Assembly: GCA_040218735.1 (NCBI GenBank)
Contig: JAVJQW010000038.1
Span: 224,001-288,000, forward strand
Direction: 5' to 3'
DNA from: Deltaproteobacteria bacterium
GTDB taxonomy: Bacteria > Myxococcota > Kuafuiibacteriia > Kuafuiibacteriales > Kuafuiibacteriaceae
DNA: 64,000 nucleotides
Part shown: positions 1 to 64,000 of the stretch, one piece after another
Layout of the letters: every line of letters begins with the position of its first letter
Numbering within the stretch: position 1 is the stretch's first letter
Made by a program: the position numbers and the translations under genes
The notes under the pieces: generated by a model
Seen by the model: the letters and a program-made list of their open reading frames with translations, nothing else
What the model was told of the DNA's origin: nothing
The model's database searches: none

Positions 1-2
1 AT

Positions 3-350
3 CGCCAGCTGTGGCCGGCGATCTTCTCTGGGCTCGCGAACATCCTCTTCCCGGCGGTCCGCGAGAAGGTCGTGGTCGAGACCACGCCGGACCCGCCGCC
101 CGACTCGGGGTTCGGCGCGATCGTCGCGTGGACCGCGGTGGGAGTCGGCGTCGGTCTCGCGGCGGGGGGCACCGCGTTTCGGATCGGCTCGAACAGCACA
201 CGCGACGACGTCGAGGGCCGTCCGCTCGAAGACCCGATGCGCGATGAGCTCATCTCGAGCTCCAACGCGCAGGGGCTGACGTCCAACCTGATGTTCGGCG
301 CCGGGGCCGTCTCGATCGCGTCCGGCCTGGTGTACCTGCTCACGCGATGA
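3..350 (+). CDS. C-terminal part of a membrane protein (5'-truncated by window edge)
   Basis: Frame is open from the window start. Two Gly-rich hydrophobic segments (AWTAVGVGVGLAAGG; LMFGAGAVSIASGLVYLL) resemble the C-termini of myxobacterial PEGA/TPR proteins. Stop overlaps the next ATG (ATGA). Confidence 0.65.
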   Translation, partial: RQLWPAIFSGLANILFPAVREKVVVETTPDPPPDSGFGAIVAWTAVGVGVGLAAGGTAFRIGSNSTRDDVEGRPLEDPMRDELISSSNAQGLTSNLMFGAGAVSIASGLVYLLTR

Positions 351-1876
351 GACGCGCGGTCCTCCTCCTCGCGCTCGCGGGTTGCGACTCCTCGTTCTTC
401 GACCACGCGACGTCGGACGTGCTGCCGCGCGGTACCTGCCCCGACTACGTCGTGGACGTCCGCGAGCTGGACGCCGTGCCGCGGCCGGACTGCGTCCCGG
501 AGGTCGAGATCGAGGCGCGCGCGGACGGCTGCTGGGTCGACGTCCGGCTGGCGTGTGTCGAGGTCGGACCGGCGGTGACGATCCGTGCGCGGGTGACGGA
601 CGGGGTGGTGCACCCGCGTGACGAGGTGTGCAGCGTGCGGGGGGAGTGGCTGAGGTGCAAGGCGTTCGAGGTCCGCATCGTCGAGCCGGAGCCGCTGCCC
701 TACGCGCAGACGGGCGCGTCCGGGTGGGTCGAGCACGACACCTACTTTCAATCCACGACGCAGGAGCTCACCGTGTACGCGGCGATCACGCGGCGCGGCT
801 ACTACCAGGAGCTCCTCGCCCTCGACGACGGGTTGATCACTTTCCGCAACGAGACGCCGAACATCATCCCGGTCTGTCCCGGCGAGGCGCCGACGCAGAT
901 CGAGGATCCCGAAGACCCGTCGCGGTCCTTTTCGTCGGAAGACTGTCTATTCAGTGGATCGGTGCTCGACGGGAGCTCGTTCGTCGCGTCCTACGGCCAG
1001 ATGCAGACCACGTTCGGGATCTTCGAACGCCGCGACGGCGAGTTTGGTTTCGACGTCGTGTCGAGCGTCGAGCTCGATCCCGCGGCGGACTGCGGACGGG
1101 ACGTGCCGACGGCGACGTCCGGCTTCACGCTCGACCGCATCGTACGTTCGGTGCGCGCGTACCCGGAGCTCGGCGAGGTGGTCGCGGTGATGCAGGAGAT
1201 CGGGCGCCCCATCGCCGTGGGCGATAAGGTCGACTGGGGTAGCTACATCGTGCTCCTCGAGCTCGCCGAGGACCCCGACGCGCTGTCGATCGCGGACTGC
1301 CGTTTCTTCCCGCCGCGCGGAGAGAGTGTGCCTCGCTTCGCGGACGCCGCGCTCGACGAGCGATCCGTGTACGTCCTCGACGACGCCACCAACGAGGTCG
1401 CGCGGGGCGTACGCGACCTCGACCAGGCGTTCGAGGGGGTGTCGCTCGACATCAACGGAGGGCTGTACCGCTACCTCCCGGAGATCTCCGTCGAACAGGA
1501 GCGCGCGTTCGTCATCGACATCCGCGGCACCGTCGCGACCGTACTGCTGTCGGACCCGGTCGCCGTGCGCGGCGCGACGCCGTTCGGCGTGGCCCACGGA
1601 TTCCAGCCGTCGACGATGGTCCGCGTCGGCGACCTCTACGCCGTCGCGTTGTACGCGCCCGTCGAAGGCATGGAGACCGGTGCGGTCGGTGAGGCGTGGA
1701 TCGGGTGGTTCGATCCCGAACGCGAGGCCTTCCTCCCCGGCGCGACACCGCTGTCGATCCCGCAGGCGCCGGGTGTGCCCACCGGGTTGATCGGGCGGCT
1801 CGTCGTGAAGGGCGATCGACTCTATGCGTTGCTGTCCTGGACGGGGGCGGTCGTGGAGCTCGCGCCGACGCCCTGA
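347..1876 (+). CDS. hypothetical lipoprotein
   Basis: 509 aa ORF with signal/lipobox MRRAVLLLALAGC and coupled start. Confidence 0.75.
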   Translation: MRRAVLLLALAGCDSSFFDHATSDVLPRGTCPDYVVDVRELDAVPRPDCVPEVEIEARADGCWVDVRLACVEVGPAVTIRARVTDGVVHPRDEVCSVRGEWLRCKAFEVRIVEPEPLPYAQTGASGWVEHDTYFQSTTQELTVYAAITRRGYYQELLALDDGLITFRNETPNIIPVCPGEAPTQIEDPEDPSRSFSSEDCLFSGSVLDGSSFVASYGQMQTTFGIFERRDGEFGFDVVSSVELDPAADCGRDVPTATSGFTLDRIVRSVRAYPELGEVVAVMQEIGRPIAVGDKVDWGSYIVLLELAEDPDALSIADCRFFPPRGESVPRFADAALDERSVYVLDDATNEVARGVRDLDQAFEGVSLDINGGLYRYLPEISVEQERAFVIDIRGTVATVLLSDPVAVRGATPFGVAHGFQPSTMVRVGDLYAVALYAPVEGMETGAVGEAWIGWFDPEREAFLPGATPLSIPQAPGVPTGLIGRLVVKGDRLYALLSWTGAVVELAPTP

Positions 1877-3144
1877 GGTCGGCGTCGCTGCACGTTGAGC
1901 GTTCGCACGGCTTCACACACGGCGTCGGGGGCGCGGGCGAGCGAAGCGGCGTACACGATCGGCGTCGCCGGTACGCTGTAGAGCAGCTGGTACGCGGCCT
2001 CGAGACGCTGCGGGTCGTGCTCGACGAGGGACGCGACGCTGGGACGCTCCGGCTCGTCGTGGTGCTCGAGCGCGACGGCGAGCGCCGCGCCGTGCAAGGG
2101 GCGGGGTGGTTCGGAGAGGATCACGTCGAGCGCGCTCCGGTCGCCGGTCCGTACGGCGGCGCGCAGCGCGTCCATCAGATCGTGATCGAAGAGTAGGTCG
2201 CCTTCGCTGGTCGTCGCGTCCCCGTTGACGACCACGCCGCCGCCGCCGAACGGCAGCGGGCTCGCGTCGGGCGCGAGCTCCGGGATGACGATCTCGTGGG
2301 CGCCGAGCATCTTGAGGAAGAGCTTGATCAGCGCGTGTACGAGGTGGGCGTCGCGCGGCTCGGGGAGCCAGCGATCGACGCGGTGGGTGCGCGTCGCGAG
2401 GACGCCGAGGTTGGCTTCGCGCCCGAGCGTCGCGAAGACGCGACCGAGGACATCGGGATCGCGGAGGTCCCCGCCGGTCCACCACGTCGCGGGGTCCGAG
2501 CCGAAGTCGACGCCGACCGCGATCCGGAGCCCGAGCCGCTGCGCGCGCGCCATGAACCGTTCGAGGCGCGCGGTCCCCCCGGCGGCGAGGTCGGCGCCGA
2601 CGTTCACCAGCAGCCCGACGTTTTCGAAGCCGAGCGCCTTGGCTTCGTCGAGCGCGGCCTCGAAGCCTTCGCGCGGATCGACGTAGTACCAAGGCGCGCG
2701 CCACCAACCCTCCGGGAGCCGTTGGTCGCGGGCGCGCCACCTCGCCTGGCGATCGAACCGGGCGCGGAGGAGTGCGTCGCTGAAGATCGCGAGGAGGCGG
2801 CGCCAGTCGTTCGGGACGAGCTGACGGCAGAGGCGACGCGCGTAGTCGAGATCGTCGGCGCCCAGCCAGGCCGCCAACATCGCCCACTTCCGTTCGAGGC
2901 GCGCGGGGCGTGCGCGGAGGCATTCGGCGATGCTCGCGAGCGCGGGGTGCTCGGGGCGGTGGGTCGCGGCCGCGAACGGGGAGGGCAGGTACATCGCCGC
3001 GGGGTCGGGGCGGTGCGGCAGGACCGTCGGCGTGACCGTGGGCCGTTGGGCTCGGGGAGCACCAGCGTCCGCACCGCGTCGCCCGGGGCGCAGCTCGATC
3101 TGCTGGCGCCCCTCGCGCAGCGTGAAGTTTCGAACGAGTCCCAT
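1822..3144 (-). CDS. degenerate GH13 (alpha-amylase/TreS-like) domain protein
   Basis: GH13-like remnants (YYVDPR, GFENVGLL, RAQRLGLRIAV, DLRDPDV, LEHHDE). Start chosen at ATG 3144 (MGLVRNF). Confidence 0.5.
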   Translation of the reverse strand: MGLVRNFTLREGRQQIELRPGRRGADAGAPRAQRPTVTPTVLPHRPDPAAMYLPSPFAAATHRPEHPALASIAECLRARPARLERKWAMLAAWLGADDLDYARRLCRQLVPNDWRRLLAIFSDALLRARFDRQARWRARDQRLPEGWWRAPWYYVDPREGFEAALDEAKALGFENVGLLVNVGADLAAGGTARLERFMARAQRLGLRIAVGVDFGSDPATWWTGGDLRDPDVLGRVFATLGREANLGVLATRTHRVDRWLPEPRDAHLVHALIKLFLKMLGAHEIVIPELAPDASPLPFGGGGVVVNGDATTSEGDLLFDHDLMDALRAAVRTGDRSALDVILSEPPRPLHGAALAVALEHHDEPERPSVASLVEHDPQRLEAAYQLLYSVPATPIVYAASLARAPDAVCEAVRTLNVQRRRPQGVGASSTTAPVQDSNA

Positions 3145-3488
3145 ACCCGATCCCCTACACAGCAAACCGCCGGCCAACGCGGGACCCCTGCGACGGGCTC
3201 CGGGGACGTTACGGGTGGGTAAACGTACGTTCGAAATGCGTTGAGGAACCGAAACGGTTCGCGACCGCACGGAGACGGCGCCTGCTTACCGTTCCCGGCC
3301 CTCGCTCACTTCTTCTGAAATTCACTCGGGACGGTCCGTGGTCGCGATGGTCACGAAACCCCGGTTTCGAGCCCGAATTCGCGGTCGAACGCTCGCGGAA
3401 CCGTCGCGCACGCCAAGCAACACCGTGGCCACCGCGCCGATACCGGTACGCAGCTGTACTACATCAGCCGACACGGCCAGGAGACGCC

Positions 3489-3935
3489 ATGCACACCGCT
3501 TACGGACAGACCTTCATCCCCGGCCAGACCCCGCTCCCGCCCGTCGATCCCACGCCGATTCAGCCGCCGACCACCCAGCCGGACGACTGCCGGGCGATTC
3601 CGCTCGACGTTCGCGGTTGGAGCACCTCCGCGAACCTCACCATCCACGAAGCGACGACCTGTCGCTATCGCGCGACCTGGAACGTCCGCGCCTCCAACCG
3701 CTACGGCACCTGGCCGCGCGACTACGACTTCAAGGCCGACGCGAAGGGCTGGATCTCGGACGTCTTCATCCGCGGCAACGATCGCGTCCGTGTCCGCTGG
3801 AACCTCCGCACCGACGCCGTCGAGGTCGCGAGCAACGACGGTCGCGCGATGAACGCCGACCGCGCCCTTCGGATGGCGCGCTTCGCGAAGGCGACCGTCT
3901 TCCCCGGGATCGATCTCGGACAGCTGGCGTACTGA
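3489..3935 (+). CDS. hypothetical protein
   Basis: 148 aa, AGGAGA RBS before ATG, GC3-rich codons, Pro-rich N-terminus. Confidence 0.7.
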   Translation: MHTAYGQTFIPGQTPLPPVDPTPIQPPTTQPDDCRAIPLDVRGWSTSANLTIHEATTCRYRATWNVRASNRYGTWPRDYDFKADAKGWISDVFIRGNDRVRVRWNLRTDAVEVASNDGRAMNADRALRMARFAKATVFPGIDLGQLAY

Positions 3936-3944
3936 CGTCGGTGT

Positions 3945-4352
3945 TCAGGGTGTCGTCGTGAACCGGCGCTCGACGGGCGCCGCCAGGCGCGCGCGTGACG
4001 TGGCGACCACCGTGGCGTCGTCGACCGTGAGGAGGAACGTCGCGTCGGCTGGGAACGCTTCGACCGTGTACGTCGCCGTGAAGCGGTCGCGGTCGTAGTC
4101 GTCGAGGGCGATGTCGAGCTGGCGCATCACCGCGCCGGTCCGGGACGTGACGGCGACGGTGACGCCGTCTTCGAGGGAGCCCGGATCGACGGCCTCCGAG
4201 AATGCGACGACGATCGGCACTTCACCGGGATCGACGACCGCGCCCTGGCCAGGGAACGTGTCCACCACGACGAGCGCGCCGGGCGCGACGATCTCCGCGC
4301 TGCCGCAGCTCGCGAGGAGCACACCGAGGATCAACCACCAGCGACGTATCAT
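3945..4352 (-). CDS. Ig-like (Big_5/SbsA-type) domain lipoprotein
   Basis: Lipobox LLASC; VVDTFP...IVVAFSEAVDP...FTT pattern; GGAGG RBS. Confidence 0.7.
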   Translation of the reverse strand: MIRRWWLILGVLLASCGSAEIVAPGALVVVDTFPGQGAVVDPGEVPIVVAFSEAVDPGSLEDGVTVAVTSRTGAVMRQLDIALDDYDRDRFTATYTVEAFPADATFLLTVDDATVVATSRARLAAPVERRFTTTP

Positions 4353-5302
4353 TCGACCTCCACCGCCGCGAGCGCGTGTACCCCCGCGCGTCCGCCGGCC
4401 GTGATGCGATGGGCCACGATGTACGTGCCCGCGGCCATCGGTATCAAGCGTCGGCACTGTTCGGGCGGGCACCCCGTCGCAAACGAATCGAGCGCGCTCG
4501 GCTCGGCGGGGCCGCCCACCAGTGACCACGTGCGCTGCACGCTGGTCGAAGTGCCGACGGTGCTCGCGCGTCCGTCGAACAACACGAAGTTGCCGCGCTG
4601 CGCACGACGCGGCGCCTCGAGTCGAGCGAGGGGGCGGTCGTGGGCGTCACCGTCGAAGACACCGACCGACGCGACCGCGATGGACGCCCCCGTCGCCGAG
4701 GTCGCGCGGGCCACGACCCAGTAGTCGCCGGGGCGCGGCGGGACGAACGACAACGCGCCGTCCTGCGAAGACACGTCCAGGTCGTCGTCCGAGAGCCCCG
4801 CCGGGAGGCGCAGGAAGCGCCAGGTGATCGACTCGGCGCCGATGCTCGTCGCGGTGAACGTCACGCGGCCGGGCACGCCGCCGCAGTCACCGAGGTCTGT
4901 GAGATCGGTCTGGCACACCGCCGGCTCGACGCCGACGGACACGGAGCTCGTCGAGACCTCCGTCGCGGTGATGCTCACGAGGTCCTGCGCGACGAAGTCC
5001 TCGTCCGCCGCGGAAAGGTGCGCGACGTAGACCCCCGGCACGTCCGCGACGAAGCGCGCCAAGGTGGTCGCGCCGGTGTCGAGGCGCGCCTCGCTGGCGC
5101 CGGGCAGGGACACGAGCGCCCAGTCGAACCCGAGGGGGTCGCCGTCAGGATCGGAGGAGAGGCTCGCGTCGAGGACGACCTCGTCGCCAACCTGCACGAC
5201 GCGGTCGAACCCGGCGAAGGCCGTGGGCGGGCGGGCGATTCGAACTTCGTCGCCGCACCCCGCGAGCGCGAGCGCGACGTACAACGCCAGGCCCCACCTC
5301 AT
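4349..5302 (-). CDS. PKD-domain lipoprotein
   Basis: Lipobox ALAGC; PKD-like motif VVLDASLSSDPDGDPLGFDW. Confidence 0.75.
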   Translation of the reverse strand: MRWGLALYVALALAGCGDEVRIARPPTAFAGFDRVVQVGDEVVLDASLSSDPDGDPLGFDWALVSLPGASEARLDTGATTLARFVADVPGVYVAHLSAADEDFVAQDLVSITATEVSTSSVSVGVEPAVCQTDLTDLGDCGGVPGRVTFTATSIGAESITWRFLRLPAGLSDDDLDVSSQDGALSFVPPRPGDYWVVARATSATGASIAVASVGVFDGDAHDRPLARLEAPRRAQRGNFVLFDGRASTVGTSTSVQRTWSLVGGPAEPSALDSFATGCPPEQCRRLIPMAAGTYIVAHRITAGGRAGVHALAAVEVE

Positions 5303-5333
5303 CGGCGGGGAGCCTAGCTCCATCGCCGTGCCG

Positions 5334-6770
5334 ATGCCATCATGCGCGTCCGTGTCGCCGTACGCCCCGCTCGCGTTGATGCTGCTGTCGCTGGGCGCCG
5401 GCGAGCCCGAAGACCTCACCAACCTGGAGGTCGCCCTCACGCGGCACACGCGCGACATCTACGCGGTCGACCTCGACGAGATCAAGAAACGCGGGGTGCT
5501 CCGCGTCCTCACGCGGAACAACTCGGCGCACTACTACATCGCACGCGGTGAGCAGCGCGGGTTCGAATACGAGCTGGCGAAGGCCTTCGCGAAGGAGCTC
5601 GGCGTTCGGCTCGCGGTCGTCGTGCCGCCGAGCCGCAACGCGCTGATCAAGGGGCTCCTCGACGGGCACGGCGACATGATCGCGGCCGGCACGACGATCA
5701 CCAACGTGCGCGGCGAGAAGGTGCTGTTCACGCCGCCCGTGACCTCCGCGCCGCGCGTGGTCACCACGCACGAGAACATCGTGAAGCCGCTCGAGACCCT
5801 CGAGGACCTCTCGGCGTTCGAGATCCACCTCAGCTTCCGCTCCACCACCCTCCGCGACATGCGCGCGGTGGAGACCAAGCTCGGCCGCGCGCTCCGGCTC
5901 GTGGACGTCACCGACGGCGTCGAGATGGAGGCGATGGTGCACCGAGTCGGCGAGGGCGAGTACGAAGCCACCGTCATCGACGAGGACCTCCTGCACCTCG
6001 CCCAGGCGGCGGGTGAGCCGGTTCAGACGGGTGTCATCATCTCCGAGGCGCGCCACAAGGGCTGGGCCGTGCACCCCGGCGCGCCCGCGCTCCACGAGGC
6101 GGCGTCGCAGTTCATCGAGAAACACTCGAAGAGCGGGCTGATCCGGATCCTGTACGGCAAGTACTACCGCGCCAACTCGCGCTTCGCGAAGAAGGCGCAA
6201 GAGCTCGAGTACCGCGCCGACGCGTCCGGGACGATCTCCCCGTACGACGACCTCTTCAAGGAGGCCGAGGCCGAGACGGGGCTCGACTGGCGGCTCCTCG
6301 CGGCGGTTGCCTACACCGAGTCGCGGTTCGACCCGAAGGCGGAGAGCCGCTGGGGTGCGAAGGGCCTGATGCAGGTGCTCCCGTCCACCGCGAAGAGCAT
6401 CGGCTTCCGCAGCCTCGACTCGCCCCGGGCGCAGGTCATGGCGGGGGCGAAGTACCTCGCGCGGCTGGTGTCGCGGTTCGACGAGTCCATCGCCGAGCGC
6501 CAGCGCATTCGTTTCGCGTTGGCGGCCTACAACGCGGGCCTCGGCCACGTGTACGACGCGCGCCGCCTCGCCGAGCAGACGAAGAAGAACCCAGACCGTT
6601 GGTTCAAGAACGTGGAGGAGGCCCTGAAGCTGAAGATGGACAAGAAGTGGCACGAGAAGACGCGCCACGGGTACTGCCGCGCCGTGGAGACGGTGCAGTA
6701 CGTCTCGTCCATTCAGACCCGCTACGACGTCTACGTCCGCCATGTGAAACACGCGACCCGCGACAAGTGA
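5334..6770 (+). CDS. mltF: MltF-like lytic transglycosylase (SBP_bac_3 + SLT domains)
   Basis: LDEIKKRGVLRVLTRN and GFEYELAKAFA in the SBP domain; AVAYTESRF, GLMQV and AAYNAGLGHV SLT motifs. Start uncertain (5334 or 5352). Confidence 0.85.
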   Translation: MPSCASVSPYAPLALMLLSLGAGEPEDLTNLEVALTRHTRDIYAVDLDEIKKRGVLRVLTRNNSAHYYIARGEQRGFEYELAKAFAKELGVRLAVVVPPSRNALIKGLLDGHGDMIAAGTTITNVRGEKVLFTPPVTSAPRVVTTHENIVKPLETLEDLSAFEIHLSFRSTTLRDMRAVETKLGRALRLVDVTDGVEMEAMVHRVGEGEYEATVIDEDLLHLAQAAGEPVQTGVIISEARHKGWAVHPGAPALHEAASQFIEKHSKSGLIRILYGKYYRANSRFAKKAQELEYRADASGTISPYDDLFKEAEAETGLDWRLLAAVAYTESRFDPKAESRWGAKGLMQVLPSTAKSIGFRSLDSPRAQVMAGAKYLARLVSRFDESIAERQRIRFALAAYNAGLGHVYDARRLAEQTKKNPDRWFKNVEEALKLKMDKKWHEKTRHGYCRAVETVQYVSSIQTRYDVYVRHVKHATRDK

Positions 6771-6827
6771 CGACGGCCCGCCCGTTTGCCGCTTGACGTG
6801 GTCTTCGGGACACAAAATGGTGCGGCC

Positions 6828-8594
6828 GTGGACCCGCTGAGCGCGATCCCTCCCCCCGAGCCGCTGCCGAATCTCTTCTTCGCGCGGTGTGAAAAGGACG
6901 CGGAGCAGATCGCGTCGTACACGAAGGTCGACGGCCGTTGGGTCGGCACGACCTGGCGGCAGTCACGCCTCGCTGTGGAGGAGACCGCGCTCGGGCTCGT
7001 CGAGCTCGGAGCGAACAAGGGGACGCCGATCGGCATCCTCTCCAACACCCGCCGCGAGTGGGGTCAGGCCGACCTCGCGATCATCGCGATCGGCGGCATC
7101 ACGATCGGCATCTACCCGACGCTCACCGGGCCGCAGACTCGGCAGCTCCTCGAGTTGTCGAACGCGCGCATCGTCTTCGTCGAGGATCGCGCGCAGCGCG
7201 TGAAGGTCGAGGAGGCGTGTGAAGGGCTCGAGCCGCCGGTGCAGTTCGTGACGATGGCGCCGCACGCCGACGGGCGCCGCACGATCACACTCGACGAGCT
7301 GAGGCGCCGCGGCGCGAAGCGACGCCAGCAGAACCCCGAGGAGCTCGCACGCCGCGTGGAGGAGCTTCGGAGCGAGGACCCGGTCAGCTACATCTACACG
7401 TCGGGCACGACCGGCGACCCGAAGGGCGCGATGCTCAGCCATCGCAACTTCCACTACACGGCGCACGCGACGAACGCGCTGATCGACTACGGCGGCGAGC
7501 GCGCCTTGGCCTTCCTCCCGTACGCCCACTCGTTGCAGCGCTACGCGAGTTACCTGCCGCTCATCACTTCGATGGAGGCGTACTTCGCGGAGTCGTTCGA
7601 CACGGTGCGCGAGAACCTGCGCGAGGTGCGGCCGACCGTGTTTGCGCTGGTGCCGCGGGTGCTCGAGAAGATCCACGCGAAGGCGATGGCCGTCGGCGCC
7701 GGGCGCATCGAGCTGCAGCGTAGGATCTTCGACGGGTCGCTCGGCGTGATGCGCGCGGTGGGGCGCGTGCGGCGCGACGGCGGCGTGCCGGGGCTCCGCG
7801 AACGCCTGCTCGCGCGCGCCGCGGATCGGGTGGTGGGCTCGCGCATCCGCGAGCGCATGGGCGGCCGCGTGAAGTTCATCGGGTCGGGCGGCGCGCCGCT
7901 CGCGCGTGAGACACACGAGTTCTTCGAGGACATCGGCATTCCGATCCTGGAGGGCTACGGGCTGACGGAGACCTGCGCGCCCGCGACGGTGAACACGTTG
8001 GAGATGCGGCGCATCGGCACGGTCGGGCGGCCGCTCCCCGGCACCGAGGTGAAGATCGCCAAGGACGGCGAGATCCTCATCCGCGGGCCCGGAGTGTTCT
8101 CGGGCTACTTCGAGAACGAAGAGGCCACGAAGGCGGCGTTCGACGACCAGGGCTGGTTCAAGTCCGGCGACATCGGCCACATGAGCCGCGACGGGTTCCT
8201 GACGATCACCGATCGCAAGAAGGACCTCATCGTCACCGCGGGCGGGAAGAACATCGCGCCGCAGCCGATCGAAAACGAGCTCAAGCGGCACGGGTTGGTC
8301 GGGCAGGTCGTGGTGATCGGTGACCGGCGGCCGTACCTCACCGCGTTGATCGGCATCGACCCGGAGCAGAAGGACGACCTCCCGAAGGACGCGCGCGAGC
8401 AGATCGAGCGCCACGTCGCCGAGGTGAACGCGCGCCACCCGAGCTTCGAGCAGGTGAAGCGCTTCGAGATACTCGACGACGAGATGACGATCGAGTCGGG
8501 GCTCCTCACGCCGACGCTGAAGGTGAAGCGGCGCGTGGTGGACGAGCGCTACGCGGACGCGATCGAGCACCTCTACTCGGACAAGACCCGGTAG
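6828..8594 (+). CDS. long-chain fatty acid-CoA ligase (AMP-binding)
   Basis: YTSGTTGDPKG, EGYGLTET, GWFKSGDIG, DRKKDLIVTAGGKNIAP, LTPTLKVKR. Start 6786 is also possible. Confidence 0.92.
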   Translation: MDPLSAIPPPEPLPNLFFARCEKDAEQIASYTKVDGRWVGTTWRQSRLAVEETALGLVELGANKGTPIGILSNTRREWGQADLAIIAIGGITIGIYPTLTGPQTRQLLELSNARIVFVEDRAQRVKVEEACEGLEPPVQFVTMAPHADGRRTITLDELRRRGAKRRQQNPEELARRVEELRSEDPVSYIYTSGTTGDPKGAMLSHRNFHYTAHATNALIDYGGERALAFLPYAHSLQRYASYLPLITSMEAYFAESFDTVRENLREVRPTVFALVPRVLEKIHAKAMAVGAGRIELQRRIFDGSLGVMRAVGRVRRDGGVPGLRERLLARAADRVVGSRIRERMGGRVKFIGSGGAPLARETHEFFEDIGIPILEGYGLTETCAPATVNTLEMRRIGTVGRPLPGTEVKIAKDGEILIRGPGVFSGYFENEEATKAAFDDQGWFKSGDIGHMSRDGFLTITDRKKDLIVTAGGKNIAPQPIENELKRHGLVGQVVVIGDRRPYLTALIGIDPEQKDDLPKDAREQIERHVAEVNARHPSFEQVKRFEILDDEMTIESGLLTPTLKVKRRVVDERYADAIEHLYSDKTR

Positions 8595-10420
8595 ACGTGC
8601 CGCACCTGGCCGGCGTGTCGGGCGTCGAAGAGGTGCGCGAAGCGCTTCGGATCCTCGAGCGACGCGCGCGCCGCCGGGGTGAGGCGGCGTAGATCCGACG
8701 GGGCGAGCACGACGAACTTCGCCGACAGCGCCGCGAGGTCCTCCGCGGCGAGGGTGCGCTTCGCGCGTTCGTGGTGCTGGTGCAGTCGGTCCGCGACTTC
8801 GCGGTCGAGCATGTAGCCGATGCCGTCGCGTCGCCAGTCGAAGCCGGGCGTGCGCATGCCGCCGGAGAGGCCGAGGTCGGTGTGCGGCGTGAACACGAAG
8901 TCCTCGTTGCTCGCGTAGGGCTCGAGCTGCTCCGCGGTGATCTCGCCGATCGCGCTCGGCGCGGGGAAGTTCATCTTCGGGATGCCGAGCTGCCCGTCGA
9001 GGATCCCCATCCGCACGATCCACAGGTAGCCGGTGAACACCGTGACGAAGACGAGCCCGACCGCGAAGGCGCGCTGGCGGTGCCGCCACAGGTCCGCGAC
9101 GAAGCCGACCACCAAGAGGTTCGCGAAGAACGCGCCGATTCCGTAGAACTTCACGATGTCCCAGCTGCGTTCGTAGGTGACGAAGTTCGGGATGGCGAAG
9201 CCGAGCACGGCCGCCGTCACGAGCGCGACGCGTAAAGGCGTGGGCCGCCGCGCCACCACGACGAGCCCCACGAACGCCGCGATCATCGGCGCGCCGAAGT
9301 GCACGACGTGGAGCATGAGGATCTGAAGCGGCGGGCCGCTGAAGAACGAACGCCCGAAGCGAAGCACGTTCCCGACGGAGGGACCGCGCTCCAGCATCCC
9401 GCCGAGGAGGTAGGCGACACCGAGCGCGCCGAGGAGCGCCGCGACGGTGACACCCGCTCGCTTCAGGTCGCGCTGACGGACGAAGCGGTAGACGACCAGC
9501 ACCCCGAGCACGAGCCCGAGCACGCCGAAGAACACGATGTGCGCGAGCCCGAGCGCGCCGAGGAGCAGGCCGCCGGTGACGAGGCGGAGCGGGTGGTCGT
9601 CGTCGTCGACGAAGATCCGCAGGACGGCGAGCGACAGCGGCATCCCCAACCCCTGCGGGTGTTGGAAGAAGTTCGAGATCACCGGCGGGGGGATCTCGAG
9701 GTGGAGCCACGCCTGGGGGATCGCGGACCACCGAAACTCGAGCGGTCCCGACTGCCCCCAGAAGAACAGCGACAACATCCCGCCGCCGAACGGGACGACG
9801 CACATCGCGAGCGCGGAGCCGAGGCGCCCGCCGACGGTCGCGCCGAGCTCGCGCGCCATGCCCATCAGCAGGACGAAGCAGACGATCGTGGCGCCGTCGA
9901 TCACGTCGTCGGCGCTCGCGCCGGTGAACGCGCGGAGCTGCGCGGCGAGGACGTCGAAGCCGTAGTGGTAGCGGAAGGGCTCGGTCGGGAAGAGCGGGTG
10001 CACCGGCGGGACGATGCCGCGCGCGAGGACGGTGACGACGCCGTCGTGGCAGTTGTGCTCGTCCCACCAGTGCCCGCCGAGCGCCGCCCAGGTCACGAGG
10101 AACAGGCCCAGCGCGACGACGCCCCACACCCACCGCGGCGTTCGTGGCGCGGAGGGCACGACGTGGTCCGAGGGCGGTCGCTTCCAGAGCGCGACGGTGC
10201 CGGCGAGCGCGAGGCCGCCGAAGATCAGCGTCGCCACCACGAGGTCGCCGGTGAGGCGGGCGAGGGCGGTGGGGATGGTCGACATCATCGCCGCAGCGAC
10301 GGTCGCGGCCATCGCCCAGCTTCGGTCCCCGATCTGATGCAGCCACGCGCGCGCGAACACCACCGCGAGCGCGGCGACCAGGAACAGCGGGACGAGACCG
10401 AGCATCGGGCCGGGGCGCAT
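8573..10420 (-). CDS. polytopic membrane protein, possibly a GT-C type glycosyltransferase
   Basis: Many TM segments; WDEHNCH and YHYGFD loop motifs early in the protein; soluble C-terminal domain. Confidence 0.65.
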   Translation of the reverse strand: MRPGPMLGLVPLFLVAALAVVFARAWLHQIGDRSWAMAATVAAAMMSTIPTALARLTGDLVVATLIFGGLALAGTVALWKRPPSDHVVPSAPRTPRWVWGVVALGLFLVTWAALGGHWWDEHNCHDGVVTVLARGIVPPVHPLFPTEPFRYHYGFDVLAAQLRAFTGASADDVIDGATIVCFVLLMGMARELGATVGGRLGSALAMCVVPFGGGMLSLFFWGQSGPLEFRWSAIPQAWLHLEIPPPVISNFFQHPQGLGMPLSLAVLRIFVDDDDHPLRLVTGGLLLGALGLAHIVFFGVLGLVLGVLVVYRFVRQRDLKRAGVTVAALLGALGVAYLLGGMLERGPSVGNVLRFGRSFFSGPPLQILMLHVVHFGAPMIAAFVGLVVVARRPTPLRVALVTAAVLGFAIPNFVTYERSWDIVKFYGIGAFFANLLVVGFVADLWRHRQRAFAVGLVFVTVFTGYLWIVRMGILDGQLGIPKMNFPAPSAIGEITAEQLEPYASNEDFVFTPHTDLGLSGGMRTPGFDWRRDGIGYMLDREVADRLHQHHERAKRTLAAEDLAALSAKFVVLAPSDLRRLTPAARASLEDPKRFAHLFDARHAGQVRHVYRVLSE

Positions 10421-10493
10421 GAGATCCCCGCTTGCACGCCGGGGCAAGACTCGACGTGACCCGGGCCGTCAGGCGCGCTAACGGTGACCCGCC

Positions 10494-12011
10494 GTGTCCC
10501 GGACGTACCGTGCGCTCCTCTTCGCGCTCCTCGCGTCCCCCGGGCTCATCCCGCTCGTCGCGCCGTATCTGCCGTTCCAGGATTGGCCCGGTCACCTCGG
10601 CGTGATCGGCGCGCTGATCCACCTCGACGATCCGGCCGCCAACATCCGCGAGCTGCTCGAGTTCAAGGGGTGGTTCGGTCCGAACCGCGCGCTGTACTGG
10701 ATGGGCACGCTCTTCGGCCGGGTGCTCGGGCCGATGCTCGGCGGGCAGCTCCTCCTCGCGATCGTGATGGGCAGCCTCGGGCCCGCGATGTGGTGGCTGT
10801 GTCGCGCTTCGGGGACCGACGAACGCGTCGCGCTGCTCGCGCTACCGCTCGCGCTCGGGCGGCACCTGTACTGCGGCTTCGTGCTCAACGCCGCGGGGCT
10901 CACGTTCCTCGTCCTGGCGATCGCGGCGTACTTCGACGTGCTGCGACGACCGGAGCTGAAACCCACGTTGCGCCTCGCGGCGGTGCTGTTCCTGATCCCG
11001 TTCTTCCACGGCTTCTTCCACCTCGTGAGCGTCGGCCTCATCGCGTGGTGCATCCTCCTCGCGCTCGTGCAGCGCCGCTGGCGCGCGGCGCTCGCGGGGG
11101 TGGTGACCTCCGCGCTGTCGTTCGTCGCGCTCGTGCCGCAGCTGTCGTCGATCGGCGGCGACCCGAACGCACCTTCGCTCTACACCGCGGTGACGACCGC
11201 GGCGGCGAACGCGGACCGGTCGCGGCTCGGCGTGGAGCTGTGGGAGTGGCTGTTCGCTTCGTATCGCTACAGCGCGGTCGACGATTGGTTCCAGGGGATC
11301 TGGATCGCGATGCTGGTGATGCTGCTGCTCGTCGCCGTTGCGTTCGAGCGGCGCCACTTCTTCACGGGCCTTCGTTGGTACCTGTTCTTCATGGCCGGTG
11401 TGACGGCGGTGATGTTCTGGTGGCTGCCTTCGTACATCGGTCCGCCGCTCAACTGGTGGGGCGGCAACCTCCGCCTCCCGATCGTGATCGCCGCGCTGCT
11501 GGTGCCGACCGTCGGGCTCGTCGGTCAGATGCGCGCGCAGAACTTCATCCGCGTGGCGGCGGCGTTCTCGGTGTTGGTCGTGGCGGTCGCCGCCGCGGAT
11601 CTCGTGCGCTTCTCCTACGGGGAGATGGATGGCCTCACCGAGGTGATCGAGGTGATGCCGCCCGGCAAGAAGATCTCCTCGATCCACTACACACCGCGCG
11701 AGGTCCACGAGTACCCCGGCGAGCCGCACGGCTACGTCGGCAACTACTACACGCTCGTGAAGGGCGGCGTGACGCCGCACGATCTCTTCGAGGTGAAGGA
11801 CATCCCGTTCGCGCGGAAGGAGCGCCTCCCGTCGCCGCCGTGGGGCAGCGGCGGAGGTTTCAGGTACAACCTGCACGCGCCCGCGTTCGACGGGTTCCTC
11901 GTGCGCGTCGCGCCGAACGCACCCGACGCACCGTTTCGAAAGGACGACCCGCGCGTGACGCTCGTGAAGTCGGCCGGCAACTGGCGCTACTACCGGCGCA
12001 ACACCCCCTGA
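10494..12011 (+). CDS. polytopic membrane protein, possibly a GT-C type glycosyltransferase
   Basis: Many TM segments; PFQDWPGH motif after the first TM; soluble C-terminal domain. Confidence 0.65.
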   Translation: MSRTYRALLFALLASPGLIPLVAPYLPFQDWPGHLGVIGALIHLDDPAANIRELLEFKGWFGPNRALYWMGTLFGRVLGPMLGGQLLLAIVMGSLGPAMWWLCRASGTDERVALLALPLALGRHLYCGFVLNAAGLTFLVLAIAAYFDVLRRPELKPTLRLAAVLFLIPFFHGFFHLVSVGLIAWCILLALVQRRWRAALAGVVTSALSFVALVPQLSSIGGDPNAPSLYTAVTTAAANADRSRLGVELWEWLFASYRYSAVDDWFQGIWIAMLVMLLLVAVAFERRHFFTGLRWYLFFMAGVTAVMFWWLPSYIGPPLNWWGGNLRLPIVIAALLVPTVGLVGQMRAQNFIRVAAAFSVLVVAVAAADLVRFSYGEMDGLTEVIEVMPPGKKISSIHYTPREVHEYPGEPHGYVGNYYTLVKGGVTPHDLFEVKDIPFARKERLPSPPWGSGGGFRYNLHAPAFDGFLVRVAPNAPDAPFRKDDPRVTLVKSAGNWRYYRRNTP

Positions 12012-12063
12012 CGCGCCGCGCCACGCTTGACACCGTCGCGGGCGGCGGGCTTCTTCGACGCCG

Positions 12064-12957
12064 GTGACGTTACCGCCGGCCCTGTTCAAGCTCGTCGCGC
12101 TTCCGTTCGAGCGTGAACGTTACGTGGCGCGTGTCCAAGGGATCGTCGCGCGCTACGAGGCCATGCTGGGGGTGGTCGACGCGTCGCCCGACCACCGTCG
12201 ACGCCGCCAGGTCGAGCTCATGTACACCCACCCGTCGGCGTGGTCGGAGCTCGAGTCGATCGATCGCGAGGAGATCATCCGACGACGCGAGCTCGCGCGC
12301 ACGGAGCTCACCGCGGTGCGTGCTGCGGCGCCCCTGCCGGCGCCCGCCACCCGTGAGGAGCGAACCCGCGTGCTCGCGCTCGCGGACTTCGAGTGGCTCG
12401 CGCGTCACGTGCGCACCCTCGCGCGTCGTGCACGTCGCTTCGGCATCGCGGCGGCGATCGATCACCACGTCGAGAACGCGGCGGATCCGATCGGGGGCCT
12501 CGACGCCCTGGTCGTCGAAGCGCTCGCGAGTGTCCCGCGCGGGGCGCGCCACGGCGCGCTGAGGAAGCTCGTCGCGGTGCGGCACCAGTGCCCGCCGTTC
12601 GAGCACGAGCTCCTCGGGCGCGCGAAGAACCCGACGAACGTCGACCGCACCGTGGTCGGGCGCTTCGAAGATCTCCGCGAAGGTCGCGCCAAGCGCGTCG
12701 AGATCGCGGACCAGATGATCGCGGTCTTCAAACACGAAGGCCGACTCCGCGCGATCGAAGACACCTGCCCGCACCGCGGCGGTCCCCTCGGCAAGGGGGA
12801 GATCGACGAACACGGCTGTGTGCGTTGCCCGTTGCACGGGTGGCCGTTCGATCTCACGACCGGACGCATGCGCGGGAACGAGAACCTCGGCGTGAAGACG
12901 TTCGAGTCCGGCGTCGACGACGACGGCAACATCTGGGTCGGGTCCGAAGCGACGTGA
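12064..12957 (+). CDS. Rieske [2Fe-2S] ferredoxin (NirD-like) with N-terminal helical domain
   Basis: CPHRGGPL and CPLHGWPFDLTTG Rieske motifs in the C-terminal ~100 aa. Confidence 0.85.
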   Translation: MTLPPALFKLVALPFERERYVARVQGIVARYEAMLGVVDASPDHRRRRQVELMYTHPSAWSELESIDREEIIRRRELARTELTAVRAAAPLPAPATREERTRVLALADFEWLARHVRTLARRARRFGIAAAIDHHVENAADPIGGLDALVVEALASVPRGARHGALRKLVAVRHQCPPFEHELLGRAKNPTNVDRTVVGRFEDLREGRAKRVEIADQMIAVFKHEGRLRAIEDTCPHRGGPLGKGEIDEHGCVRCPLHGWPFDLTTGRMRGNENLGVKTFESGVDDDGNIWVGSEAT

Positions 12958-14732
12958 GCGCGTTCCTCCCGGTCGTCGTCCTCGGGCTCGTCACCGCACC
13001 GGTGGCGTCCGAGCGGTGGCGTCCGCCCGAGCTCGTCGTGAAGGCGCCGCCGCCGATCACCGAGTTCGAAGCGCTGGAGGAGATCGCGCTGTCATACCTC
13101 GGGCGCCCCTACGTGATGGGGGGCGTCGGGAGCCCGGGCTTCGACTGCTCGGGGTTCGTGTGCCGCGTGTACGCGGAGTCGGGTTACGCGATCCCGCGGG
13201 TGTCGCGCGACCAGGCGAAGGCGGGGGAGAAGGTGCCGCTCGACGCCATCGCGCCCGGCGACCTGGTGTTCTTCGCGGAGAAGGGGCGGCCGATCTCCCA
13301 CGTCGGGCTGTACCTCGGCGACGGCGAGCTGGCGCACGCGTCCACCGGGCAGGGGCGGGTGGTCGTCGCGCGGATGTCGGCGCGGTGGTTCTCGGATCGC
13401 TTCGTGGAGGCGCGTCGCATCCTGACGAGCACGACGGGGGAACCTTGGGACCCTTCGCAGAGTCCAACTCCGTACGTGGCCCCGACGGAGGAGCTGGTGG
13501 AGCACCGCGGCGACACGCTGCTGCTGCCGATGTTGCGTCGCCCGGCGCGGGTGCCGGCGCCGCGCTACGGGCCCGATCTGATCGGGGCGGACGTCACGTC
13601 GGTGGCGGTGCGGAGCGCGTTCGTCGGCGAGGACGGCGAGCTCGCGTTCACGTTGACGCCGGAGGCGACGCTCACGTTCGAGTCGATCGCGTTGCGTGCG
13701 TCGGTTGCGGTGCCGGTGCGCTTCCCGTTCGACGCGCGGCCCACGGTCGGGACGTTCGACGGCTTCGGCGACTACACCCGGTTCCTCCGGCACCTGTCGC
13801 TCGGCGTCGAGGACGCCGACCTCGAGCTGGTGCTGTCGCGCTTCTCGGAGCTGTCGCTGTTGTCCGGCTTCGTGATGGACCAGGTGGTGCCGTCCACCGA
13901 GGTGCGCGCGGTGCCGGGGTTCGCGGTGCAGCGGACGCCGCTGTCGTTCTTCGGGCGGGCGCGTTCGTCGTGGTTCGAGGCGGAGGCGACGATCGACGAC
14001 GTGATCGACCCCGCGATCTTCGGCGGTGGGGTGCGGGTGCCGATTCAGCTCGCGCCGATCGCGTTGGGCGCCGCGGTCGCGACGGACCAGCGCGCGCGGG
14101 TGACGTCGGGGCTTCGGGCGATCACGACGGCGGAGGCGCAGCTGTTGGGGCAGCTCGTCGACACGCGGGAGTGGACGCTCGACGCGCACCTCGACGTCGG
14201 TGTGATGGGCGCGCTCGACGACTCGGGGTTCGGGACGACGTTCAGCCTCGAGGGTGAGCGACGTTTCTACGGTGCGACCTCGGTGACCTTGGAGCTGGAG
14301 GCGGGCTACGCCGGGTCGCACTTCGTGCCGGGGTTGTTCGGGCCGACGTACGCGCACGAGCGTCGCGCGCACCTGGAGGCGATGGACGCGACGGTGGGCC
14401 GGCCGACGCTCGGCGGGCGGACGGCGGTGCGGTTCGGGAAGCTCGCCATGGAGGTCGGCTACGGGCAGAGCATCGGGGCGAACCGCGCGGCGATCGACCG
14501 GCGTCTGCAGGTCGTGTTGGAGGCGCAGTCCTTGTCGTTGTTCGGAACGCGGTTGTTGGATCTGCGCGTCGCGTATGCGTCGCGCGCGCCGTTCGGCGAC
14601 GAGCCGACGCTCGACATGTTGCAGGGCGGAGCGCGGCTGAGGCTGTTCAGCTGGCTGTTCGCGGAGGCCTACGCGCAGAAGGGTCGCGCGTTCGAAGCCG
14701 GCGCGGGGGTGACGGTGGCGTGGCTCCCCTGA
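12954..14732 (+). CDS. NlpC/P60 (C40) peptidase fused to a probable beta-barrel domain
   Basis: YLGRPYVMGG...GFDCSGFV, PGDLVFF, HVGLYLG, HAS. C-terminal amphipathic beta strands ending AGVTVAWLP. GTG start coupled to the upstream stop. Confidence 0.8.
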   Translation: MSAFLPVVVLGLVTAPVASERWRPPELVVKAPPPITEFEALEEIALSYLGRPYVMGGVGSPGFDCSGFVCRVYAESGYAIPRVSRDQAKAGEKVPLDAIAPGDLVFFAEKGRPISHVGLYLGDGELAHASTGQGRVVVARMSARWFSDRFVEARRILTSTTGEPWDPSQSPTPYVAPTEELVEHRGDTLLLPMLRRPARVPAPRYGPDLIGADVTSVAVRSAFVGEDGELAFTLTPEATLTFESIALRASVAVPVRFPFDARPTVGTFDGFGDYTRFLRHLSLGVEDADLELVLSRFSELSLLSGFVMDQVVPSTEVRAVPGFAVQRTPLSFFGRARSSWFEAEATIDDVIDPAIFGGGVRVPIQLAPIALGAAVATDQRARVTSGLRAITTAEAQLLGQLVDTREWTLDAHLDVGVMGALDDSGFGTTFSLEGERRFYGATSVTLELEAGYAGSHFVPGLFGPTYAHERRAHLEAMDATVGRPTLGGRTAVRFGKLAMEVGYGQSIGANRAAIDRRLQVVLEAQSLSLFGTRLLDLRVAYASRAPFGDEPTLDMLQGGARLRLFSWLFAEAYAQKGRAFEAGAGVTVAWLP

Positions 14733-14767
14733 CGCGAAGTCGAACGAGATGTGGCAGAGTCGGCGCG

Positions 14768-15655
14768 ATGCGTTGGCTGCTCCTGCTCTTGGTCGCTCTG
14801 TCGTTTGCTTGCGAGGGCAAGCTCGACAAGGAGCGTTTCCGTCGTCGCGCGGAGAAGGCGTACATCGAGGTCAACTCGGGTTGGACGATCATCAAGCGCG
14901 ACCTGCACGAGACGATCTTCGTGCGCGGCGATCAGGTCGACACACTCGACGTCCAGACGATGTTCGAGGACTACGAGAAGAGCGGTCAGAAGGGGTCGGA
15001 CTATTTCGAGGCCTGGATGGCGGAGCGCAAGGCGGAGGCCGAGGCGCGCCGGCGAACGCTGGAGCAGGCCAAGTCGGAGGTCATCCCGATCATCAAGAGC
15101 GAGAAGTGGATTCGGGTGCAGGACCTCGGGGCGATCGGACCGGAGCGCATCCGCGACCAGATTCGCCCATGGCGGCAGGAGGTCGCGCCCGACGTCTTCG
15201 CGGTCCTCGGCATCCCCGAGGAGAAGCTCGGCTATCGCTTCGCCTCGATCGAAGAGGTGAAGGCGTCGAAGGTCTCGGACGACGCGTGGATGAAGATCGG
15301 CATGGAGAACGTCCGCCGCATCGTCGGTGAGCCGACCGGCCAAGAGATGCGCATGGAGGACAAACTGAAGGTCTTCGACCTGAAGAACGTCGACGGCGTC
15401 TCCGCGCTGCTGCTGGACCCGCGCTTCCGCGCGAACATGCTCGAGAAGTTCTCGCTGTCAGAGCTGGGCGCGGCGGTGCCGATCCGCAACGTGCTGATCG
15501 TGTTCGACCCGGCGGACTTCACCACGATCAAACCCATCCGCGCGCGCGCGCGGCAGCTGTATGACTCGCAGAACCACCCGGGGTTCAGGGGGTTGTTGAG
15601 GTTCGATAAGAACGTGGTGACGGTGCTGGACTCGGGGGAGGACAAGAAGAAGTAG
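14768..15655 (+). CDS. hypothetical lipoprotein (possibly DUF1444-like)
   Basis: Lipobox LSFAC; [12 protein letters not shown] motif; strongly coding codon bias. Confidence 0.7.
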
Positions 15656-15662
15656 AGGGGAT

Positions 15663-15916
15663 CGGATTCGGACACGGACTCGGATTCGGTTTACGGACAC
15701 GGATTCGGTTACGGACACGGATTCGGACACGGATTCGGTTACGGACACGGATTCGGTTACGGACACGGATTCGGACACGGACACGGACACGGATTCGGAC
15801 ACGGACACGGATTCGGACACGGACACGGATTCGGTTGCGGACTCGGATTCGGATTCGGACACGGACTCGGATTCGGCTACGGACTCGGATTCGGTTACGG
15901 ACTCGGATTCGGAATC
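15663..15916. repeat. (CGGNNN)n hexamer tandem array, about 42 units
   Basis: Units CGGATT/CGGACA/CGGACT/CGGTTA with one 1-nt slip; intergenic. Confidence 0.95.
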
Positions 15917-15950
15917 TGCTGGCGGCGCCCCTCGCGGAGCGCCGCCGGCA
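15917..15950 (-). other. GCGA-tetraloop hairpin 3' of the left four-helix-bundle gene
   Basis: Minus strand reads TGCCGGCGGCGCTCC-GCGA-GGGGCGCCGCCAGCA, a 15-bp stem with one mismatch and one G-U pair. Confidence 0.85.
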
Positions 15951-15960
15951 TGACCTTCGC

Positions 15961-16314
15961 CTAATGCGTCAGCCGATACAGCATCGCGTTAATCCTATCG
16001 ATGAGCTCCATGCTCACCGCGGCGTCCTCCGCCTTCACGTACCCCCAGGCCACCGCCACGCGCAGCGCGCAACGCACTTCGTCCGCGCTGCCCGCAGCCA
16101 CCGTGTAGTGATATGTCCTCGACCCGCCCTCCCGTCGACGCCCCTCACCGAGATTCAGCGCCACCGAGCTCGCGGCGTCCCGAATCTGCTTCGCCAAGCT
16201 CGCGTCCTTCTTTCGGATCTTGCTCACCACGTCGACGAGTTCCTCGATGAGCTCCACGCTCACCTCCAGAACGATGAACCGACCAGGAGAGGCTGCATTG
16301 TTTTTTCTGTTCAT
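15961..16314 (-). CDS. four-helix bundle protein (23S rRNA IVP / Avd-like family)
   Basis: LAKQIRDAASSVALNLGEG...AGSADE...AWGY matches the family motif QxRRAxxSIxxNIAEG...GSxxE; GGAGG RBS. Confidence 0.9.
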   Translation of the reverse strand: MNRKNNAASPGRFIVLEVSVELIEELVDVVSKIRKKDASLAKQIRDAASSVALNLGEGRRREGGSRTYHYTVAAGSADEVRCALRVAVAWGYVKAEDAAVSMELIDRINAMLYRLTH

Positions 16315-16426
16315 ACCTCCCCCCGGCGCAGGCGGCGTGACGAACGGCCCTCCCTTCGTTCGGTTACTTTGAGTGGAATCTATTCGGTGGCTCGGTCGTG
16401 GTGGGGAATCGGAACCATAGGCCGAT

Positions 16427-16441
16427 CGGCACGACGGTTGC
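16427..16441 (+). promoter_or_regulatory. putative sigma54 -24/-12 promoter
   Basis: CGGCACG-ACGG-TTGC with exact GG-N10-GC spacing; predicted +1 near 16453. Confidence 0.7.
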
Positions 16442-16455
16442 GCTGCACATAAGGG

Positions 16456-16479
16456 ATGAACAGAAAAAACAATGCAGCC
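16456..16479 (+). repeat. inverted copy of the first 24 nt of gene 15961-16314
   Basis: ATGAACAGAAAAAACAATGCAGCC is the 24/24 reverse complement of 16291-16314. Confidence 0.95.
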
Positions 16480-16616
16480 GTCGGCCGGTAGCTCGGTGTG
16501 TGCACCTCAACCAAGAAGACGGAGAGAGAGTCCTCCCCTTCAATCCTGCAGAAGAAAGAACCTCTCCCGTCAAAGTGCCTTAGGGAGTTGAAACCATCCC
16601 CAGTACCACGACCCCC

Positions 16617-16640
16617 GGCCGAGTCCTTGGTTGGGTTCAC
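16617..16640 (-). repeat. inverted copy of the first 24 nt of gene 16716-17063
   Basis: Minus strand GTGAACCCAACCAAGGACTCGGCC versus gene ATGAACCCAACCAAGAACTCGACC, 21/24. Confidence 0.92.
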
Positions 16641-16654
16641 ACCCTTTGAGCAGC

Positions 16655-16670
16655 GCAACGGACGCGCCAA
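16655..16670 (-). promoter_or_regulatory. putative sigma54 -24/-12 promoter
   Basis: Minus strand TTGGCGCG-TCCG-TTGC with exact GG-N10-GC spacing; predicted +1 near 16643. Confidence 0.7.
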
Positions 16671-16715
16671 GGCCCGCAGACGGTCCTTGTCACGCCCCCT
16701 GCGCTGAAGGGGGGC

Positions 16716-17063
16716 ATGAACCCAACCAAGAACTCGACCTACCGCTTCGTGGCGCTCGACGTGGCGCTGGAGATGATTCGTCAGCTCCGAGAGCCGCTTG
16801 CGAAGATTCGAAAGCACGATGCGGATTTGGCGAAGCAGATTCGGAAGGCGGCGGCGTCGGTGCCGTTGAACGTCGCGGAGGGGAGCCGGCGCGCGGGGGG
16901 CGATAGAGCGTATGCGTTCCGAGTTGCGCTCGGGAGCGCCGACGAAGTGCGCGCGGCGTTGCTGTGCGCGGATGCGTGGGGGTACGCGGAGGTGGACGAG
17001 GAGCTACTGGCGACGCTGGATCGCTTGATGGGGCTCATCTGGGGGCTCGGCGGTAGGCGGTAG
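16716..17063 (+). CDS. four-helix bundle protein (23S rRNA IVP / Avd-like family)
   Basis: LAKQIRKAAASVPLNVAEG...GSADE...AWGY; clear paralog of the left gene. Confidence 0.9.
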   Translation: MNPTKNSTYRFVALDVALEMIRQLREPLAKIRKHDADLAKQIRKAAASVPLNVAEGSRRAGGDRAYAFRVALGSADEVRAALLCADAWGYAEVDEELLATLDRLMGLIWGLGGRR

Positions 17064-17065
17064 AG

Positions 17066-17107
17066 GAGGAGGCTCGGCGCCGTCGCGAGGCGGCGCCGAG
17101 CCTCTTC
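17066..17107 (+). other. GCGA-tetraloop hairpin 3' of the right four-helix-bundle gene
   Basis: GAGGAGGCTCGGCGCCGTC-GCGA-GGCGGCGCCGAGCCTCTTC, a 19-bp stem with two G-U pairs. Confidence 0.9.
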
Positions 17108-17117
17108 GATCGCGACT

Positions 17118-17285
17118 CGGAAACGGAGACGGACTCGGATTCGGACTCGGACTCGGACTCGGACTCGGATTCGGATTCGGACTCGGATTCGGACTCGGAT
17201 TCGGATTCGGAATCGGACGCGGAATCGGAATCGGAATCGGAATCGGAATCGGAATCGGAATCGGATTCGGTAACGGATTCGGACT
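17118..17285. repeat. (CGGNNN)n hexamer tandem array, about 28 units
   Basis: Units CGGACT/CGGATT/CGGAAT; ends in hairpin GGATTCGGAC-ttggt-GTCCGAATCC (17275-17299). Confidence 0.95.
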
Positions 17286-17299
17286 TGGTGTCCGAATCC

Positions 17300-17962
17300 C
17301 TACGAATCGATCTCCTCGCGCGCCCGCGCATCCAACAACGCGTTCAACCCCCGCGAGATCTGCTGCGGCTCGTACGTCCCCCGCGGCACGCACCGCCGAT
17401 ACACGTCACCGTTCGTCGCCGCCGTCACGGCGTCGCGGATCTCGTCGAGGGGCTCGACCACCAGCGAGTCCAGTCGTCGGGAGAAGAACACGAACACCAC
17501 GAACGCGATCAGGCCGACGGCGGCGGCGGACCAGGCGCCGGCGAGGCCGAGGCGTTGGGCTTCGGTGTCCTGTTCGCGCATGGAGCGGCGGTTGATGCCG
17601 GAGAGGGCGACGATGGCGTCGACGACGCGGCCGCGGACGGCGCGGTCGTTGGGGCGCTCGAACATCGTCTTGGCGTCGCGTTCGATCGCTTCGAGGTAGG
17701 GGCGCTCCTCCTCCTCCGTGACGTTGTTCTTGGCGCGCTCGAGCGCGCCGTCGAACTGCGTACGCCCCTCCTTGTCGAACGACTCCGTCGCGATCACCGT
17801 CAGCATCTCCTCCGCCGCGCGGATGCTGTACTCGTTCTCCGCGAGGATGCGCTCGATCGCCGGGGACATGCGGGCGAGGAGGGCGATGCCCGTGAAGACG
17901 CCCGCGAGCTGGAACACGAAGAGCGTCCCGACCGCCGCGCGGATCTCGCGGCGGACCGTCAT
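17300..17962 (-). CDS. two-TM sensor-like protein (periplasmic helical domain + HAMP-like region), no output domain
   Basis: TM, ILAENEYSIRAAEEM, NNVTEEEE, TM, VVEPLDEI...GDVYRR. Start overlaps the trkA stop. Confidence 0.7.
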   Translation of the reverse strand: MTVRREIRAAVGTLFVFQLAGVFTGIALLARMSPAIERILAENEYSIRAAEEMLTVIATESFDKEGRTQFDGALERAKNNVTEEEERPYLEAIERDAKTMFERPNDRAVRGRVVDAIVALSGINRRSMREQDTEAQRLGLAGAWSAAAVGLIAFVVFVFFSRRLDSLVVEPLDEIRDAVTAATNGDVYRRCVPRGTYEPQQISRGLNALLDARAREEIDS

Positions 17963-18627
17963 GACAGCTTGCTCGCGAGGTCGGTCGCGTCGTTCGCGGC
18001 GGTCGCGACGACCAGCACGTCGGACGAGGACAGCGGGGTGTTCGCGTCCGGCAGGACGGCTTGCACCGCTCCGTCGATCTTGCGGCGCACCGCCACCACC
18101 GTCACGCCGAGCTTCGCGGGCAGGTTCGCCTCGCGCAGCGACTTGCCGGCGAGGGAGTCGGGGACCTGGAGCTCCGTGATGACCAGGTTCCCGCCGAGCG
18201 GGATCTGGTCCACGACGTTCGAGTGCGCGAGCCGCGCCGCGAGCCGCTCGCCGAAGGCGCGCTCCGGGTTCACGACCTCGTGCGCGCCGACGAGGCGGAG
18301 GATGCGTTCGTGGATGGTGTCGTTGGCGCGGGCGACGATCCGCTTCGCGCCCATCTGCCGAAGGAGGGCCGTCACTACGATCGAGCCGTCGCGTGACTCG
18401 TCGCCGATCGCCACGACGCACAGGTCGCGCTCCGCGGGCTGCGTGCGGGCGAGGGCGGCCTCGTCGGCTGCGTCGAAGGCGACGGCCTCCGCGGCCCACG
18501 TCGAGGCTTGCTGCACGAGCCGGTCGTCCTGGTCGACGACCATCACCTCGACGCCGTGCTGCGCGAGCGCCCGTGCGGTCGACATGCCGAACTGGCCGAG
18601 ACCCAGGATGAGTGCCTGTGTCTTCAC
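17959..18627 (-). CDS. trkA: Trk/Ktr K+ uptake regulatory subunit (RCK)
   Basis: GLGQFG Rossmann motif, VVNPE, and C-terminal TrkA_C (GKSLREANL...VTVVAVRR). Confidence 0.9.
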   Translation of the reverse strand: MKTQALILGLGQFGMSTARALAQHGVEVMVVDQDDRLVQQASTWAAEAVAFDAADEAALARTQPAERDLCVVAIGDESRDGSIVVTALLRQMGAKRIVARANDTIHERILRLVGAHEVVNPERAFGERLAARLAHSNVVDQIPLGGNLVITELQVPDSLAGKSLREANLPAKLGVTVVAVRRKIDGAVQAVLPDANTPLSSSDVLVVATAANDATDLASKLS

Positions 18628-18661
18628 GTCGCCTGCTTTGTCGTCCGACGCGCCGGTCAGG

Positions 18662-20608
18662 TCAACCGACGGGGACGTCCTCCTCGGGCAGCCGCCACCC
18701 CGAGTCGGGCGCCTGGTCCGCGAGCCAGAGGAACGCGGTGAGCGGTCCGATGCGGCCGACGAACATACACGCGCCGATGATCACCTTGCCGACCGCGTCG
18801 AGTTTGCCGGTGGCGCCCGTCGACAGGCCGACCGTGCCCAACGCGGAGAACGACTCGAACCACAGGTCCGCGACCGGGATGTCCTGCGTGAGCGTCAACG
18901 CGATCACCGCGCCCACACTGGACGCGACGCCCAGCGACATGACCGCCGCCGCCCGGTAAACCGTGATGTGCGCGAGGCGACGGCCGCCGACCTCCGCTTT
19001 GGCCACGCCGCGCAACGCCGCGAGCACCGCGAGCGTCAGCACCGCGATGGTCGTGGTCTTGATGCCCCCCGCCGTGGAGCCCGGGCTCCCGCCGATCAAC
19101 ATCAACACGATCATGATTGCGTGCGTCGCGGGCGCGAGGTGCGCGAAGTCGACCGAGTTGAAGCCCGCGGTGCGAAGCGTGACCGACTGGAACCACGCGT
19201 TGTGGAGCCGGTCGACGACGTCGAGGTTCAGGAGCGCACCGTTCCATTCGATCGCGCCGATCAAGAGCGCCGGGACGACGGTCAGCAGCGCGCTCGTCAC
19301 GAGGACGAGGCGCGCCTGGAGCGACACCCGCTCGCGTCGCACGAACCGCGGGAGCATCACGACCGTGGCCGGCCCAAGGCCGCCGATGATGATCGTGAGT
19401 GCGATGACGTGCAGGACGAACGGGTCCGTTTGGTAGGGCACCAGGCTGTCCGACTGCAGCGCGAAGCCGGCGTTGCAGAACGCCGACACCGCGGTGAACA
19501 GCCCGCGCCATATCGCGGTGGGGAGCGCGTCGCCGGCGAAGTAGAACCGCGTGGCCAGCAGCAGCGCGCTGACCCCCTCCGTGGCGCCGGTGACGGTGAG
19601 GATCATCCGGACCGCCCTGCGAATCGAGGGGCCGCCCTCGGTGCCGAGGACACCGGCCGCGGCGCGCTCGTAGGTGAAGCTCACGCGACGGTCGAGGACG
19701 AACAGCACCGCGACCGACAACGCCATGATGCCGAGCCCGCCGACCTGGATCAGCGCGAGGATCGTGGCTTGCCCGGCGAAGGTGAAGGCGGTCGGCGTGT
19801 CGACGACGATCAATCCCGTCACACACACCGCGCTGATCGCGGTGAACGTCGCGTCCAATCCGGACAGCACCGGTCCCGCCGACGCGTACGGGCTCGACAG
19901 CGCGACGGCGCCGATGACGGCGAGCAACGAGAACGTCGCGACGACGAAGCGGCCGGGGCGGCGCAGGAGGAAGTCGAGGTCGCGCGCCACCATCGCGGGG
20001 GCTGCGACGACGAGCAACGCGACGCCCGCGAGGACGGGGCCCACCGCGACCAACACGCCGAACGGGTCGTAGAAGAGGACCGTGATGACACCGCCCGCGA
20101 CGATCGCGCCCGCGACTCGGTTCATTCCGCCCAGCGCGTTGCGTGCGTAGCGCGCGGCGAACACGAGCGCGGCCAGCGACGCGACGATCAGCGACGCGTC
20201 GCTGATGCCGTCCGCTGGTCCGCGGAGGCCGCCGAAGTACCCGGCGAAAGCGCAGACGATCAACGCATCGCGCGCGTCCTTACGTTCCGTCATCGCCGCG
20301 AGTGACACGCGGCGGACGAACATGCGCGCGAGGGTGGTGCTCACGACGAGGCCGAGCACGAGGGCGCGCGCGGGGGCGTCGACGAGGAGCGGTCCGCTGA
20401 CGAGGACGAACGCGACGGCCGCGACGAGGATCAGCACGCGAGCCAACGCTTCCATGCGTGGCATCACGAACCCGGCGGTCACCGCGGCGACCGCGCCGGC
20501 GCCGAGGACGATCGCGAGCGCAGGATCGACCAGCGAGATGGACGTCTGCGTGGCGGCGCCGAAGAGCGGCACCGCGCACAGGCCGAGGACGACGAAGGTG
20601 CCGCGCAC
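18662..20608 (-). CDS. trkH: TrkH/KtrB K+ transporter with N-terminal membrane extension
   Basis: SAVCVTGL, QVGGLG, SAFCNAGF, RTAGF, GSTAGGIK, SALGTVGLSTG, GRIGPL. Confidence 0.9.
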   Translation of the reverse strand: MRGTFVVLGLCAVPLFGAATQTSISLVDPALAIVLGAGAVAAVTAGFVMPRMEALARVLILVAAVAFVLVSGPLLVDAPARALVLGLVVSTTLARMFVRRVSLAAMTERKDARDALIVCAFAGYFGGLRGPADGISDASLIVASLAALVFAARYARNALGGMNRVAGAIVAGGVITVLFYDPFGVLVAVGPVLAGVALLVVAAPAMVARDLDFLLRRPGRFVVATFSLLAVIGAVALSSPYASAGPVLSGLDATFTAISAVCVTGLIVVDTPTAFTFAGQATILALIQVGGLGIMALSVAVLFVLDRRVSFTYERAAAGVLGTEGGPSIRRAVRMILTVTGATEGVSALLLATRFYFAGDALPTAIWRGLFTAVSAFCNAGFALQSDSLVPYQTDPFVLHVIALTIIIGGLGPATVVMLPRFVRRERVSLQARLVLVTSALLTVVPALLIGAIEWNGALLNLDVVDRLHNAWFQSVTLRTAGFNSVDFAHLAPATHAIMIVLMLIGGSPGSTAGGIKTTTIAVLTLAVLAALRGVAKAEVGGRRLAHITVYRAAAVMSLGVASSVGAVIALTLTQDIPVADLWFESFSALGTVGLSTGATGKLDAVGKVIIGACMFVGRIGPLTAFLWLADQAPDSGWRLPEEDVPVG

Positions 20609-20609
20609 G

Positions 20610-21314
20610 TCAGGTCGCGAGGACTTTGCGCTCGCCGGACGCTCGGCCCGGGACGCGCAGCACGTACTCGCCGGGCACCAGGAACACGACGGAGCGCCGC
20701 GCGGCGTCCTCCTCGTCCTTCACGAGCATCGGCGCGCCGATACGGCTGTCGATCTCGGGAGGCGGGAGCGAGCGTCCGCGTTCGTCGGTCGCGGTGAGCG
20801 AGAGGACCTCGCCGATGTTCACCGTGACCTTGCCGCTCTTGTCGTGGCCTTCGATCTCGATGATCGACTTACCCATCGCGCGGAGCGCGTGGACGGAGAG
20901 GCCGGACGTCGGCTCGTAGGATCGGAACCCGTCGCTCTCGAGCTCCGGGATGCGGTCGCGCACGCGGACGGCGCGCTCGAGCACGCCGAGGCCCTCGTCG
21001 ATGCCGTTGCGGACCTCTTGCGTCAGCTCTTCGAGGAGCTCGTCGCGCGCGCGGCGGATGTCGTCGCTCGTCAGCTCGCCGTTGACCTTCTCGGAGAACC
21101 GCAGCGCGATGGCGACGCCGAGCTCGCGGAGCGGGGAGGGGCTCTTGGCGAGGAGCGTCTCGAAGTTCGCGACGTCGAACGACAGCCAGTACTCGGCGTT
21201 GGAGAGCATCTTCTTCAGCGTGTCGTTCACCGCGTTGGTCGCGGACAGATCGATCCCGCCGACGAGCTCTTGCATCACGGGGTGGCTGCGTCTGGACTCC
21301 ACGGCAGACGTCAC
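20610..21314 (-). CDS. hypothetical protein
   Basis: Coding-like composition from GTG 21314 (VTSAVESRR), coupled to the upstream stop. Confidence 0.7.
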   Translation of the reverse strand: MTSAVESRRSHPVMQELVGGIDLSATNAVNDTLKKMLSNAEYWLSFDVANFETLLAKSPSPLRELGVAIALRFSEKVNGELTSDDIRRARDELLEELTQEVRNGIDEGLGVLERAVRVRDRIPELESDGFRSYEPTSGLSVHALRAMGKSIIEIEGHDKSGKVTVNIGEVLSLTATDERGRSLPPPEIDSRIGAPMLVKDEEDAARRSVVFLVPGEYVLRVPGRASGERKVLAT

Positions 21315-21871
21315 TGGCCCAGGATGTTCACGTCGATGAGTAGCCGGATCGTAGTGCGGATGGTGATCGCGACCCCGCGCGGCTCGGCGAGGTTCACGGT
21401 GGCGCTCACCGTCATCGCCTCGGCGGTCGCGTAGGGTTTGAGGTTGAAGTCCGTCGGGACCTCCAGCTCCGTCGAGCTCGTCATCGGGACGGGGAGCGGG
21501 AGCTCCGCGAGCATCGCCTCGGGTTGACCCGTCGCGGTGACCTTCATCGTCATGCTCTCGACGTAGAGGTTGAGCTCCTCGAGGCGGGCGTCGCCGCTCT
21601 GGTGCTCGACCTCCAGGGTCACGGACTTCACGTAGATCGCGTCGACGTCGTCGGGCGAGATCCCCTCGTCGGCGAAGGTCCCCGACCGTGACAGGTCGAT
21701 GTTCGAGAAGCCGGCGCCGAACGACGGCGCGTAGGGCCCGGTGATGCCGGTGTCCGAGCGGGGGATCGAGGCTTCCTCGACGATCACCTCTTCGAACTCG
21801 TCCAGCCCGCCGCACGCCGCGAGCGTGAGCGCCGCGCTGGCCAGTAGGTGTCTTCGAAGCACGGCCCGCAT
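21311..21871 (-). CDS. hypothetical lipoprotein
   Basis: Lipobox TLAAC; beta-rich acidic body. Confidence 0.7.
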   Translation of the reverse strand: MRAVLRRHLLASAALTLAACGGLDEFEEVIVEEASIPRSDTGITGPYAPSFGAGFSNIDLSRSGTFADEGISPDDVDAIYVKSVTLEVEHQSGDARLEELNLYVESMTMKVTATGQPEAMLAELPLPVPMTSSTELEVPTDFNLKPYATAEAMTVSATVNLAEPRGVAITIRTTIRLLIDVNILGQ

Positions 21872-21920
21872 CCTACCCGGGAGTGTTGGCCCCGTGCTAC
21901 ATGATCGCGCTGAACGCCCG

Positions 21921-23507
21921 ATGATCTTCCACTGTCCCGCCTGCTCGGCCGGGCACACGGTGCCGGTCTCGATGATCCCGAACGGCGGGATGGACATGAC
22001 CTGCCGCCGCTGCTCCGCGTCGTTCCTGGTCGACGTCGACGAGCCCGCGGTCGTCGAGGAGGAGGATCCGACGGTCGCCGCCAAGGCCGAAGCGACCGCG
22101 ATCGGGGTCGCGAACCCCTACGACGAGCTCGTCCCCGACGCCCAGCTGATCCGCCCCGGCGGCGAGCTGCTCGACCTGGACGACTCCTCCGACGACACCG
22201 AGGCCCTCGTCGCGGCCGAAGACCGCGCCCGCTCCGCCGACAAACCGACGATCCCGATCGACCACAAGCGTGTTCCGCTGGGCCCGGACGAGGTGGGCGT
22301 CGACCCGGAGATCGACAACACCCAGCGCTTCGACGTCGAGGAGGAGGACGTTCCGACCTACGAGCCGGACGTCATCGGGATGCAGGACATCGATGGCGGC
22401 GGCCTCGGCACCTCACGTCCCCCGAGCCGCCGCGCGCCGACCCCGGAGCCGCGCAAGCTGGGCGGCAGCAAACCGCCGCCCTCGTCGTCGACGACCCGGC
22501 CTCCGTTCGACCGTGACGATCTCTACGCCAAGGTCGCCTCCGGCCGCTACGAAAAGCCCGAAGCCCCACCGGAGCCGGCCTCCAACGTCCCGCGCGAACG
22601 CGCTTGGAACGAACCCTCGTCGCTGATCTTCACCGGCGCCGGATCCGACTCCGCGCTGCGACGCTTCGCCGAGTGGCTCAACCGCGCCCCGTTGCCGCTG
22701 AAGGTCGCGTTGATCGTGTTCCCGGTGACGCTGGGCCTGACGCTGGTGCTCACGGCGGGGCCGAAGCGGGGGGAGCCGGTGGACGTGGGGGCCGTGGGTT
22801 CAGTGGATTCTACTCAAACGAGCCCCAGCGAGGTTCCCGGTCCGGGTCCCGGTCCGGGTCCCGAAGCGGGCACGGGTTCGGGATCGGGCAAGGGCTCGGG
22901 CTCGGACTCGGACACGGGATCGGATTCGGACTCGGATTCGGACACGGGATCGGATTCGGGATCGGATTCGGACTCGGACTCCGGGTCGGATTCGGACACC
23001 GACGCGGACGCCGTCGCTCGTTCGCGTTCGGGACCCGGACCGGAACCGGGACCCGGACCGGGTGCCCTGCGCTTCCGCGACCCCACGGCGGCTGAGGGCC
23101 AAGCCTACATCCAAGCCCCCAACACCCGCCTCCGCGCCACCGCGGCGCCGCGCGGTCGCACCGTCGCGCGGCTCGGCGCCGGACAGCTGGTCCAGCGCTA
23201 CGATCGGCGCGGCGAGTTTGCGTTGGTGTTGGTCGCGCCGGACGGTCCGGTCGGGTTCGTCGACGAGGGGCGCCTCGGGGCGCGAAAGCCGGTCGTGGCG
23301 CTCGCCGAGGACATCGCGTTCGAGGGGTGCTCTTCGACCGGGAGCACGCTGGACGCATGCCTGTTCGCGGCGAAGCAGAAGGAGGGCGCGTGCGTCGACG
23401 GCTGTGGTGCCGACGGTGCGCGCTGTCGCGAAGCCTGTCAGATCGCGTTCGAGCGCTGCACGCGCCAGTGCCAGCCGCCGAAGCGTCGGCGGCGTCGGCG
23501 GCGTTGA
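21921..23507 (+). CDS. zinc-ribbon (MJ0042-type) membrane protein with SH3-like and Cys-rich C-terminus
   Basis: MIFHCPAC...CRRC, acidic/Pro linker, one TM, RLRATAAPRGRTVARL...GFV, and multiple C-terminal Cys. Confidence 0.8.
   Translation: MIFHCPACSAGHTVPVSMIPNGGMDMTCRRCSASFLVDVDEPAVVEEEDPTVAAKAEATAIGVANPYDELVPDAQLIRPGGELLDLDDSSDDTEALVAAEDRARSADKPTIPIDHKRVPLGPDEVGVDPEIDNTQRFDVEEEDVPTYEPDVIGMQDIDGGGLGTSRPPSRRAPTPEPRKLGGSKPPPSSSTTRPPFDRDDLYAKVASGRYEKPEAPPEPASNVPRERAWNEPSSLIFTGAGSDSALRRFAEWLNRAPLPLKVALIVFPVTLGLTLVLTAGPKRGEPVDVGAVGSVDSTQTSPSEVPGPGPGPGPEAGTGSGSGKGSGSDSDTGSDSDSDSDTGSDSGSDSDSDSGSDSDTDADAVARSRSGPGPEPGPGPGALRFRDPTAAEGQAYIQAPNTRLRATAAPRGRTVARLGAGQLVQRYDRRGEFALVLVAPDGPVGFVDEGRLGARKPVVALAEDIAFEGCSSTGSTLDACLFAAKQKEGACVDGCGADGARCREACQIAFERCTRQCQPPKRRRRRRR
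22836..23062. repeat. in-frame hexamer tract bounded by inverted repeats
   Basis: CGGATT/CGGACT/CGGACA/CGGGAT units. 22836-22865 and 23027-23062 are reverse complements apart from one extra hexamer. Confidence 0.85.
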
Positions 23508-23511
23508 GGCT

Positions 23512-25764
23512 TCACAGCCCCCACTCGACCGCGACCGTGCGCTGACGTTCGATCTCCTCCGCGTCACCCACCGCCTCCGCGAGCTCCGGCCACACCGTCG
23601 GCTCTGGCAGGCCCGCGTCCGCCAACCAGCGCGCGGCGGCCTCGGGGCCCATCGACGCCCCGAACCCGACCACGACGTACCACGCCGGCGTCGGCTCCTC
23701 GTCGTCCTCGCGCCCGATCGCGTACTCGTCCCCGCTCTTGATCCACATCGCGCCGCCCTCGGCGTCGAGGGCCTCCGCGAACGCCTCGATCGCGTCGTCG
23801 TCCGGGCGCGCGCCGTCGAGGTGGTAACTCGTGAACCCGCCGGCCTTCTTCGTCGCGACGACGGCGAAGTCCACGGGGCCTTCCTCGCCCTCCGCCGGCT
23901 GCGCGACGGGCTGCGGATCGAACACGACCTCGTCGCCCTTGTGTTGCGGCTCGCCGGGGCTCGCGAGCTCGAGCACCCGCGCCGTCACCGGACCGGTCCG
24001 GAGCGCGAACGTCGCGGTGGTGCGGCCGTCCGGCTCCTCGAACACCACGCGGCACGTCCCCCACCGCGCGCCGATCGGCGTGTCACCCGCTTCGACCGGG
24101 TGCTCCAACGCGATCGCCGCGGTGCGCACGAGATCCCACCGACCCACCATCGTCGCCGCGAGCGCGCGATCCCACTGCGTGTCGGCGTCGGTCTCGCCCT
24201 TCGCGACCATCCGCTCGATGTGCTCGAGCGCCGCGTCCCAGTCTCCTGCGCGCCGCTCGACCCACGCGGCGGCGTCGTCGATGCGCACGTCGTCGCTCAG
24301 TGACAGCGCCTCTTCGAGGTATCGGCGCGCGCCGCCGAAGTCGTCCGTCCGCGCGGCGAACTGCGCGCGCAGCCCGAGCACGAGCGCGCGTAGCTCGTCT
24401 CCTTCGACTCGCGCGAGGAGCGCGTCGAACGCCTCGAAGTCCTCCTCGCGTCCGTACATGTCCGCGAGCGCCACGACCACCGACTCCTCGTTCGGCGACG
24501 CCGCCATCGCGTCTTCGTACGCCGCGATCGCGCGCTGCGGTTGGCCGAGGGTGAACAGCGCGTCGCCGAGCGCCTTCGCGCGCTCCGCGTCGAGCGGCTC
24601 CATCGCCGCGACCGCGTGCAGCACCTCGATGTCCTGCTCCGGATCCTCGCCGAGCTCCTGCAGGCGCTGCGCGAGGGTCTCGGGGTCCACCGACGGCGCA
24701 CCCTTCCTGCGCTCGGTGAGGAGCTCTTCGATGATGCGGATCCGATCCGGCGCGTCGAGCGGGCGGTGCAGCTCGGGGGCGATCCGGCGGAGGTCTTCGA
24801 GGGTGTCGGCGACCGTCCCGTACGCGCGCCGCGCGAGCGCGAGGTGCGCGCGACGCTGCGCGACGATGAACGCGGCGCGCATGGCGCCGCTGTCTTCGAG
24901 GTCCTCGTGGAGGTGACGGAAGAACATGCCGAGCCGCCACGTGTTCTCGACCGTGCCGGCGATCGCCAGCTCCGTGATCGTGTCCGTGTACCGATCGTAG
25001 TCGTCGCGGATGCCGTGGATCTCGGACGACTTCGGCAGCGCCTCCTTCGCCTCGTCGTACCGACCGAGCTTCGCGAGGATCCGCGCGTGGTCGATCCCCT
25101 TCGACAGCTCGAACGCGCGCCCCGCCTCGGGCACCGATGCACGCGCGTTCGTCTGCAGCGCCTCGTCCGGACGCCCGAGCTGAAGGAGCGACGACACGAT
25201 CGCGCCGCGCATCTGCGAGCCCTCCGTCGCGCCCACCTCCGCCTCCGCCTTGCGCGCGAGCTCCAGCGCTTCGTCCGGGCGCCCGTCGTCGAGGATCGCC
25301 GACGCGAGCTCCGACGAGATGCACATGTAACAGGGCCACTTCGGGTCGATGCGCGCGAGCGTCTCCTCGGCGACCTCGATGCGCTCCGCCGCGTACCCCG
25401 GACCGTCCGCCTTGCCGTAGCAGTTCGCGAGGTCCTGCACGACGCAGACGCTCTGCGGGCACTGCTTCGTCTCTTCGCGGTTCGCGAAGTCGAGGAGGTC
25501 GACGGCTTCGGGCAGCGAGCGCTTCACCTCGCACCGCTTCAACACGCGGCTCTGCAGGAGCCAGTGCCGGAAGTAGACCTCCAGCCATGGGCTCTTCTTC
25601 GCGCGCGCTGCGGCGAGCGCCTCGCCGATCAACGCTTCGACTTCGTCGTGCCGGTGCTCGACCGTGTAGTGCGGCACCACCTCGATCAGCTCGCAGAGCC
25701 TCAGCTCACCGGCTTCGTACAGCTCTTGTTGGAGGTCCTGCACCCACGCCCAGATGTCCATCAC
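23512..25764 (-). CDS. tetratricopeptide-repeat protein
   Basis: Helical TPR-like repeats (LGDALFTLGQPQRAIAAYEDA); coupled to the HSP90-like gene. Confidence 0.8.
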   Translation of the reverse strand: MMDIWAWVQDLQQELYEAGELRLCELIEVVPHYTVEHRHDEVEALIGEALAAARAKKSPWLEVYFRHWLLQSRVLKRCEVKRSLPEAVDLLDFANREETKQCPQSVCVVQDLANCYGKADGPGYAAERIEVAEETLARIDPKWPCYMCISSELASAILDDGRPDEALELARKAEAEVGATEGSQMRGAIVSSLLQLGRPDEALQTNARASVPEAGRAFELSKGIDHARILAKLGRYDEAKEALPKSSEIHGIRDDYDRYTDTITELAIAGTVENTWRLGMFFRHLHEDLEDSGAMRAAFIVAQRRAHLALARRAYGTVADTLEDLRRIAPELHRPLDAPDRIRIIEELLTERRKGAPSVDPETLAQRLQELGEDPEQDIEVLHAVAAMEPLDAERAKALGDALFTLGQPQRAIAAYEDAMAASPNEESVVVALADMYGREEDFEAFDALLARVEGDELRALVLGLRAQFAARTDDFGGARRYLEEALSLSDDVRIDDAAAWVERRAGDWDAALEHIERMVAKGETDADTQWDRALAATMVGRWDLVRTAAIALEHPVEAGDTPIGARWGTCRVVFEEPDGRTTATFALRTGPVTARVLELASPGEPQHKGDEVVFDPQPVAQPAEGEEGPVDFAVVATKKAGGFTSYHLDGARPDDDAIEAFAEALDAEGGAMWIKSGDEYAIGREDDEEPTPAWYVVVGFGASMGPEAAARWLADAGLPEPTVWPELAEAVGDAEEIERQRTVAVEWGL

Positions 25765-27560
25765 GTCCCCTTCAGCAGCGCTTCGACGGAAGCGTTGATC
25801 GTCTCCAACACGGAGCGCACGTCCTTCACCACGCTGTCCGCGCCCTGGCTCGCCATCACCTTCGCAAACGCCACCAGCAGCTGCGCTCCCGACGCGCGCC
25901 GCGACGGCTCGGCGTCGAGCAGCTGCCGCACGACGGGCGCATCGACGTTCACGTACAGCCGCGCTTCGGGCCGCTCCTCGAGCTTCGCGGTGAACATCCG
26001 CGCCAGCCCCAACGCCGCGCTCCCGATGCGGCGGTCGGCGTCGTCCGACTCGATGCGCGCCTTCATCTGCGCTTCGCGATCCGGCACCACGACCAGCGGC
26101 AAATACGTCGGCTCGAAGTGCGCGAGCTGCAAGCTCATCCCCTCGACCCCCGCGTCCTCGAGCAGCGCGCGCAGCGCGTCGCCGTCTTCGAGCTCGGCGT
26201 CGCGGAACAACGCGCGGTTGCCGTGCTCGGTGCCGAGCTCCACCACGCGGTATCCGCGCTGACCCGCGACGCGCTTCGCGAACGGGAACGCCGCGAAGCG
26301 TGTCCCGGTCACGACCGGCACCAGCAGCGCCGAGAAGAGCGTCTCCTCCGGCGCGCCGCGCTCGCCGAGCGACACGTAGATCGTGCCTTCGCTGCGCTTC
26401 GCCACCGTCGCCATCGTGAGGTCACCGGCCGAAGTGGGCACGGTGAGATCGTCCACGACGATCTCGAACAGCTGCGGGTCCGACAGCGCCGCCCCGAGCA
26501 GCGCCTCGTTGTGGCGTCGCAGGATCCGCCGCCAGTTCGCCGGGTCGTGCCGCGCCGTGTGACGAAGGCCCGCGATGAGTGTGTCGCGCACCAGCGCCTG
26601 GACCTCTTCGAAGACGTCGTCCTCGCACAGCTCTTCGCGGCTCGCCGTCGGCGCGAGCCGCTCGCTCTCGATGACGCCGCCGACGAACCCCGCCCACGGC
26701 GGGACGAGCTTGCGGGCGTCGTCGCTCACGAGCATCCCGCGGACGAAGACGGACATGTTGCGGTTGTCGCTCGTCGCGTAGGTCGACCCGTCCTGGATCC
26801 ACAGCGTCCCGCGGTGACCGTCGCCTTCGAGATCGTACGCGCAGATCGGATCGAACGTCCGCTCGAAGTGGCGCGCGAGCGCGAGGTCCGCCTTGGTCTT
26901 CTTCACCCCCGTCGGCGCCGGGTCCTGCCGCCACCACGGCGCGAGGACGTTCGCGCGCTGCTGCCGCGCGCCGTCGAGGAACACCGGCGTGGGGAGCAGG
27001 GCGCAGTAGTGCTCGACGAGGTGTGCGATCGCGTCAGGCTCGGCGAGGTGCTCGAACGCCGGCGCGAGGTGCAACACCACGGTCGTCCCGACCGCGCGCG
27101 TCGTGGGGTGCGGCTGGATCGTGAACCGTTGCCCGTTGTCGCTCGCGAAGTGCCAGGTTCGATCGGGCGTCTGGTACGACGTCGTGAAGACCTCGACACG
27201 CCGGCTCACGACGAACGCCGTCAAGAACCCCAGCCCGAACATGCCGATCAGATCGTTCGCCTCGCCCTTTTCGCGGAGCGTGCGCGTGTAGCCGCGGCCG
27301 ATCGTCGCGAGGTCACGTTCGAGCTCCTCGTCCGTGAGGCCGGCGCCGGCGTCGCAGATCTCGATGCGCCCGGGCGTCGCCGTGACGGTGATCCACGCCT
27401 CGAAGGGCGCCTTGGACTCGATCCGCCGCCGCACGCAGGAGTCGTGTGCGTTCTGGACGAGCTCGCGCATCGCGACGGCGGGCGTCGAGTACAGGTTCTT
27501 GCCCAGGACCTGGAGCAGGCCGGGGAGATCGACGCGGGTGGCTTCCAGCCGAGCCGTCAT
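25761..27560 (-). CDS. HSP90/HtpG-like GHKL ATPase
   Basis: NLYS...MRELVQNAHDS, DAGAGL, IGMFGLGFL, GTTVVL, PTASRE. Confidence 0.88.
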   Translation of the reverse strand: MTARLEATRVDLPGLLQVLGKNLYSTPAVAMRELVQNAHDSCVRRRIESKAPFEAWITVTATPGRIEICDAGAGLTDEELERDLATIGRGYTRTLREKGEANDLIGMFGLGFLTAFVVSRRVEVFTTSYQTPDRTWHFASDNGQRFTIQPHPTTRAVGTTVVLHLAPAFEHLAEPDAIAHLVEHYCALLPTPVFLDGARQQRANVLAPWWRQDPAPTGVKKTKADLALARHFERTFDPICAYDLEGDGHRGTLWIQDGSTYATSDNRNMSVFVRGMLVSDDARKLVPPWAGFVGGVIESERLAPTASREELCEDDVFEEVQALVRDTLIAGLRHTARHDPANWRRILRRHNEALLGAALSDPQLFEIVVDDLTVPTSAGDLTMATVAKRSEGTIYVSLGERGAPEETLFSALLVPVVTGTRFAAFPFAKRVAGQRGYRVVELGTEHGNRALFRDAELEDGDALRALLEDAGVEGMSLQLAHFEPTYLPLVVVPDREAQMKARIESDDADRRIGSAALGLARMFTAKLEERPEARLYVNVDAPVVRQLLDAEPSRRASGAQLLVAFAKVMASQGADSVVKDVRSVLETINASVEALLKGT

Positions 27561-27631
27561 GGCGCGACAGCCTAACCGCTTACGGGCCCGGCGAAAGCGA
27601 ACTTGTGCGCTGGCTGTGGTGAATTGTGTCC

Positions 27632-28807
27632 ATGGCCTCGCCGATCGACACCCTCCGCTCCTCACCGCGCGCCCCGTTCGTCGAACCGCCCACGCCCCGG
27701 GCCCGCAGGTCGGCGCCGATCGTGCCGGCGTTCGACGCCGCCGCGTCGGCCTACGGGCAGCAGACCGGGCGCGCGAGCACCACGAGCGGACCGGCGCAGC
27801 TCGCGCAGCTCGTCGCGAAGGACTTCGAGGTGAGCCCCGAGCAGCAGCGCTTCGAGCGCATGATGCGCACCGACACGAAGCTGTTCGTGAACCCCACGAA
27901 GTCGCGGACCAACTGCAGCGAGTGTGCGATCGCGCTCGACCGTCGCTTCGGCGGCGACATGTCGGCGGTCGCGCGCGACGAAGCGATCAGCGCGCACGGC
28001 GGAGACCCGATCGTCGGGATGCTCGCGGAGCTGGAGCGCCCCGAGGTCCACGCGAAGTTGATCGGCGACGACGAACCTGACCCGCAGCTCGCCGCGCTCC
28101 GCGCCGGCGACATCACGTTCGCCGACCTGCGCGCCGGCGGGCGCGCGAAGATCGAAGCGGCGATCGAGACCCTCCGCAGCACCGACTTCACCGAGGACAG
28201 CACCACGGCGGAGCGCGCGGTCGCCGAAGTCGCGGCGCTCCCGCACGTCGTCTTGATGGGGCGGCACAACGCCGAGGACTACTCGATCCAGGAGGTCGCC
28301 CGCCGCCTCGGGCGACCGAGCGAGGACATCGAGCAGTTCGCGTCCAAGGAGTCCGGGCTGTGGGCGCAGATCCCGTTGTTCGACGTCGAAGGATTCAACG
28401 CCAAACAGCTCGTCCCCGTCGCGCGCCGCAGCGGCGTCGCCGACGCGCTCGGCAAACGCATCCGCGCGATGAAGACCAACGAGCGCGCCGTGCTGTCGTT
28501 CCTCGCGGTGTCCCCCGACGGCCACGTGCACGCGCACCTGTTGAACGTCGTGAAGCCCAACACCACGCGCCCGCTGCCGGGCGGCGGCACGCACACCATG
28601 GGGCCCGACGAGTTCATCGTCGACGGGCAGCTCGGCCACGTCTACGAGCTCGACGCGTTCCTGAGGTTCACGTACCCGAACCTGCTCTACGCCGAGCTCC
28701 TCCCCACCGGCACCGAGCTGCACGACGGGAAGAACCTCGCGCTGTTCCGCACGCTCCGCGGCGGGGCGATCAAAACGCAGGAGGCGCTGCGCTGGGCAGC
28801 GTGGTGA
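27632..28807 (+). CDS. putative papain-fold toxin/deamidase (Tox-PL-like) domain protein
   Basis: TNCSECAIA ... HAHLLNV ... IVDGQLG triad pattern. Confidence 0.6.
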   Translation: MASPIDTLRSSPRAPFVEPPTPRARRSAPIVPAFDAAASAYGQQTGRASTTSGPAQLAQLVAKDFEVSPEQQRFERMMRTDTKLFVNPTKSRTNCSECAIALDRRFGGDMSAVARDEAISAHGGDPIVGMLAELERPEVHAKLIGDDEPDPQLAALRAGDITFADLRAGGRAKIEAAIETLRSTDFTEDSTTAERAVAEVAALPHVVLMGRHNAEDYSIQEVARRLGRPSEDIEQFASKESGLWAQIPLFDVEGFNAKQLVPVARRSGVADALGKRIRAMKTNERAVLSFLAVSPDGHVHAHLLNVVKPNTTRPLPGGGTHTMGPDEFIVDGQLGHVYELDAFLRFTYPNLLYAELLPTGTELHDGKNLALFRTLRGGAIKTQEALRWAAW

Positions 28808-28809
28808 GA

Positions 28810-30876
28810 TCAGCGCTGCTTCACGATGAGTGTGTACGGGCCGGGTAGGCCGGACGACACCACGATCGTGTAGTCCCCCGCGCCGTCGAGCGCGACGCCC
28901 CACGCGGCGCCGAGCTGCGTGGAGATCGCGGCGCCGTCGGGATCGCGGACCTGGATCTGCCGCTGGTACGCGCCCTCGCCGAGCGCGACGTCGATCGTGA
29001 CCGCGCCGGTCGCCGTGTACGTGTACAGGTCGAGGTCGGACGCGTCCGAGAGCTCTCCGACGGCGGCGTCGATCGGGTTGGCCAACGCCGTCTCTTCGCC
29101 GGGGGCGTCGTTCGGCTCGACCTCCATCACGCCGGTCACCGGCGTGATCTCGGCCGACAGATCGTACGTGTAGAGCGCGCCGCCGAAGCCGTTGTTCGCG
29201 TTGTGCACGGACGCGATGTAGCGGTCGGTCGTCGGCAAGTACGCGAGCGCGCGCGGCGCGCCCTGGCCGAACTGTCCGACGCCGTTGGGCCCGTACACCC
29301 GAATCGAAGGGTCGAAGTCCGCGACGCCGTCGTTGCCGACCACCGACAGATCCGCGACCGCCCGAACGCCCGGGTTGAGGTAGTGGCGACGGATCGAGCC
29401 CGCCGGGTTCAGCTCGCCCGAGAGCGTCCCGGTCGACGTGAACGTCCCGCCGACCGGCGGCCGGAAGACGACCGTCGTGAGGATGCCGTACCCGAACAGC
29501 GGCCCGCCCTCGTTCGCCGGCGGGTCGGCGAGGTTCGGCTGGTGCACGACGAGCATGTGGTACGTCCCGGCGTACGGGAACACGGCTTCGATCTTGGGTG
29601 CGAGGCCGGACGAGTCGAGGCTCGTGTACAGCGCCTCGAACTCACCGTCCTCGCGGATCTGTCCGAGCAACATCGCCGGGTCCGTCGAGTTCGCGGGCAG
29701 GATGATGCCGTCGAACGCGAGCGTCTGGCCGGCCTGCGCCTCGAAGAAGTACCAGTCCTGGTCGGGCTGCCCGAGCGGCGCGCTGATCTCGCCGTCGGTG
29801 CGTCCCGGCACCGTCATCGCGCTCGCGATGTCGATGCGATCGTTCGGCTCGAGGTCGCCGATCAGCTCCGGCTGATCCACGGTCAGCCGAACTTCGCGGT
29901 CCTCGCCGTACACCGCGATGTAGTCGAGCACGACGCGGATCGTCTTCGGATCGTCGGGCTCGAAGACCACGCGCGAGTCGAAGTAGCCGTCCGCGAGGTT
30001 GTCGGAGACGTAGATCGTCTCGCCGTCGTCGACCTCCACGTACAGCACGGTGTCGACGCCTTCGTTCGACAGCCCGCGGCCGAAGTCGGTCTGCGTGGAG
30101 ATGCGCGAGAACTGCGCTTCGAGCGTAGCGTCGAAGACGAACACCTCGTTGTCGATCGTGTACGGCTCGTTGGCCACGGGCAGCGTGAGCATCGTGCCCT
30201 CCACGGGGAGCGCGCGGATCGACAGCGCGTAGCCGTACGCGTCGCTGCCGCGCGGCTCGTCGCCGAGGATGCCGCGCCGGTCCGCGACGCCGATCGTGTA
30301 CGTGCCGGCCTCCGCGACGTAGACCTGCCGCTCGGCGACGAACAGCCCGTCCGTGTACCGCGCCACGTCTTCGAAGCCGCCGCCCATGATCTCGACGTAC
30401 GGCTCGAGCAGCGACTCGGAGCTCGTCCGTGCGACACGCAGCTCCAGGAGCGTCTGCGCGGGCACCATCACGTCGTACGTATCCATCTGCTGCTCGGCGC
30501 CTTCCTCGATCACGCCGCGCACCTCACGGATGTGTCGAAGCGGCTCGAGCGAAAGCGTCGTCCCGGTGACGTTGCGCTCCTCGTCGAACACACACTGGTC
30601 CTGCTCGGCGCGCCCCGCTTGGCCGTCGTTCGGCGTGGCGGGGCAGGTGTCGCAGGCGTCGCCGACGCCGTCGCTGTCACGATCGCGCTGCTCGGGGTTG
30701 GCGAGCGCGGGGCAGTTGTCCTCGTCGTCGAGCCAGTCGTCGCCGTCCATGTCGGGGCCGCGCGGGCCCGCGTCGCGTTCGACGCCGCCGTCGCGGGCGG
30801 TCATGGTGTCGTCCGAATCGTCGCCGCCGCTGCACGCGGCGAGGACGAGGCAGCCTGCGATCAGAGCACGGCGCAT
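28810..30876 (-). CDS. lipoprotein with thrombospondin type-3 repeats and PPC-like domains
   Basis: Lipobox LAAC; DNCPALANPEQRDRDSDGVGDACD; EPND and DQDWY motifs. Confidence 0.8.
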   Translation of the reverse strand: MRRALIAGCLVLAACSGGDDSDDTMTARDGGVERDAGPRGPDMDGDDWLDDEDNCPALANPEQRDRDSDGVGDACDTCPATPNDGQAGRAEQDQCVFDEERNVTGTTLSLEPLRHIREVRGVIEEGAEQQMDTYDVMVPAQTLLELRVARTSSESLLEPYVEIMGGGFEDVARYTDGLFVAERQVYVAEAGTYTIGVADRRGILGDEPRGSDAYGYALSIRALPVEGTMLTLPVANEPYTIDNEVFVFDATLEAQFSRISTQTDFGRGLSNEGVDTVLYVEVDDGETIYVSDNLADGYFDSRVVFEPDDPKTIRVVLDYIAVYGEDREVRLTVDQPELIGDLEPNDRIDIASAMTVPGRTDGEISAPLGQPDQDWYFFEAQAGQTLAFDGIILPANSTDPAMLLGQIREDGEFEALYTSLDSSGLAPKIEAVFPYAGTYHMLVVHQPNLADPPANEGGPLFGYGILTTVVFRPPVGGTFTSTGTLSGELNPAGSIRRHYLNPGVRAVADLSVVGNDGVADFDPSIRVYGPNGVGQFGQGAPRALAYLPTTDRYIASVHNANNGFGGALYTYDLSAEITPVTGVMEVEPNDAPGEETALANPIDAAVGELSDASDLDLYTYTATGAVTIDVALGEGAYQRQIQVRDPDGAAISTQLGAAWGVALDGAGDYTIVVSSGLPGPYTLIVKQR

Positions 30877-30887
30877 CACGTCCCTAC

Positions 30888-31835
30888 CTACCGCGCGGAA
30901 CGTTCCGTTGGCAAAGCTGCGTAACTTTCCACCCATCCGTCGACGCCCCGATCCTTCAGCGCGCGGACGACGCGGCGCGCCGCGGTCGGCGTCGCACACA
31001 CCGCGACGAGCGCACCTCCGGTTCCGCCTGCGCCGCTCATCTTGGCGCCGAGCGCGCCCGCGGCTTCGGCGGTCTGCACCGCCGCGCGCACCTCCAGGCC
31101 CACCAGCCCGAACCCGTCGAGGATCCCCTGGGCGATCTTCATCGCGCGCCCGACCAGCTCCAGGTCGCCGGTGCGCAACCCTTTCACACCGGCGTCGGCG
31201 GCCGCGCCGAGGGTGTCCATCGCCGATCCGATCAACTGCGGCGCGGCGCGGCGCGTCTCCCCGATCCGCGCGACGACGGGGGCCGTGCCGCCGTGGACCC
31301 CCGCGGTGGCGACGACCACGTACACCGGCGCACCGATCCGCAGCGGCTTCACGCGGATCCGATCCGTACGCTGGAACCGGATCGGTGCTCCCCAGATCGA
31401 CGCCGCGGGATCGATCCCGGAGGGGCGCCCGTGCGCGACGGACTCCACGTCGATGGCGCGCGCGAGGAGCTTCGGCTTGCTCTTCGGCGTCCCGAGGGCC
31501 CGCAGGGTCGCGACGGCGAGCGCCGCGGAGGAGCCGAAGCCGGCCATCGGCGGGACGCCGAGGTCCACGCGCACGTCGAGCGCGTCGAACGAGGCCCCGA
31601 GCGCGCGCCGCAGCAGCTCCACGGGCGCGGCGGCGCGGTGGGCGTCGGGGATGGTCGCGCGACGGGGGACGCGTACGTCGACCTGGCCGCTCCCGTCCCG
31701 CAGCGTGACCTTCACGTGTTTCGATAGGGGGAGGGCGACCGCGGCCGCGCCGTAGACGACGGCGTGCTCCCCGAACAGGATGACCTTGCCCGGGGCTTCA
31801 CCCGTTCGCTTCACTTTTAGCTTTCGCCTCGGCAC
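30888..31835 (-). CDS. mvk: mevalonate kinase
   Basis: APGKVILFGEHAVVYG, PPMAGFGSSAA, HGRPSGID, GAKMSGAGGTGG. Confidence 0.9.
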   Translation of the reverse strand: MPRRKLKVKRTGEAPGKVILFGEHAVVYGAAAVALPLSKHVKVTLRDGSGQVDVRVPRRATIPDAHRAAAPVELLRRALGASFDALDVRVDLGVPPMAGFGSSAALAVATLRALGTPKSKPKLLARAIDVESVAHGRPSGIDPAASIWGAPIRFQRTDRIRVKPLRIGAPVYVVVATAGVHGGTAPVVARIGETRRAAPQLIGSAMDTLGAAADAGVKGLRTGDLELVGRAMKIAQGILDGFGLVGLEVRAAVQTAEAAGALGAKMSGAGGTGGALVAVCATPTAARRVVRALKDRGVDGWVESYAALPTERSAR

Positions 31836-33091
31836 TTGGTGAGCTCGTGCGCGACGCGCTCGGCGGAGACCGGTCCGCCCTCCAGCGTGCGCTCCACGAC
31901 GCGATCCACCTCGTCCGGTGAAGCGCCCGCGGCGAGCGCGAGCTGGCGGGCGTGCAGCGCCATGTGGCCGCGCTGGATCCCCTCGGCGGCGAGCGCCCGG
32001 AGCGCGGCGAGGTTCTGGGCGAGCCCGACCGACGCGAAGATCCCCGACAGGGTGCGGGCGCTCGAAACCCCCATCAGCTCGCGGAGGAGCTGGATCGAGG
32101 GGTGGCTACGGGTGATGCCGCCGACCGTGCCCACCGCGAGGGGGAGCTCGATGGAGCCCGCGAGGTGCTCGCCCTCGAGCGTCCACCGCGTCAGGCCGCG
32201 GTACTGGCCGTCCCGGGCCGCCCAGGCGTGGGCACCCGCTTCGATCGAGCGCCAGTCGTTGCCGGTCGCGATGGCGACGGCGTCGATCCCGTTCAGCAGG
32301 CCCTTGTTGTGCGTGGCCGCGCGGAAGGGATCGAGGCGCGCGAACCGATCCGCCTCGGCGATCCGCTCCGCGACTTCGCGTCCGCCGACGGCTTCGACGG
32401 GGATCCGGGTCTGGGCGCGCGCGAGGCGGTGCGCGGCGAGGTTCGAGAGGATCCGCAGGTTCACCGGGAGGCCCGTCAGCTCCGTGACGACGGGTGCGGT
32501 GCTCTCGCAGACGTGGTTGACGACGTTCGCGCCCATCGCGTCCACGACGTCGATGACGACGTGCAGGATCACCATCGGCGGTCCGCCGTCGGGATCGGTG
32601 AGGCGCCGGATCTCGGTGCGGACCAGGCCTCCGCCGCGCGCGGCCATCGGGCGGCACGCGTCGGTGGCGGCGGCCTCGACGCGGTCGATGCCGGCGCGGA
32701 GGGCGTCTTCGGCGGATCGGGCCGAGGCGTCGTCGGGCGGACAGAGCTGCAGCTGTCCGATCATGTGGGACGGGTCGCACGTCGCGGTGAAACCGCCGCC
32801 CGCGCGCGCCATCTTGGCGGCGTTGGAGAAGGCGGCGACGACCGAGGGCTCTTCGACGGCCATCGGGACCAGGTAGTCGGTGCCGTTGACCTTGAGGTTG
32901 AGGCCGATCCCCAGGGGCAGGGAGAGCACGCCGACCACGTTTTCGATGAGCTTGTCGGCGAGGGCGAGCGCGAGGGCGTCGGGATCCAGGGCGCCGAAAT
33001 CGTCCACCGGCCGGCCGAGCAGCTCGGCCAGGACCGACCGGCGTTTCTCGACGGGCCACTTGTAGAAGCCCGGAAGGCGCGAGTCGGTCAT
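31817..33091 (-). CDS. mvaA: hydroxymethylglutaryl-CoA reductase, class II
   Basis: IENVVG, PMAVEEPSVVAA, DAMGAN, RAATHNKG, GIQRGHMALH. Confidence 0.93.
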   Translation of the reverse strand: MTDSRLPGFYKWPVEKRRSVLAELLGRPVDDFGALDPDALALALADKLIENVVGVLSLPLGIGLNLKVNGTDYLVPMAVEEPSVVAAFSNAAKMARAGGGFTATCDPSHMIGQLQLCPPDDASARSAEDALRAGIDRVEAAATDACRPMAARGGGLVRTEIRRLTDPDGGPPMVILHVVIDVVDAMGANVVNHVCESTAPVVTELTGLPVNLRILSNLAAHRLARAQTRIPVEAVGGREVAERIAEADRFARLDPFRAATHNKGLLNGIDAVAIATGNDWRSIEAGAHAWAARDGQYRGLTRWTLEGEHLAGSIELPLAVGTVGGITRSHPSIQLLRELMGVSSARTLSGIFASVGLAQNLAALRALAAEGIQRGHMALHARQLALAAGASPDEVDRVVERTLEGGPVSAERVAHELTKCRGES

Positions 33092-33171
33092 CCGGCGACC
33101 CGTGTAGTGGAGGCATCCGGCGAGGGTCAACCAGCGGCTACATCATCGCGAAAACCAAGGTGCGTTCCGGC

Positions 33172-33200
33172 TTGACGCGGATGTCACCCCCTTCTAGAGA
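33172..33200 (+). promoter_or_regulatory. putative sigma70 promoter of the cytochrome c gene
   Basis: TTGACG-N17-TAGAGA ending 6 nt before the GTG start. Confidence 0.5.
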
Positions 33201-33206
33201 GCCCCC

Positions 33207-36200
33207 GTGGCGAAGAAGAAGACGCGCTTGGAAGAGGAGTCGTACCGACTCTGGTTCTTCATCATCGGCCAGCTCCTGATGCTCTCCATGGTCTGGCTGG
33301 TCTACCAGGAGTTCTTCAGCCGGCGGCCCTGGAAGGACGTGCAGCTGGGTTGGTTCCAGGTGGAGAAGGCGCGGGCCAACAAGAACCTCGAAGCCGAGCA
33401 GAAGTTCCTGAAGTCCGGCACCCTCACGGTGAAGGACGAGGACGGCGAGGAAGAGGAGATCGACGTCGGCGAGCGCGTTGCGACCCTGCAAAAGGAGATC
33501 GCGGAGCTCGAAGGCGCGATCGTCGACAGCCCGAAGTACGTCGAGTTCACGCGGCTCAAGCAGGAGCTGGCGGAGGCGGAGATCGTCGTGAAGGACGAGG
33601 AGATGCGGCTCGCGTTCTCCAAGGCCGACGAGGACGAGTACTACTACTACTACCGCCACGCAAAACACGCGGGTCATGACGACCACATCGCGGAGGCGGA
33701 GGCCGAGTACGAAGCGCGCCACAAGATCGTCCTCGAGAAGAGCGCCATCTACGACGCGGCGACGGCGAAGCGCGACGCGATCCTCGACAAGGTCGCGGCC
33801 TTCCAGACCGAGCTGAACGCGAAGAAGGCCGAGCTGGCGAAGTTCGAGAGCGGCCTCGCGGCGGCGCAGCGGACCGTCGACTCGACCAAGGAGCAGTGGA
33901 CGTCGATCGAGCAGTTCTGGAACCAGGAGATCGACCTCGTCGATCGCTGCCACACCTGCCACGTCGGCTGGAACAAGTGCGGCTACGCGCACCCCGAAGA
34001 GATCCTGAACGCCGTGCTCTACGAGGGGCAGAAGGCGGCGGACATCCGCAAGTTCTATTGCGTCACGCGCACCGAGGCGGAGGCGTACATGGAGGCGGCC
34101 GAAGAGATCCGCGACTCCTGGTACGAGGACGAAAAGCTCACGTTCGAGGACGTGAAGGACAAGCTGTACACGGCAGGCGCGCCCGAGGACGCGGCGGAGA
34201 AGGTCACCGAGCCGGTCCTCGCGACGGCGATGAACCTCGGCGTCAAGCAGTCCGACGCGGACGTCTTGTACCGCACGCACCCGGACTACTGGGGCCTGAT
34301 GACGAAGCACCCGGTGCAGACCTACGGCTGCACGACCTGCCACTACGGGCAGGGGCGTCAGACGAAGGGCGTCGCGCTGAACTACCTCGCGGCGTACCTG
34401 TGGGACGGCGCGCGTCACCTCGCGCCGTTCGACCACGCGACGAGCGACCACTACTGGATCGAGCAGATCCTCGACAACGACCGCAACCACACGGAGGCGT
34501 CGTGTTTCAACTGCCACGAGAAGGACTACGAGCTCGACTTCGCGCCGAACCTCACGGAGGGCCGCAAGCTCGTCCAACACCTCGGCTGCACCGGTTGCCA
34601 CCCGCTGGGTGAGCTCGATCCGGAGCGCAACCACGGACCGCCGCTGACCGCGGTGAAGTCGAAGATCGACGTCGCGTGGATGAACGCGTGGATCCAGAAC
34701 CCGCACCAGATCCGCTCGCGTACGCGGATGCCGAACTTCTGGCCGACCGCGGTCGACAAGGAAGGCAAGCGGGACGCGTCGCGGAACGACTGCAACGCGT
34801 TCGACTACGCCAAGGGCGGTCCGCCGGCGCCGGCCGTGTGGATGAACTGCGCGGACCAGCGCGACGAGGAGTCGGGCTACATCATGGCGTACCTCCTCGA
34901 TCAGTCGGAGGAGCCGACGATGCCGACGATGCCCGCCTCCGCCGACGCGGCGAAGGGCCAGGAGATCGTCGAGAAGGTGGGTTGCCGCGGCTGCCACAAC
35001 CTCGACGAGTGGACCCAGGCGTCGCACATGCCGGGCAGCGAGGCGCGTGACCTCGCGCCGAACCTCACGGAGATCGGCGACAAGCTGAAGAACCCGGGCT
35101 GGATCTACCAGTGGGTCAAGAACCCGAAGGGCTGGTGGAAGCACACGCGGATGCCGAGCCTCCGTCTGACGGACGAGGAGGCGTGGAACGTCGCGGCGTA
35201 CCTGTCGGGCAAGTCGGCGAAGAGCTACCAGCTGCCGGCGCGCACGCAGGCGGCGATGGACAAGGACGACGCCGCGGAGCGCGGCAAGAAGCTGATCGGT
35301 TACTACGGTTGCTTCGGCTGCCACGACATCAAGGGCTTCGAAGGCCAGTCGCGGATCGGTGCGGACCTGACGCTGTTCGGTTCGAAGCTGCCGCACAAAC
35401 TCGACTTCGGCGACGTCGAGGAGCTGATCTCCGATCCGCACAACCAGACGTGGGAGGCGTGGCTGCGTCAGAAGCTGGCGGCGCCGCGTTCGTACACCTA
35501 CGAGCGTGCGACGACGCGCATGCCGAAGTTCCAGCTCACGGACCGGGAGATCGACCAGATCGTGCTGTTCCTCAAGAGCCAGAACGAAATGGACAAGGAC
35601 TACCCGGAGCACGTGAAGCACATGCAGGACGAGCGTGACGTGGCGATCCAGCGCGGCGAGTACCTGCTGGACGCGTACAACTGCTCGGGCTGCCACCTGA
35701 TCGACAAGCAGGGCATCGACGTCGACGGCGACCACAAGATGGACGGCGGCGACATCTTCCGGCTCTACGCGGGGACGGACGACCAGTACCGCGCGCCGCC
35801 GAAGCTCATCCGCGAGGGTGCGAAGGTCTACCCGGACTGGTTCTACAAGTTCCTCAAGGAGCCCTTCAAGCTGCGCGAGAACTACGAGATCCGGATGCCG
35901 ACGTTCCAGTTCGACGACGAGACGGCGCAACAGATCGTCGCGTACTTCGCGGCGAAGGCGAACACCGGCTACCCGTACGTCGAGAAGAAGGTCGACGTGT
36001 TGTCGGCGGCGGATCGTGCGACGGCCGACAAACTCTTCAACGAGGCGCAGTGCCTGAACTGCCACACCCTCGGCGGCGACCCGCCGACGGATCCGAAGAA
36101 CGTCGCGCCGAACCTGACGCTGACCTACGAGCGCCTGCAGTACGACTGGCTGTTCCACTGGTTCAAGAACCCGCAGGAGCAGCAGCCGGGCGTCGGCATG

Positions 36201-36395
36201 CCGAACTTCTTCATCCCGGTCGACGACGAGCCGGGGGTCTACGAGACGCCGCTGACGGACATCGCGGACGGGGACTGGCGCCGCCAGATCGAGCTGCTCC
36301 GCGCGTACGTCATCGAGCTCGGGTACAAGAAGAAGATGGGCGAGGCCGAGTCGGCCGAGTCCAAGCCGAAGAAGAAGAAGAAGCGTCGCGGATAA
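33207..36395 (+). CDS. membrane-anchored multiheme cytochrome c (8 CxxCH)
   Basis: CHTCH, CTTCH, CFNCH, CTGCH, CRGCH, CFGCH, CSGCH, CLNCH; N-terminal TM plus coiled coil; repeated MPxF motifs. Confidence 0.92.
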   Translation: MAKKKTRLEEESYRLWFFIIGQLLMLSMVWLVYQEFFSRRPWKDVQLGWFQVEKARANKNLEAEQKFLKSGTLTVKDEDGEEEEIDVGERVATLQKEIAELEGAIVDSPKYVEFTRLKQELAEAEIVVKDEEMRLAFSKADEDEYYYYYRHAKHAGHDDHIAEAEAEYEARHKIVLEKSAIYDAATAKRDAILDKVAAFQTELNAKKAELAKFESGLAAAQRTVDSTKEQWTSIEQFWNQEIDLVDRCHTCHVGWNKCGYAHPEEILNAVLYEGQKAADIRKFYCVTRTEAEAYMEAAEEIRDSWYEDEKLTFEDVKDKLYTAGAPEDAAEKVTEPVLATAMNLGVKQSDADVLYRTHPDYWGLMTKHPVQTYGCTTCHYGQGRQTKGVALNYLAAYLWDGARHLAPFDHATSDHYWIEQILDNDRNHTEASCFNCHEKDYELDFAPNLTEGRKLVQHLGCTGCHPLGELDPERNHGPPLTAVKSKIDVAWMNAWIQNPHQIRSRTRMPNFWPTAVDKEGKRDASRNDCNAFDYAKGGPPAPAVWMNCADQRDEESGYIMAYLLDQSEEPTMPTMPASADAAKGQEIVEKVGCRGCHNLDEWTQASHMPGSEARDLAPNLTEIGDKLKNPGWIYQWVKNPKGWWKHTRMPSLRLTDEEAWNVAAYLSGKSAKSYQLPARTQAAMDKDDAAERGKKLIGYYGCFGCHDIKGFEGQSRIGADLTLFGSKLPHKLDFGDVEELISDPHNQTWEAWLRQKLAAPRSYTYERATTRMPKFQLTDREIDQIVLFLKSQNEMDKDYPEHVKHMQDERDVAIQRGEYLLDAYNCSGCHLIDKQGIDVDGDHKMDGGDIFRLYAGTDDQYRAPPKLIREGAKVYPDWFYKFLKEPFKLRENYEIRMPTFQFDDETAQQIVAYFAAKANTGYPYVEKKVDVLSAADRATADKLFNEAQCLNCHTLGGDPPTDPKNVAPNLTLTYERLQYDWLFHWFKNPQEQQPGVGMPNFFIPVDDEPGVYETPLTDIADGDWRRQIELLRAYVIELGYKKKMGEAESAESKPKKKKKRRG

Positions 36396-36399
36396 CACC

Positions 36400-36951
36400 T
36401 TGCCCCTCCTCGGGCTGCTTGCGGCGATGACGGTCACCACTACGGTGACCGTCGAGACCCCCGAAGGTGTGCGCCCCGCGGTGCACGCCGTCCTCTACCA
36501 AGTCGAACCCAAACCCGCGGCCGCGCCGCGGGAGCGCACCCCTCCGCTCGAGCTGCGCTGCACGCCGCGTGGTGTGGAGCCGGAGGTGTCCGTGCTCGTG
36601 GGGTCACGGCGCGTGGTCGTGCTCAACGACCGCGCGGCGTTGACGCACGTGCGGATCGAGCAGGCGTCGGGGTTGGTGTTGCTGACGGCGACGTTGGTGT
36701 CGCGCGGCCAGCGGACGCCGCAAGTCAGGCTTCGCCCGGGCCGCGTACGAATCACGTGTCGGGTCGAGGGGGCGTCTGCGGACGGCTTCGTCCTGGCGCT
36801 CCCGCACACGCGGTACGCCGTGAGCGACGAGGCCGGCGCGGTGCGCTTCGAGGCCGACGAGGGATCGCGGTGGCGGGCGTGGCACCCGCGGCTCGGCCGG
36901 ATCGACTACACCCAGACGGCCTCGGCGTCGCTGTCCCGGCCGACGTTCTGA
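36400..36951 (+). CDS. hypothetical secreted beta-sandwich protein
   Basis: Signal-like N-terminus; HTRYAVSDEAG...AWHPRLG pattern. Confidence 0.55.
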   Translation: MPLLGLLAAMTVTTTVTVETPEGVRPAVHAVLYQVEPKPAAAPRERTPPLELRCTPRGVEPEVSVLVGSRRVVVLNDRAALTHVRIEQASGLVLLTATLVSRGQRTPQVRLRPGRVRITCRVEGASADGFVLALPHTRYAVSDEAGAVRFEADEGSRWRAWHPRLGRIDYTQTASASLSRPTF

Positions 36952-36979
36952 GACCATCTGCGGTATCGTCGCGTGCGTC

Positions 36980-40729
<3,750 letters not shown>

Positions 40730-40828
40730 TGGTGCGGGGCTCGTAGCGCCGTTGCGGTGAGGGCTGGGGCTCGGGCTGGGGCTCGGGCAAGGGGGCGTTG
40801 AGTCGACCGGAGGGCCTTGCCCCGGTTG

Positions 40829-42130
40829 TTAGATCGCCGGTTGTTCGCAGGGGCCGATGACGCCGGTGGGATCGATCGGGCCGCCCGCCTGGTCCGCGGT
40901 CGACGAGGTGTTGGTGCGCAGGATGCCCTGGTCCCACCCCGCCGGGATGACGCCGTTCTGCGCGCGGGCGCCGATCGCCATCGCGGGGGCGGTGATCTCG
41001 ACGTTGCTGAAGGTCGTCGCCGGGAGCGTCTGGCCCGCGACGTCGATTAGGAGTCCGGCGCGTCCGCTGTTGGTGATCGTGATGTCCTCGTACGACGAGC
41101 CCGGCGTGGGGCCGACGATCTGGATCCCGTCGCCGAACGGCACCGCGGTGGTCTCGAGCACGAGCTGAATGAGCTGCGTGTCGCGCACCTCGAGGTCGTG
41201 CAGCGCGAGGCTCGCGGAGTCGAGCGCGACCACCGCGCCGCTGCCGTTGCCGACGAGGCTCCCGCTCACCTCCAGCGCGTCCGCCGACTGCGCCCACACC
41301 GCCGGTTTGTCGTTGTTGATCGCGGTGAGGCCGAGGTGCGCGGCGAGCGGCCGGGTCCCCGCCGCGCCCGCGTGCACCAAACCGAAGCCCTCGTTCTCCT
41401 GCACGCTCAACCCCAGGGTGTCGACGGTGACCTGACCGTCGAAGTACGCGGCGTATCCGTGCGGGAGCGCCGGCGGCGCGCAGGTTCGGTCGAGCGCGAT
41501 GTCCTCGAGCATCACCGTCCCGGCCTGAGCGAACACGCCGACGTTCATGTTGTTGTTTGCGTCACCGCCCGTCCACGTCACCGCGGAGTTGAACGCCGCC
41601 ACGCCCGCGACCGAGAAGCGCTGCACCGTCACGTTCGTGAGCTGCGCGTCGGCGACGTCCGTGATGCGGAGCCCGTGGGTCGCGCCGGTCGTCGCGCCGC
41701 CGCACACGGCGCTCCCGACGATCTCGACGTCCACGAGGGACGCCGTCGCGACCTGGTCGAGCTGCACGCCGATGCCCGCGTCGACCTCGACTTCGACATC
41801 TTCGATCTGCACGCTCCCCGTGCCGGCGCTCTCGATCGCGACGCCGTCAAAGAGACGCACGCGGACGTTCTGTAGGCGCGCCGGCGACCCGCCCGACTGC
41901 AGGACGATCGGGCCATCCGAAGGCCCGATCTCCACCACGCTCGCCTTGCTGACACCGACCAGCGCGACGCCGGGCGGGATGGTGACGCCGCCGAACATCG
42001 TGCACTCGGGGAGGGTGACCGTGCCACCCGTTGCGTTGGCGAGCGCGTCCGCGATCGTGTCGCGGTCGCAGGGATCGCCGGAGCATCCGACGAGCGCGAC
42101 GATCGAGCTGACGACGGCGAGCCTTCGCAC
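40829..42130 (-). CDS. right-handed beta-helix repeat lipoprotein
   Basis: Lipobox LVGC after GTG 42130; repeated LxNVxV/GV beta-helix patterns. Confidence 0.7.
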   Translation of the reverse strand: MRRLAVVSSIVALVGCSGDPCDRDTIADALANATGGTVTLPECTMFGGVTIPPGVALVGVSKASVVEIGPSDGPIVLQSGGSPARLQNVRVRLFDGVAIESAGTGSVQIEDVEVEVDAGIGVQLDQVATASLVDVEIVGSAVCGGATTGATHGLRITDVADAQLTNVTVQRFSVAGVAAFNSAVTWTGGDANNNMNVGVFAQAGTVMLEDIALDRTCAPPALPHGYAAYFDGQVTVDTLGLSVQENEGFGLVHAGAAGTRPLAAHLGLTAINNDKPAVWAQSADALEVSGSLVGNGSGAVVALDSASLALHDLEVRDTQLIQLVLETTAVPFGDGIQIVGPTPGSSYEDITITNSGRAGLLIDVAGQTLPATTFSNVEITAPAMAIGARAQNGVIPAGWDQGILRTNTSSTADQAGGPIDPTGVIGPCEQPAI

Positions 42131-42283
42131 GCCGGGGAGCTTGCCACACCGACGTCGTGCCTGGGGACGCGGAAGCGGCGCGTCGCCGCGCTCACGACCC
42201 GAATGAAATTCGCCGGACCGAGCGGAGCCCCGCACTGAAGCTCCCGCTGGCCAAAGGCTGCGCCGAAGGAAATGCGTTGAGGC

Positions 42284-42796
42284 CTACGGGATCGAGGGCG
42301 CCAGGCTGTAGTCCTTCGACGAGCCGCTGTGGCACCCCTCGCACGTCGGGTGGGCCACGCCGAAGAAGTCGTAGTCCGCCGGGTCGTCGCTCTTGCCGAT
42401 GACCTCGTACCAGGTCCACGTGTCCTTGCCCGCGCCGTCGCCGGTCTTGATCGACGCGGCGTACCCGTCGAGGTCGGTGCCGTCGTACAGCTCCTTCACC
42501 GACATCGCCCCCAACGGCATGGGGAAGGTCCCGGCGTTGAAGGCCTCGGCGTACTTGTCGTTGTAGTAGACGCGCACGTCGCCGTGCGGCCCCGTCGACT
42601 CGTGGATCGCCGGCTCCTTGCGCCAGTCGAGGTAGGTCCCGCCGAAGACGAAGTTGGCGGTCGCGATCGCGGTCGAGACGTCGGCCGTGCTCCCGTCGTT
42701 CCCGACCGGGACCGCGGTGGCGTCGGGGTTGCCGCCCGTATCGCTCGTGCCGCACGCGGCGCAGACCAGGACCATCAGCAGGCTGATTCGTCGCAT
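42284..42796 (-). CDS. cytochrome P460-like lipoprotein
   Basis: Lipobox CAAC; PHG..RVYYN, PLGAMSVKE, WTWYE and C-terminal CEGCH. Confidence 0.7.
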   Translation of the reverse strand: MRRISLLMVLVCAACGTSDTGGNPDATAVPVGNDGSTADVSTAIATANFVFGGTYLDWRKEPAIHESTGPHGDVRVYYNDKYAEAFNAGTFPMPLGAMSVKELYDGTDLDGYAASIKTGDGAGKDTWTWYEVIGKSDDPADYDFFGVAHPTCEGCHSGSSKDYSLAPSIP

Positions 42797-42878
42797 CGGT
42801 CCGGACCATCCCGCGCCTGTCGTGGTCGGGCAACCCGGCGGCCCGCGATCGCCGCGGATGCGCTATGCTCGCGCGCCC

Positions 42879-45011
42879 ATGAGCGCGCGGGAGAACGGAA
42901 AGGCCCCGGAGACCGGTACCGGCCGGTTCGTGAACCGCGAGCTGTCGTTCCTCGAGTTCAACCGACGCATCCTCGACGAGGCCGCGGACGCGTCCGTGCC
43001 GCTCCTGGAGCGTCTCAAGTTCGTCTCGATCGTCAGCGCGAACCTCGACGAGTTCTTCATGGTGCGCGTCGCCGGCCTCAAGCAGCAGCTCAAGAGCGGC
43101 GTGCTCGAAGCGGGCCCCGACGGGATGCTCCCGTCGGAGCAGCTCTACGCGATCCGACAGCGCGTCGCGACGCAGATCGAAGCGCAAGAGAGCTTGCTCC
43201 TCCAAGAGCTCCTCCCGCGCCTCGCCGAGGAGAAGATCCACATCCTCTCCCGCAACGACATCCCGGACGACATCCGCGCGTCGCTGCGCCCGTACTTCGA
43301 CACGCAGGTCTTCGGGATGCTGACGCCGATGGCCGTCGACCCGGGTCACCCGTTTCCGTTCCTCAAGAACCGCACGCTCAACCTCGCGGTGCACCTCCTC
43401 CCCGCGAGCAGCCCCGGCGACGCGGTGCCGCTCACCGCGGTCATCCAGGTGCCGACGCTGTTGCCGCGCTTCGTGGAGGTCGGCATCCCGGGCGACCTCG
43501 CGGTGGCGTTCGTCGAGGACGTCATCACGCTGCACGTCGACACGCTGTTCCCGGGGATGCGGATCCTGGAGTGCGCACCGTTCCGGGTGATTCGGAACTG
43601 GGACCTCTCGTTCGACGAAGACGAGCAGGAGGATCTCCTCGACACCGTGCAAAAGGAGCTGCGCAAGCGGTGGCGCCTCGACGCCGTGCGCCTCGAGGTC
43701 AGCGACGTCGCGAGCCCCGCGCTCGTCGAGCGTCTGCAGACCTCGCTGTCCCTCGAAGAAGCCGACGTGCAGCGTCACCGTGGACCCCTCGCGCTCGCGG
43801 ATCTGCGCGGACTCCTCGAACGTGTCGGGCGCTCCGATCTCCGCGACTCGCTCTTCCAGCCGGTCACGCCGCCGGACTTCCGTGACTCCGAGAACGTCTT
43901 CGCGCCGATCGCGCGCGGCGACATCCTGGTGCACCACCCCTACGAGTCGTACGAGCCGGTCCTCGACCTCCTCGAGCAGGCGGCCACCGACCCGAGTGTC
44001 CTCGCGATCAAACAGACGCTCTACCGCATGAACCGCGACTCGCCGCTGCTCGCGTCGCTGGTGCGCGCCGCCGAGAAGGGCAAGCAGGTCACCGCGCTCG
44101 TCGAGCTCAAGGCGCGCTTCGACGAGGAAGTGAACGTCGAGTGGGCGCGTCAGCTCGAAGCCGCCGGCGTACACGTCGTCTACGGGATGATCGGGCTGAA
44201 GACCCACTGCAAGGTCACACTCGTCGTCCGCCGGGAGCCGTCCGGGCTCGAGAGCTACGTGCACCTCGGCACCGGCAACTACAACGAGGAGACCGCGGCC
44301 ATCTACTCGGACCTGTCGTTCTTCACCTCGCGCCGCGACGTGTGTGAGGACATCGCGACGCTCTTCAACCTCCTCACCGGTTATTCGGCGCCGCCGAAGT
44401 GGAACAAACTCGTCGTCGCGCCGCTCGGTTTGCGCAAACGTGTGCTCGACCTGATCGAGACCGCGCGACAGTCCGCCAAGAAGGGCAAGCCGGCGAAGAT
44501 CATCATCAAGACGAACGCACTCGTCGATCGTCAGACGATCGATGCGCTGTGCAACGCGGCCAACGACGGCGTGCAAGTCACCTTGCTCGTGCGTGGACCG
44601 TGCGGCTTGAACGTCGGGGCGCCGGGCGTCAGCGACCGCATCGAGGTGCGGATGTTGATCGACCGCTTCCTCGAGCACTCGCGCGTCCTCTACTTCACCG
44701 ACGGCGACCGCGAGCGTGTCTACGTCACGAGCACGGACATCATGCCCCGCAACTTCGACCGGCGCGTGGAGGTCATGATCCCCATCGAGGACCAGCGCCT
44801 GAAGCGCCGCATCGTGGACGAGATCCTCGCGCTGGAGCTCGCCGACAACACCAAGACCTCCGTCCTCGCGCCGGACGGGCGCTACGTCCGCGTGGCCCCC
44901 GGCGACGAGCGGCCCCTGCGGGCCCAGGCGGAGCTCATCCAGCGCGCGCGCCGCCGCGCCCGGGCCCACGACCAGGGCAAGGCGAAGAAACGCAAGAAGC
45001 GGGCGAAATAG
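42879..45011 (+). CDS. ppk1: polyphosphate kinase 1
   Basis: NRELSFLEFNRR, NLDEFFMVRVAGL, DPGHPFPF, HHPYES, ELKARFDEE, KTHCK, GTGNYN, RFLEHSR. Confidence 0.97.
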   Translation: MSARENGKAPETGTGRFVNRELSFLEFNRRILDEAADASVPLLERLKFVSIVSANLDEFFMVRVAGLKQQLKSGVLEAGPDGMLPSEQLYAIRQRVATQIEAQESLLLQELLPRLAEEKIHILSRNDIPDDIRASLRPYFDTQVFGMLTPMAVDPGHPFPFLKNRTLNLAVHLLPASSPGDAVPLTAVIQVPTLLPRFVEVGIPGDLAVAFVEDVITLHVDTLFPGMRILECAPFRVIRNWDLSFDEDEQEDLLDTVQKELRKRWRLDAVRLEVSDVASPALVERLQTSLSLEEADVQRHRGPLALADLRGLLERVGRSDLRDSLFQPVTPPDFRDSENVFAPIARGDILVHHPYESYEPVLDLLEQAATDPSVLAIKQTLYRMNRDSPLLASLVRAAEKGKQVTALVELKARFDEEVNVEWARQLEAAGVHVVYGMIGLKTHCKVTLVVRREPSGLESYVHLGTGNYNEETAAIYSDLSFFTSRRDVCEDIATLFNLLTGYSAPPKWNKLVVAPLGLRKRVLDLIETARQSAKKGKPAKIIIKTNALVDRQTIDALCNAANDGVQVTLLVRGPCGLNVGAPGVSDRIEVRMLIDRFLEHSRVLYFTDGDRERVYVTSTDIMPRNFDRRVEVMIPIEDQRLKRRIVDEILALELADNTKTSVLAPDGRYVRVAPGDERPLRAQAELIQRARRRARAHDQGKAKKRKKRAK

Positions 45012-45045
45012 GCCTCCGCGGGGCTCCTGGCGGTCATCAGGGGCG

Positions 45046-45074
45046 TTGACTCGCTCTTCGAGGGGTCTTAGAAG
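45046..45074 (+). promoter_or_regulatory. putative sigma70 promoter
   Basis: TTGACT-N17-TAGAAG just upstream of ATG 45082. Confidence 0.45.
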
Positions 45075-45081
45075 CCGCGAG

Positions 45082-46179
45082 ATGATCGTTGATCTGCAAG
45101 TCAACATCGAACACGACGGCGAGGCCGTCGACCCGGCCGCGCTCGTCTCGGGCGCGAAGGCCGCGGGCCTGGACGGCGTCGTCCTCCTCAAGGACGGCGA
45201 GCTGCGACCCGACGTCGCCTCCTACGCCGAAGCCGGCGAGGCCGAGGGCCTGCGCGTCTACTCGGGCGCGCGCGTCGCGACGAACCACGGGTTGATCCTC
45301 TGCATCTTCCCCGAGTCCAATGTCGACCTGTCCGACGGCTGGGCCGAGATGGACGAGGACGTCTACGACGCGCACGCGTTGGTCGACGCGGTCGAGGAGC
45401 GGGGCGGCGTCACCGTCGCGCTGCGCCCCTACGACCGTGACGTCGCCAAGCCGATGGGCGACCACCTCTTCGCGCTGCAAGGGCTCACCGCCTGTGAGGT
45501 CGCGAACGCGTCGGTCGCCGACGTCGCCAACGACCTCGCGCTCGAAGCCGCGTCCAACATGGAGATGCCGTGCGTCGGCTCGAGCGACGCCCAGGGCACG
45601 GACGGGCTCGGTACCACGGCCACGCTCTTCCGCGAGCCGGTCACCGACGCTGCGTCACTCTGCGAAGCGATCAAGGGCGGCGACTGCTGGCCGCTCGCCT
45701 TCTCCGATCGTGCACCGCCGCCCCCGAAGCGCGAGGAGCGCAGCGGCGGACGCGGTGGTCGTGGACGTCGCGGCGGTCGCGGGCGTGATCGTGATCGTGA
45801 TCGTGAGGGCGGCGGCCGCGGTAACCGCGGCGGTCGTGGACGACGCGGCGGCGGCGGTGGTGGCGGCGGAGGCGGCGGCGGTGAGCGCGACGGCAACCGC
45901 GTGGACTACGTGCCGAACAGCGAGCGTGACGGCGGCCGAGGTGGTCGCGGGCGGCGCGGCGGACGTGGTCGCGGCCGCGGAGGTCCGAAGCGTCCGGACG
46001 ATTACGGCAACCTCGTGCTCGAGCCGCCGAAGAACGTCAACATCGACGAGAACGCCGGCAACCTGATCCGCCCGGATCATCAGGACAACATCGCCGAGGA
46101 CATCGGCAACCGCCTCGCGCCCGGCGAGGCTTCGCCGTACCGGCCGCAGGCCCCCGAGGTCTACGACGACGAGGATTGA
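45082..46179 (+). CDS. PHP-like domain protein with RG/RGG-rich C-terminal tail
   Basis: IVDLQVN, GLDGVVL, CEVAN, VGSSDAQ resemble the PHP fold; GGRGGRGRRGGRG repeats follow. Confidence 0.7.
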   Translation: MIVDLQVNIEHDGEAVDPAALVSGAKAAGLDGVVLLKDGELRPDVASYAEAGEAEGLRVYSGARVATNHGLILCIFPESNVDLSDGWAEMDEDVYDAHALVDAVEERGGVTVALRPYDRDVAKPMGDHLFALQGLTACEVANASVADVANDLALEAASNMEMPCVGSSDAQGTDGLGTTATLFREPVTDAASLCEAIKGGDCWPLAFSDRAPPPPKREERSGGRGGRGRRGGRGRDRDRDREGGGRGNRGGRGRRGGGGGGGGGGGGERDGNRVDYVPNSERDGGRGGRGRRGGRGRGRGGPKRPDDYGNLVLEPPKNVNIDENAGNLIRPDHQDNIAEDIGNRLAPGEASPYRPQAPEVYDDED

Positions 46180-46186
46180 GCCTCGC

Positions 46187-46921
46187 TCACGCGCGCGCCA
46201 CGAAGCTGAACGAACCTTCGGTGAGGTCGACGACGTCGCCGGCCCACCGCCTCAGCACGAGCGAGCGCGCCTTCTGATAAGCCGAGAAGAGCCGCGAGTC
46301 CGTCATGGTCTCGAGCGGTCTCCCCTCGCCGAGCGCCCGGTGCGCTTCGGTGAGCAGGCCCTTCTCGATGAACACCGAGCTCGAACACAGGCGCGCGTGC
46401 GAGGCGATCTCCGTCTGCAGGCCGAGGTCGCGCTCGAGGCGACCGTCGATCACCTCGATGGCGCGCAGCATCTTGCCGGCGCGGTCGCGAATCACGAGCC
46501 CGGCCGTCGGGCGCTCCAGGTCCAACGCGGCTGAGAGCTGCCGGACGTCGCGGGCCGGCCCGGGCGCGCCCCACTTCGCGGGGATCGGCGCGGAGCCGAG
46601 GAGGGCGACGGCTTCACTGGCCCGTAGCCAGCGACGCTCGTCGGCGCTCAGCGTGATGGTGTGGACGGTGCGCGGCTCGATCCGCGCGAGGAAGTCGAAC
46701 GCCGCCGCGGGCGCGTAGGGACCGATGCGTTGGCCGGCGAGGTCGGCCAGATAGATCGGGAGCGCCTCCGAAAGCCCCGGGAGGTCGCCCAGGTTCTTGT
46801 CGAAGGTGAGTAGCTCGAGCATCGCGAACGAGTCGTCCGGATCGACGCCATCGAGCGCATCGGCCACCGCGGGTTCCACGCCGCTCTCAACCCCCGGACG
46901 TGTGTCCATCATCCCGCTCAT
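46187..46921 (-). CDS. hypothetical protein
   Basis: 244 aa ORF with coding-like composition filling the gap after the kinase gene. Confidence 0.65.
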   Translation of the reverse strand: MSGMMDTRPGVESGVEPAVADALDGVDPDDSFAMLELLTFDKNLGDLPGLSEALPIYLADLAGQRIGPYAPAAAFDFLARIEPRTVHTITLSADERRWLRASEAVALLGSAPIPAKWGAPGPARDVRQLSAALDLERPTAGLVIRDRAGKMLRAIEVIDGRLERDLGLQTEIASHARLCSSSVFIEKGLLTEAHRALGEGRPLETMTDSRLFSAYQKARSLVLRRWAGDVVDLTEGSFSFVARA

Positions 46922-46964
46922 CGGCGATTCATCATGCGCCGGAAGCTTGGCGTTCGAAAGCGAG

Positions 46965-49900
46965 TCAGCCCGGGCAGAGGAGGGCCGCGTAACGGGGTGG
47001 GTTCTTGACCCCCATCTGACGGAGCGCGCGGTCGGCGTCCTCGACGAGGGTGTGTCCGGAGGACCGCCCGAGCGATTGTCCGCGCCGAAGTCGGCATACG
47101 GCGGCGTGGGCGCGCATCCCGGCGGCGTCGAAGCCTTCGGCGGCTTGTTCGAACAGCTCGGCCGCCTCGGCGGCGAGCCCGATGCCGCGGTTGGCCTGGC
47201 CGCGGATCATGAGGGCGGCGGCGATGGTCCAGGGGATGCCTTCCTTCTCCAGGCGGTCGGCGTCCTGGCGCGCGGCGGAGAGGAGCGGGCGGTGGTCGTC
47301 GGTGGTCGCGACGGCGGAGAGGGCGGCGCGCGCGCGGAGGAAGAGGGCCTCACACCGAATCACCTTCACGCGGAGGATGTTGGAGGCGCGCAGCGGCTTC
47401 CAGGTCTTCGAGACCCGGCGCCACGCGCGTCGCCCCTGGCCGGTGTACATGTCGATCTGCACGAGCGACGCGAGGGCCCACCAGTGGTGCAGGAAGAAGC
47501 CGGCCCGCACCGCCTCCGAGCGCGCGGTCTCGAGCTCGCGTTTCGCGAACGCCGGTTGGTCGGCCATTAGCAGCACCACGTTGGCGTTGCCGGACATCCT
47601 GAGGATCGTGCTCGCGTAGACGTTGTGGCGCGTGCGTGCGTCGTGGAGGGTCTCCTCCAGGACGGCGTCGAGGCCCTCGACCTGCCCGAGGTACCCGCGT
47701 GCCCAGATGCCGAACGCCATCGCGGTGGTCAGCTCCCAGTCCACCCCGGTGCACTGCGACGACAGGATCTCCACCGCCTCACGTGCGGCTTCGAGGGTCT
47801 CTTGCCAACGGGACTCGTGGTTCGAAGCGAGCACCCGTCCCAGCGCCGCAAACCCCCTGACGTACGGCGCGTCGATGCGCTCCGCGAGCTCGTCGAGCAG
47901 GCCCACGACCTCTCGCGTTCGTTCCTCGCGAGGTTTGCCGTCGCTGGTGAGGAGCGCGAGCTCCCACGCGAGCGCGCGCGCGATGCGGTTCGGGTCGCCG
48001 GCTTCGAGGGAGAGGTAGAGGTAACGCGTCGTGAAAATGCCCGCGGTGAGCGGGTCGATCATCGCGAGGCCGACGCACGCCGACCAGCACGCGTCGGCTT
48101 GCAGCAGCGTGTCGCGGTCCAGCTTGGAGCGCGGACGCTCCTCGAACGCGAGCCCCCGCTTCTTCAGGCGCGCGCGGTGCACGCGCGTCTCGGTCACCGC
48201 GCGCTGCGGTGAGTCGGGGAGCACCATCTCGTACGCGCTGAGCACTTCGTCGAGCACGCGCATCCCTTCGATGACCTTGCCGAAGCGGAGGAACTGTTCG
48301 GCCGCGCGCCGCTTCATCTCCAAAGCGTGGGTCTTCGACGGCGCCTCGGCGGCGGTCTCGAGGTAGGCGTCGGCGGCGTCCGCGCGGCCCGCGGTCTCGA
48401 GCGCCTTCGCGTGCTCCTTGAACAGCTCGTAGCGAGACTTGTCGTTCGAGGACAGCTCGATGGCTTTGCTCGACAGCGCGGCGGCCTGGTCGAACGCGAG
48501 CGCGTCGTACGATCGATTCGCGGCGCGGCGTGCGGCGTGCGCGGCTTCGTCGTTCTGTCCCGACTGCACGAGGTGCTCGACGACGAACGTCGGATCGACC
48601 TCCTCCTCGACGCCGTACGCGCGCGCGATGGCGAGGTGTTTGTTCTTGAGCTCGTCCGCCGGGAGGCGCTCGCGCACCGAGAGACGAATGCGATCGTGGT
48701 AACACTCGATCTCGTCCCCCGCCGCGGTCGGTCGCGTGCGCGCGAGGTGTTGCGTGATCAACAGCGCCGGCGCCGCGTAGTCGCGTGGGTCGAGGCCCGC
48801 CGCGCGGTTCGCGACGTCGCGCGGGAGCGGACGTCCCGCCACGGCGAGGACCTCGAGGAGACGACGTGCTTCGCGCGGCAACCCGGCGACGCGTTTGTGC
48901 ACGGCCTCGTCCAGCGTGAGCCGCGGCTTCACCGACGGCTCCTTTACTTCACTCGCCCGCTCGGCGTGTGCGTGGCGCGCGAGCTCGAAGATGAACAGCG
49001 GGCTACCGCGGGACTCACTCGCGATCGTGCGCGCGCGTTTCTCGAGCTCGTCGGCGGGCAGGGCCGGGACGGTGGCGCGCACGGCGGCGGCGTCGTCCGC
49101 CCGCGGTGGGGCGTCGGGCTCGCTCAGCATCGCTCGGGCGAGCGCGAGCGCGGCGTCGTCTTCGAGCGGACCGACGCGGAGCTCGTCCACCTCGAAGGCT
49201 TCGTCGGTCGGCGCGCGGAGCACGCGGAGGAGGCGGTTCGCGTCGCGGTCGTCGGTGCGGTACGCGGCGACGAGCATCAGCGGCGGCGCGGCCGGCGGGC
49301 GGAGCAAGTCCATCAGCAGCTCGGCGCTGTCGGTGTCGCCGAAGTGCAGGTCGTCGAGGAACAGCACCACAGGGCGTTCCTTCGTCAGCGCCGCGAGCAA
49401 CCCGCGGAACGCGGCAAACGCGCGCGTGCGGAGCTCCATCGGATCCGGCGCGGTGGCCTGCTGCGACGAGATGCCGTGGATGACGTCGACGCGGTTGAGC
49501 ACCGGGAACACACGCGCGAGCGCGCCGATGCCCTCCGGCAGCAGCGCCTTCACCTCGTCGTCGCTGCGGCGCCTCAGGGCGCGGCTGATGCCGTCGACGA
49601 GGCTGTCGAGCGCCTTGAACGGGACGAGCTCGTGTTCGTAGCAGCGCCCGGCGAAGACGTGCGCGCGACCGCGGTCGCGGAGGTCTTCGAGGAAGCTCCT
49701 TACGAGGGTGGTCTTGCCGATCCCCGCGGCCCCCGACACGTGCAGCACGACGGGGCGTCCGCTCTCGAGGCGCGCGAAGGCGTTCTCCAGCGCCTCGGCG
49801 TGGCGCTCACGTCCGACGAGGCGAGGCCCCGGGTCGAGCGCGGGCCGCGCGTACGCCGGCGTCGCGAGGTGCGGGACGCGGCCCCCCAGGCGCTCGAGGA

Positions 49901-50828
49901 TCTCGCGTCCGATCGGGCGCTGTTTGGGATCCGTACGCAACAGATCTGCCGCGAGCTGCACGAGGTCGCGCGGGAGCTCACTCTGCAGCTCACTCGCGAG
50001 CGGCGGCTCGCGTTGCTGTTTGTCGTAGACGACCTGGTAGAGCGTCCCGGTGAAGGGGAGGCGCCCGGTGAGCGCGCGGAACAGCATGACCCCGACGCTG
50101 TACCAGTCGCCGGCCTTCGAGCTCGGCGCGCCGCCCGCTTGCTCCGGCGGCATGTACGCGACGGTGCCGACCATCGACTCCATGCGGCTCTTGTCGAGCG
50201 AGTCCTCGTCGATGTCGGTCGCGAGCCCGAAGTCCAAGATGACCACGCGCTCCTGCGCGATCATCACGTTGGAGGGTTTGAGATCGCGGTGCAGCTTGCC
50301 GGCGTCGTGGAGCGCGACGAGGCCCTCGGCGAGGCGCGTCAGCGCGTGGCGCAGGCGGTCGATGTGGAGCGGCGGTGGCTCCTGGCCGAGGAGCGCCTGG
50401 GTCGAGTCGTCGACGGTGATGTCGGCGGGGTCGATCGTGATGTCGAGCGACTTCGTCTTGGACGCGGCGTCGACGAGCGCCGCGGTCGGTGCGGTCTTCG
50501 GATCGACGGCGTCGGAGCCGGGGCGCACGTACTCCAGGAACCCGACGCCCTCGACGAGCTCCATCGTGTAGAACCACGTGTCGCCCTCGGACACGAGCTC
50601 GTGCAGGGTGACGAGGTTCGGGTGGCTGACGTCGGCGAGCGCGCGGAACTCGCGCTTGAAGCGGTAGATCGCGCCGGGGCTCAGGCGGAGCAACGTCTTG
50701 AGTGCGACGGTCGCGGCGCGTTTGCGATCGTAGACTTCGTAGACGACGCCCATGCCGCCTTCGCCGATGCGGCGCTGAACGCGGTACCGGTCGGTGCCCG
50801 CGAACTCGTGCGGCTTGAGGTCGGCCAC
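46965..50828 (-). CDS. Ser/Thr protein kinase - AAA ATPase - helical repeat protein
   Basis: GEGGMGVVY, HRDLKPSN, DFG, GTVAYMPPEQ; Walker A GAAGIGKT; Walker B LFLDDLH; GSPLFIFEL. Confidence 0.92.
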   Translation of the reverse strand: MADLKPHEFAGTDRYRVQRRIGEGGMGVVYEVYDRKRAATVALKTLLRLSPGAIYRFKREFRALADVSHPNLVTLHELVSEGDTWFYTMELVEGVGFLEYVRPGSDAVDPKTAPTAALVDAASKTKSLDITIDPADITVDDSTQALLGQEPPPLHIDRLRHALTRLAEGLVALHDAGKLHRDLKPSNVMIAQERVVILDFGLATDIDEDSLDKSRMESMVGTVAYMPPEQAGGAPSSKAGDWYSVGVMLFRALTGRLPFTGTLYQVVYDKQQREPPLASELQSELPRDLVQLAADLLRTDPKQRPIGREILERLGGRVPHLATPAYARPALDPGPRLVGRERHAEALENAFARLESGRPVVLHVSGAAGIGKTTLVRSFLEDLRDRGRAHVFAGRCYEHELVPFKALDSLVDGISRALRRRSDDEVKALLPEGIGALARVFPVLNRVDVIHGISSQQATAPDPMELRTRAFAAFRGLLAALTKERPVVLFLDDLHFGDTDSAELLMDLLRPPAAPPLMLVAAYRTDDRDANRLLRVLRAPTDEAFEVDELRVGPLEDDAALALARAMLSEPDAPPRADDAAAVRATVPALPADELEKRARTIASESRGSPLFIFELARHAHAERASEVKEPSVKPRLTLDEAVHKRVAGLPREARRLLEVLAVAGRPLPRDVANRAAGLDPRDYAAPALLITQHLARTRPTAAGDEIECYHDRIRLSVRERLPADELKNKHLAIARAYGVEEEVDPTFVVEHLVQSGQNDEAAHAARRAANRSYDALAFDQAAALSSKAIELSSNDKSRYELFKEHAKALETAGRADAADAYLETAAEAPSKTHALEMKRRAAEQFLRFGKVIEGMRVLDEVLSAYEMVLPDSPQRAVTETRVHRARLKKRGLAFEERPRSKLDRDTLLQADACWSACVGLAMIDPLTAGIFTTRYLYLSLEAGDPNRIARALAWELALLTSDGKPREERTREVVGLLDELAERIDAPYVRGFAALGRVLASNHESRWQETLEAAREAVEILSSQCTGVDWELTTAMAFGIWARGYLGQVEGLDAVLEETLHDARTRHNVYASTILRMSGNANVVLLMADQPAFAKRELETARSEAVRAGFFLHHWWALASLVQIDMYTGQGRRAWRRVSKTWKPLRASNILRVKVIRCEALFLRARAALSAVATTDDHRPLLSAARQDADRLEKEGIPWTIAAALMIRGQANRGIGLAAEAAELFEQAAEGFDAAGMRAHAAVCRLRRGQSLGRSSGHTLVEDADRALRQMGVKNPPRYAALLCPG

Positions 50829-50835
50829 GGCGTGT

Positions 50836-53082
50836 TCAGTCGTCGCCGGCGTAGCGTGCCTTCAGCAGGTAGGCGGCACACTCCGCGGTGCACGGCTTGG
50901 CGTAGCCGAAGCGCGACTCCATGACCTCGATGGTACGTTCGGCGGCCTTGCGCGTCTCGTCGCGGACGTTTTTGTCGTTCTCGTCCACCAGCAGGTCGAG
51001 GAGCGCACGGAGGTTCTTCGCGATGACCTTCCGCTGCTTCGCGAAGTAGTCGGACTCCATCTTGTCGATGTAACCGGCGAACAGCTCGCGGTAGTTCGGC
51101 TTGTCGCCCTGGTGATCGAGGCTCCACGCGCCGATGCGGTTGATGATCGAGTGGCGGAAGTCGTCGCGGCTCTCCCCCTCGGCGAGGATCAACGACTCGA
51201 CCTCGGACATCAGCTCGGTGTCCGGGTCGACGTACTTGCCGGTGATCTTGTCGAGGAGCTTCTCCTTCTTCACGAAGTGCGAGACGTGGACGATGTACTT
51301 GGTGAACAGCTCCTCGTACTTCGCTTCTTCGACGAGGCCCATGCTCGTCCGAACCTCGTCGTCGAGGAGATCCAGCCACCAGTCGTGCACCGCGTGGATG
51401 AAGTGGGCGTTCTCGTGGAAGCCGTGCCGCGGCTCCTGCTTGAGGAAGTCGTACAGCGACGGGTCGCTCACCAGCTCGCGTAGCTCGTCGAACACCGGGA
51501 GCGGGCTGAGGCAGCGGTACTCGGGGCGGTGCGCGGCGTTGAGGATCAGCGTGCGGATCTCACGCGCAGAGGCGCCGAGCTGACCTTCGTAGCGCGCGAC
51601 GTTCTTGTACTCGTCCTCGATCGTCGACACCGCGCGCAGCAACTCGCGAGCTTCGTTGGCGCTGCACCACGACGGGACGGTGGCGTCGTCGTAGAGCCGC
51701 AGCTTCTCGATCGGCGAGAGGCGCTTCATCGTCTCCTGGATCTTGTCGTCGTAGTGCTCCGGGTTCGGCCACTTGAGGCGCGTGAGCACCGCCCACATCG
51801 CGGCGACCTCCACGACGTGTGGCGCGAGCGGCTTCGCGATCGTGGCGTCGGTGATCTGCCGTTCGTAGATCTGGATCTCGTCGGAGTAGCGACGCAGGTA
51901 CGGCACGCGCACCAGCTCGATGCGGCCCTTGAAGCTGTTCCAGTCCGGGTGCTGCTTGAACGCCGCGAGCTGGTCTTCGTTGCTCGACGCCACGAGCAGC
52001 TCGTCGAGCAGGATCTTGAAGTGGGGGAGGGAGGCGGTCGCTTCCTCGCTCGTGGAGAGGAGGTACTTGAACGCTTCGACCGGTCTCTTCAGTAGATCGG
52101 CGAACTCCAACATCCCGCGGTTGGCGTTCACGAGCGGACCGCCGATCTCGAACAGCGGCACCGACTGGAGCGCACGCGGCAGGTTCGCGATGGAGCGGTC
52201 GGCGGTGAGCTGACGTGCGTCGGCGTCGACGTGCATCTGCGGCTCGACCGTCGCGACGCCCTTGCCGTAGGACACCGACACGTAGAAGCGCTCCACCTGC
52301 ACGTGTTTCAGCACCTTGGCGTGGTCGCCGTCGTTCGCCATGAGGAGCGCGTCGTAGATCGCGCGGTCGCGGGGCGAGAGGTCGCCCTGCAGGATGTACT
52401 TCGAGATCACGAAGTCATCGGGGAGGCGGCCCTCCTCGCGGAGCTTGGCGATCAGCTTCGCGCGCTGCGGCTTGGGGAGGAAGAAGATCGGGTGGTCGCG
52501 CAGCTCGCAGGGGAGGCGCGCGTCGATCTGGTCGGAGCCGAGGTGGGCGTAGCTGCTGCTGACGTCGGCGCGGTCGTCGCGCGAGGCGCCGAAGCCGAGC
52601 GTGGTCTTCTCGATCTTCTCGGAGGGGAAGATCCACGCGTACGAGTACAGCGCGCCCTCGGAAGTATGGGAGTAGTGCTCCATCGCCGACTGCACGCAGT
52701 GGATGATCGAGCTCTTCGCGGAGCCGTTCGGGCCGTGCAGGAGGATGAGGCGGGAGACCTTGCCGTCGCGGACGAAGTTCGTGACGAGCCGGTAGATCTC
52801 CTGCTGCACCGGCTCTTGGCCGGCGACCCGGCCGTCGCCGTCCGCCCAGGGCGCGTCGAACAGGTTGTAGCGCGTGACCTTGCCGCGGGGGAGGGCGCGC
52901 TCCGTCGCTCCGTAGTGGTGGAAGACGTCGCGGACGTACTGCATCGCCCCGCGGAGGTTGGCTGCGGGTTTTTCGAGCAGCAGCTCGAGCCACTCGCCGT
53001 AGCCGAGGATGGTGCGGTCTTCGTCGAACGTGTGTTTGACGTCCGACGAGAGCTGCTTCAGCACATCGCGCGCTTCAGTCAC
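50836..53082 (-). CDS. prkA: PrkA family AAA+ serine protein kinase/ATPase
   Basis: LLHGPNGSAKS, GPLVNANRGMLEFADLLKRP, SSNE, VRVPY, GASAREIR, FGYAKPC. Start uncertain. Confidence 0.88.
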   Translation of the reverse strand: MTEARDVLKQLSSDVKHTFDEDRTILGYGEWLELLLEKPAANLRGAMQYVRDVFHHYGATERALPRGKVTRYNLFDAPWADGDGRVAGQEPVQQEIYRLVTNFVRDGKVSRLILLHGPNGSAKSSIIHCVQSAMEHYSHTSEGALYSYAWIFPSEKIEKTTLGFGASRDDRADVSSSYAHLGSDQIDARLPCELRDHPIFFLPKPQRAKLIAKLREEGRLPDDFVISKYILQGDLSPRDRAIYDALLMANDGDHAKVLKHVQVERFYVSVSYGKGVATVEPQMHVDADARQLTADRSIANLPRALQSVPLFEIGGPLVNANRGMLEFADLLKRPVEAFKYLLSTSEEATASLPHFKILLDELLVASSNEDQLAAFKQHPDWNSFKGRIELVRVPYLRRYSDEIQIYERQITDATIAKPLAPHVVEVAAMWAVLTRLKWPNPEHYDDKIQETMKRLSPIEKLRLYDDATVPSWCSANEARELLRAVSTIEDEYKNVARYEGQLGASAREIRTLILNAAHRPEYRCLSPLPVFDELRELVSDPSLYDFLKQEPRHGFHENAHFIHAVHDWWLDLLDDEVRTSMGLVEEAKYEELFTKYIVHVSHFVKKEKLLDKITGKYVDPDTELMSEVESLILAEGESRDDFRHSIINRIGAWSLDHQGDKPNYRELFAGYIDKMESDYFAKQRKVIAKNLRALLDLLVDENDKNVRDETRKAAERTIEVMESRFGYAKPCTAECAAYLLKARYAGDD

Positions 53083-53129
53083 ACCGCGAGGTTTAACATC
53101 GACCCGACGACGGCGCGACGCGCGCGCGG

Positions 53130-53426
53130 TCAAGGTTGCCGGGCGATGCCCACGACCACGGCGATGACGAAGAACCCGACGCAGGCGAGGACGGTCCACA
53201 GGGCGCCCTTTTCGGGTTTGGTCGCGGCGATGAAGTCGCCGGCGCGTTTGCGGTCGGCCTCCGAGAGGGACGTGTCGGCCTGTTTTTCGCCGAGCGCGGC
53301 GCGGGCGGCCGGGTAGTCGCCGCCGGCGAAGAGGTCGATCGCCCGGCTGAGCGGGTCGGGGCCGCCGTCCGTCCGCTTCTGCTGCGGGAGGTCTTTGCCC
53401 TTCTTCTTCTTCTTCGACTTCGCCAT
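53130..53426 (-). CDS. small membrane protein
   Basis: Lys-rich N-terminus and C-terminal TM helix. Confidence 0.7.
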   Translation of the reverse strand: MAKSKKKKKGKDLPQQKRTDGGPDPLSRAIDLFAGGDYPAARAALGEKQADTSLSEADRKRAGDFIAATKPEKGALWTVLACVGFFVIAVVVGIARQP

Positions 53427-53497
53427 GGCCTACGCCCCTACTCCACCTACTGAACGCAGATCCAGCGCTAAGTGTGCGATCTAAAACGGCGGAAGCC

Positions 53498-53526
53498 TTG
53501 ACGGTCTTCCCGGGACCCCCTACTTT
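53498..53526 (+). promoter_or_regulatory. sigma70 promoter of the dcw cluster
   Basis: TTGACG-N17-TACTTT upstream of mraZ. Confidence 0.75.
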
Positions 53527-53532
53527 CCCTCT

Positions 53533-53580
53533 TGGTGGTGGAAAGTGGTGCGAAGTGGCTCGTATGAGCCGCGAAGTGGA
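53533..53580 (+). promoter_or_regulatory. MraZ-binding direct repeats
   Basis: GTGG at 53535, 53545 and 53555 (10-bp period) and at 53576, directly upstream of mraZ. Confidence 0.8.
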
Positions 53581-53612
53581 TCATCTTTCCTAATTTTCTC
53601 CAAGGCGAGTCC

Positions 53613-54062
53613 ATGTTCCGCGGTCGCTACGAACACAACGTCGATGCGAAGGGTCGCCTCGCGTTGCCGTCGAGTTACCGGCGTCTCCTCGCGGACGCCG
53701 GCGCGGACCACCTCGTCGTCACCACGCACATCTCGGATCCGTGTCTCGTCGCGTACCCGCCCGACGAGTGGGCGGCGTTCGAGAAGCAGCTCGCGAAGCG
53801 GCCGCAGTTCAACGAAGGCGTGATGCTGATGCGCCGGCTCTACGTCGGCAACGCGCACGACTGCGGCATCGACAAGCAGGGGCGGATCCTTCTGCCGCCG
53901 ACGCACCGCGCGTACGCGAAGCTCGAGAAGGGCGCGTGCTGGGTCGGCGGGATCCGCACGCTCGAGATCTGGGCGGCCGACGCCTGGCAGGACGACGTCG
54001 AAGGTCAGCGCAACAAGGTCGGTCCGCAGATCTTGTCGCAGCTGTCGGAGCTCGGAATCTGA
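53613..54062 (+). CDS. mraZ: transcriptional regulator MraZ
   Basis: MFRGRYEHNVDAKGRLALP and DKQGRILLP. Confidence 0.97.
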   Translation: MFRGRYEHNVDAKGRLALPSSYRRLLADAGADHLVVTTHISDPCLVAYPPDEWAAFEKQLAKRPQFNEGVMLMRRLYVGNAHDCGIDKQGRILLPPTHRAYAKLEKGACWVGGIRTLEIWAADAWQDDVEGQRNKVGPQILSQLSELGI

Positions 54063-55015
54063 TGGCCATCCACGCGTCCGTCCTCCTGCAGGAAGTCGTC
54101 TCCGGCATCGCGCCGAAGTCCGGCGGCGTCTACCTCGACGCGACGTGCGGGCTCGGCGGTCACACCGAAGCGATCCTCGAAGCGTGCAACCCGGACGGTC
54201 GTGTGCTCGCCGTCGATCGTGATCCGCAGGCGATCGAGATGGCGAGCGGTCGCCTCGCGCGCTTCGGTTCGCGCGTCGAGATCGTCGAGGGCGACTTCTC
54301 GGACCTGCGCGTCTACGCGGAGGCGAGTGATTCGTTCCCGGCGGACGGCGTCGTCGCGGATCTCGGGGTCTCGTCGTTGCAGCTCGATGACGCCGCGCGC
54401 GGCTTCTCGTTCATGCGCGAGGGGCCGCTCGACATGCGCATGGGCCCGGGCGTCGGACAGACCGCGGCGGAGATGCTCGAAGAGTTCGATTGGCGGAGCC
54501 TCATGGAGGTCCTCAAGAAGTTCGGCGAGGTGCAGCGCCCGCGACAGGTCGCCGAGGCGATCATCAACGCGCGCGACGCCGGAAAGCTCGCGACGACCGC
54601 GGACCTCGCGCAGGTGGTCGAGAAGGCGATCGGCGGGCGCAAGACGACGCCGATCCACCCCGCGACGCGCGCTTTCCAGGCGATTCGCATCGCGGTGAAC
54701 CGCGAGCTCGACGAGCTGGATCGCCTCCTCGACGAGCTGCCGAACCTGGTGCGCCCGGGCGGGCGCGTCGCGATCATCGCGTTCCATTCATTGGAAGACC
54801 GGCTGGTGAAGTACGCGTTCTCGGATCCGGAGCCCGAGCCTCAGCCGCACCGTCTCCCGGTGGAGCCCAAGCGGGTGAAGGGCCCGTGGGAGGCGTTGAC
54901 GAAGAAACCGATCACCCCGTCGGCGGCGGAGCTCGCGGACAACCCGCGGGCGCGGAGCGCAAAGCTGCGCGTCGCGCGCCGGCGGACGGAAGAAGAGATG
55001 GAGGTCGAAGCGTGA
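54062..55015 (+). CDS. rsmH: 16S rRNA m4C1402 methyltransferase
   Basis: HASVLLQE, DATCGLGGH, DLGVSSLQLD, HPATRAFQAIRIAVN, FHSLEDR, NPRARSAKLR. Confidence 0.97.
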   Translation: MAIHASVLLQEVVSGIAPKSGGVYLDATCGLGGHTEAILEACNPDGRVLAVDRDPQAIEMASGRLARFGSRVEIVEGDFSDLRVYAEASDSFPADGVVADLGVSSLQLDDAARGFSFMREGPLDMRMGPGVGQTAAEMLEEFDWRSLMEVLKKFGEVQRPRQVAEAIINARDAGKLATTADLAQVVEKAIGGRKTTPIHPATRAFQAIRIAVNRELDELDRLLDELPNLVRPGGRVAIIAFHSLEDRLVKYAFSDPEPEPQPHRLPVEPKRVKGPWEALTKKPITPSAAELADNPRARSAKLRVARRRTEEEMEVEA

Positions 55016-55359
55016 AGAAGAAGAACCGTGGCCTCCGTGGCTTCACAAACGACGTGCTCGGCCTCTCCGCGCTCGGCCCGGTGGGCCGCGCCATCCTCAT
55101 CGCCATCCCGGTGACGGCGGCGGCGCTGTTCTACGTGTGGACGCACATCGAGTCGGTGCGGCTCGGCTACGAGCTGTCGGACGCGGCCGAAGCCCACGAA
55201 GTGCTGTTCGAGCGGAACAAGTCGCTCAAGGTCGACGTCGCCGCGCACAAGGCGCCGCAGCGCTTGGAGCGCATGGGTAAGAAGTACGGGCTGCGCCCGC
55301 CGCGCCCGGAGCAGATCATTCGGGTCGACGGTGACGACTCGGCGGGGGCGCGGCCGTGA
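55012..55359 (+). CDS. ftsL: cell division protein FtsL
   Basis: Position between rsmH and ftsI; TM plus coiled coil (LGYELS...PQRLE...L.PP.PEQII). Confidence 0.85.
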   Translation: MKKKNRGLRGFTNDVLGLSALGPVGRAILIAIPVTAAALFYVWTHIESVRLGYELSDAAEAHEVLFERNKSLKVDVAAHKAPQRLERMGKKYGLRPPRPEQIIRVDGDDSAGARP

Positions 55360-58049
55360 GGAAGAAGAAGGCGCAGAGCCCCGACACGCTGTCGAGGCGC
55401 CTCGGCTCGCCGTCGACGATTCGTCGCGCGCGCCAGCAGGCGAAGAAAGGCCGCGGGCGCCCCGCGAAGACCGCACGGTCACGCGCGGACGATGCGAAGC
55501 CGGCGAAGAAGAAGTCCGCGGAGAAGACGGCGCTCTTCGGACGCAAGAAGGCCGCGGAGCCGCGCGGCGCGACGGCGCGCAAGAAGACGTCGGGCGACAA
55601 GACCGGACTGTTCGGCCGCAAGAAGGCCGGCGCCAAGACCGCGACGGTCGCGCGCAAGAAGACGGGTGCCAAGGCTGGGTGGTTCGGCCGAAAGAACGCG
55701 TCGGCGGACCAGGCGGGCCGCGGGGCGACGAAGTCGCGCGTCACGACGGGGCGCGGCGGCAAGGCCGCGCGCGCGGGGTGGTTCGGTCGCGCGAAGAAGG
55801 CCGGGGCAGGGTGGCTCGGCGGTCGTTCGTCGACCGGTCGCCGCGGTGCGTCCGGGCCGGGCTGGTTCGCCCGGCGCACGGCTGAGAAGAAGAAGCGTCG
55901 CGCACAGCCGGAGCCGATGACCTCGCACCACGCGCGTCAGGAGAACGCGGTGCCGGGGCGTTGGCGCATCCGCGGCATCCTCGCGATCTTCGCGCTGGGC
56001 GCGTGTGTCCTCGTCGGTCGCGCGGCGCAGCTGCAGCTCGTCGAGGGTGACAAGTATGGGGACATCTCGAACGGTCAGGCGGATCGTTCGTTCTCCATCC
56101 CCGGCAAGCGCGGCGTGATCACCGACCGTCACGGTCGCGAGCTCGCGATCACCGTCGACGTCGACTCCGTCGTCGCGAACCCGCGCATGGTCGACGCGTC
56201 CGCGGTCGCGTCGAAGCTCGCGCCGATCCTGTCGCGTTCGAAGGCGTCGCTCGAGAAGAAGCTCTCGTCGAAGAAGTACTTCACGTACCTGTCGCGTCGC
56301 GTCGACGCCGCGACCTCGAAGCGCGTGCGCGACGCGAAGCTCCGCGGCGTCTGGACGCAGCCGGAGCCGAAGCGCTTCTACGCGAACGTCGGGCTCGCTT
56401 CGCACATCCTCGGGTTCACGAACCTCGACGGCGCCGGCAAGGCGGGCGTGGAGATGGTGCTCGACGAGCACCTGCGCGGGCAGAGCTGGGTGCACCCCGG
56501 CATGCGCGACGCGCTGGGCAACAAGGTCTACTCGGAGGGCTTCCGCCCGCACGCGGAGCTCGAGGGCGCCGACGTGACGCTCACGATCGATCGCCAGATC
56601 CAGTACGCGGCGGAGACGGCGGTCGAGGCGGCGGCGACGAAGTACAAGGCCAAGAGCGCCGTCGCGGTCGTGATGCAACCGCAGACCGGTGAGGTGTTGG
56701 CGCTCGCGAGCTACCCGACGTTCAACCCGAACAACCTCAACGGCACGACGCCGCGCGACCGCACCAACCGTGCGGTGTCCGCGATCTACGAGCCGGGCTC
56801 GACGCTGAAGATGATCACGATCTCCGCGGCGATCGACGAGGGGCTCCTCGATCGCGACGCGACGATCTACTGCGAGGACGGCGCGTGGCGCGTCGGCGGG
56901 CGCACGATTCACGACTCGAACCACAAGTACGGCAACCTCACGGTCACCGAGATCATGAAGCTGTCGTCGAACATCTGCTCGGCGAAGATCGGCTTCCTCC
57001 TCGAGCGCCAGCGCCTGCACGACTGGCTGTTCCGCTTCGGCTTCGGCGAGAAGACCGGCATCGAGCTCCCGGGTGAGCTCCGCGGGCTGATTCGCCCCGC
57101 GAACAAGTGGCGCGACATCGCGCTCGCGAACATCGCGTTCGGGCAGGGCATCGCGGTGACGCCGCTGCAGATCGTCCAGGCCGCGTCGACGATCGCAAAC
57201 GACGGCGTGATGGTGCGGCCGCGCATCGTGAAGCGCATCGTCGACAAGGCGGGGACGTCGGTCGCGCTGGATCCGGCCGAGACGCGTCGGGTGCTGAAGC
57301 CCGAGACCGCGCGCACCCTGCGCCAGATGATGGTCGAGGTGACCAAGGACGGCGGGACCGCGGTGACGGCGGCGGTGCCGGGGTTCGAGGTCGCGGGGAA
57401 GACGGGCACCGCGCAGAAGATCGACCCGGTGACGAAGGCGTACTCACACGAGCTGTACACGGCGAGCTTCGTCGGGCTCGTGCCGGCGGAGAAGCCGGAG
57501 GTCGCGATCTTGGTCCTGGTCGACGAGCCGAAGGGCTCGATCTACGGCGGCGTGGTCGCGGCGCCTGCGTTCGTGCAGATCGCGGCGGCGGCGCTCGCGG
57601 CGCGGGACGTGTATCCGAAGGAGGCGGCGGACAAGGAGGCGTTCCTGGCGAGCTTCAAGGAGGCGCCGAAGGCCAAGTCCCCCGACTCGATCTCGACCTC
57701 CTCCGAGTCCGAAAAGTGGTTGGAATCCAATGAGATAGACGGGGTTCCAACCGAGGAGGCCGGTCTGGAGATCGCGTTGTCCGACCGGGCCCAGGCGCTG
57801 CTCGGCGTCGAGGCGCCGGCCGCGCCCGAGCCGGCTCCGGCCGGGGCGGGCCGGACGCCGAACTTCGTGGGTCTCTCAGTGATGGAAGTGCTAAACCGTT
57901 CCGCGGACGTACGTTGCGACCCGGTGGTGAACGGCACGGGCCGTGTGGTGAGGCAGAAGCCCGCCCGCGGTGCGCCGCTTCAGCCCGGATCCACGTGCGA
58001 GGTGTGGCTGCAGCCCGAAGGGGTGAAGCCAAAAGGGAGCGGAGCATGA
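55356..58049 (+). CDS. ftsI: penicillin-binding protein 3 / FtsI with PASTA domain and long basic N-terminal extension
   Basis: RGVITDRHG, EPGSTLK (SxxK), SSN, KTGT, C-terminal PNFVGLS PASTA. Confidence 0.93.
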   Translation: MRKKKAQSPDTLSRRLGSPSTIRRARQQAKKGRGRPAKTARSRADDAKPAKKKSAEKTALFGRKKAAEPRGATARKKTSGDKTGLFGRKKAGAKTATVARKKTGAKAGWFGRKNASADQAGRGATKSRVTTGRGGKAARAGWFGRAKKAGAGWLGGRSSTGRRGASGPGWFARRTAEKKKRRAQPEPMTSHHARQENAVPGRWRIRGILAIFALGACVLVGRAAQLQLVEGDKYGDISNGQADRSFSIPGKRGVITDRHGRELAITVDVDSVVANPRMVDASAVASKLAPILSRSKASLEKKLSSKKYFTYLSRRVDAATSKRVRDAKLRGVWTQPEPKRFYANVGLASHILGFTNLDGAGKAGVEMVLDEHLRGQSWVHPGMRDALGNKVYSEGFRPHAELEGADVTLTIDRQIQYAAETAVEAAATKYKAKSAVAVVMQPQTGEVLALASYPTFNPNNLNGTTPRDRTNRAVSAIYEPGSTLKMITISAAIDEGLLDRDATIYCEDGAWRVGGRTIHDSNHKYGNLTVTEIMKLSSNICSAKIGFLLERQRLHDWLFRFGFGEKTGIELPGELRGLIRPANKWRDIALANIAFGQGIAVTPLQIVQAASTIANDGVMVRPRIVKRIVDKAGTSVALDPAETRRVLKPETARTLRQMMVEVTKDGGTAVTAAVPGFEVAGKTGTAQKIDPVTKAYSHELYTASFVGLVPAEKPEVAILVLVDEPKGSIYGGVVAAPAFVQIAAAALAARDVYPKEAADKEAFLASFKEAPKAKSPDSISTSSESEKWLESNEIDGVPTEEAGLEIALSDRAQALLGVEAPAAPEPAPAGAGRTPNFVGLSVMEVLNRSADVRCDPVVNGTGRVVRQKPARGAPLQPGSTCEVWLQPEGVKPKGSGA

Positions 58050-59806
58050 GGCTGGACGAGATCATCCGAGGCATCAAGATCGCGGACCGTCGGGGTTACT
58101 TCGACGCCGACATCACGGGCATCACCGTCGACTCGCGACGGGTGGAGCGCGGGAACCTGTTCGCGGCGGTGCGCGGCATGGCGCACGACGGGCACGACTA
58201 CATCGTCGACGCGTTGAAGCGCGGCGCGATCGGCGTGCTCGCCGAGGAGTGGCCGGAGGCGGCGGACGCCGACACCAAGCCGAACGTGGTGTTGGTGCCG
58301 AACGCGCGTCGCGCGTTGGCGCTCGCGGCGGCGAACTTCTTCGGGCAGCCGTCGCGTCGTTTGCTCGTCGCCGGGGTCACCGGGACCAACGGCAAGACGA
58401 CGGTGACGTACGTCCTCGAGTCGATCATCCGCGCGGCGAGCAAGAAGGTCGGCGTGATGGGGACGGTCGAGTGCCGGTACGCCGGTCACTCGGAGACGCT
58501 CGCGCACACCACGCCCGACGCGGTGCTCCTGCAGAAGAAGCTCGCGGAGATGACGGCGGCCGGGGTCACGCACGTGGCGCTCGAGGTGTCGAGCCACGCG
58601 TTGGATCAGGAGCGCGTCTCGGGCGTGCACTTCAAGGTCGCCGGCTTCACGAACCTGTCGCAGGACCACCTCGACTACCACAAGTCGATCGACACGTACT
58701 TCGAGGCGAAGGCGCGTCTGTTCTCGGAGTGCCTGCGAAAGAGCAAGGCGCGCGGGCGCATGGCCGTCGTGAACATCGACGACGAGCGCGGGCCGCAGAT
58801 CCTCGAGCGGTGGGGCGGCAAGTCGCTGTCGGTGTCGCTGGATCCCAAGAGCGATGCGGACGTGGTCGCGCTCGACGCGAAGTACACGCTGTCGGGGATC
58901 GAGGCGACGGTGCGCACGCCGAAGGGGGTCTGGGAGATCGAGACTTCGCTCGTCGGTGAGCACAACCTCTCGAACGTGCTCGTCGGCATGGGCATGGCGC
59001 TCGCGATGGGTTTCTCGAAGGCGCGCATCACGCGTGGCCTCCGTGCGCTCGAGCGGGTGCCGGGGCGCCTGGAGCGGGTGCCGAACGAAGACGGCAAACA
59101 CGTGTTCGTCGACTACGCGCACACGCCCGACGCGCTGAACAAGGCGTTGGCCGCGGTGCGTCCGCTGACGAAGGGGCGGGTGATCGTCGTGTTCGGTTGC
59201 GGTGGAGATCGCGACAAGGAGAAGCGCGGTCCGATGGGCAAGGCCGTCGCGGACGGCGCGGACATCGCGGTCGTCACGAACGACAACCCGCGCACCGAAG
59301 ACCCGCAGGCGATCGCCGCGGCCGTCGAGGCCGGGTTGAAGGACGGCGGCTGGTCGACGATGACCGCGGCGCCCGCCGCGAAGCAGTACAAGGTCGAGCT
59401 CGACCGGCGTTCGGCGATCCGCATGGCGATCGACTGGATGAACGAGGACGACGCGCTGGTGATCGCGGGGAAGGGGCACGAGACCTACCAGATCATCGGC
59501 AAGGACAAACATCGCTTCGACGATCGTGAAGAGGCGCGTCGCCTCCTCGCGAAGATGCCGCCGCCGCCGCCGATGGTGTTCGACGACGGCACTTCCGAGG
59601 TGGACGCCGCGCAGGTCGAAGAGGCGCTGGAGATCGTCGACGGTGATGACGTCGTCGAGGTCGAGGCGCCGCAGAACATCACGCAGCTGGTCTCGGCGGA
59701 CAACATCGTCGAGTCCGTGGACATCGAACCCGACATCGTCGACGTGGCCGACGAAGATTCCGGCGACGACCCCGAAGGGGGTCCGCCCAAAGACGGAGCG
59801 ACTTGA
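58046..59806 (+). CDS. murE: UDP-MurNAc-tripeptide synthetase
   Basis: GVTGTNGKTT, EVSSH, DHLDYH, DYAHTPD, DNPR (mDAP-type), AGKGHE. Confidence 0.97.
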   Translation: MRLDEIIRGIKIADRRGYFDADITGITVDSRRVERGNLFAAVRGMAHDGHDYIVDALKRGAIGVLAEEWPEAADADTKPNVVLVPNARRALALAAANFFGQPSRRLLVAGVTGTNGKTTVTYVLESIIRAASKKVGVMGTVECRYAGHSETLAHTTPDAVLLQKKLAEMTAAGVTHVALEVSSHALDQERVSGVHFKVAGFTNLSQDHLDYHKSIDTYFEAKARLFSECLRKSKARGRMAVVNIDDERGPQILERWGGKSLSVSLDPKSDADVVALDAKYTLSGIEATVRTPKGVWEIETSLVGEHNLSNVLVGMGMALAMGFSKARITRGLRALERVPGRLERVPNEDGKHVFVDYAHTPDALNKALAAVRPLTKGRVIVVFGCGGDRDKEKRGPMGKAVADGADIAVVTNDNPRTEDPQAIAAAVEAGLKDGGWSTMTAAPAAKQYKVELDRRSAIRMAIDWMNEDDALVIAGKGHETYQIIGKDKHRFDDREEARRLLAKMPPPPPMVFDDGTSEVDAAQVEEALEIVDGDDVVEVEAPQNITQLVSADNIVESVDIEPDIVDVADEDSGDDPEGGPPKDGAT

Positions 59807-61176
59807 TAGCACGTGCGTCGAATTGGACCTCCTCGGAGGTCGCTCGCGCCGTGGGGGGCGAGCTGAGTGGTCCGGATCGACGCACGCTGTCAGGCGTGTC
59901 GACGGACACACGTGACCCGCTCGAGGGTCAGCTCTTCGTCGCGCTGGTGGGCGAGCGCTTCGACGCCCACGACTTCCTGCACAAAGCGATCGACGGTGGC
60001 GCGGCGGGCCTGCTCGTGGCGCGCGGCCGTGGCGGAGAGGTACCCGCGGACGTCGCGGTCATCGAGGTCGACGACACCCTCTTTGCGCTCGGTGAGCTCG
60101 CGCGGGCGCACCGCCGGCGCCTTGGGACACCCATCGTCGCGCTGACCGGATCGAACGGCAAGACGACGACGAAGGAGCTGCTCGCGGGGATCCTGTCGCG
60201 CTCGAACGCCACGCTCAAAACCCAAGGAAACCTCAACAACCTCATCGGCGTTCCCATGACGGTGCTCGGAATCGAAGCGAGCCACGCCGTCGCGGTCGTG
60301 GAGATGGGGATGAACCAGCCGGGGGAGATCGCCCGTTACACCGAGATCTGCGAGCCGGTGGTGGGGATGGTCATCAACGTCGGCCCCGCGCACATCGGCG
60401 AGCTGGGATCCATTGAAGCGATCGCGGCCGCGAAGGGTGAGCTGTACGCGGGACTGCCCGCGGGCGCGGTGCGCGTGGTGAACGCGGACGACGAGCGTGT
60501 CGTGAAGGTCGCGGGGCCGGGCGGTCGCACGTTCGGGCGCGCGGCCGATGCGGACGTGCGGCTGGTGTCGACGGCCGCGGTCGGGGTCGAGCGGCAGCGC
60601 GTCGACCTGTCGATCGACGGGCGCGCGCTCACGGTCGAGATCCCGTTCCCGGGTGTGCACAACGCGATGAACGCGACCGCCGCGGTGGCGGCGGCGACCG
60701 CAGCGCCGGTGACGGTGTCCGACGAGGACATCGTGGAGGGGCTCGCGTCGGTCGCGCCGGTCGCGCGCCGCTTGGTCCCCCGACAGATCGGGCCGTACCT
60801 CGTGATCGACGACTGCTACAACGCCAACGGCGCTTCGATGGTCGCGGCGCTGGAGACGGTCGCGGCGCGTGGTGCCCGGTTCGGTGCGTTGCTCGGCGAG
60901 ATGCGCGAGCTCGGTGCGCACTCCGTCGCGGAGCATCGCCGCGTGGGTGAAGCGGCGGCGCGGTTGGGCGCGGCGTTCGTCGTGACGTTCGGCCCCGAGG
61001 CGAAGGCGATCGCCGACGGCGCCGCCGGTACGTCCACACACCACGAAGATGACGACCTCGACGCCGCGTTCGCGGCGCTCACGGCCCGGCTCGAGGACGG
61101 TGACGTCCTGCTCGTGAAGGGCTCGCGCGGGATTCGGATGGAGCGGTTCATCGACCGTCTGGAGGCACAGGCCTGA
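59803..61176 (+). CDS. murF: UDP-MurNAc-pentapeptide synthetase
   Basis: TGSNGKTTTK, NLNNLIGVP, EMGMN, DDCYNAN, KGSRG. Confidence 0.96.
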   Translation: MIARASNWTSSEVARAVGGELSGPDRRTLSGVSTDTRDPLEGQLFVALVGERFDAHDFLHKAIDGGAAGLLVARGRGGEVPADVAVIEVDDTLFALGELARAHRRRLGTPIVALTGSNGKTTTKELLAGILSRSNATLKTQGNLNNLIGVPMTVLGIEASHAVAVVEMGMNQPGEIARYTEICEPVVGMVINVGPAHIGELGSIEAIAAAKGELYAGLPAGAVRVVNADDERVVKVAGPGGRTFGRAADADVRLVSTAAVGVERQRVDLSIDGRALTVEIPFPGVHNAMNATAAVAAATAAPVTVSDEDIVEGLASVAPVARRLVPRQIGPYLVIDDCYNANGASMVAALETVAARGARFGALLGEMRELGAHSVAEHRRVGEAAARLGAAFVVTFGPEAKAIADGAAGTSTHHEDDDLDAAFAALTARLEDGDVLLVKGSRGIRMERFIDRLEAQA

Positions 61177-62261
61177 TGCTCTACCAACTTCTCTACCAGC
61201 AGATGGGGATCAACTTCTTCCGGTACCCCTCGACGCGCATCCTCCTCGCGGCGGGGTTTGCGCTGCTGCTGTCGATCTGGCTCGGGCCGGCGTTCATCCG
61301 TTGGCTGCGTCAGATGGCGATCGGGCAGGAGGTCCGTGACGACGGCCCGCAGACGCACGAGAAGAAGCAGGGCACGCCGACGATGGGCGGCACGCTGATC
61401 CTGTTCTGCGCGACGGTGCCGACGCTGTTGTGGATGGATCTCACGAACCGCTACGGGTGGTTCGTCCTCATCATCCTGCTCGGCTACGGGCTCGTCGGCT
61501 TCATCGACGACTACCGAAAGGTCGCGCTCAAGAACACCGCCGGTTTGCCGGGGCGCTACAAGTTGCTCGGGCAGCTGTTCTTCGGCGGCATCGCGCTCGG
61601 GTACCTGTTGTGGGCGACGCCGTACTCGACGGAGCTCGCGCTCCCGTTCGTGAAGCCGTCGTGGTTCTCGCCGGACATCGGCTGGGCGTACGTCCCGTTC
61701 GCGCTGCTCGTCCTGCTCGGAACGTCGAACGCGGTGAACCTCACGGACGGCCTCGACGGTCTGGCGATCGTGCCTACGGTCATCAGCGCCGGCGTGTTCC
61801 TGATCCTCGCGTACGCCGCGGGGGCGACGCTGTCCGGATTCAACCTCGCCGAGTACCTCCAAATCCCGCGCACGGCCGGCGCGGAAGAGGTCGCGATCCT
61901 GTGCGCCGCGCTGTGCGGCTCCGGGCTCGGGTTCCTCTGGTACAACGCACACCCGGCCGAAGTGTTCATGGGCGACGTCGGTTCGTTGGCGTTGGGCGGT
62001 GCGTTGGGCGCGCTCGCCATCGTCACGAAGAACGAGTTCGTCAGCGCGATCATCCACGGCGTGTTCGTGGCGGAGATCTTCTCCGTCATTCTGCAGGTCG
62101 GTTCGTACAAGCTCCGCGGCGGCAAGCGCATCTTCAAGATGGCGCCGCTGCACCACCACTTCGAGCTGTCGGGTTGGCCAGAGCCGAAGGTGATCGTGCG
62201 GTTCTGGATCATGTCCGTGTTGATGGCGCTCGTCGGGCTCGCGTCCCTGAAGCTGCGCTGA
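61176..62261 (+). CDS. mraY: phospho-MurNAc-pentapeptide transferase
   Basis: KQGTPTMGG, DDYRK, NAVNLTDGLDGL, FMGDVGS, MAPLHHHFE. Confidence 0.98.
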   Translation: MLYQLLYQQMGINFFRYPSTRILLAAGFALLLSIWLGPAFIRWLRQMAIGQEVRDDGPQTHEKKQGTPTMGGTLILFCATVPTLLWMDLTNRYGWFVLIILLGYGLVGFIDDYRKVALKNTAGLPGRYKLLGQLFFGGIALGYLLWATPYSTELALPFVKPSWFSPDIGWAYVPFALLVLLGTSNAVNLTDGLDGLAIVPTVISAGVFLILAYAAGATLSGFNLAEYLQIPRTAGAEEVAILCAALCGSGLGFLWYNAHPAEVFMGDVGSLALGGALGALAIVTKNEFVSAIIHGVFVAEIFSVILQVGSYKLRGGKRIFKMAPLHHHFELSGWPEPKVIVRFWIMSVLMALVGLASLKLR

Positions 62262-62274
62262 GGAGACCTGCGCG

Positions 62275-63672
62275 ATGGAAAAGAACGTCAGCTCGCGTCC
62301 GTTCAGCCCCGCCGCCGAAGCGCGCGCGCGCGTCGCGGCGATCCGCGACAAGTTGAAGGCGGGGAACGTCGTCGCCGCGGTCGTCGGCGGCGGAAAGAGC
62401 GGCGAAGCCGCGATCGATCTGTTGCGCTCCAAGGGCGCCGAGGTGCGGCTGTTCGACGACCGCGAGATCACGGTCGCCGGCCTGACTTCGTCGCCGATCG
62501 AACACGCCGCGATGGACGCGGTCGACGTCGTGGTGCTGAGCCCGGGGGTGCCGCGTCGCCACCCGGAGCTGCAACCGGCGATTACGCGCAACAAGTTGGT
62601 AGGCGAGGTGGAGCTCGCGTCGTGGTTCGTGCGCGCGCCGATGGTCGGGATCACCGGCACCAACGGCAAGAGCACTACGACCGCGCTCGTGGGGAAGATC
62701 TTCGAGGTCGCCGGGCGGAAGGTGTTCGCGGGAGGCAACCTCGGCGAGCCGCTGTCGCGGTTGGCGATGGCGTCGGAGCCGGTCGACGTCGCGGTGGTCG
62801 AGCTGTCTTCGTACCAGCTGGAGTCGATCGTCACCGCGTCGTTCCGCGTGGGGTGCTGGCTCAACGTCGCGCCCGATCACACGGACCGCTACGACAACCT
62901 CGACGAGTACGCTGCGGCGAAGCGTCGTGTCTTGGATCGTCGTACGCACGACGGCGTCGCGGTGTTGAACGCGAAGGACCCGTACTGCTCGGGCATCGGC
63001 GTGCGCACCGGCGGTCCGATTCGGTGGTTCGCGGGCGCCGAGGCTTCGGATCTCGCAGGGCCGATGGGCACGCGTCTGTCGGGACCGAGCGAGGCCGTGC
63101 GCACCGACAACGGCGTCGAGGAGCGCTACCAGCTCACCGCGCCCTGGATCGTCGGCACGCACAACAAGGCAAACGCGTGCGCGGCGATCGAGTGTGCGCG
63201 CGCGATGGACGTTACGCCGGCCGACGTGCAGGCCGGGCTCGATGCGTTCGGTGGTCTGCCGCACCGCTTGGAGCTCGTGCGGGACGATGACGACACGCGG
63301 TGGTTCAACGATTCGAAGGCGACGAACATCGAGTCGGTCTTCACCGCGCTCACCGCGCTGGCGGGCCGACGTGTGGTGTGGATCGCCGGCGGGCGTGACA
63401 AAGGCGCGCCGTGGGCGCCGCTCGCGGGGCTCGTCGACGATCGCGTCGACGCCGTGCTGGCGATCGGCGAAGCCGCCTCGATCGTCGAGGCCGCGTTCGG
63501 TTCGAAGGTCGAGCGGGTCGAGACACTCGAACGTGCGATCGCGCGGGCGCGAGAGCTCGCGGGCCCGGGCGTGGACGTGCTGCTCGCACCGGGCTGCGCG
63601 TCGTTCGATCAGTTCAAGGACTACGCCGAGCGCGGGGACGTGTTCCGGCGACTCGTAGGAGCGATCGCGTGA
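62275..63672 (+). CDS. murD: UDP-MurNAc-L-Ala:D-Glu ligase
   Basis: SPGVP, GITGTNGKSTT, ELSSYQL, HRLE, NDSKATN, ASFDQF...RG. Confidence 0.96.
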   Translation: MEKNVSSRPFSPAAEARARVAAIRDKLKAGNVVAAVVGGGKSGEAAIDLLRSKGAEVRLFDDREITVAGLTSSPIEHAAMDAVDVVVLSPGVPRRHPELQPAITRNKLVGEVELASWFVRAPMVGITGTNGKSTTTALVGKIFEVAGRKVFAGGNLGEPLSRLAMASEPVDVAVVELSSYQLESIVTASFRVGCWLNVAPDHTDRYDNLDEYAAAKRRVLDRRTHDGVAVLNAKDPYCSGIGVRTGGPIRWFAGAEASDLAGPMGTRLSGPSEAVRTDNGVEERYQLTAPWIVGTHNKANACAAIECARAMDVTPADVQAGLDAFGGLPHRLELVRDDDDTRWFNDSKATNIESVFTALTALAGRRVVWIAGGRDKGAPWAPLAGLVDDRVDAVLAIGEAASIVEAAFGSKVERVETLERAIARARELAGPGVDVLLAPGCASFDQFKDYAERGDVFRRLVGAIA

Positions 63673-64000
63673 AACACGACGACAACGATGCCCCCACTAC
63701 GATGCCGCTCCCCGCGGACGTGGCGCCGGCGCAGATGGCGCGAACGATCGACCCGTGGATCGCGGGCGCGGCGATCTTCCTCGTCGCGGTCGGCATCGTG
63801 TTGGTCTACAGCGCGAGCGCGTTCCGCGCGCAGTCACAGACCGGCGATGCTTCGCTCTACCTCGTGCGTCACCTCTCGAGCGTGGCGGTCGGCGTCGTGG
63901 CGCTGTTCGTGGTGCTGCGCTGCCCGATCGAGTGGTGGAGTCGCGCCGCGTACCCGCTGCTGATCCTGTCGGCTGCGCTGTTGTGTCTGCTCTTCGTCCC
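63669..64000 (+). CDS. ftsW: FtsW, 3'-truncated by window edge
   Basis: GTG overlapping the murD stop; GIVLVYSAS motif; position in the dcw cluster. Confidence 0.88.
   Translation, partial: MKHDDNDAPTTMPLPADVAPAQMARTIDPWIAGAAIFLVAVGIVLVYSASAFRAQSQTGDASLYLVRHLSSVAVGVVALFVVLRCPIEWWSRAAYPLLILSAALLCLLFV

Follow-up and report, generated by a model that had tools for sequence, protein, structure and literature searches.

A Duplicative Cassette of Two PF05635 Genes in a Myxococcotal Genome, Each Gene Headed by a Conserved Long Palindrome

The twin-gene cassette and its insertion

The window analyzed here, a stretch of 64,000 nucleotides from a contig of a Deltaproteobacteria bacterium, contains a block in which two small genes, A and B, are transcribed divergently between a pair of hexamer arrays (Table 1). 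Both products belong to the four-helix-bundle family PF05635/TIGR02436, with PF05635 scores of 56.9 bits for A and 47.4 bits for B (cut-off 33.8) and TIGR02436 scores of 56.3 and 51.5 (cut-off 24). They are paralogues, as an initial annotation made from the sequence had proposed, and share about 50% identity. Their closest solved relative, reached with a profile built from the proteins, is PDB 2gsc (E 8e-16); a PADLOC search with A and B matched neither. Twins have arisen several times in the gene tree, sometimes as recent sister copies, and with such a tree we do not claim A and B as an obligate heteromer.

Table 1. Features of the inserted block, in positions of the window
Feature	Position	Strand	Evidence or remark
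Whole inserted block (array, twin cassette, array)	15656-17299	.	Empty site in G001
Left hexamer array, about 42 CGGNNN units	15659-15913	+	Tandem Repeats Finder
3' GC-rich hairpin after gene A, GCGA loop, terminator-like, no T-run	15917-15950	-	-32.5 kcal/mol, z -5.7
Gene A, 117-aa four-helix-bundle protein (PF05635/TIGR02436)	15961-16314	-	ORF and profile matches
Palindrome A	16287-16483	-	Inverted-repeat search; folding -86.1 kcal/mol (z -6.4 vs shuffles); covariance model 83.1 bits
Palindrome A, 3' arm (start codon and 8 codons)	16291-16318		Pairs with 16452-16479
Palindrome A, G-run	16319-16325		
Palindrome A, gene-facing box GTCACG-N4-CTGCGC	16326-16341		
Palindrome A, long apical part	between gene-facing and outward boxes		
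Palindrome A, outward box	16427-16442	+	
Palindrome A, 5' arm	16452-16479		Pairs with 16291-16318
Central spacer between palindromes, no assigned feature	16480-16616	.	Kept among three genome copies
Palindrome B	16613-16743	+	Inverted-repeat search; folding -73.4 kcal/mol (z -7.9 vs shuffles); covariance model 89.7 bits
Palindrome B, 5' arm	16617-16644		Pairs with 16712-16739
Palindrome B, outward box	16654-16669	-	
Palindrome B, apical stem-loop	between outward and gene-facing boxes		
Palindrome B, gene-facing box GTCACG-N4-CTGCGC	16689-16704		G-run next
Palindrome B, 3' arm (start codon and 8 codons)	16712-16739		Pairs with 16617-16644
Gene B, 115-aa four-helix-bundle protein (PF05635/TIGR02436)	16716-17063	+	ORF and profile matches
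3' GC-rich hairpin after gene B, GCGA loop, terminator-like	17066-17107	+	-43.7 kcal/mol, z -7.0
Right hexamer array, TCGGAN units	17117-17299 (Tandem Repeats Finder to 17283)	+	

The block exactly fills the interval that separates the stop codons of a convergent gene pair, and its core is richer in AT than the farther flanks (GC 0.58-0.60 versus 0.69-0.73); both features had been noted at the outset. In G001, a genome of the same genus, the site is empty: the stop codons of the two convergent flanking genes are separated by 4 bp, and no array is present. The cassette itself measures 1.2 kb and is present in three copies in this genome, 92-94% identical, whose similarity ends at the 3' hairpins and not at the palindromes; similar arrays flank the other two copies. 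The region is a duplicative cassette of two paralogous PF05635 genes, inserted with its flanking arrays into the 4-bp gap, and the three copies together with the empty site in the congener bear out the early suggestion of a mobile element. For one copy the probable location is between rbfA and truB, a pair of genes that are neighbors in 11/11 relatives; the join of contigs C70 and C43 is drawn from the gene order of those relatives. Contig ends that fall inside the cassette (C13, C43, C33, C70) were rejected as biological ends, since the 140 nt that they share would be explained by an assembly break with k=141 in a repeat.

When 61 relatives were searched for the cassette at the DNA level, only short pieces at chance level were returned outside this genome, and a search of the genome contigs for related loci gave three loci, none new. 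In one genus, two species share orthologous twin loci that are stable between them. No transposase was found within the block by ORF and Pfam analysis, and the two direct neighbor genes have no Pfam match. The block ends in low-complexity arrays, in which terminal repeats or a target-site duplication are not readable. Contigs of four public DNA runs contain one array-to-array joint, from 15874 to 17132, in two of the runs and with a shorter side of 30 nt; it was not counted as an empty site and may stem from a solo array elsewhere.

Each gene is followed by the GCGA-loop hairpin that had been described, and both fold well beyond shuffled expectation (Table 1). A T-run terminator rule applied to 15600-17350 gave only four weak sites, inside the spacer. 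The initial annotation had also assigned a CGGNNN array to each module. Arrays do lie on both sides, but both read CGGNNN on the plus strand and are direct, unmirrored repeats. By a loose CGGNNN rule hexamer arrays occur at about 49 places, one of them within a 588-aa ORF as a Gly/Asp-Ser linker, and G194 has at least 10 solo arrays. Found also solo and as coding low-complexity linkers, the arrays were rejected as a module-specific part; they are a separate dispersed repeat class. They stand at cassette borders in 14/27 cases upstream and 9/28 downstream, versus 11/248 background windows. The last ~14 nt of the right array flip orientation just ahead of the neighbor's stop codon.

A covarying hairpin at the gene start

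Ahead of each gene the initial annotation had listed an inverted copy of the gene's own first 24 nt, an outward-facing sigma54 motif, a spacer, and GTCACG-N4-CTGCGC before the ATG. All of these are present. The arms extend to 28 nt and are 96% complementary in palindrome A and 86% in B; 24-nt arms reproduce the spacers of 141 nt (A) and 75 nt (B); and a G-run follows GTCACG-N4-CTGCGC before both ATGs. What did not hold is the independence of these parts, which are the two halves of a single long imperfect palindrome. Its basal stem is the first 24-28 nt of coding sequence paired with the upstream copy, and within the hairpin GTCACG-N4-CTGCGC pairs with the “outward sigma54 motif.” The design exceeds chance, as judged by the z values of the two folds and by the recurrence of the same layout, with different sequences, in dozens of relatives.

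The family was delineated by scanning metagenome contigs with the motif pattern, a distance of 8-18 nt being allowed between CTGC and ATG. Among the 80 matches listed, 54 are true hairpins: 43 of the 54 are followed by a PF05635-like ORF, and the other 11 carry the upstream half. At the PF05635-associated loci the first 24 nt recur in inverted form with at least 19/24 matches in 31/43 cases and with at least 15/24 in 41/43, lying 37-89 nt ahead of the motif, while direct and reversed controls mostly gave 10-16 of 24 matches, with one at 18. Both halves occur in 42/44 distinct hairpins, and where both are present the N4 spacers are complementary at 4/4 positions in 25 hairpins and at 3/4 in 15. 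The distance from CTGC to ATG is 12-13 nt in 36/42.

Many uncultured bacteria have the palindrome ahead of PF05635 genes, as do several Myxococcota; it occurs in 17/401 Myxococcota genomes. A covariance model identifies six hairpins in this genome, seven in G015, six in G194 and eight in G197, a genome with four twin cassettes. All six strong matches in this genome lie within the three cassettes; one weak 28-bit match lies elsewhere, and the covariance model search of the genome found no solo hairpins. Homologues elsewhere have both motifs as well as the inverted copy of the start, and in relatives the locus is not a fixed one. These observations uphold the proposed self-contained module of gene and non-coding parts, whose design is conserved in relatives. 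The module is confined to a subfamily of PF05635 genes, being present at 3/12 homologous loci in the same family. Rfam 15 gave no bacterial family at E up to 5 and no rRNA in 15500-17500, and none at E up to 0.1 at seven other hairpin loci, except one tRNA elsewhere in L081. The architecture had been thought undescribed, and a full-text literature search found no description of it or of the palindrome; supplements may list further IVP contexts.

The imperfect palindrome, 120-190 nt in length, is always located directly at the gene start. At its base is a sequence-variable, Watson-Crick-perfect stem in which the translation start region pairs with an inverted copy of itself. Above this stem is a G-rich internal loop, and then a conserved stem, GCGCAC-N4-CGYGCC paired with GTCAYG-N4-CTGCGC, in which two pyrimidine-pyrimidine mismatches are invariant and lie one helical turn apart; the tip is variable. 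RNAalifold applied to 32 sequences returns a single 35-pair hairpin, in which 27 pairs show compensatory double changes. The palindrome is thus a conserved, portable 5' module with full covariation. The basal stem is of the ATG type here and in the metagenome set, contains the SD in G194 and G231, and in one G015 type leaves the SD just outside. It is 5'UTR in other Myxococcota, so a coding nature is not required. A reduced variant in G010 keeps only the outward half between the arms.

G-U pairs are nearly absent from the family: one-sided changes number 0-2 per pair in the RNAalifold alignment, and among 641 Watson-Crick pairs there are 4 G-T versus 17 C-A or A-C. Neither strand is consistently favored. 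The antisense strand of hairpin B in this window is 22 kcal/mol more stable than the gene-sense strand; family-wide the bias is weak, with the antisense strand more stable in 28/44 hairpins, and a claim of antisense-strand structure was dropped.

Orientation relative to the gene is fixed, in 54/54 true hairpins of the metagenome set and in all covariance-model matches, and the model scores 83-90 bits on the gene-sense strand versus 30-35 bits on the reverse. This regularity weighs heavily on the early idea of an invertible switch, considered here as a promoter switch in which the 28-bp inverted repeats would flank a flipping segment and exchange a dead box for a live sigma54 box. Inverted repeats do flank opposed promoter-like boxes, and inversion would put a consensus box 10-12 nt before the coding sequence. 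The gene, however, is never on the far side, and all three genome copies have the same polarity. The flipped start would read AGG in 10/42 hairpins, and neither direct neighbor has a Pfam match. In contigs of the four public runs the sequence stays collinear through the two arms and no joint changes strand, although contigs can miss rare forms; no flipped form was found among nine family homologues without the motif or among the 37 remaining pattern matches. Invertibility is highly improbable and close to refuted.

Candidate functions of the palindrome

The same palindrome heads unrelated DUF559 genes in L081 (94.5 bits) and L128 (90.3 bits), and no PF05635 gene was found beside these genes. 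The palindrome is therefore independent of its cargo, being joined to two unrelated gene families, and the initial notion of a protein acting with its own RNA is weakened because DUF559 genes share the element. The same finding tells against that notion in the form of an autoregulatory operator, in which the four-helix-bundle protein, an Avd relative, would bind its own palindrome as RNA or as a DNA cruciform and so control its own synthesis. Such a role would be in keeping with the fold family, which includes Avd, a protein that binds RNA and reverse transcriptase (accessible text of PMC10053308), with the association of the hairpin with PF05635 genes in 43/54 cases, and with the resemblance of a conserved stem with fixed mismatches to a protein-recognition feature. 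Since 9/12 PF05635 loci in the same family are without the palindrome, an operator of this kind seems improbable.

The sigma54 consensus is GG-N10-GC in a context like TGGCAC-N5-TTGC, and sigma54 requires the GG. Both outward boxes of the locus depart from this consensus by 2 mismatches and are two of only five places within 2 mismatches in the window; at up to 3 mismatches, 46 matches were found versus 76 expected, so that no enrichment is seen. The upstream half of the palindrome, when read on the opposite strand, is a good -24/-12 box of sigma54 type directed away from the gene. The family consensus of this outward half is yTGGC(G/A)(C/T)G-N4-GTGCGC. The sigma54-like motif stands as a GG-N10-GC box, but as one that is also the hairpin partner of the gene-facing box. 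The latter has GT in place of the GG required by sigma54, which makes its promoter role doubtful. A scan of 15600-17350 gave no sigma70-like promoter.

It is conceivable that the outward boxes form part of a signal-gated antisense switch. RNA from an outward promoter of sigma54 type, complementary to the 5' arm of incoming messages, would free the buried start or trigger its processing, and the gene would be expressed only when an enhancer-binding protein fires. The genome has an rpoN gene, the outward half fits the sigma54 GG and GC in 42/42 hairpins (partly by construction of the pattern), the two boxes here are among the best matches of the window, a pseudo-start lies 10 nt from the GC in 21/42 hairpins, and the G010 variant retains just the outward half. 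The pseudo-start triplet is unconserved, however (ATG 13, GTG 11, AGG 10, others 8; n=42), in the window the consensus is matched no more often than by chance when up to 3 mismatches are allowed, and pairing with the other half would give the same conservation. We regard the antisense switch as decidedly unlikely.

The reading that we favor, tentatively and at somewhat less than an even chance, is that the palindrome is a portable promoter and translation-start module that would insulate a selfish small gene from outside transcription. Transcripts entering from outside would carry both arms and fold back, burying the start region in a stem of at least 24 bp; they would not be translated, and the stem would also be a likely RNase III substrate. 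Productive mRNA would start inside the palindrome at the gene-facing box, and a message of the type seen here would be leaderless or nearly so, because the ATG follows the -12-like GC by 12-13 nt. From the outward box, transcription would leave the module and run into the partner gene and farther in the divergent twin, and into the flanks in single or convergent forms. Near-perfect complementarity could be maintained by template-switch correction within the palindrome, with selection holding a few invariant asymmetries. Speaking for this reading are the conserved architecture with its covariation, the independence from cargo, the place of the start region in or beside the basal stem, the spacing from CTGC to ATG, the evidence for insertion, and the rpoN gene of this genome. 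Fold-back inhibition in IS10 may be counted as a precedent. So may the rRNA intervening sequences (IVS) with the same protein family, for in Coxiella the 28-bp terminal stem is cut by RNase III (accessible text of PMC4990558).

Several features of the family fit insulation less comfortably. The near absence of G-U pairs and of a strand preference is not what selection on a single RNA strand usually leaves behind, and it fits a structure at the DNA level equally well or better. Not every member buries its start region, as the G015 type with its SD outside the stem makes plain, and fold-back alone leaves the invariant conserved stem with its two mismatches unexplained. In the divergent twin, moreover, a message started at the outward box of the partner would include the inhibitory hairpin in full, which counts against insulation.

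The main rival explanation is that the palindrome is a cis site for folded-DNA recombination, resembling attC or the ends of IS200/IS605. One strand would fold, the mismatches would indicate strand and register, and gene and hairpin would be moved together by a trans-acting enzyme; the arrays would be landing pads or would supply homology for ectopic gene conversion. Conservation of structure over stem sequence, with the two invariant mismatches, would be expected of such a site, as would Watson-Crick-only covariation without RNA strand bias. It would also account for a hairpin that heads two unrelated cargo families in fixed orientation, for a cassette that is inserted and multi-copy, and for the enrichment of arrays at cassette borders; in convergent twins elsewhere the hairpins lie at the outer ends, adjoining arrays. 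In this genome, by contrast, the hairpins are in mid-unit, the similarity of the copies stops at the 3' hairpins, and solo hairpins are lacking. Further points against this explanation are that the block holds no transposase and its neighbors have no Pfam match, that the RNAalifold alignment has no attC-like conserved core at the base of the stem, that twin loci are stable between two congeneric species, and that the empty site in G001 has no array. On balance a recombination site is rather unlikely. A broader proposal, which we consider unlikely, is that of a new class of mobile gene cassette, in which a folded-DNA site (hairpin or cruciform) with strand-marking mismatches would move small cargo (Avd-like bundles, DUF559 nuclease-fold proteins, perhaps others) into or between dispersed hexamer arrays, as well as into operons and rRNA genes, with the four-helix-bundle protein as its nucleic-acid-binding factor.

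Relation to known elements and significance

The nearest known relatives of the cassette are the 23S rRNA IVS of the S23p/IVP type (Coxiella, Leptospira), which encode the same family, PF05635, in small, selfish-looking insertions with a near-perfect stem of ~28 bp; in the accessible literature a mobile-element origin is already suspected for them. The cassette differs in being flanked by protein-coding genes, with no rRNA in the Rfam scan, rather than inserted in an rRNA helix. Its arms enclose only the 5' leader and the ORF lies outside the stem, in contrast to the ORF-enclosing stem of IVS. It adds a conserved inner stem with -24/-12-like boxes, the twin arrangement and the flanking hexamer arrays. 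A second relationship is to Avd of the diversity-generating retroelements, which has the same four-helix-bundle fold (accessible text of PMC10053308). No reverse transcriptase is near the cassettes, however: the genome has five RVT_1 genes, none on contigs C66, C13, C33, C43 or C70. An inverted-repeat search of 15600-17350 and a tandem-repeat scan revealed no TR/VR-like pair.

Other likenesses concern the palindrome. IS10 and IS50 likewise have an inverted copy of the start region upstream, in a mobile element with opposed inward and outward promoter-like sites. The cassette cargo is no transposase, though, and the palindrome is far longer and Watson-Crick perfect, with boxes that are sigma54-like as read from sequence. 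Integron attC sites resemble it in that small ORFs are each accompanied by an imperfect palindrome in which structure is conserved over stem sequence and certain positions are always unpaired. In the cassette, by contrast, the hairpin is 5'-terminal and extends over the start codon, at most two genes occur together and no cassette array is formed; the stem base has no R'/R'' core sites, and the basal stem columns are sequence-variable. Correia, ERIC and REPIN elements, which are MITE-like palindromic repeats with promoters or RNase III sites, are also imperfect palindromes of 100-150 nt, intergenic and often between convergent genes. The present palindrome is found only attached to genes, its copy number is that of the genes, and this genome has no solo copies.

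The IVP proteins of PF05635 are among the commonest small proteins that lack an assigned role, and they have been suspected to be selfish since their discovery. To our knowledge no cis-acting element had been tied to them. Accounts in the accessible literature place them inside 23S and 16S rRNA insertions, in cas operons and beside retroelements. The palindrome provides a concrete, searchable non-coding partner of PF05635 genes, documented by its covariation, its sharing with DUF559 genes and the evidence for insertion. It makes the open role of the IVP proteins testable and gives annotators a model with which to find such cassettes. If the sigma54-like boxes are true promoters, the cassette would be a rare mobile element that carries sigma54-dependent control. 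If the mobile-cassette class is real, it would offer a mechanism for the stand-alone IVP family and for the origin of ORF-bearing rRNA intervening sequences.

The twin-gene block and its upstream palindromes

Two convergent genes of the window are separated by a block of 1644 bp, which reaches from one stop codon to the other. It carries two divergently transcribed genes, A (117 codons) and B (115 codons), whose products are both four-helix-bundle proteins of PF05635/TIGR02436 and share about 50% identity; the nearest solved structure is that of pentameric XCC0516 (2gsc, E 8e-16). All of the elements listed in the initial annotation were found: an inverted copy, upstream of each gene, of its first 24–28 coding nt (28-nt matches, 96% complementary for one gene and 86% for the other), a gene-facing box, GTCACG-N4-CTGCGC, with a G-run ahead of both ATGs, a GG-N10-GC box that adjoins each inverted copy and faces away from the gene, a GC-rich hairpin with a GCGA loop 3' of both stop codons, hexamer arrays closing both sides of the block, and an AT-richer core (58–60% G+C versus 69–73% farther out). 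The arrays had been described as a mirrored part of each module, but both run CGGNNN on the + strand and are thus direct repeats, not mirror images.

Coordinates of the features in the window and at other loci
Feature	Sequence	Position	Strand
Left flanking gene	window	14720-15655	+
Cassette core	window	15917-17107	
Gene A	window	15961-16314	-
11-codon ORF in the inverted start copy of gene A	window	16455-16490	+
Gene B	window	16716-17063	+
Right flanking gene	window	17300-18499	-
588-codon ORF	window	21741-23507	+
Third hexamer array, within that ORF	window	22867-23009	
Solo head-to-head array	G000 (genome of the window), contig C66	162090-162560	
Solo head-to-head array	G000, contig C43	37558-37836	
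tRNA gene	locus L081	1170-1243	-
Orthologous twin locus	G194, contig C4	152180-155130	

Every part of the proposed five-part architecture is present, but the upstream parts are not independent, since alignment of relatives merges them into a single long imperfect hairpin. In its basal stem the start region is paired with its own inverted copy; above this an internal loop contains the G-run, a sequence-conserved stem pairs GCGCAC-N4-CGYGCC with GTCAYG-N4-CTGCGC, and the tip is a variable apical stem-loop. The outward sigma54 motif exists as described, but it is the opposite-strand reading of the palindrome's upstream half (outward consensus yTGGC(G/A)(C/T)G-N4-GTGCGC). Two invariant positions distinguish the halves (GG versus GT, GTGC versus CTGC) and form C-T and C-C mismatches in the hairpin about one helical turn apart. 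In 25 of 42 hairpins the N4 spacers of the halves are complementary at 4/4 positions, and in 15 at 3/4.

Folded computationally as RNA, hairpin B reaches -73.4 kcal/mol (z -7.9) and hairpin A -86.1 kcal/mol (z -6.4). RNAalifold of 32 sequences yields 35 pairs, 27 with double compensatory changes. Because start sequences vary among members, the inverted start copies amount to large-scale covariation. In gene A, the inverted start copy opens a short ORF (ATG...TAG) directly after the outward sigma54-like box, and the copy in gene B opens with GTG. Family-wide, only 24 of 42 hairpins have ATG or GTG as the triplet opening the inverted copy, so that a conserved peptide is unlikely.

Distribution, cargo and insertion

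Scanning metagenome contigs for the gene-facing motif followed by a G-run and ATG gave at least 80 loci. Among the 80 matches listed, 43 lie ahead of a PF05635-like ORF (about 112–118 codons), 11 more have an upstream palindrome half, with ORFs cut by contig ends, decayed, or of another family, and the remaining 26 are chance matches. An inverted copy of the ORF's own first 24 nt, at 19 or more of 24 matches, occurs at 31 of the 43 listed PF05635 loci; at 15 or more it occurs at 41, and it always precedes the motif by 37–89 nt. For control copies, direct or reversed, most scores are 10–16 matches, with one at 18. The motif is present in 17 of 401 sampled Myxococcota genomes, where the reversed control pattern has 3 matches in total. 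A covariance model built from the palindrome alignment found six hairpins in G000, seven in G015 (same family, other genus), six in G194 and eight in G197 (both of another family, f14), and none in G010; scores are 83–90 bits on the gene strand versus 30–35 on the reverse strand. Among PF05635 loci of the window's own family, 3 of the 12 examined show long inverted repeats at their starts; the palindrome is confined to a subfamily of PF05635 genes. Rfam has no match for it at this cassette or at seven other loci.

The basal stem has a non-coding 3' arm in family f14 and in some of the G015 palindromes: there the arm is 5'UTR, and beyond it comes the real start with a canonical SD. This SD lies inside the stem base in G194 and G231 and just outside the stem in one G015 type. 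Since the arm is untranslated there, the 8–10 N-terminal residues that the stem encodes in the window are an add-on, the conserved unit being the palindrome. G010 has a reduced variant, missed by the covariance model, in which 26-nt arms surround a 39-nt loop holding only the upstream-type half, SD and ATG. It heads two nearly identical PF05635 genes (L039 and L044), at least one with a hexamer-like array directly upstream. DUF559 (PF04480) genes at L081 and L128 are likewise headed by the complete palindrome, each with an anti-start arm that matches its own start, and remnants occur at L097, L101 and L133. The module is thus portable between unrelated small genes, and such cargo under the same palindrome weakens the earlier idea of a private protein–RNA pair. 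At L081 a tRNA gene (Rfam, 64.6 bits) lies about 150 bp downstream of the DUF559 cassette.

The 1.2-kb core is present in three copies in G000, at 92–94% identity. The other two are split across four contig starts (first 400–900 bases of C13, C43, C33 and C70, with about 140 nt shared), which looks like a repeat-induced assembly break; we infer only from relatives' gene order that C70 pairs with C43 and C33 with C13. In the same-genus relative G001 (75% complete) the flanking-gene orthologues are convergent, with 4 bp between stop codons and neither array nor cassette; no protein B homologue was found there. Another G000 copy has rbfA beside it on one contig and truB on another, the contig join being inferred; these genes are adjacent in 11 of 11 family relatives examined (0–104 nt between aligned ends). 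The three copies, the empty site and the lack of fixation in relatives bear out the insertion part of the mobile-element claim: the cassette is an insertion.

G197 has four twin cassettes of 1.03–1.08 kb, 85–89% identical to one another. Two are at positions orthologous to occupied G194 sites, so that insertions can be old and stable. At one such locus (L241 of G197 and contig C4 of G194), one genome is without about 133 nt, equal to one whole palindrome, and two alignment pieces meet at a single point, which suggests precise loss. At the other (L255 versus G194 contig C13), the flank is 96% identical and the cassette only 79%.

Twin arrangement and hexamer arrays

In G194 and G197 the genes of a twin converge and the palindromes lie outermost; this is so at all five motif loci first examined and for each of the eight G197 hairpins. 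Among the 43 metagenome members, at least 8 have another PF05635 ORF close by, 7 of these convergent. In a tree of 38 domains, twin partners group as young sister copies in some lineages and belong to old, distinct types in others, and same-type copies of one genome cluster together; pairing has therefore arisen repeatedly, the pair then multiplying as a unit.

Within 250 bp, 14 of 27 members have a short-period array upstream of the palindrome and 9 of 28 have one downstream of the stop, against 11 of 248 same-contig background windows, the members not being independent; most of these arrays have a period of 6 or a multiple of 6. All three G000 cassettes and all five f14 twins have arrays on both sides. 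That the arrays are private to the cassette is ruled out by about 49 of them in G000 under a loose rule, by solo arrays dispersed in G194 and by a third array of the same unit type in the window, which encodes an in-frame Gly/Asp-Ser low-complexity linker; in G000 the repeat thus exists as coding and non-coding DNA. The arrays might serve as landing pads or provide homology for ectopic conversion, or they might be a by-product. Two solo head-to-head arrays outside the window switch strand mid-array and have no linked cassette; that on C66 has GGGGATCGG-like ends, inverted relative to each other, on its two sides. Between rbfA and truB of G012 (L226), the rbfA 3' end has four GAATCC units in its acidic tail, a short coding hexamer array exactly where G000 has array and cassette.

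Possible role of the palindrome

An invertible switch, as had been suggested, is unlikely, because the palindrome keeps one orientation in all 54 true hairpins among the matches listed and in every covariance-model hit, and public contigs are collinear across both arms. A DGR is excluded, as no reverse transcriptase lies near any cassette. Arm changes are almost all double Watson–Crick swaps; among 641 pairs, G-T mismatches (4) are outnumbered by C-A or A-C mismatches (17), half of the arm mismatches involve the A or T of ATG, and neither strand is consistently more stable (28/44). This pattern is unusual for a selected RNA and points to a palindrome at the DNA level. Alternatively, continual correction of the arms by template switching, a known mutational process, would hide an RNA role in the substitution pattern.

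A recombination site formed by folded DNA would be one use for a DNA-level palindrome, though we think it improbable. A role in expression is favored by other features. The translation start invariably lies within the palindrome or directly next to it. Window-type palindromes have no properly spaced SD, and in 36 of 42 hairpins the ATG follows a -12-like GC by 12–13 nt; this is how a -24/-12 promoter predicted to yield a leaderless message would be laid out. Sigma54, which G000 encodes, needs a G where the gene-facing box has T; the outward box matches its consensus. We lean, with real doubt, toward a portable promoter and translation-start unit, which would bury the start region in any transcript entering from outside and would emit transcription outward. 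IS10 follows the same logic, silencing outside transcripts at the start and transcribing outward.

The nearest described relatives, encoding the same protein family, are ORF-bearing 23S rRNA intervening sequences. RNase III cuts their 28-bp stem, and they have long been suspected of being mobile (PMC4990558). IVP genes occur within cas operons (PMC3936711) and CPR rRNA insertions (bioRxiv 10.1101/2024.02.27.582315), and IVP proteins are relatives of Avd (PMC10053308). In keeping with the initial annotation, which knew of no account of the architecture, a search of the accessible full texts found no description of the start-embedding palindrome or its conserved boxes, of DUF559 sharing, or of twin cassettes. 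The cassette would belong with small selfish IVP insertions, among which its well-defined cis element appears to be new.

What the first reader, a model, noticed from the sequence alone, without database searches (positions are those of the whole stretch)
16291..16479. Left gene's first 8 codons are duplicated perfectly, inverted, 141 bp upstream
Seen: 16456-16479 (ATGAACAGAAAAAACAATGCAGCC) is the 24/24 reverse complement of 16291-16314. The match begins exactly at the ATG. The copy opens a mini-ORF, MNRKNNAAVGR* (16456-16491). The copied codons encode the N-terminal residues that differ most between the two paralogs (MNRKNNAA vs MNPTKNST), so each copy tracks its own gene like a barcode. Inference, three options: (a) recombination sites of an invertible promoter segment, since flipping 16315-16455 would put the canonical sigma54 promoter in front of an intact ATG; (b) a small RNA whose 5' end mimics the mRNA start and could pair with the template strand as guide, primer or decoy; (c) a long-range stem hiding the start codon in a longer leader.
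Basis: partly seen in the sequence, partly recalled or inferred. Interest (0 to 1): 0.88.

Follow-up and report, generated by a model that had tools for sequence, protein, structure and literature searches.

The report
Start-hiding palindrome before four-helix-bundle genes
The perfect inverted copy of the gene's first codons is real and is one arm of a conserved long palindrome that sits in front of a family of small four-helix-bundle genes in myxobacteria-like genomes, most likely hiding the translation start in transcripts that enter from outside rather than acting as a flip switch.

Summary
The repeat is 24/24, or 28 nt with one mismatch. The right-hand paralog has a second, parallel one (24/28).

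Each repeat is the outer part of a long quasi-palindrome. The loop holds two mirrored sigma54-like boxes. A canonical GG-N10-GC box points away from the gene. A conserved GT-variant box points at the gene. The perfect arm begins 7-14 nt after the box, where I expect the transcript start.

Homologous PF05635 genes in other genera and families have the same architecture. The arms differ in sequence but stay complementary. In families without boxes, a plain hairpin still covers the ribosome site or start codon.

- Flipped loops: 0 of 24 in a pattern search and 0 of 48 in a locus scan.
- Contigs from 4 public runs show no inversion joint.
- A same-genus genome has an empty site, so the whole 1.64 kb unit (array, gene, palindromes, gene, array) is an insertion. 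The unit occurs three times in this genome.

Best reading (0.45): a fold-back stem of the IS10/IS50 kind silences read-through transcripts, while an internal promoter escapes it. The invertible-switch reading is not supported. The role of the outward box is unresolved, and no RNA data were available.

The parts
15656..17299 (.). Whole inserted unit: array, terminator-like hairpin, left gene, two palindromes, right gene, terminator-like hairpin, array
   Evidence: The same-genus genome G001 (contig C308) has the two flanking convergent genes only 4 nt apart. Three copies of the unit exist in this genome.
15659..15913 (.). Tandem array with period 6/12/18 (CGGATT/CGGACA type)
   Evidence: Tandem Repeats Finder
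15921..15946 (-). GC-rich hairpin after the left gene (terminator-like)
   Evidence: Read by eye; not tested further
15961..16314 (-). Left PF05635 / TIGR02436 four-helix-bundle gene (117 aa)
   Evidence: Pfam E 2.8e-15; NCBIfam TIGR02436
16291..16318 (-). Start-covering arm of the left gene's palindrome (4 nt upstream, the ATG and 7 further codons)
   Evidence: pair I5; score 25
16326..16341 (-). Gene-facing GT-variant box (GTCACG-N4-CTGCGC), 7 nt before the arm
   Evidence: 2 matches in the window, 0.13 expected by chance
16428..16443 (+). Outward-facing sigma54-like box (GG-N10-GC) of the left gene's palindrome
16452..16479 (+). Upstream arm (the 'copy'), complementary to the left gene's start on the gene's own strand
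   Evidence: pair I5. The 201-nt RNA fold is one long hairpin, z -5.9.
16617..16644 (+). Upstream arm complementary to the right gene's start
   Evidence: pair I6 (24 of 28). The 134-nt RNA fold is one hairpin, z -7.2.
16653..16668 (-). Outward-facing sigma54-like box of the right gene's palindrome
16689..16704 (+). Gene-facing GT-variant box of the right gene, 12 nt before the 20-nt core of the arm
16712..16739 (+). Start-covering arm of the right gene
   Evidence: pair I6
16716..17063 (+). Right PF05635 / TIGR02436 four-helix-bundle gene (115 aa), 49% identical to the left one
17066..17107 (+). GC-rich hairpin after the right gene (terminator-like)
   Evidence: pair I11 (17 nt arms, 94%)
17117..17283 (.). 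Tandem array with period 6 (TCGGAA type)

Best explanation
The copy is the upstream arm of a fold-back stem. The stem belongs to a conserved leader element of a subfamily of PF05635 four-helix-bundle genes.

Mechanism proposed: any RNA that enters the gene from upstream carries both arms. That includes RNA from the paralog's outward-facing promoter or from neighbouring genes. In such RNA the upstream arm pairs with the first ~25 nt of the gene's own message. In this genome that stretch is the start codon and the first codons. In other families it is the 5' UTR with the Shine-Dalgarno site. The translation start is buried as a result.

A promoter-like box inside the loop would start the native mRNA at the first base of the downstream arm. 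That mRNA lacks the upstream arm and can be translated. The element therefore insulates a duplicating, inserted gene cassette from outside transcription, as IS10 and IS50 do for their transposase genes.

Shown here: the anatomy, its conservation, the covariation of the arms, the fixed orientation, the anchoring of the arm to the box, and the insertion status of the unit.

Inferred: that the boxes are promoters, where transcription starts, and that the stem forms in RNA and blocks translation.
For: 1. Both paralogs have their own start-covering repeat (I5 and I6). Each whole region folds as one long hairpin (z -5.9 and -7.2; 0 of 200 shuffles fold as well).

2. Of 93 scorable homologous gene starts in the phylum, 37 have an inverted repeat of score >=17 over the start region and 43 have >=15. 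The null is 3 and 5 of 1200 random places (target window 71 nt against 76 nt).

3. The arms differ between loci but stay complementary. Examples:
- G010: 23/23.
- G015: two paralogs with compensated double changes.
- G194/G197 paralogs: four fully compensated versions of a 9-nt patch.
- RNAalifold on 24 elements: 6 of 27 pairs have changes on both sides.

4. In lineages with no boxes in the loop, the stem base is still the Shine-Dalgarno site or the start codon. These are G083, L043/L044, G112, G046, G068, G049:C25, three G078 loci, G124 and G022.

5. In 27 box-bearing loci the perfect arm begins 7-14 nt after the gene-facing box, whereas the ATG lies 0-35 nt further on. The arm is therefore tied to the predicted transcript start.

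6. The unit is an insertion between two convergent genes relative to same-genus G001. It is present three times in this genome. That is the setting in which read-through insulation makes sense.

7. rpoN is present in the genome.
Against: - No RNA data exist for this organism (no RNA holder listed). No transcript start is known, so the internal promoter is only a prediction.
- The gene-facing box has GT where sigma54 promoters (recalled consensus TGGCACG-N4-TTGCW) have the near-invariant GG. It may not be a promoter at all.
- The model gives no necessary role to the outward-facing box, yet that box is the more canonical one and is conserved across two families.
- In hairpin-only loci with 11-30 nt loops there is no room for an internal promoter. 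The mRNA there would always be locked unless it is processed.
- Transition mismatches in the stems are mostly C.A on the sense strand (about 12) rather than G.U (1) in the rows that are in register. This is not what selection on a sense-strand RNA stem predicts. GC-biased change in the unconstrained, T-rich upstream arm can also explain it.
- Quasi-palindrome correction at the DNA level could keep the arms matched without any selection on RNA.
Confidence: 0.45

Rival explanations
1. Twin divergent sigma54 promoters with identical initial transcribed sequences. The outward canonical box makes an RNA whose 5' end equals the mRNA's 5' end. That RNA is antisense to any incoming leader, including its inhibitory arm. 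It acts as a decoy or 'unlocking' RNA, or simply blocks incoming polymerases. This overlaps with the reader's option (b).
For: The outward box keeps GG-N10-GC in 28 of 28 distinct box-type elements, and the arm follows it closely. In G010 only the outward box is present in a 39-nt loop. Both boxes occur nowhere else in the window. All 24 matches of the combined pattern in five genomes lie upstream of PF05635 genes.
Against: No conserved RNA body, terminator or mini-ORF follows the copy. What follows is usually a tandem array, in either strand orientation. Box-less hairpin-only lineages keep matched arms. No RNA data exist.
Confidence: 0.15
2. A DNA-level hairpin or cruciform. In this reading the quasi-palindrome works as folded single-stranded DNA. 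It could be a strand-specific hairpin promoter of the Frpo/ssi kind, or a site used when the cassette is copied to new places.
For: The whole 120-200 nt region, boxes included, is self-complementary with conserved mismatches at fixed box positions. The unit is an insertion and is multi-copy without any recombinase of its own. Stem mismatches would be G.T on the template strand (in-register rows).
Against: The stem base coincides with the Shine-Dalgarno site or start codon in many independent lineages, which a DNA-only function does not explain. Hairpin-only variants carry no promoter boxes. In G010 the single box would fold on itself. No sign of a single-stranded life stage was found.
Confidence: 0.12
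3. A neutral relic: an old inverted duplication of promoter plus gene start, kept matched by template-switch (quasi-palindrome) correction and with no function of its own.
For: Mismatches accumulate in the upstream arm in the GC direction, as expected for an unconstrained copy. The copy's start codon is often lost.
Against: Arms of 20-32 nt persist across at least six families with different sequences. Fixed asymmetries between the two boxes are conserved between families f1 and f14. The stem base tracks the ribosome site.
Confidence: 0.1
4. An invertible promoter switch: recombination between the arms flips the loop and puts the canonical sigma54 box in front of the gene.
For: Perfect inverted repeats flank a promoter-like box. 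After a flip, the canonical box would sit at the same distance from the ATG.
Against: - 24 of 24 pattern matches in five genomes have the GT box next to the gene.
- 0 of 48 loci with a repeat are flipped.
- All three copies in this genome have the same orientation.
- Contigs of 4 runs from 4 studies bridge both palindromes in the reference orientation with no joints. Contigs can miss rare forms.
- No recombinase was found among 14 nearby ORFs.
- The contig breaks at the repeat are explained by collapse of a repeat at k = 141.
Confidence: 0.04

Closest known systems
Fold-back inhibition in IS10/Tn10 and IS50 (protection from external promoters). The mechanism is recalled. The reference Davis, Simons & Kleckner 1985 was seen only in the reference list, with one passage of PMC13181058.
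   Same: An inverted repeat whose downstream arm holds the translation start; a native promoter between the arms; an element that inserts into foreign transcription units.
   Different: No transposase is present and the protected gene is a small four-helix-bundle protein. The loop holds two mirrored sigma54-like boxes, the better of which points outward. The arms are longer (20-32 nt). Nothing has been shown experimentally.
Invertible promoter switches (fimS of E. coli, Bacteroides invertons; recalled)
   Same: Inverted repeats flanking a promoter-like sequence just upstream of a gene.
   Different: Only one orientation is found in 24 of 24 and 48 of 48 loci and in contigs of 4 runs. No recombinase lies nearby. 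One arm is the gene's own start, and the arm sequences differ from locus to locus.
23S rRNA intervening sequences that carry PF05635 ORFs (the source of the family name; recalled)
   Same: The same protein family, sitting in a long stem structure inside foreign, heavily transcribed RNA.
   Different: Here the genes stand alone between protein-coding genes. The stem encloses the promoter region rather than the ORF. No rRNA is involved.
Single-strand DNA promoters of conjugative plasmids (Frpo, ssi; recalled)
   Same: A long imperfect hairpin that contains promoter elements, with conserved mismatches.
   Different: Those use sigma70 and act on transferred single strands. Here the boxes are sigma54-like, the setting is chromosomal, and related loci lack the boxes altogether.
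Sigma54-dependent promoters (recalled consensus TGGCACG-N4-TTGCW)
   Same: The outward boxes have GG and GC at the right spacing, and rpoN is in the genome.
   Different: The gene-facing box has a conserved GT in place of GG. No activator site or activator gene was identified.

Membership tests
Invertible promoter switch (inverton) | Inverted repeats flank a promoter | tested here: met
   Pair I5 flanks the box at 16428-16443 and pair I6 flanks the box at 16653-16668.
Invertible promoter switch (inverton) | Both orientations occur among genomes, copies or reads | tested here: not met
   0 of 24 flipped and 0 of 48 flipped. The 3 copies in this genome are alike. No joints appear in contigs of 4 runs; rare forms cannot be excluded.
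Invertible promoter switch (inverton) | Site-specific recombinase encoded nearby | tested here: not met
   14 ORFs between 10.5 and 21.8 kb were scanned with Pfam. Hits were only PF05635, Rieske, NlpC/P60 and TrkH. The ORF choice was rough, and a distant recombinase is not excluded.
Fold-back inhibition of read-through transcripts (IS10/IS50 type) | Upstream arm complementary to the translation start region | tested here: met
Fold-back inhibition of read-through transcripts (IS10/IS50 type) | Native transcript starts between the arms | tested here: inconclusive
   A promoter-like box lies 7-14 nt before the downstream arm in 27 loci. It deviates from the sigma54 consensus, and no RNA data exist.
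Fold-back inhibition of read-through transcripts (IS10/IS50 type) | Carried by an inserted or mobile unit | tested here: inconclusive
   There is an empty site in same-genus G001 and 3 copies in the genome. No transposase was found and no second clean empty site.
Fold-back inhibition of read-through transcripts (IS10/IS50 type) | Read-through transcripts are not translated | not testable with these tools
   Needs reporter fusions.
Sigma54-dependent promoter | GG and GC separated by 10 nt, TGGCACG-N4-TTGCW-like | tested here: met
   Met by the outward boxes in 28 of 28 distinct elements. The consensus is recalled, not taken from a tool.
Sigma54-dependent promoter | The same, for the gene-facing box | tested here: not met
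   GTCAYG-N4-YTGCGC in 28 of 28, with T in place of the second G.
Sigma54-dependent promoter | rpoN in the genome; activator and its binding site | tested here: inconclusive
   rpoN is present at G000 C9:168658-169134. The activator and its site were not searched for.
PF05635 / TIGR02436 four-helix-bundle protein | Profile match above the curated cut-off | tested here: met
   56.9 and 47.4 bits against a cut-off of 33.8. TIGR02436 gave 56.3 and 51.5 bits against 24.
Any Rfam RNA family | Covariance-model match | tested here: not met
   Only chance-level microRNA matches, all far below gathering scores. In the window they fall in the tandem arrays, and there is one in L045.
Single-strand DNA promoter (Frpo/ssi type) | Hairpin rebuilds a duplex promoter; element passes through a single-stranded stage | tested here: inconclusive
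   The boxes pair with each other in the fold. Hairpin-only relatives lack boxes, and no transfer genes were seen.

The most novel reading that the evidence does not exclude
These PF05635 genes are the cargo of an undescribed kind of self-insulating, duplicating cassette in myxobacteria-like genomes. The cassette is bounded by hexamer microsatellite arrays and carries a palindromic control element. In that element, a sigma54-driven outward RNA is antisense to the inhibitory arm and unlocks an otherwise self-occluded message, so the gene is translated only when a sigma54 activator fires.
Probability: 0.12. Interest if true: 0.8.

Novelty: new variant of a known kind. Interest (0 to 1): 0.55.

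Why it matters
Stand-alone PF05635 four-helix-bundle genes are common and multi-copy in many bacteria. They are relatives of the Avd proteins of diversity-generating retroelements and of the ORFs found in 23S rRNA intervening sequences. Their function and behaviour are unknown.

A conserved, family-specific control element with covarying arms gives a concrete handle on how they are expressed and spread. So do the insertion status and multi-copy state of the unit. The element also offers a natural test case for how a gene protects itself from outside transcription, and for what a conserved GT-variant sigma54-like box does.

My searches of the held paper library found no description of this element.

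Tried and rejected
**Assembly breaks as a sign of inversion.** Contigs C43 and C13 begin 1 nt before the ATG, and C33 and C70 begin inside the left gene. One search shows that the assembly's usual contig-end overlap is 141 nt. C43 and C13 are identical over their first 141 nt, as are C33 and C70, and the two kinds of end overlap by 96 nt. This is ordinary repeat collapse and was rejected as evidence.

**Reads.**
- The look-up of sequencing runs listed no RNA holder, so there is no information on expression.
- Read laying on contigs of X1, X2, X4 and X6 gave no joints. Contigs cannot show rare forms, starts or strands.

**Wider locus searches.** The search for related loci returned only 5 loci (genomes) and 1 locus (metagenomes), because the single peptide pattern was narrow. 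I switched to the genome search. The order and class searches covered the same 20 genomes as the family search and added little.

**DNA search among 40 relatives.** The 471-nt region gave only one weak match outside this genome.

**Strand test from wobble pairs.**
- One search is uninformative because the arms are A-rich and T-poor.
- One search has a fault. For arms that occur at several loci, the script paired the wrong partner, so rows with many mismatches are out of register. I used only rows with 3 or fewer mismatches and counted them by eye: about 12 C.A, 1 G.U and about 14 transversions. These are not all independent.
- I draw no conclusion from this test.

**Second and third empty sites.** The flanks of C43, C13, C33 and C70 were searched in G001. 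Only the C33 flank matched, and there G001 has a different gene next to it. This is not a clean empty site.

**Long hairpins next to other hexamer arrays.** None was found at the 21 other arrays. The only two hits there were array-to-array matches.

**'1 TGA inside' flags.** These are just the stop codon overrun by the profile's tail.

**Rfam.** No family matched.

**Literature.** Searches found nothing on this element. I read only search listings and abstracts, plus four passages of PMC13181058. Supplementary files were not opened.

- Structure prediction, complex prediction, atlas and homolog searches were not used, because the proteins fall in a known family.

Full report
**What is there**

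The window holds two divergent genes, 15961-16314 (minus strand, 117 aa) and 16716-17063 (plus strand, 115 aa). Both match PF05635, the 23S rRNA intervening sequence protein family, and TIGR02436, 'four helix bundle protein'. They are 49% identical and differ most at the N-terminus.

The reported repeat is real. Positions 16291-16318 and 16452-16479 are inverted repeats of 28 nt with one mismatch, and the 24 nt from the ATG are perfect. At 1200 random places of the same genome, scored the same way, 3 reached the score of the weaker repeat (17) and 1 reached that of the stronger (25).

**Anatomy**

Each repeat is the outer part of a much longer quasi-palindrome. As single strands, the 201-nt and 134-nt regions each fold into one long hairpin. 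The z-scores are -5.9 and -7.2, and 0 of 200 shuffles fold as well.

Between the arms lie two mirrored boxes:
- **The outward box.** It sits next to the upstream arm, points away from the gene, and has GG and GC 10 nt apart (16428-16443 plus strand; 16653-16668 minus strand). It resembles the sigma54 consensus, which I recall as TGGCACG-N4-TTGCW.
- **The gene-facing box.** It sits next to the downstream arm, points at the gene, and has the same layout with GT in place of GG (16326-16341 minus strand; 16689-16704 plus strand).

Each pattern occurs only at these places in the 64 kb window. The GT pattern is expected 0.13 times by chance. The GG pattern is expected 0.84 times, so on its own it is weak evidence. 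The genome encodes rpoN.

**The same element elsewhere**

The DNA itself is not conserved outside this genome, so I searched for the proteins. A profile of five relatives found matches in 50 of 401 genomes sampled from the phylum. Titles of related records name Myxococcales and Polyangiaceae.

I examined 97 gene starts, of which 93 had at least 200 nt of upstream sequence. Of those 93:
- 37 have an inverted repeat of score >=17 whose downstream arm overlaps the start region.
- 43 have a score >=15.

The null rates are 3 and 5 per 1200.

The arm sequences differ from locus to locus but remain complementary:
- 23/23 in G010.
- 29-nt arms in two G015 paralogs that differ by compensated double changes.
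- Four fully compensated versions of a 9-nt patch among G194 and G197 paralogs.

RNAalifold on 24 elements gives one long hairpin that includes the boxes. Six of its 27 pairs have changes on both sides. These loci fall into few clades, so the number of independent events is smaller than the counts suggest.

**Fixed orientation**

In families f1 (this genome's family) and f14, the loop holds the outward GG box and the gene-facing GT box in 4 and 27 loci respectively. G010 has only the outward box. No locus among the 48 with a repeat of score >=12 has them the other way round.

A combined pattern for both boxes hit 24 places in five f14 genomes, and the control pattern hit none. By coordinates, all 24 lie just upstream of a PF05635 match and on the same strand.

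The three copies in this genome are all in the same orientation. Contigs from 4 public runs of 4 studies bridge both palindromes in the reference orientation and show no joints. For example, X4 record 17 covers 16150-16480 and X1 record 5 covers 16589-16759. No recombinase was found among 14 nearby ORFs. The contig ends that fall at the repeat come from k = 141 repeat collapse.

The invertible-switch reading is therefore not supported. Only a rare subpopulation remains untested.

**What the arm is tied to**

In 27 box-bearing loci the perfect downstream arm begins 7-14 nt after the gene-facing box. For a sigma54-type promoter that is about position +1 (recalled spacing: the start lies 12 nt after the GC).

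The start codon lies anywhere from 0 to about 35 nt further on. In this genome the predicted message has almost no leader, which is why the match 'begins exactly at the ATG'. In family f14 the arm is the 5' UTR and ends with the Shine-Dalgarno site.

In several other lineages the loop is too short for boxes (11-55 nt), yet a 19-32 nt stem remains. Its base is again the Shine-Dalgarno site or the start codon. These lineages are:
- f19: G046 and G068.
- f21: G112.
- f20: G049:C25.
- f17: G078 and G124.
- f4: G022.
- f14: G083.
- L043/L044.

The one constant across the phylum is an upstream arm that pairs with the translation start region.

**The unit is an insertion**

In the same-genus genome G001, the two genes that flank the unit here are convergent, with stop codons 4 nt apart. 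Here they are separated by 1.64 kb. In order, the unit holds:
1. A tandem array.
2. A hairpin.
3. The left gene.
4. Two palindromes.
5. The right gene.
6. A hairpin.
7. A tandem array.

The unit occurs three times in this genome at 90-93% identity over the intergenic part. Homology between the copies ends in the arrays.

Arrays with a period of six also lie within about 200 nt beyond the upstream arm in 20 of 27 scorable relatives. Such arrays are not limited to these units. The genome has 28, and the 21 others that I checked have no long hairpin beside them.

**Best reading**

A gene that lands between other genes is exposed to their transcription. In this divergent pair, each gene is also exposed to the paralog's outward box. 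A leader that folds the translation start shut in any RNA coming from upstream would keep expression under the element's own control, provided an internal promoter starts the native RNA past the inhibitory arm.

This is the logic described for IS10 and IS50. I recall that mechanism, and saw the 1985 reference only in the reference list of PMC13181058.

I put this reading at 0.45. Its weak points are:
- There are no RNA data.
- The gene-facing box lacks the GG that sigma54 needs.
- The conserved outward box is left without a necessary role.
- The hairpin-only loci would always be locked unless processed, for instance by RNase III, whose substrates I recall as stems of about 20 bp or more.
- The stem mismatches do not show the G.U excess expected of an RNA stem. 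This last test is confounded, and part is out of register.

**Rivals**
- The outward box makes a real RNA that decoys, unlocks or blocks (0.15).
- The palindrome works as folded DNA (0.12).
- It is a neutral relic kept matched by template switching (0.10).
- It is a flip switch (0.04).

The remainder of the probability is for something I have not thought of.

**Comparison with what is known**

No Rfam family matches. Four library searches found no description of this element. The proteins are ordinary members of a known family. The leader element is a new variant of a known regulatory principle, with an unexplained twin-box core.

Noticed in passing
window 15659-15913 and 17117-17283; 28 arrays genome-wide in G000: Tandem arrays with a period of six (CGGANT-like) bound the unit on both sides. 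Similar arrays with other units lie next to the palindromes in other genera. Homology between the three genomic copies ends inside the arrays. The arrays occur in either strand orientation relative to the outward box.
   Followed up: partly
window 15656-17299 compared with L130 (G001:C308:1-3171), around 1672-1706: Empty site: in a same-genus genome the flanking convergent genes are 4 nt apart, so the whole 1.64 kb unit is an insertion or deletion difference.
   Followed up: yes
G000 contigs C13, C43 (left genes) and C33, C70 (intergenic region plus right genes): Two further copies of the gene pair exist. The assembly breaks in them because C43 and C13 share their first 141 nt, as do C33 and C70, at k = 141. 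Which left gene belongs with which right gene is unresolved.
   Followed up: partly
immediately 5' of the downstream arm, e.g. window 16705-16711 and 16319-16325 (minus strand); L069, L043, L078: A G-rich tract (GGGRTGRGG-like) directly precedes the downstream arm in the box-type elements. It is also kept in short-loop variants that have lost both boxes. Its role is unexplained.
   Followed up: no
L062 (G369) and L068 (G279), just beyond the upstream arm: A long ORF that looks to me like a transposase (recalled resemblance, not tested) sits where other loci have the tandem array.
   Followed up: no
table: G197, G194, G297, G046, G080 (convergent pairs); G271:C1 (divergent pair): Paired PF05635 paralogs are common in the phylum. 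They are mostly tail to tail, with the palindromes on the outside. The head-to-head arrangement in this window is the rarer one.
   Followed up: partly
G271, G197, G241, G187, G225, G371 matches flagged '1 TGA': The flagged internal stop is the gene's own stop codon, overrun by two positions of the search profile. It is not recoding.
   Followed up: yes
G000 C39:37223-37516 and C9:276456-276764: There are two further PF05635 genes in this genome, one of them the best match to the family profile. They do not belong to the repeated unit. Their upstream regions were not examined.
   Followed up: no
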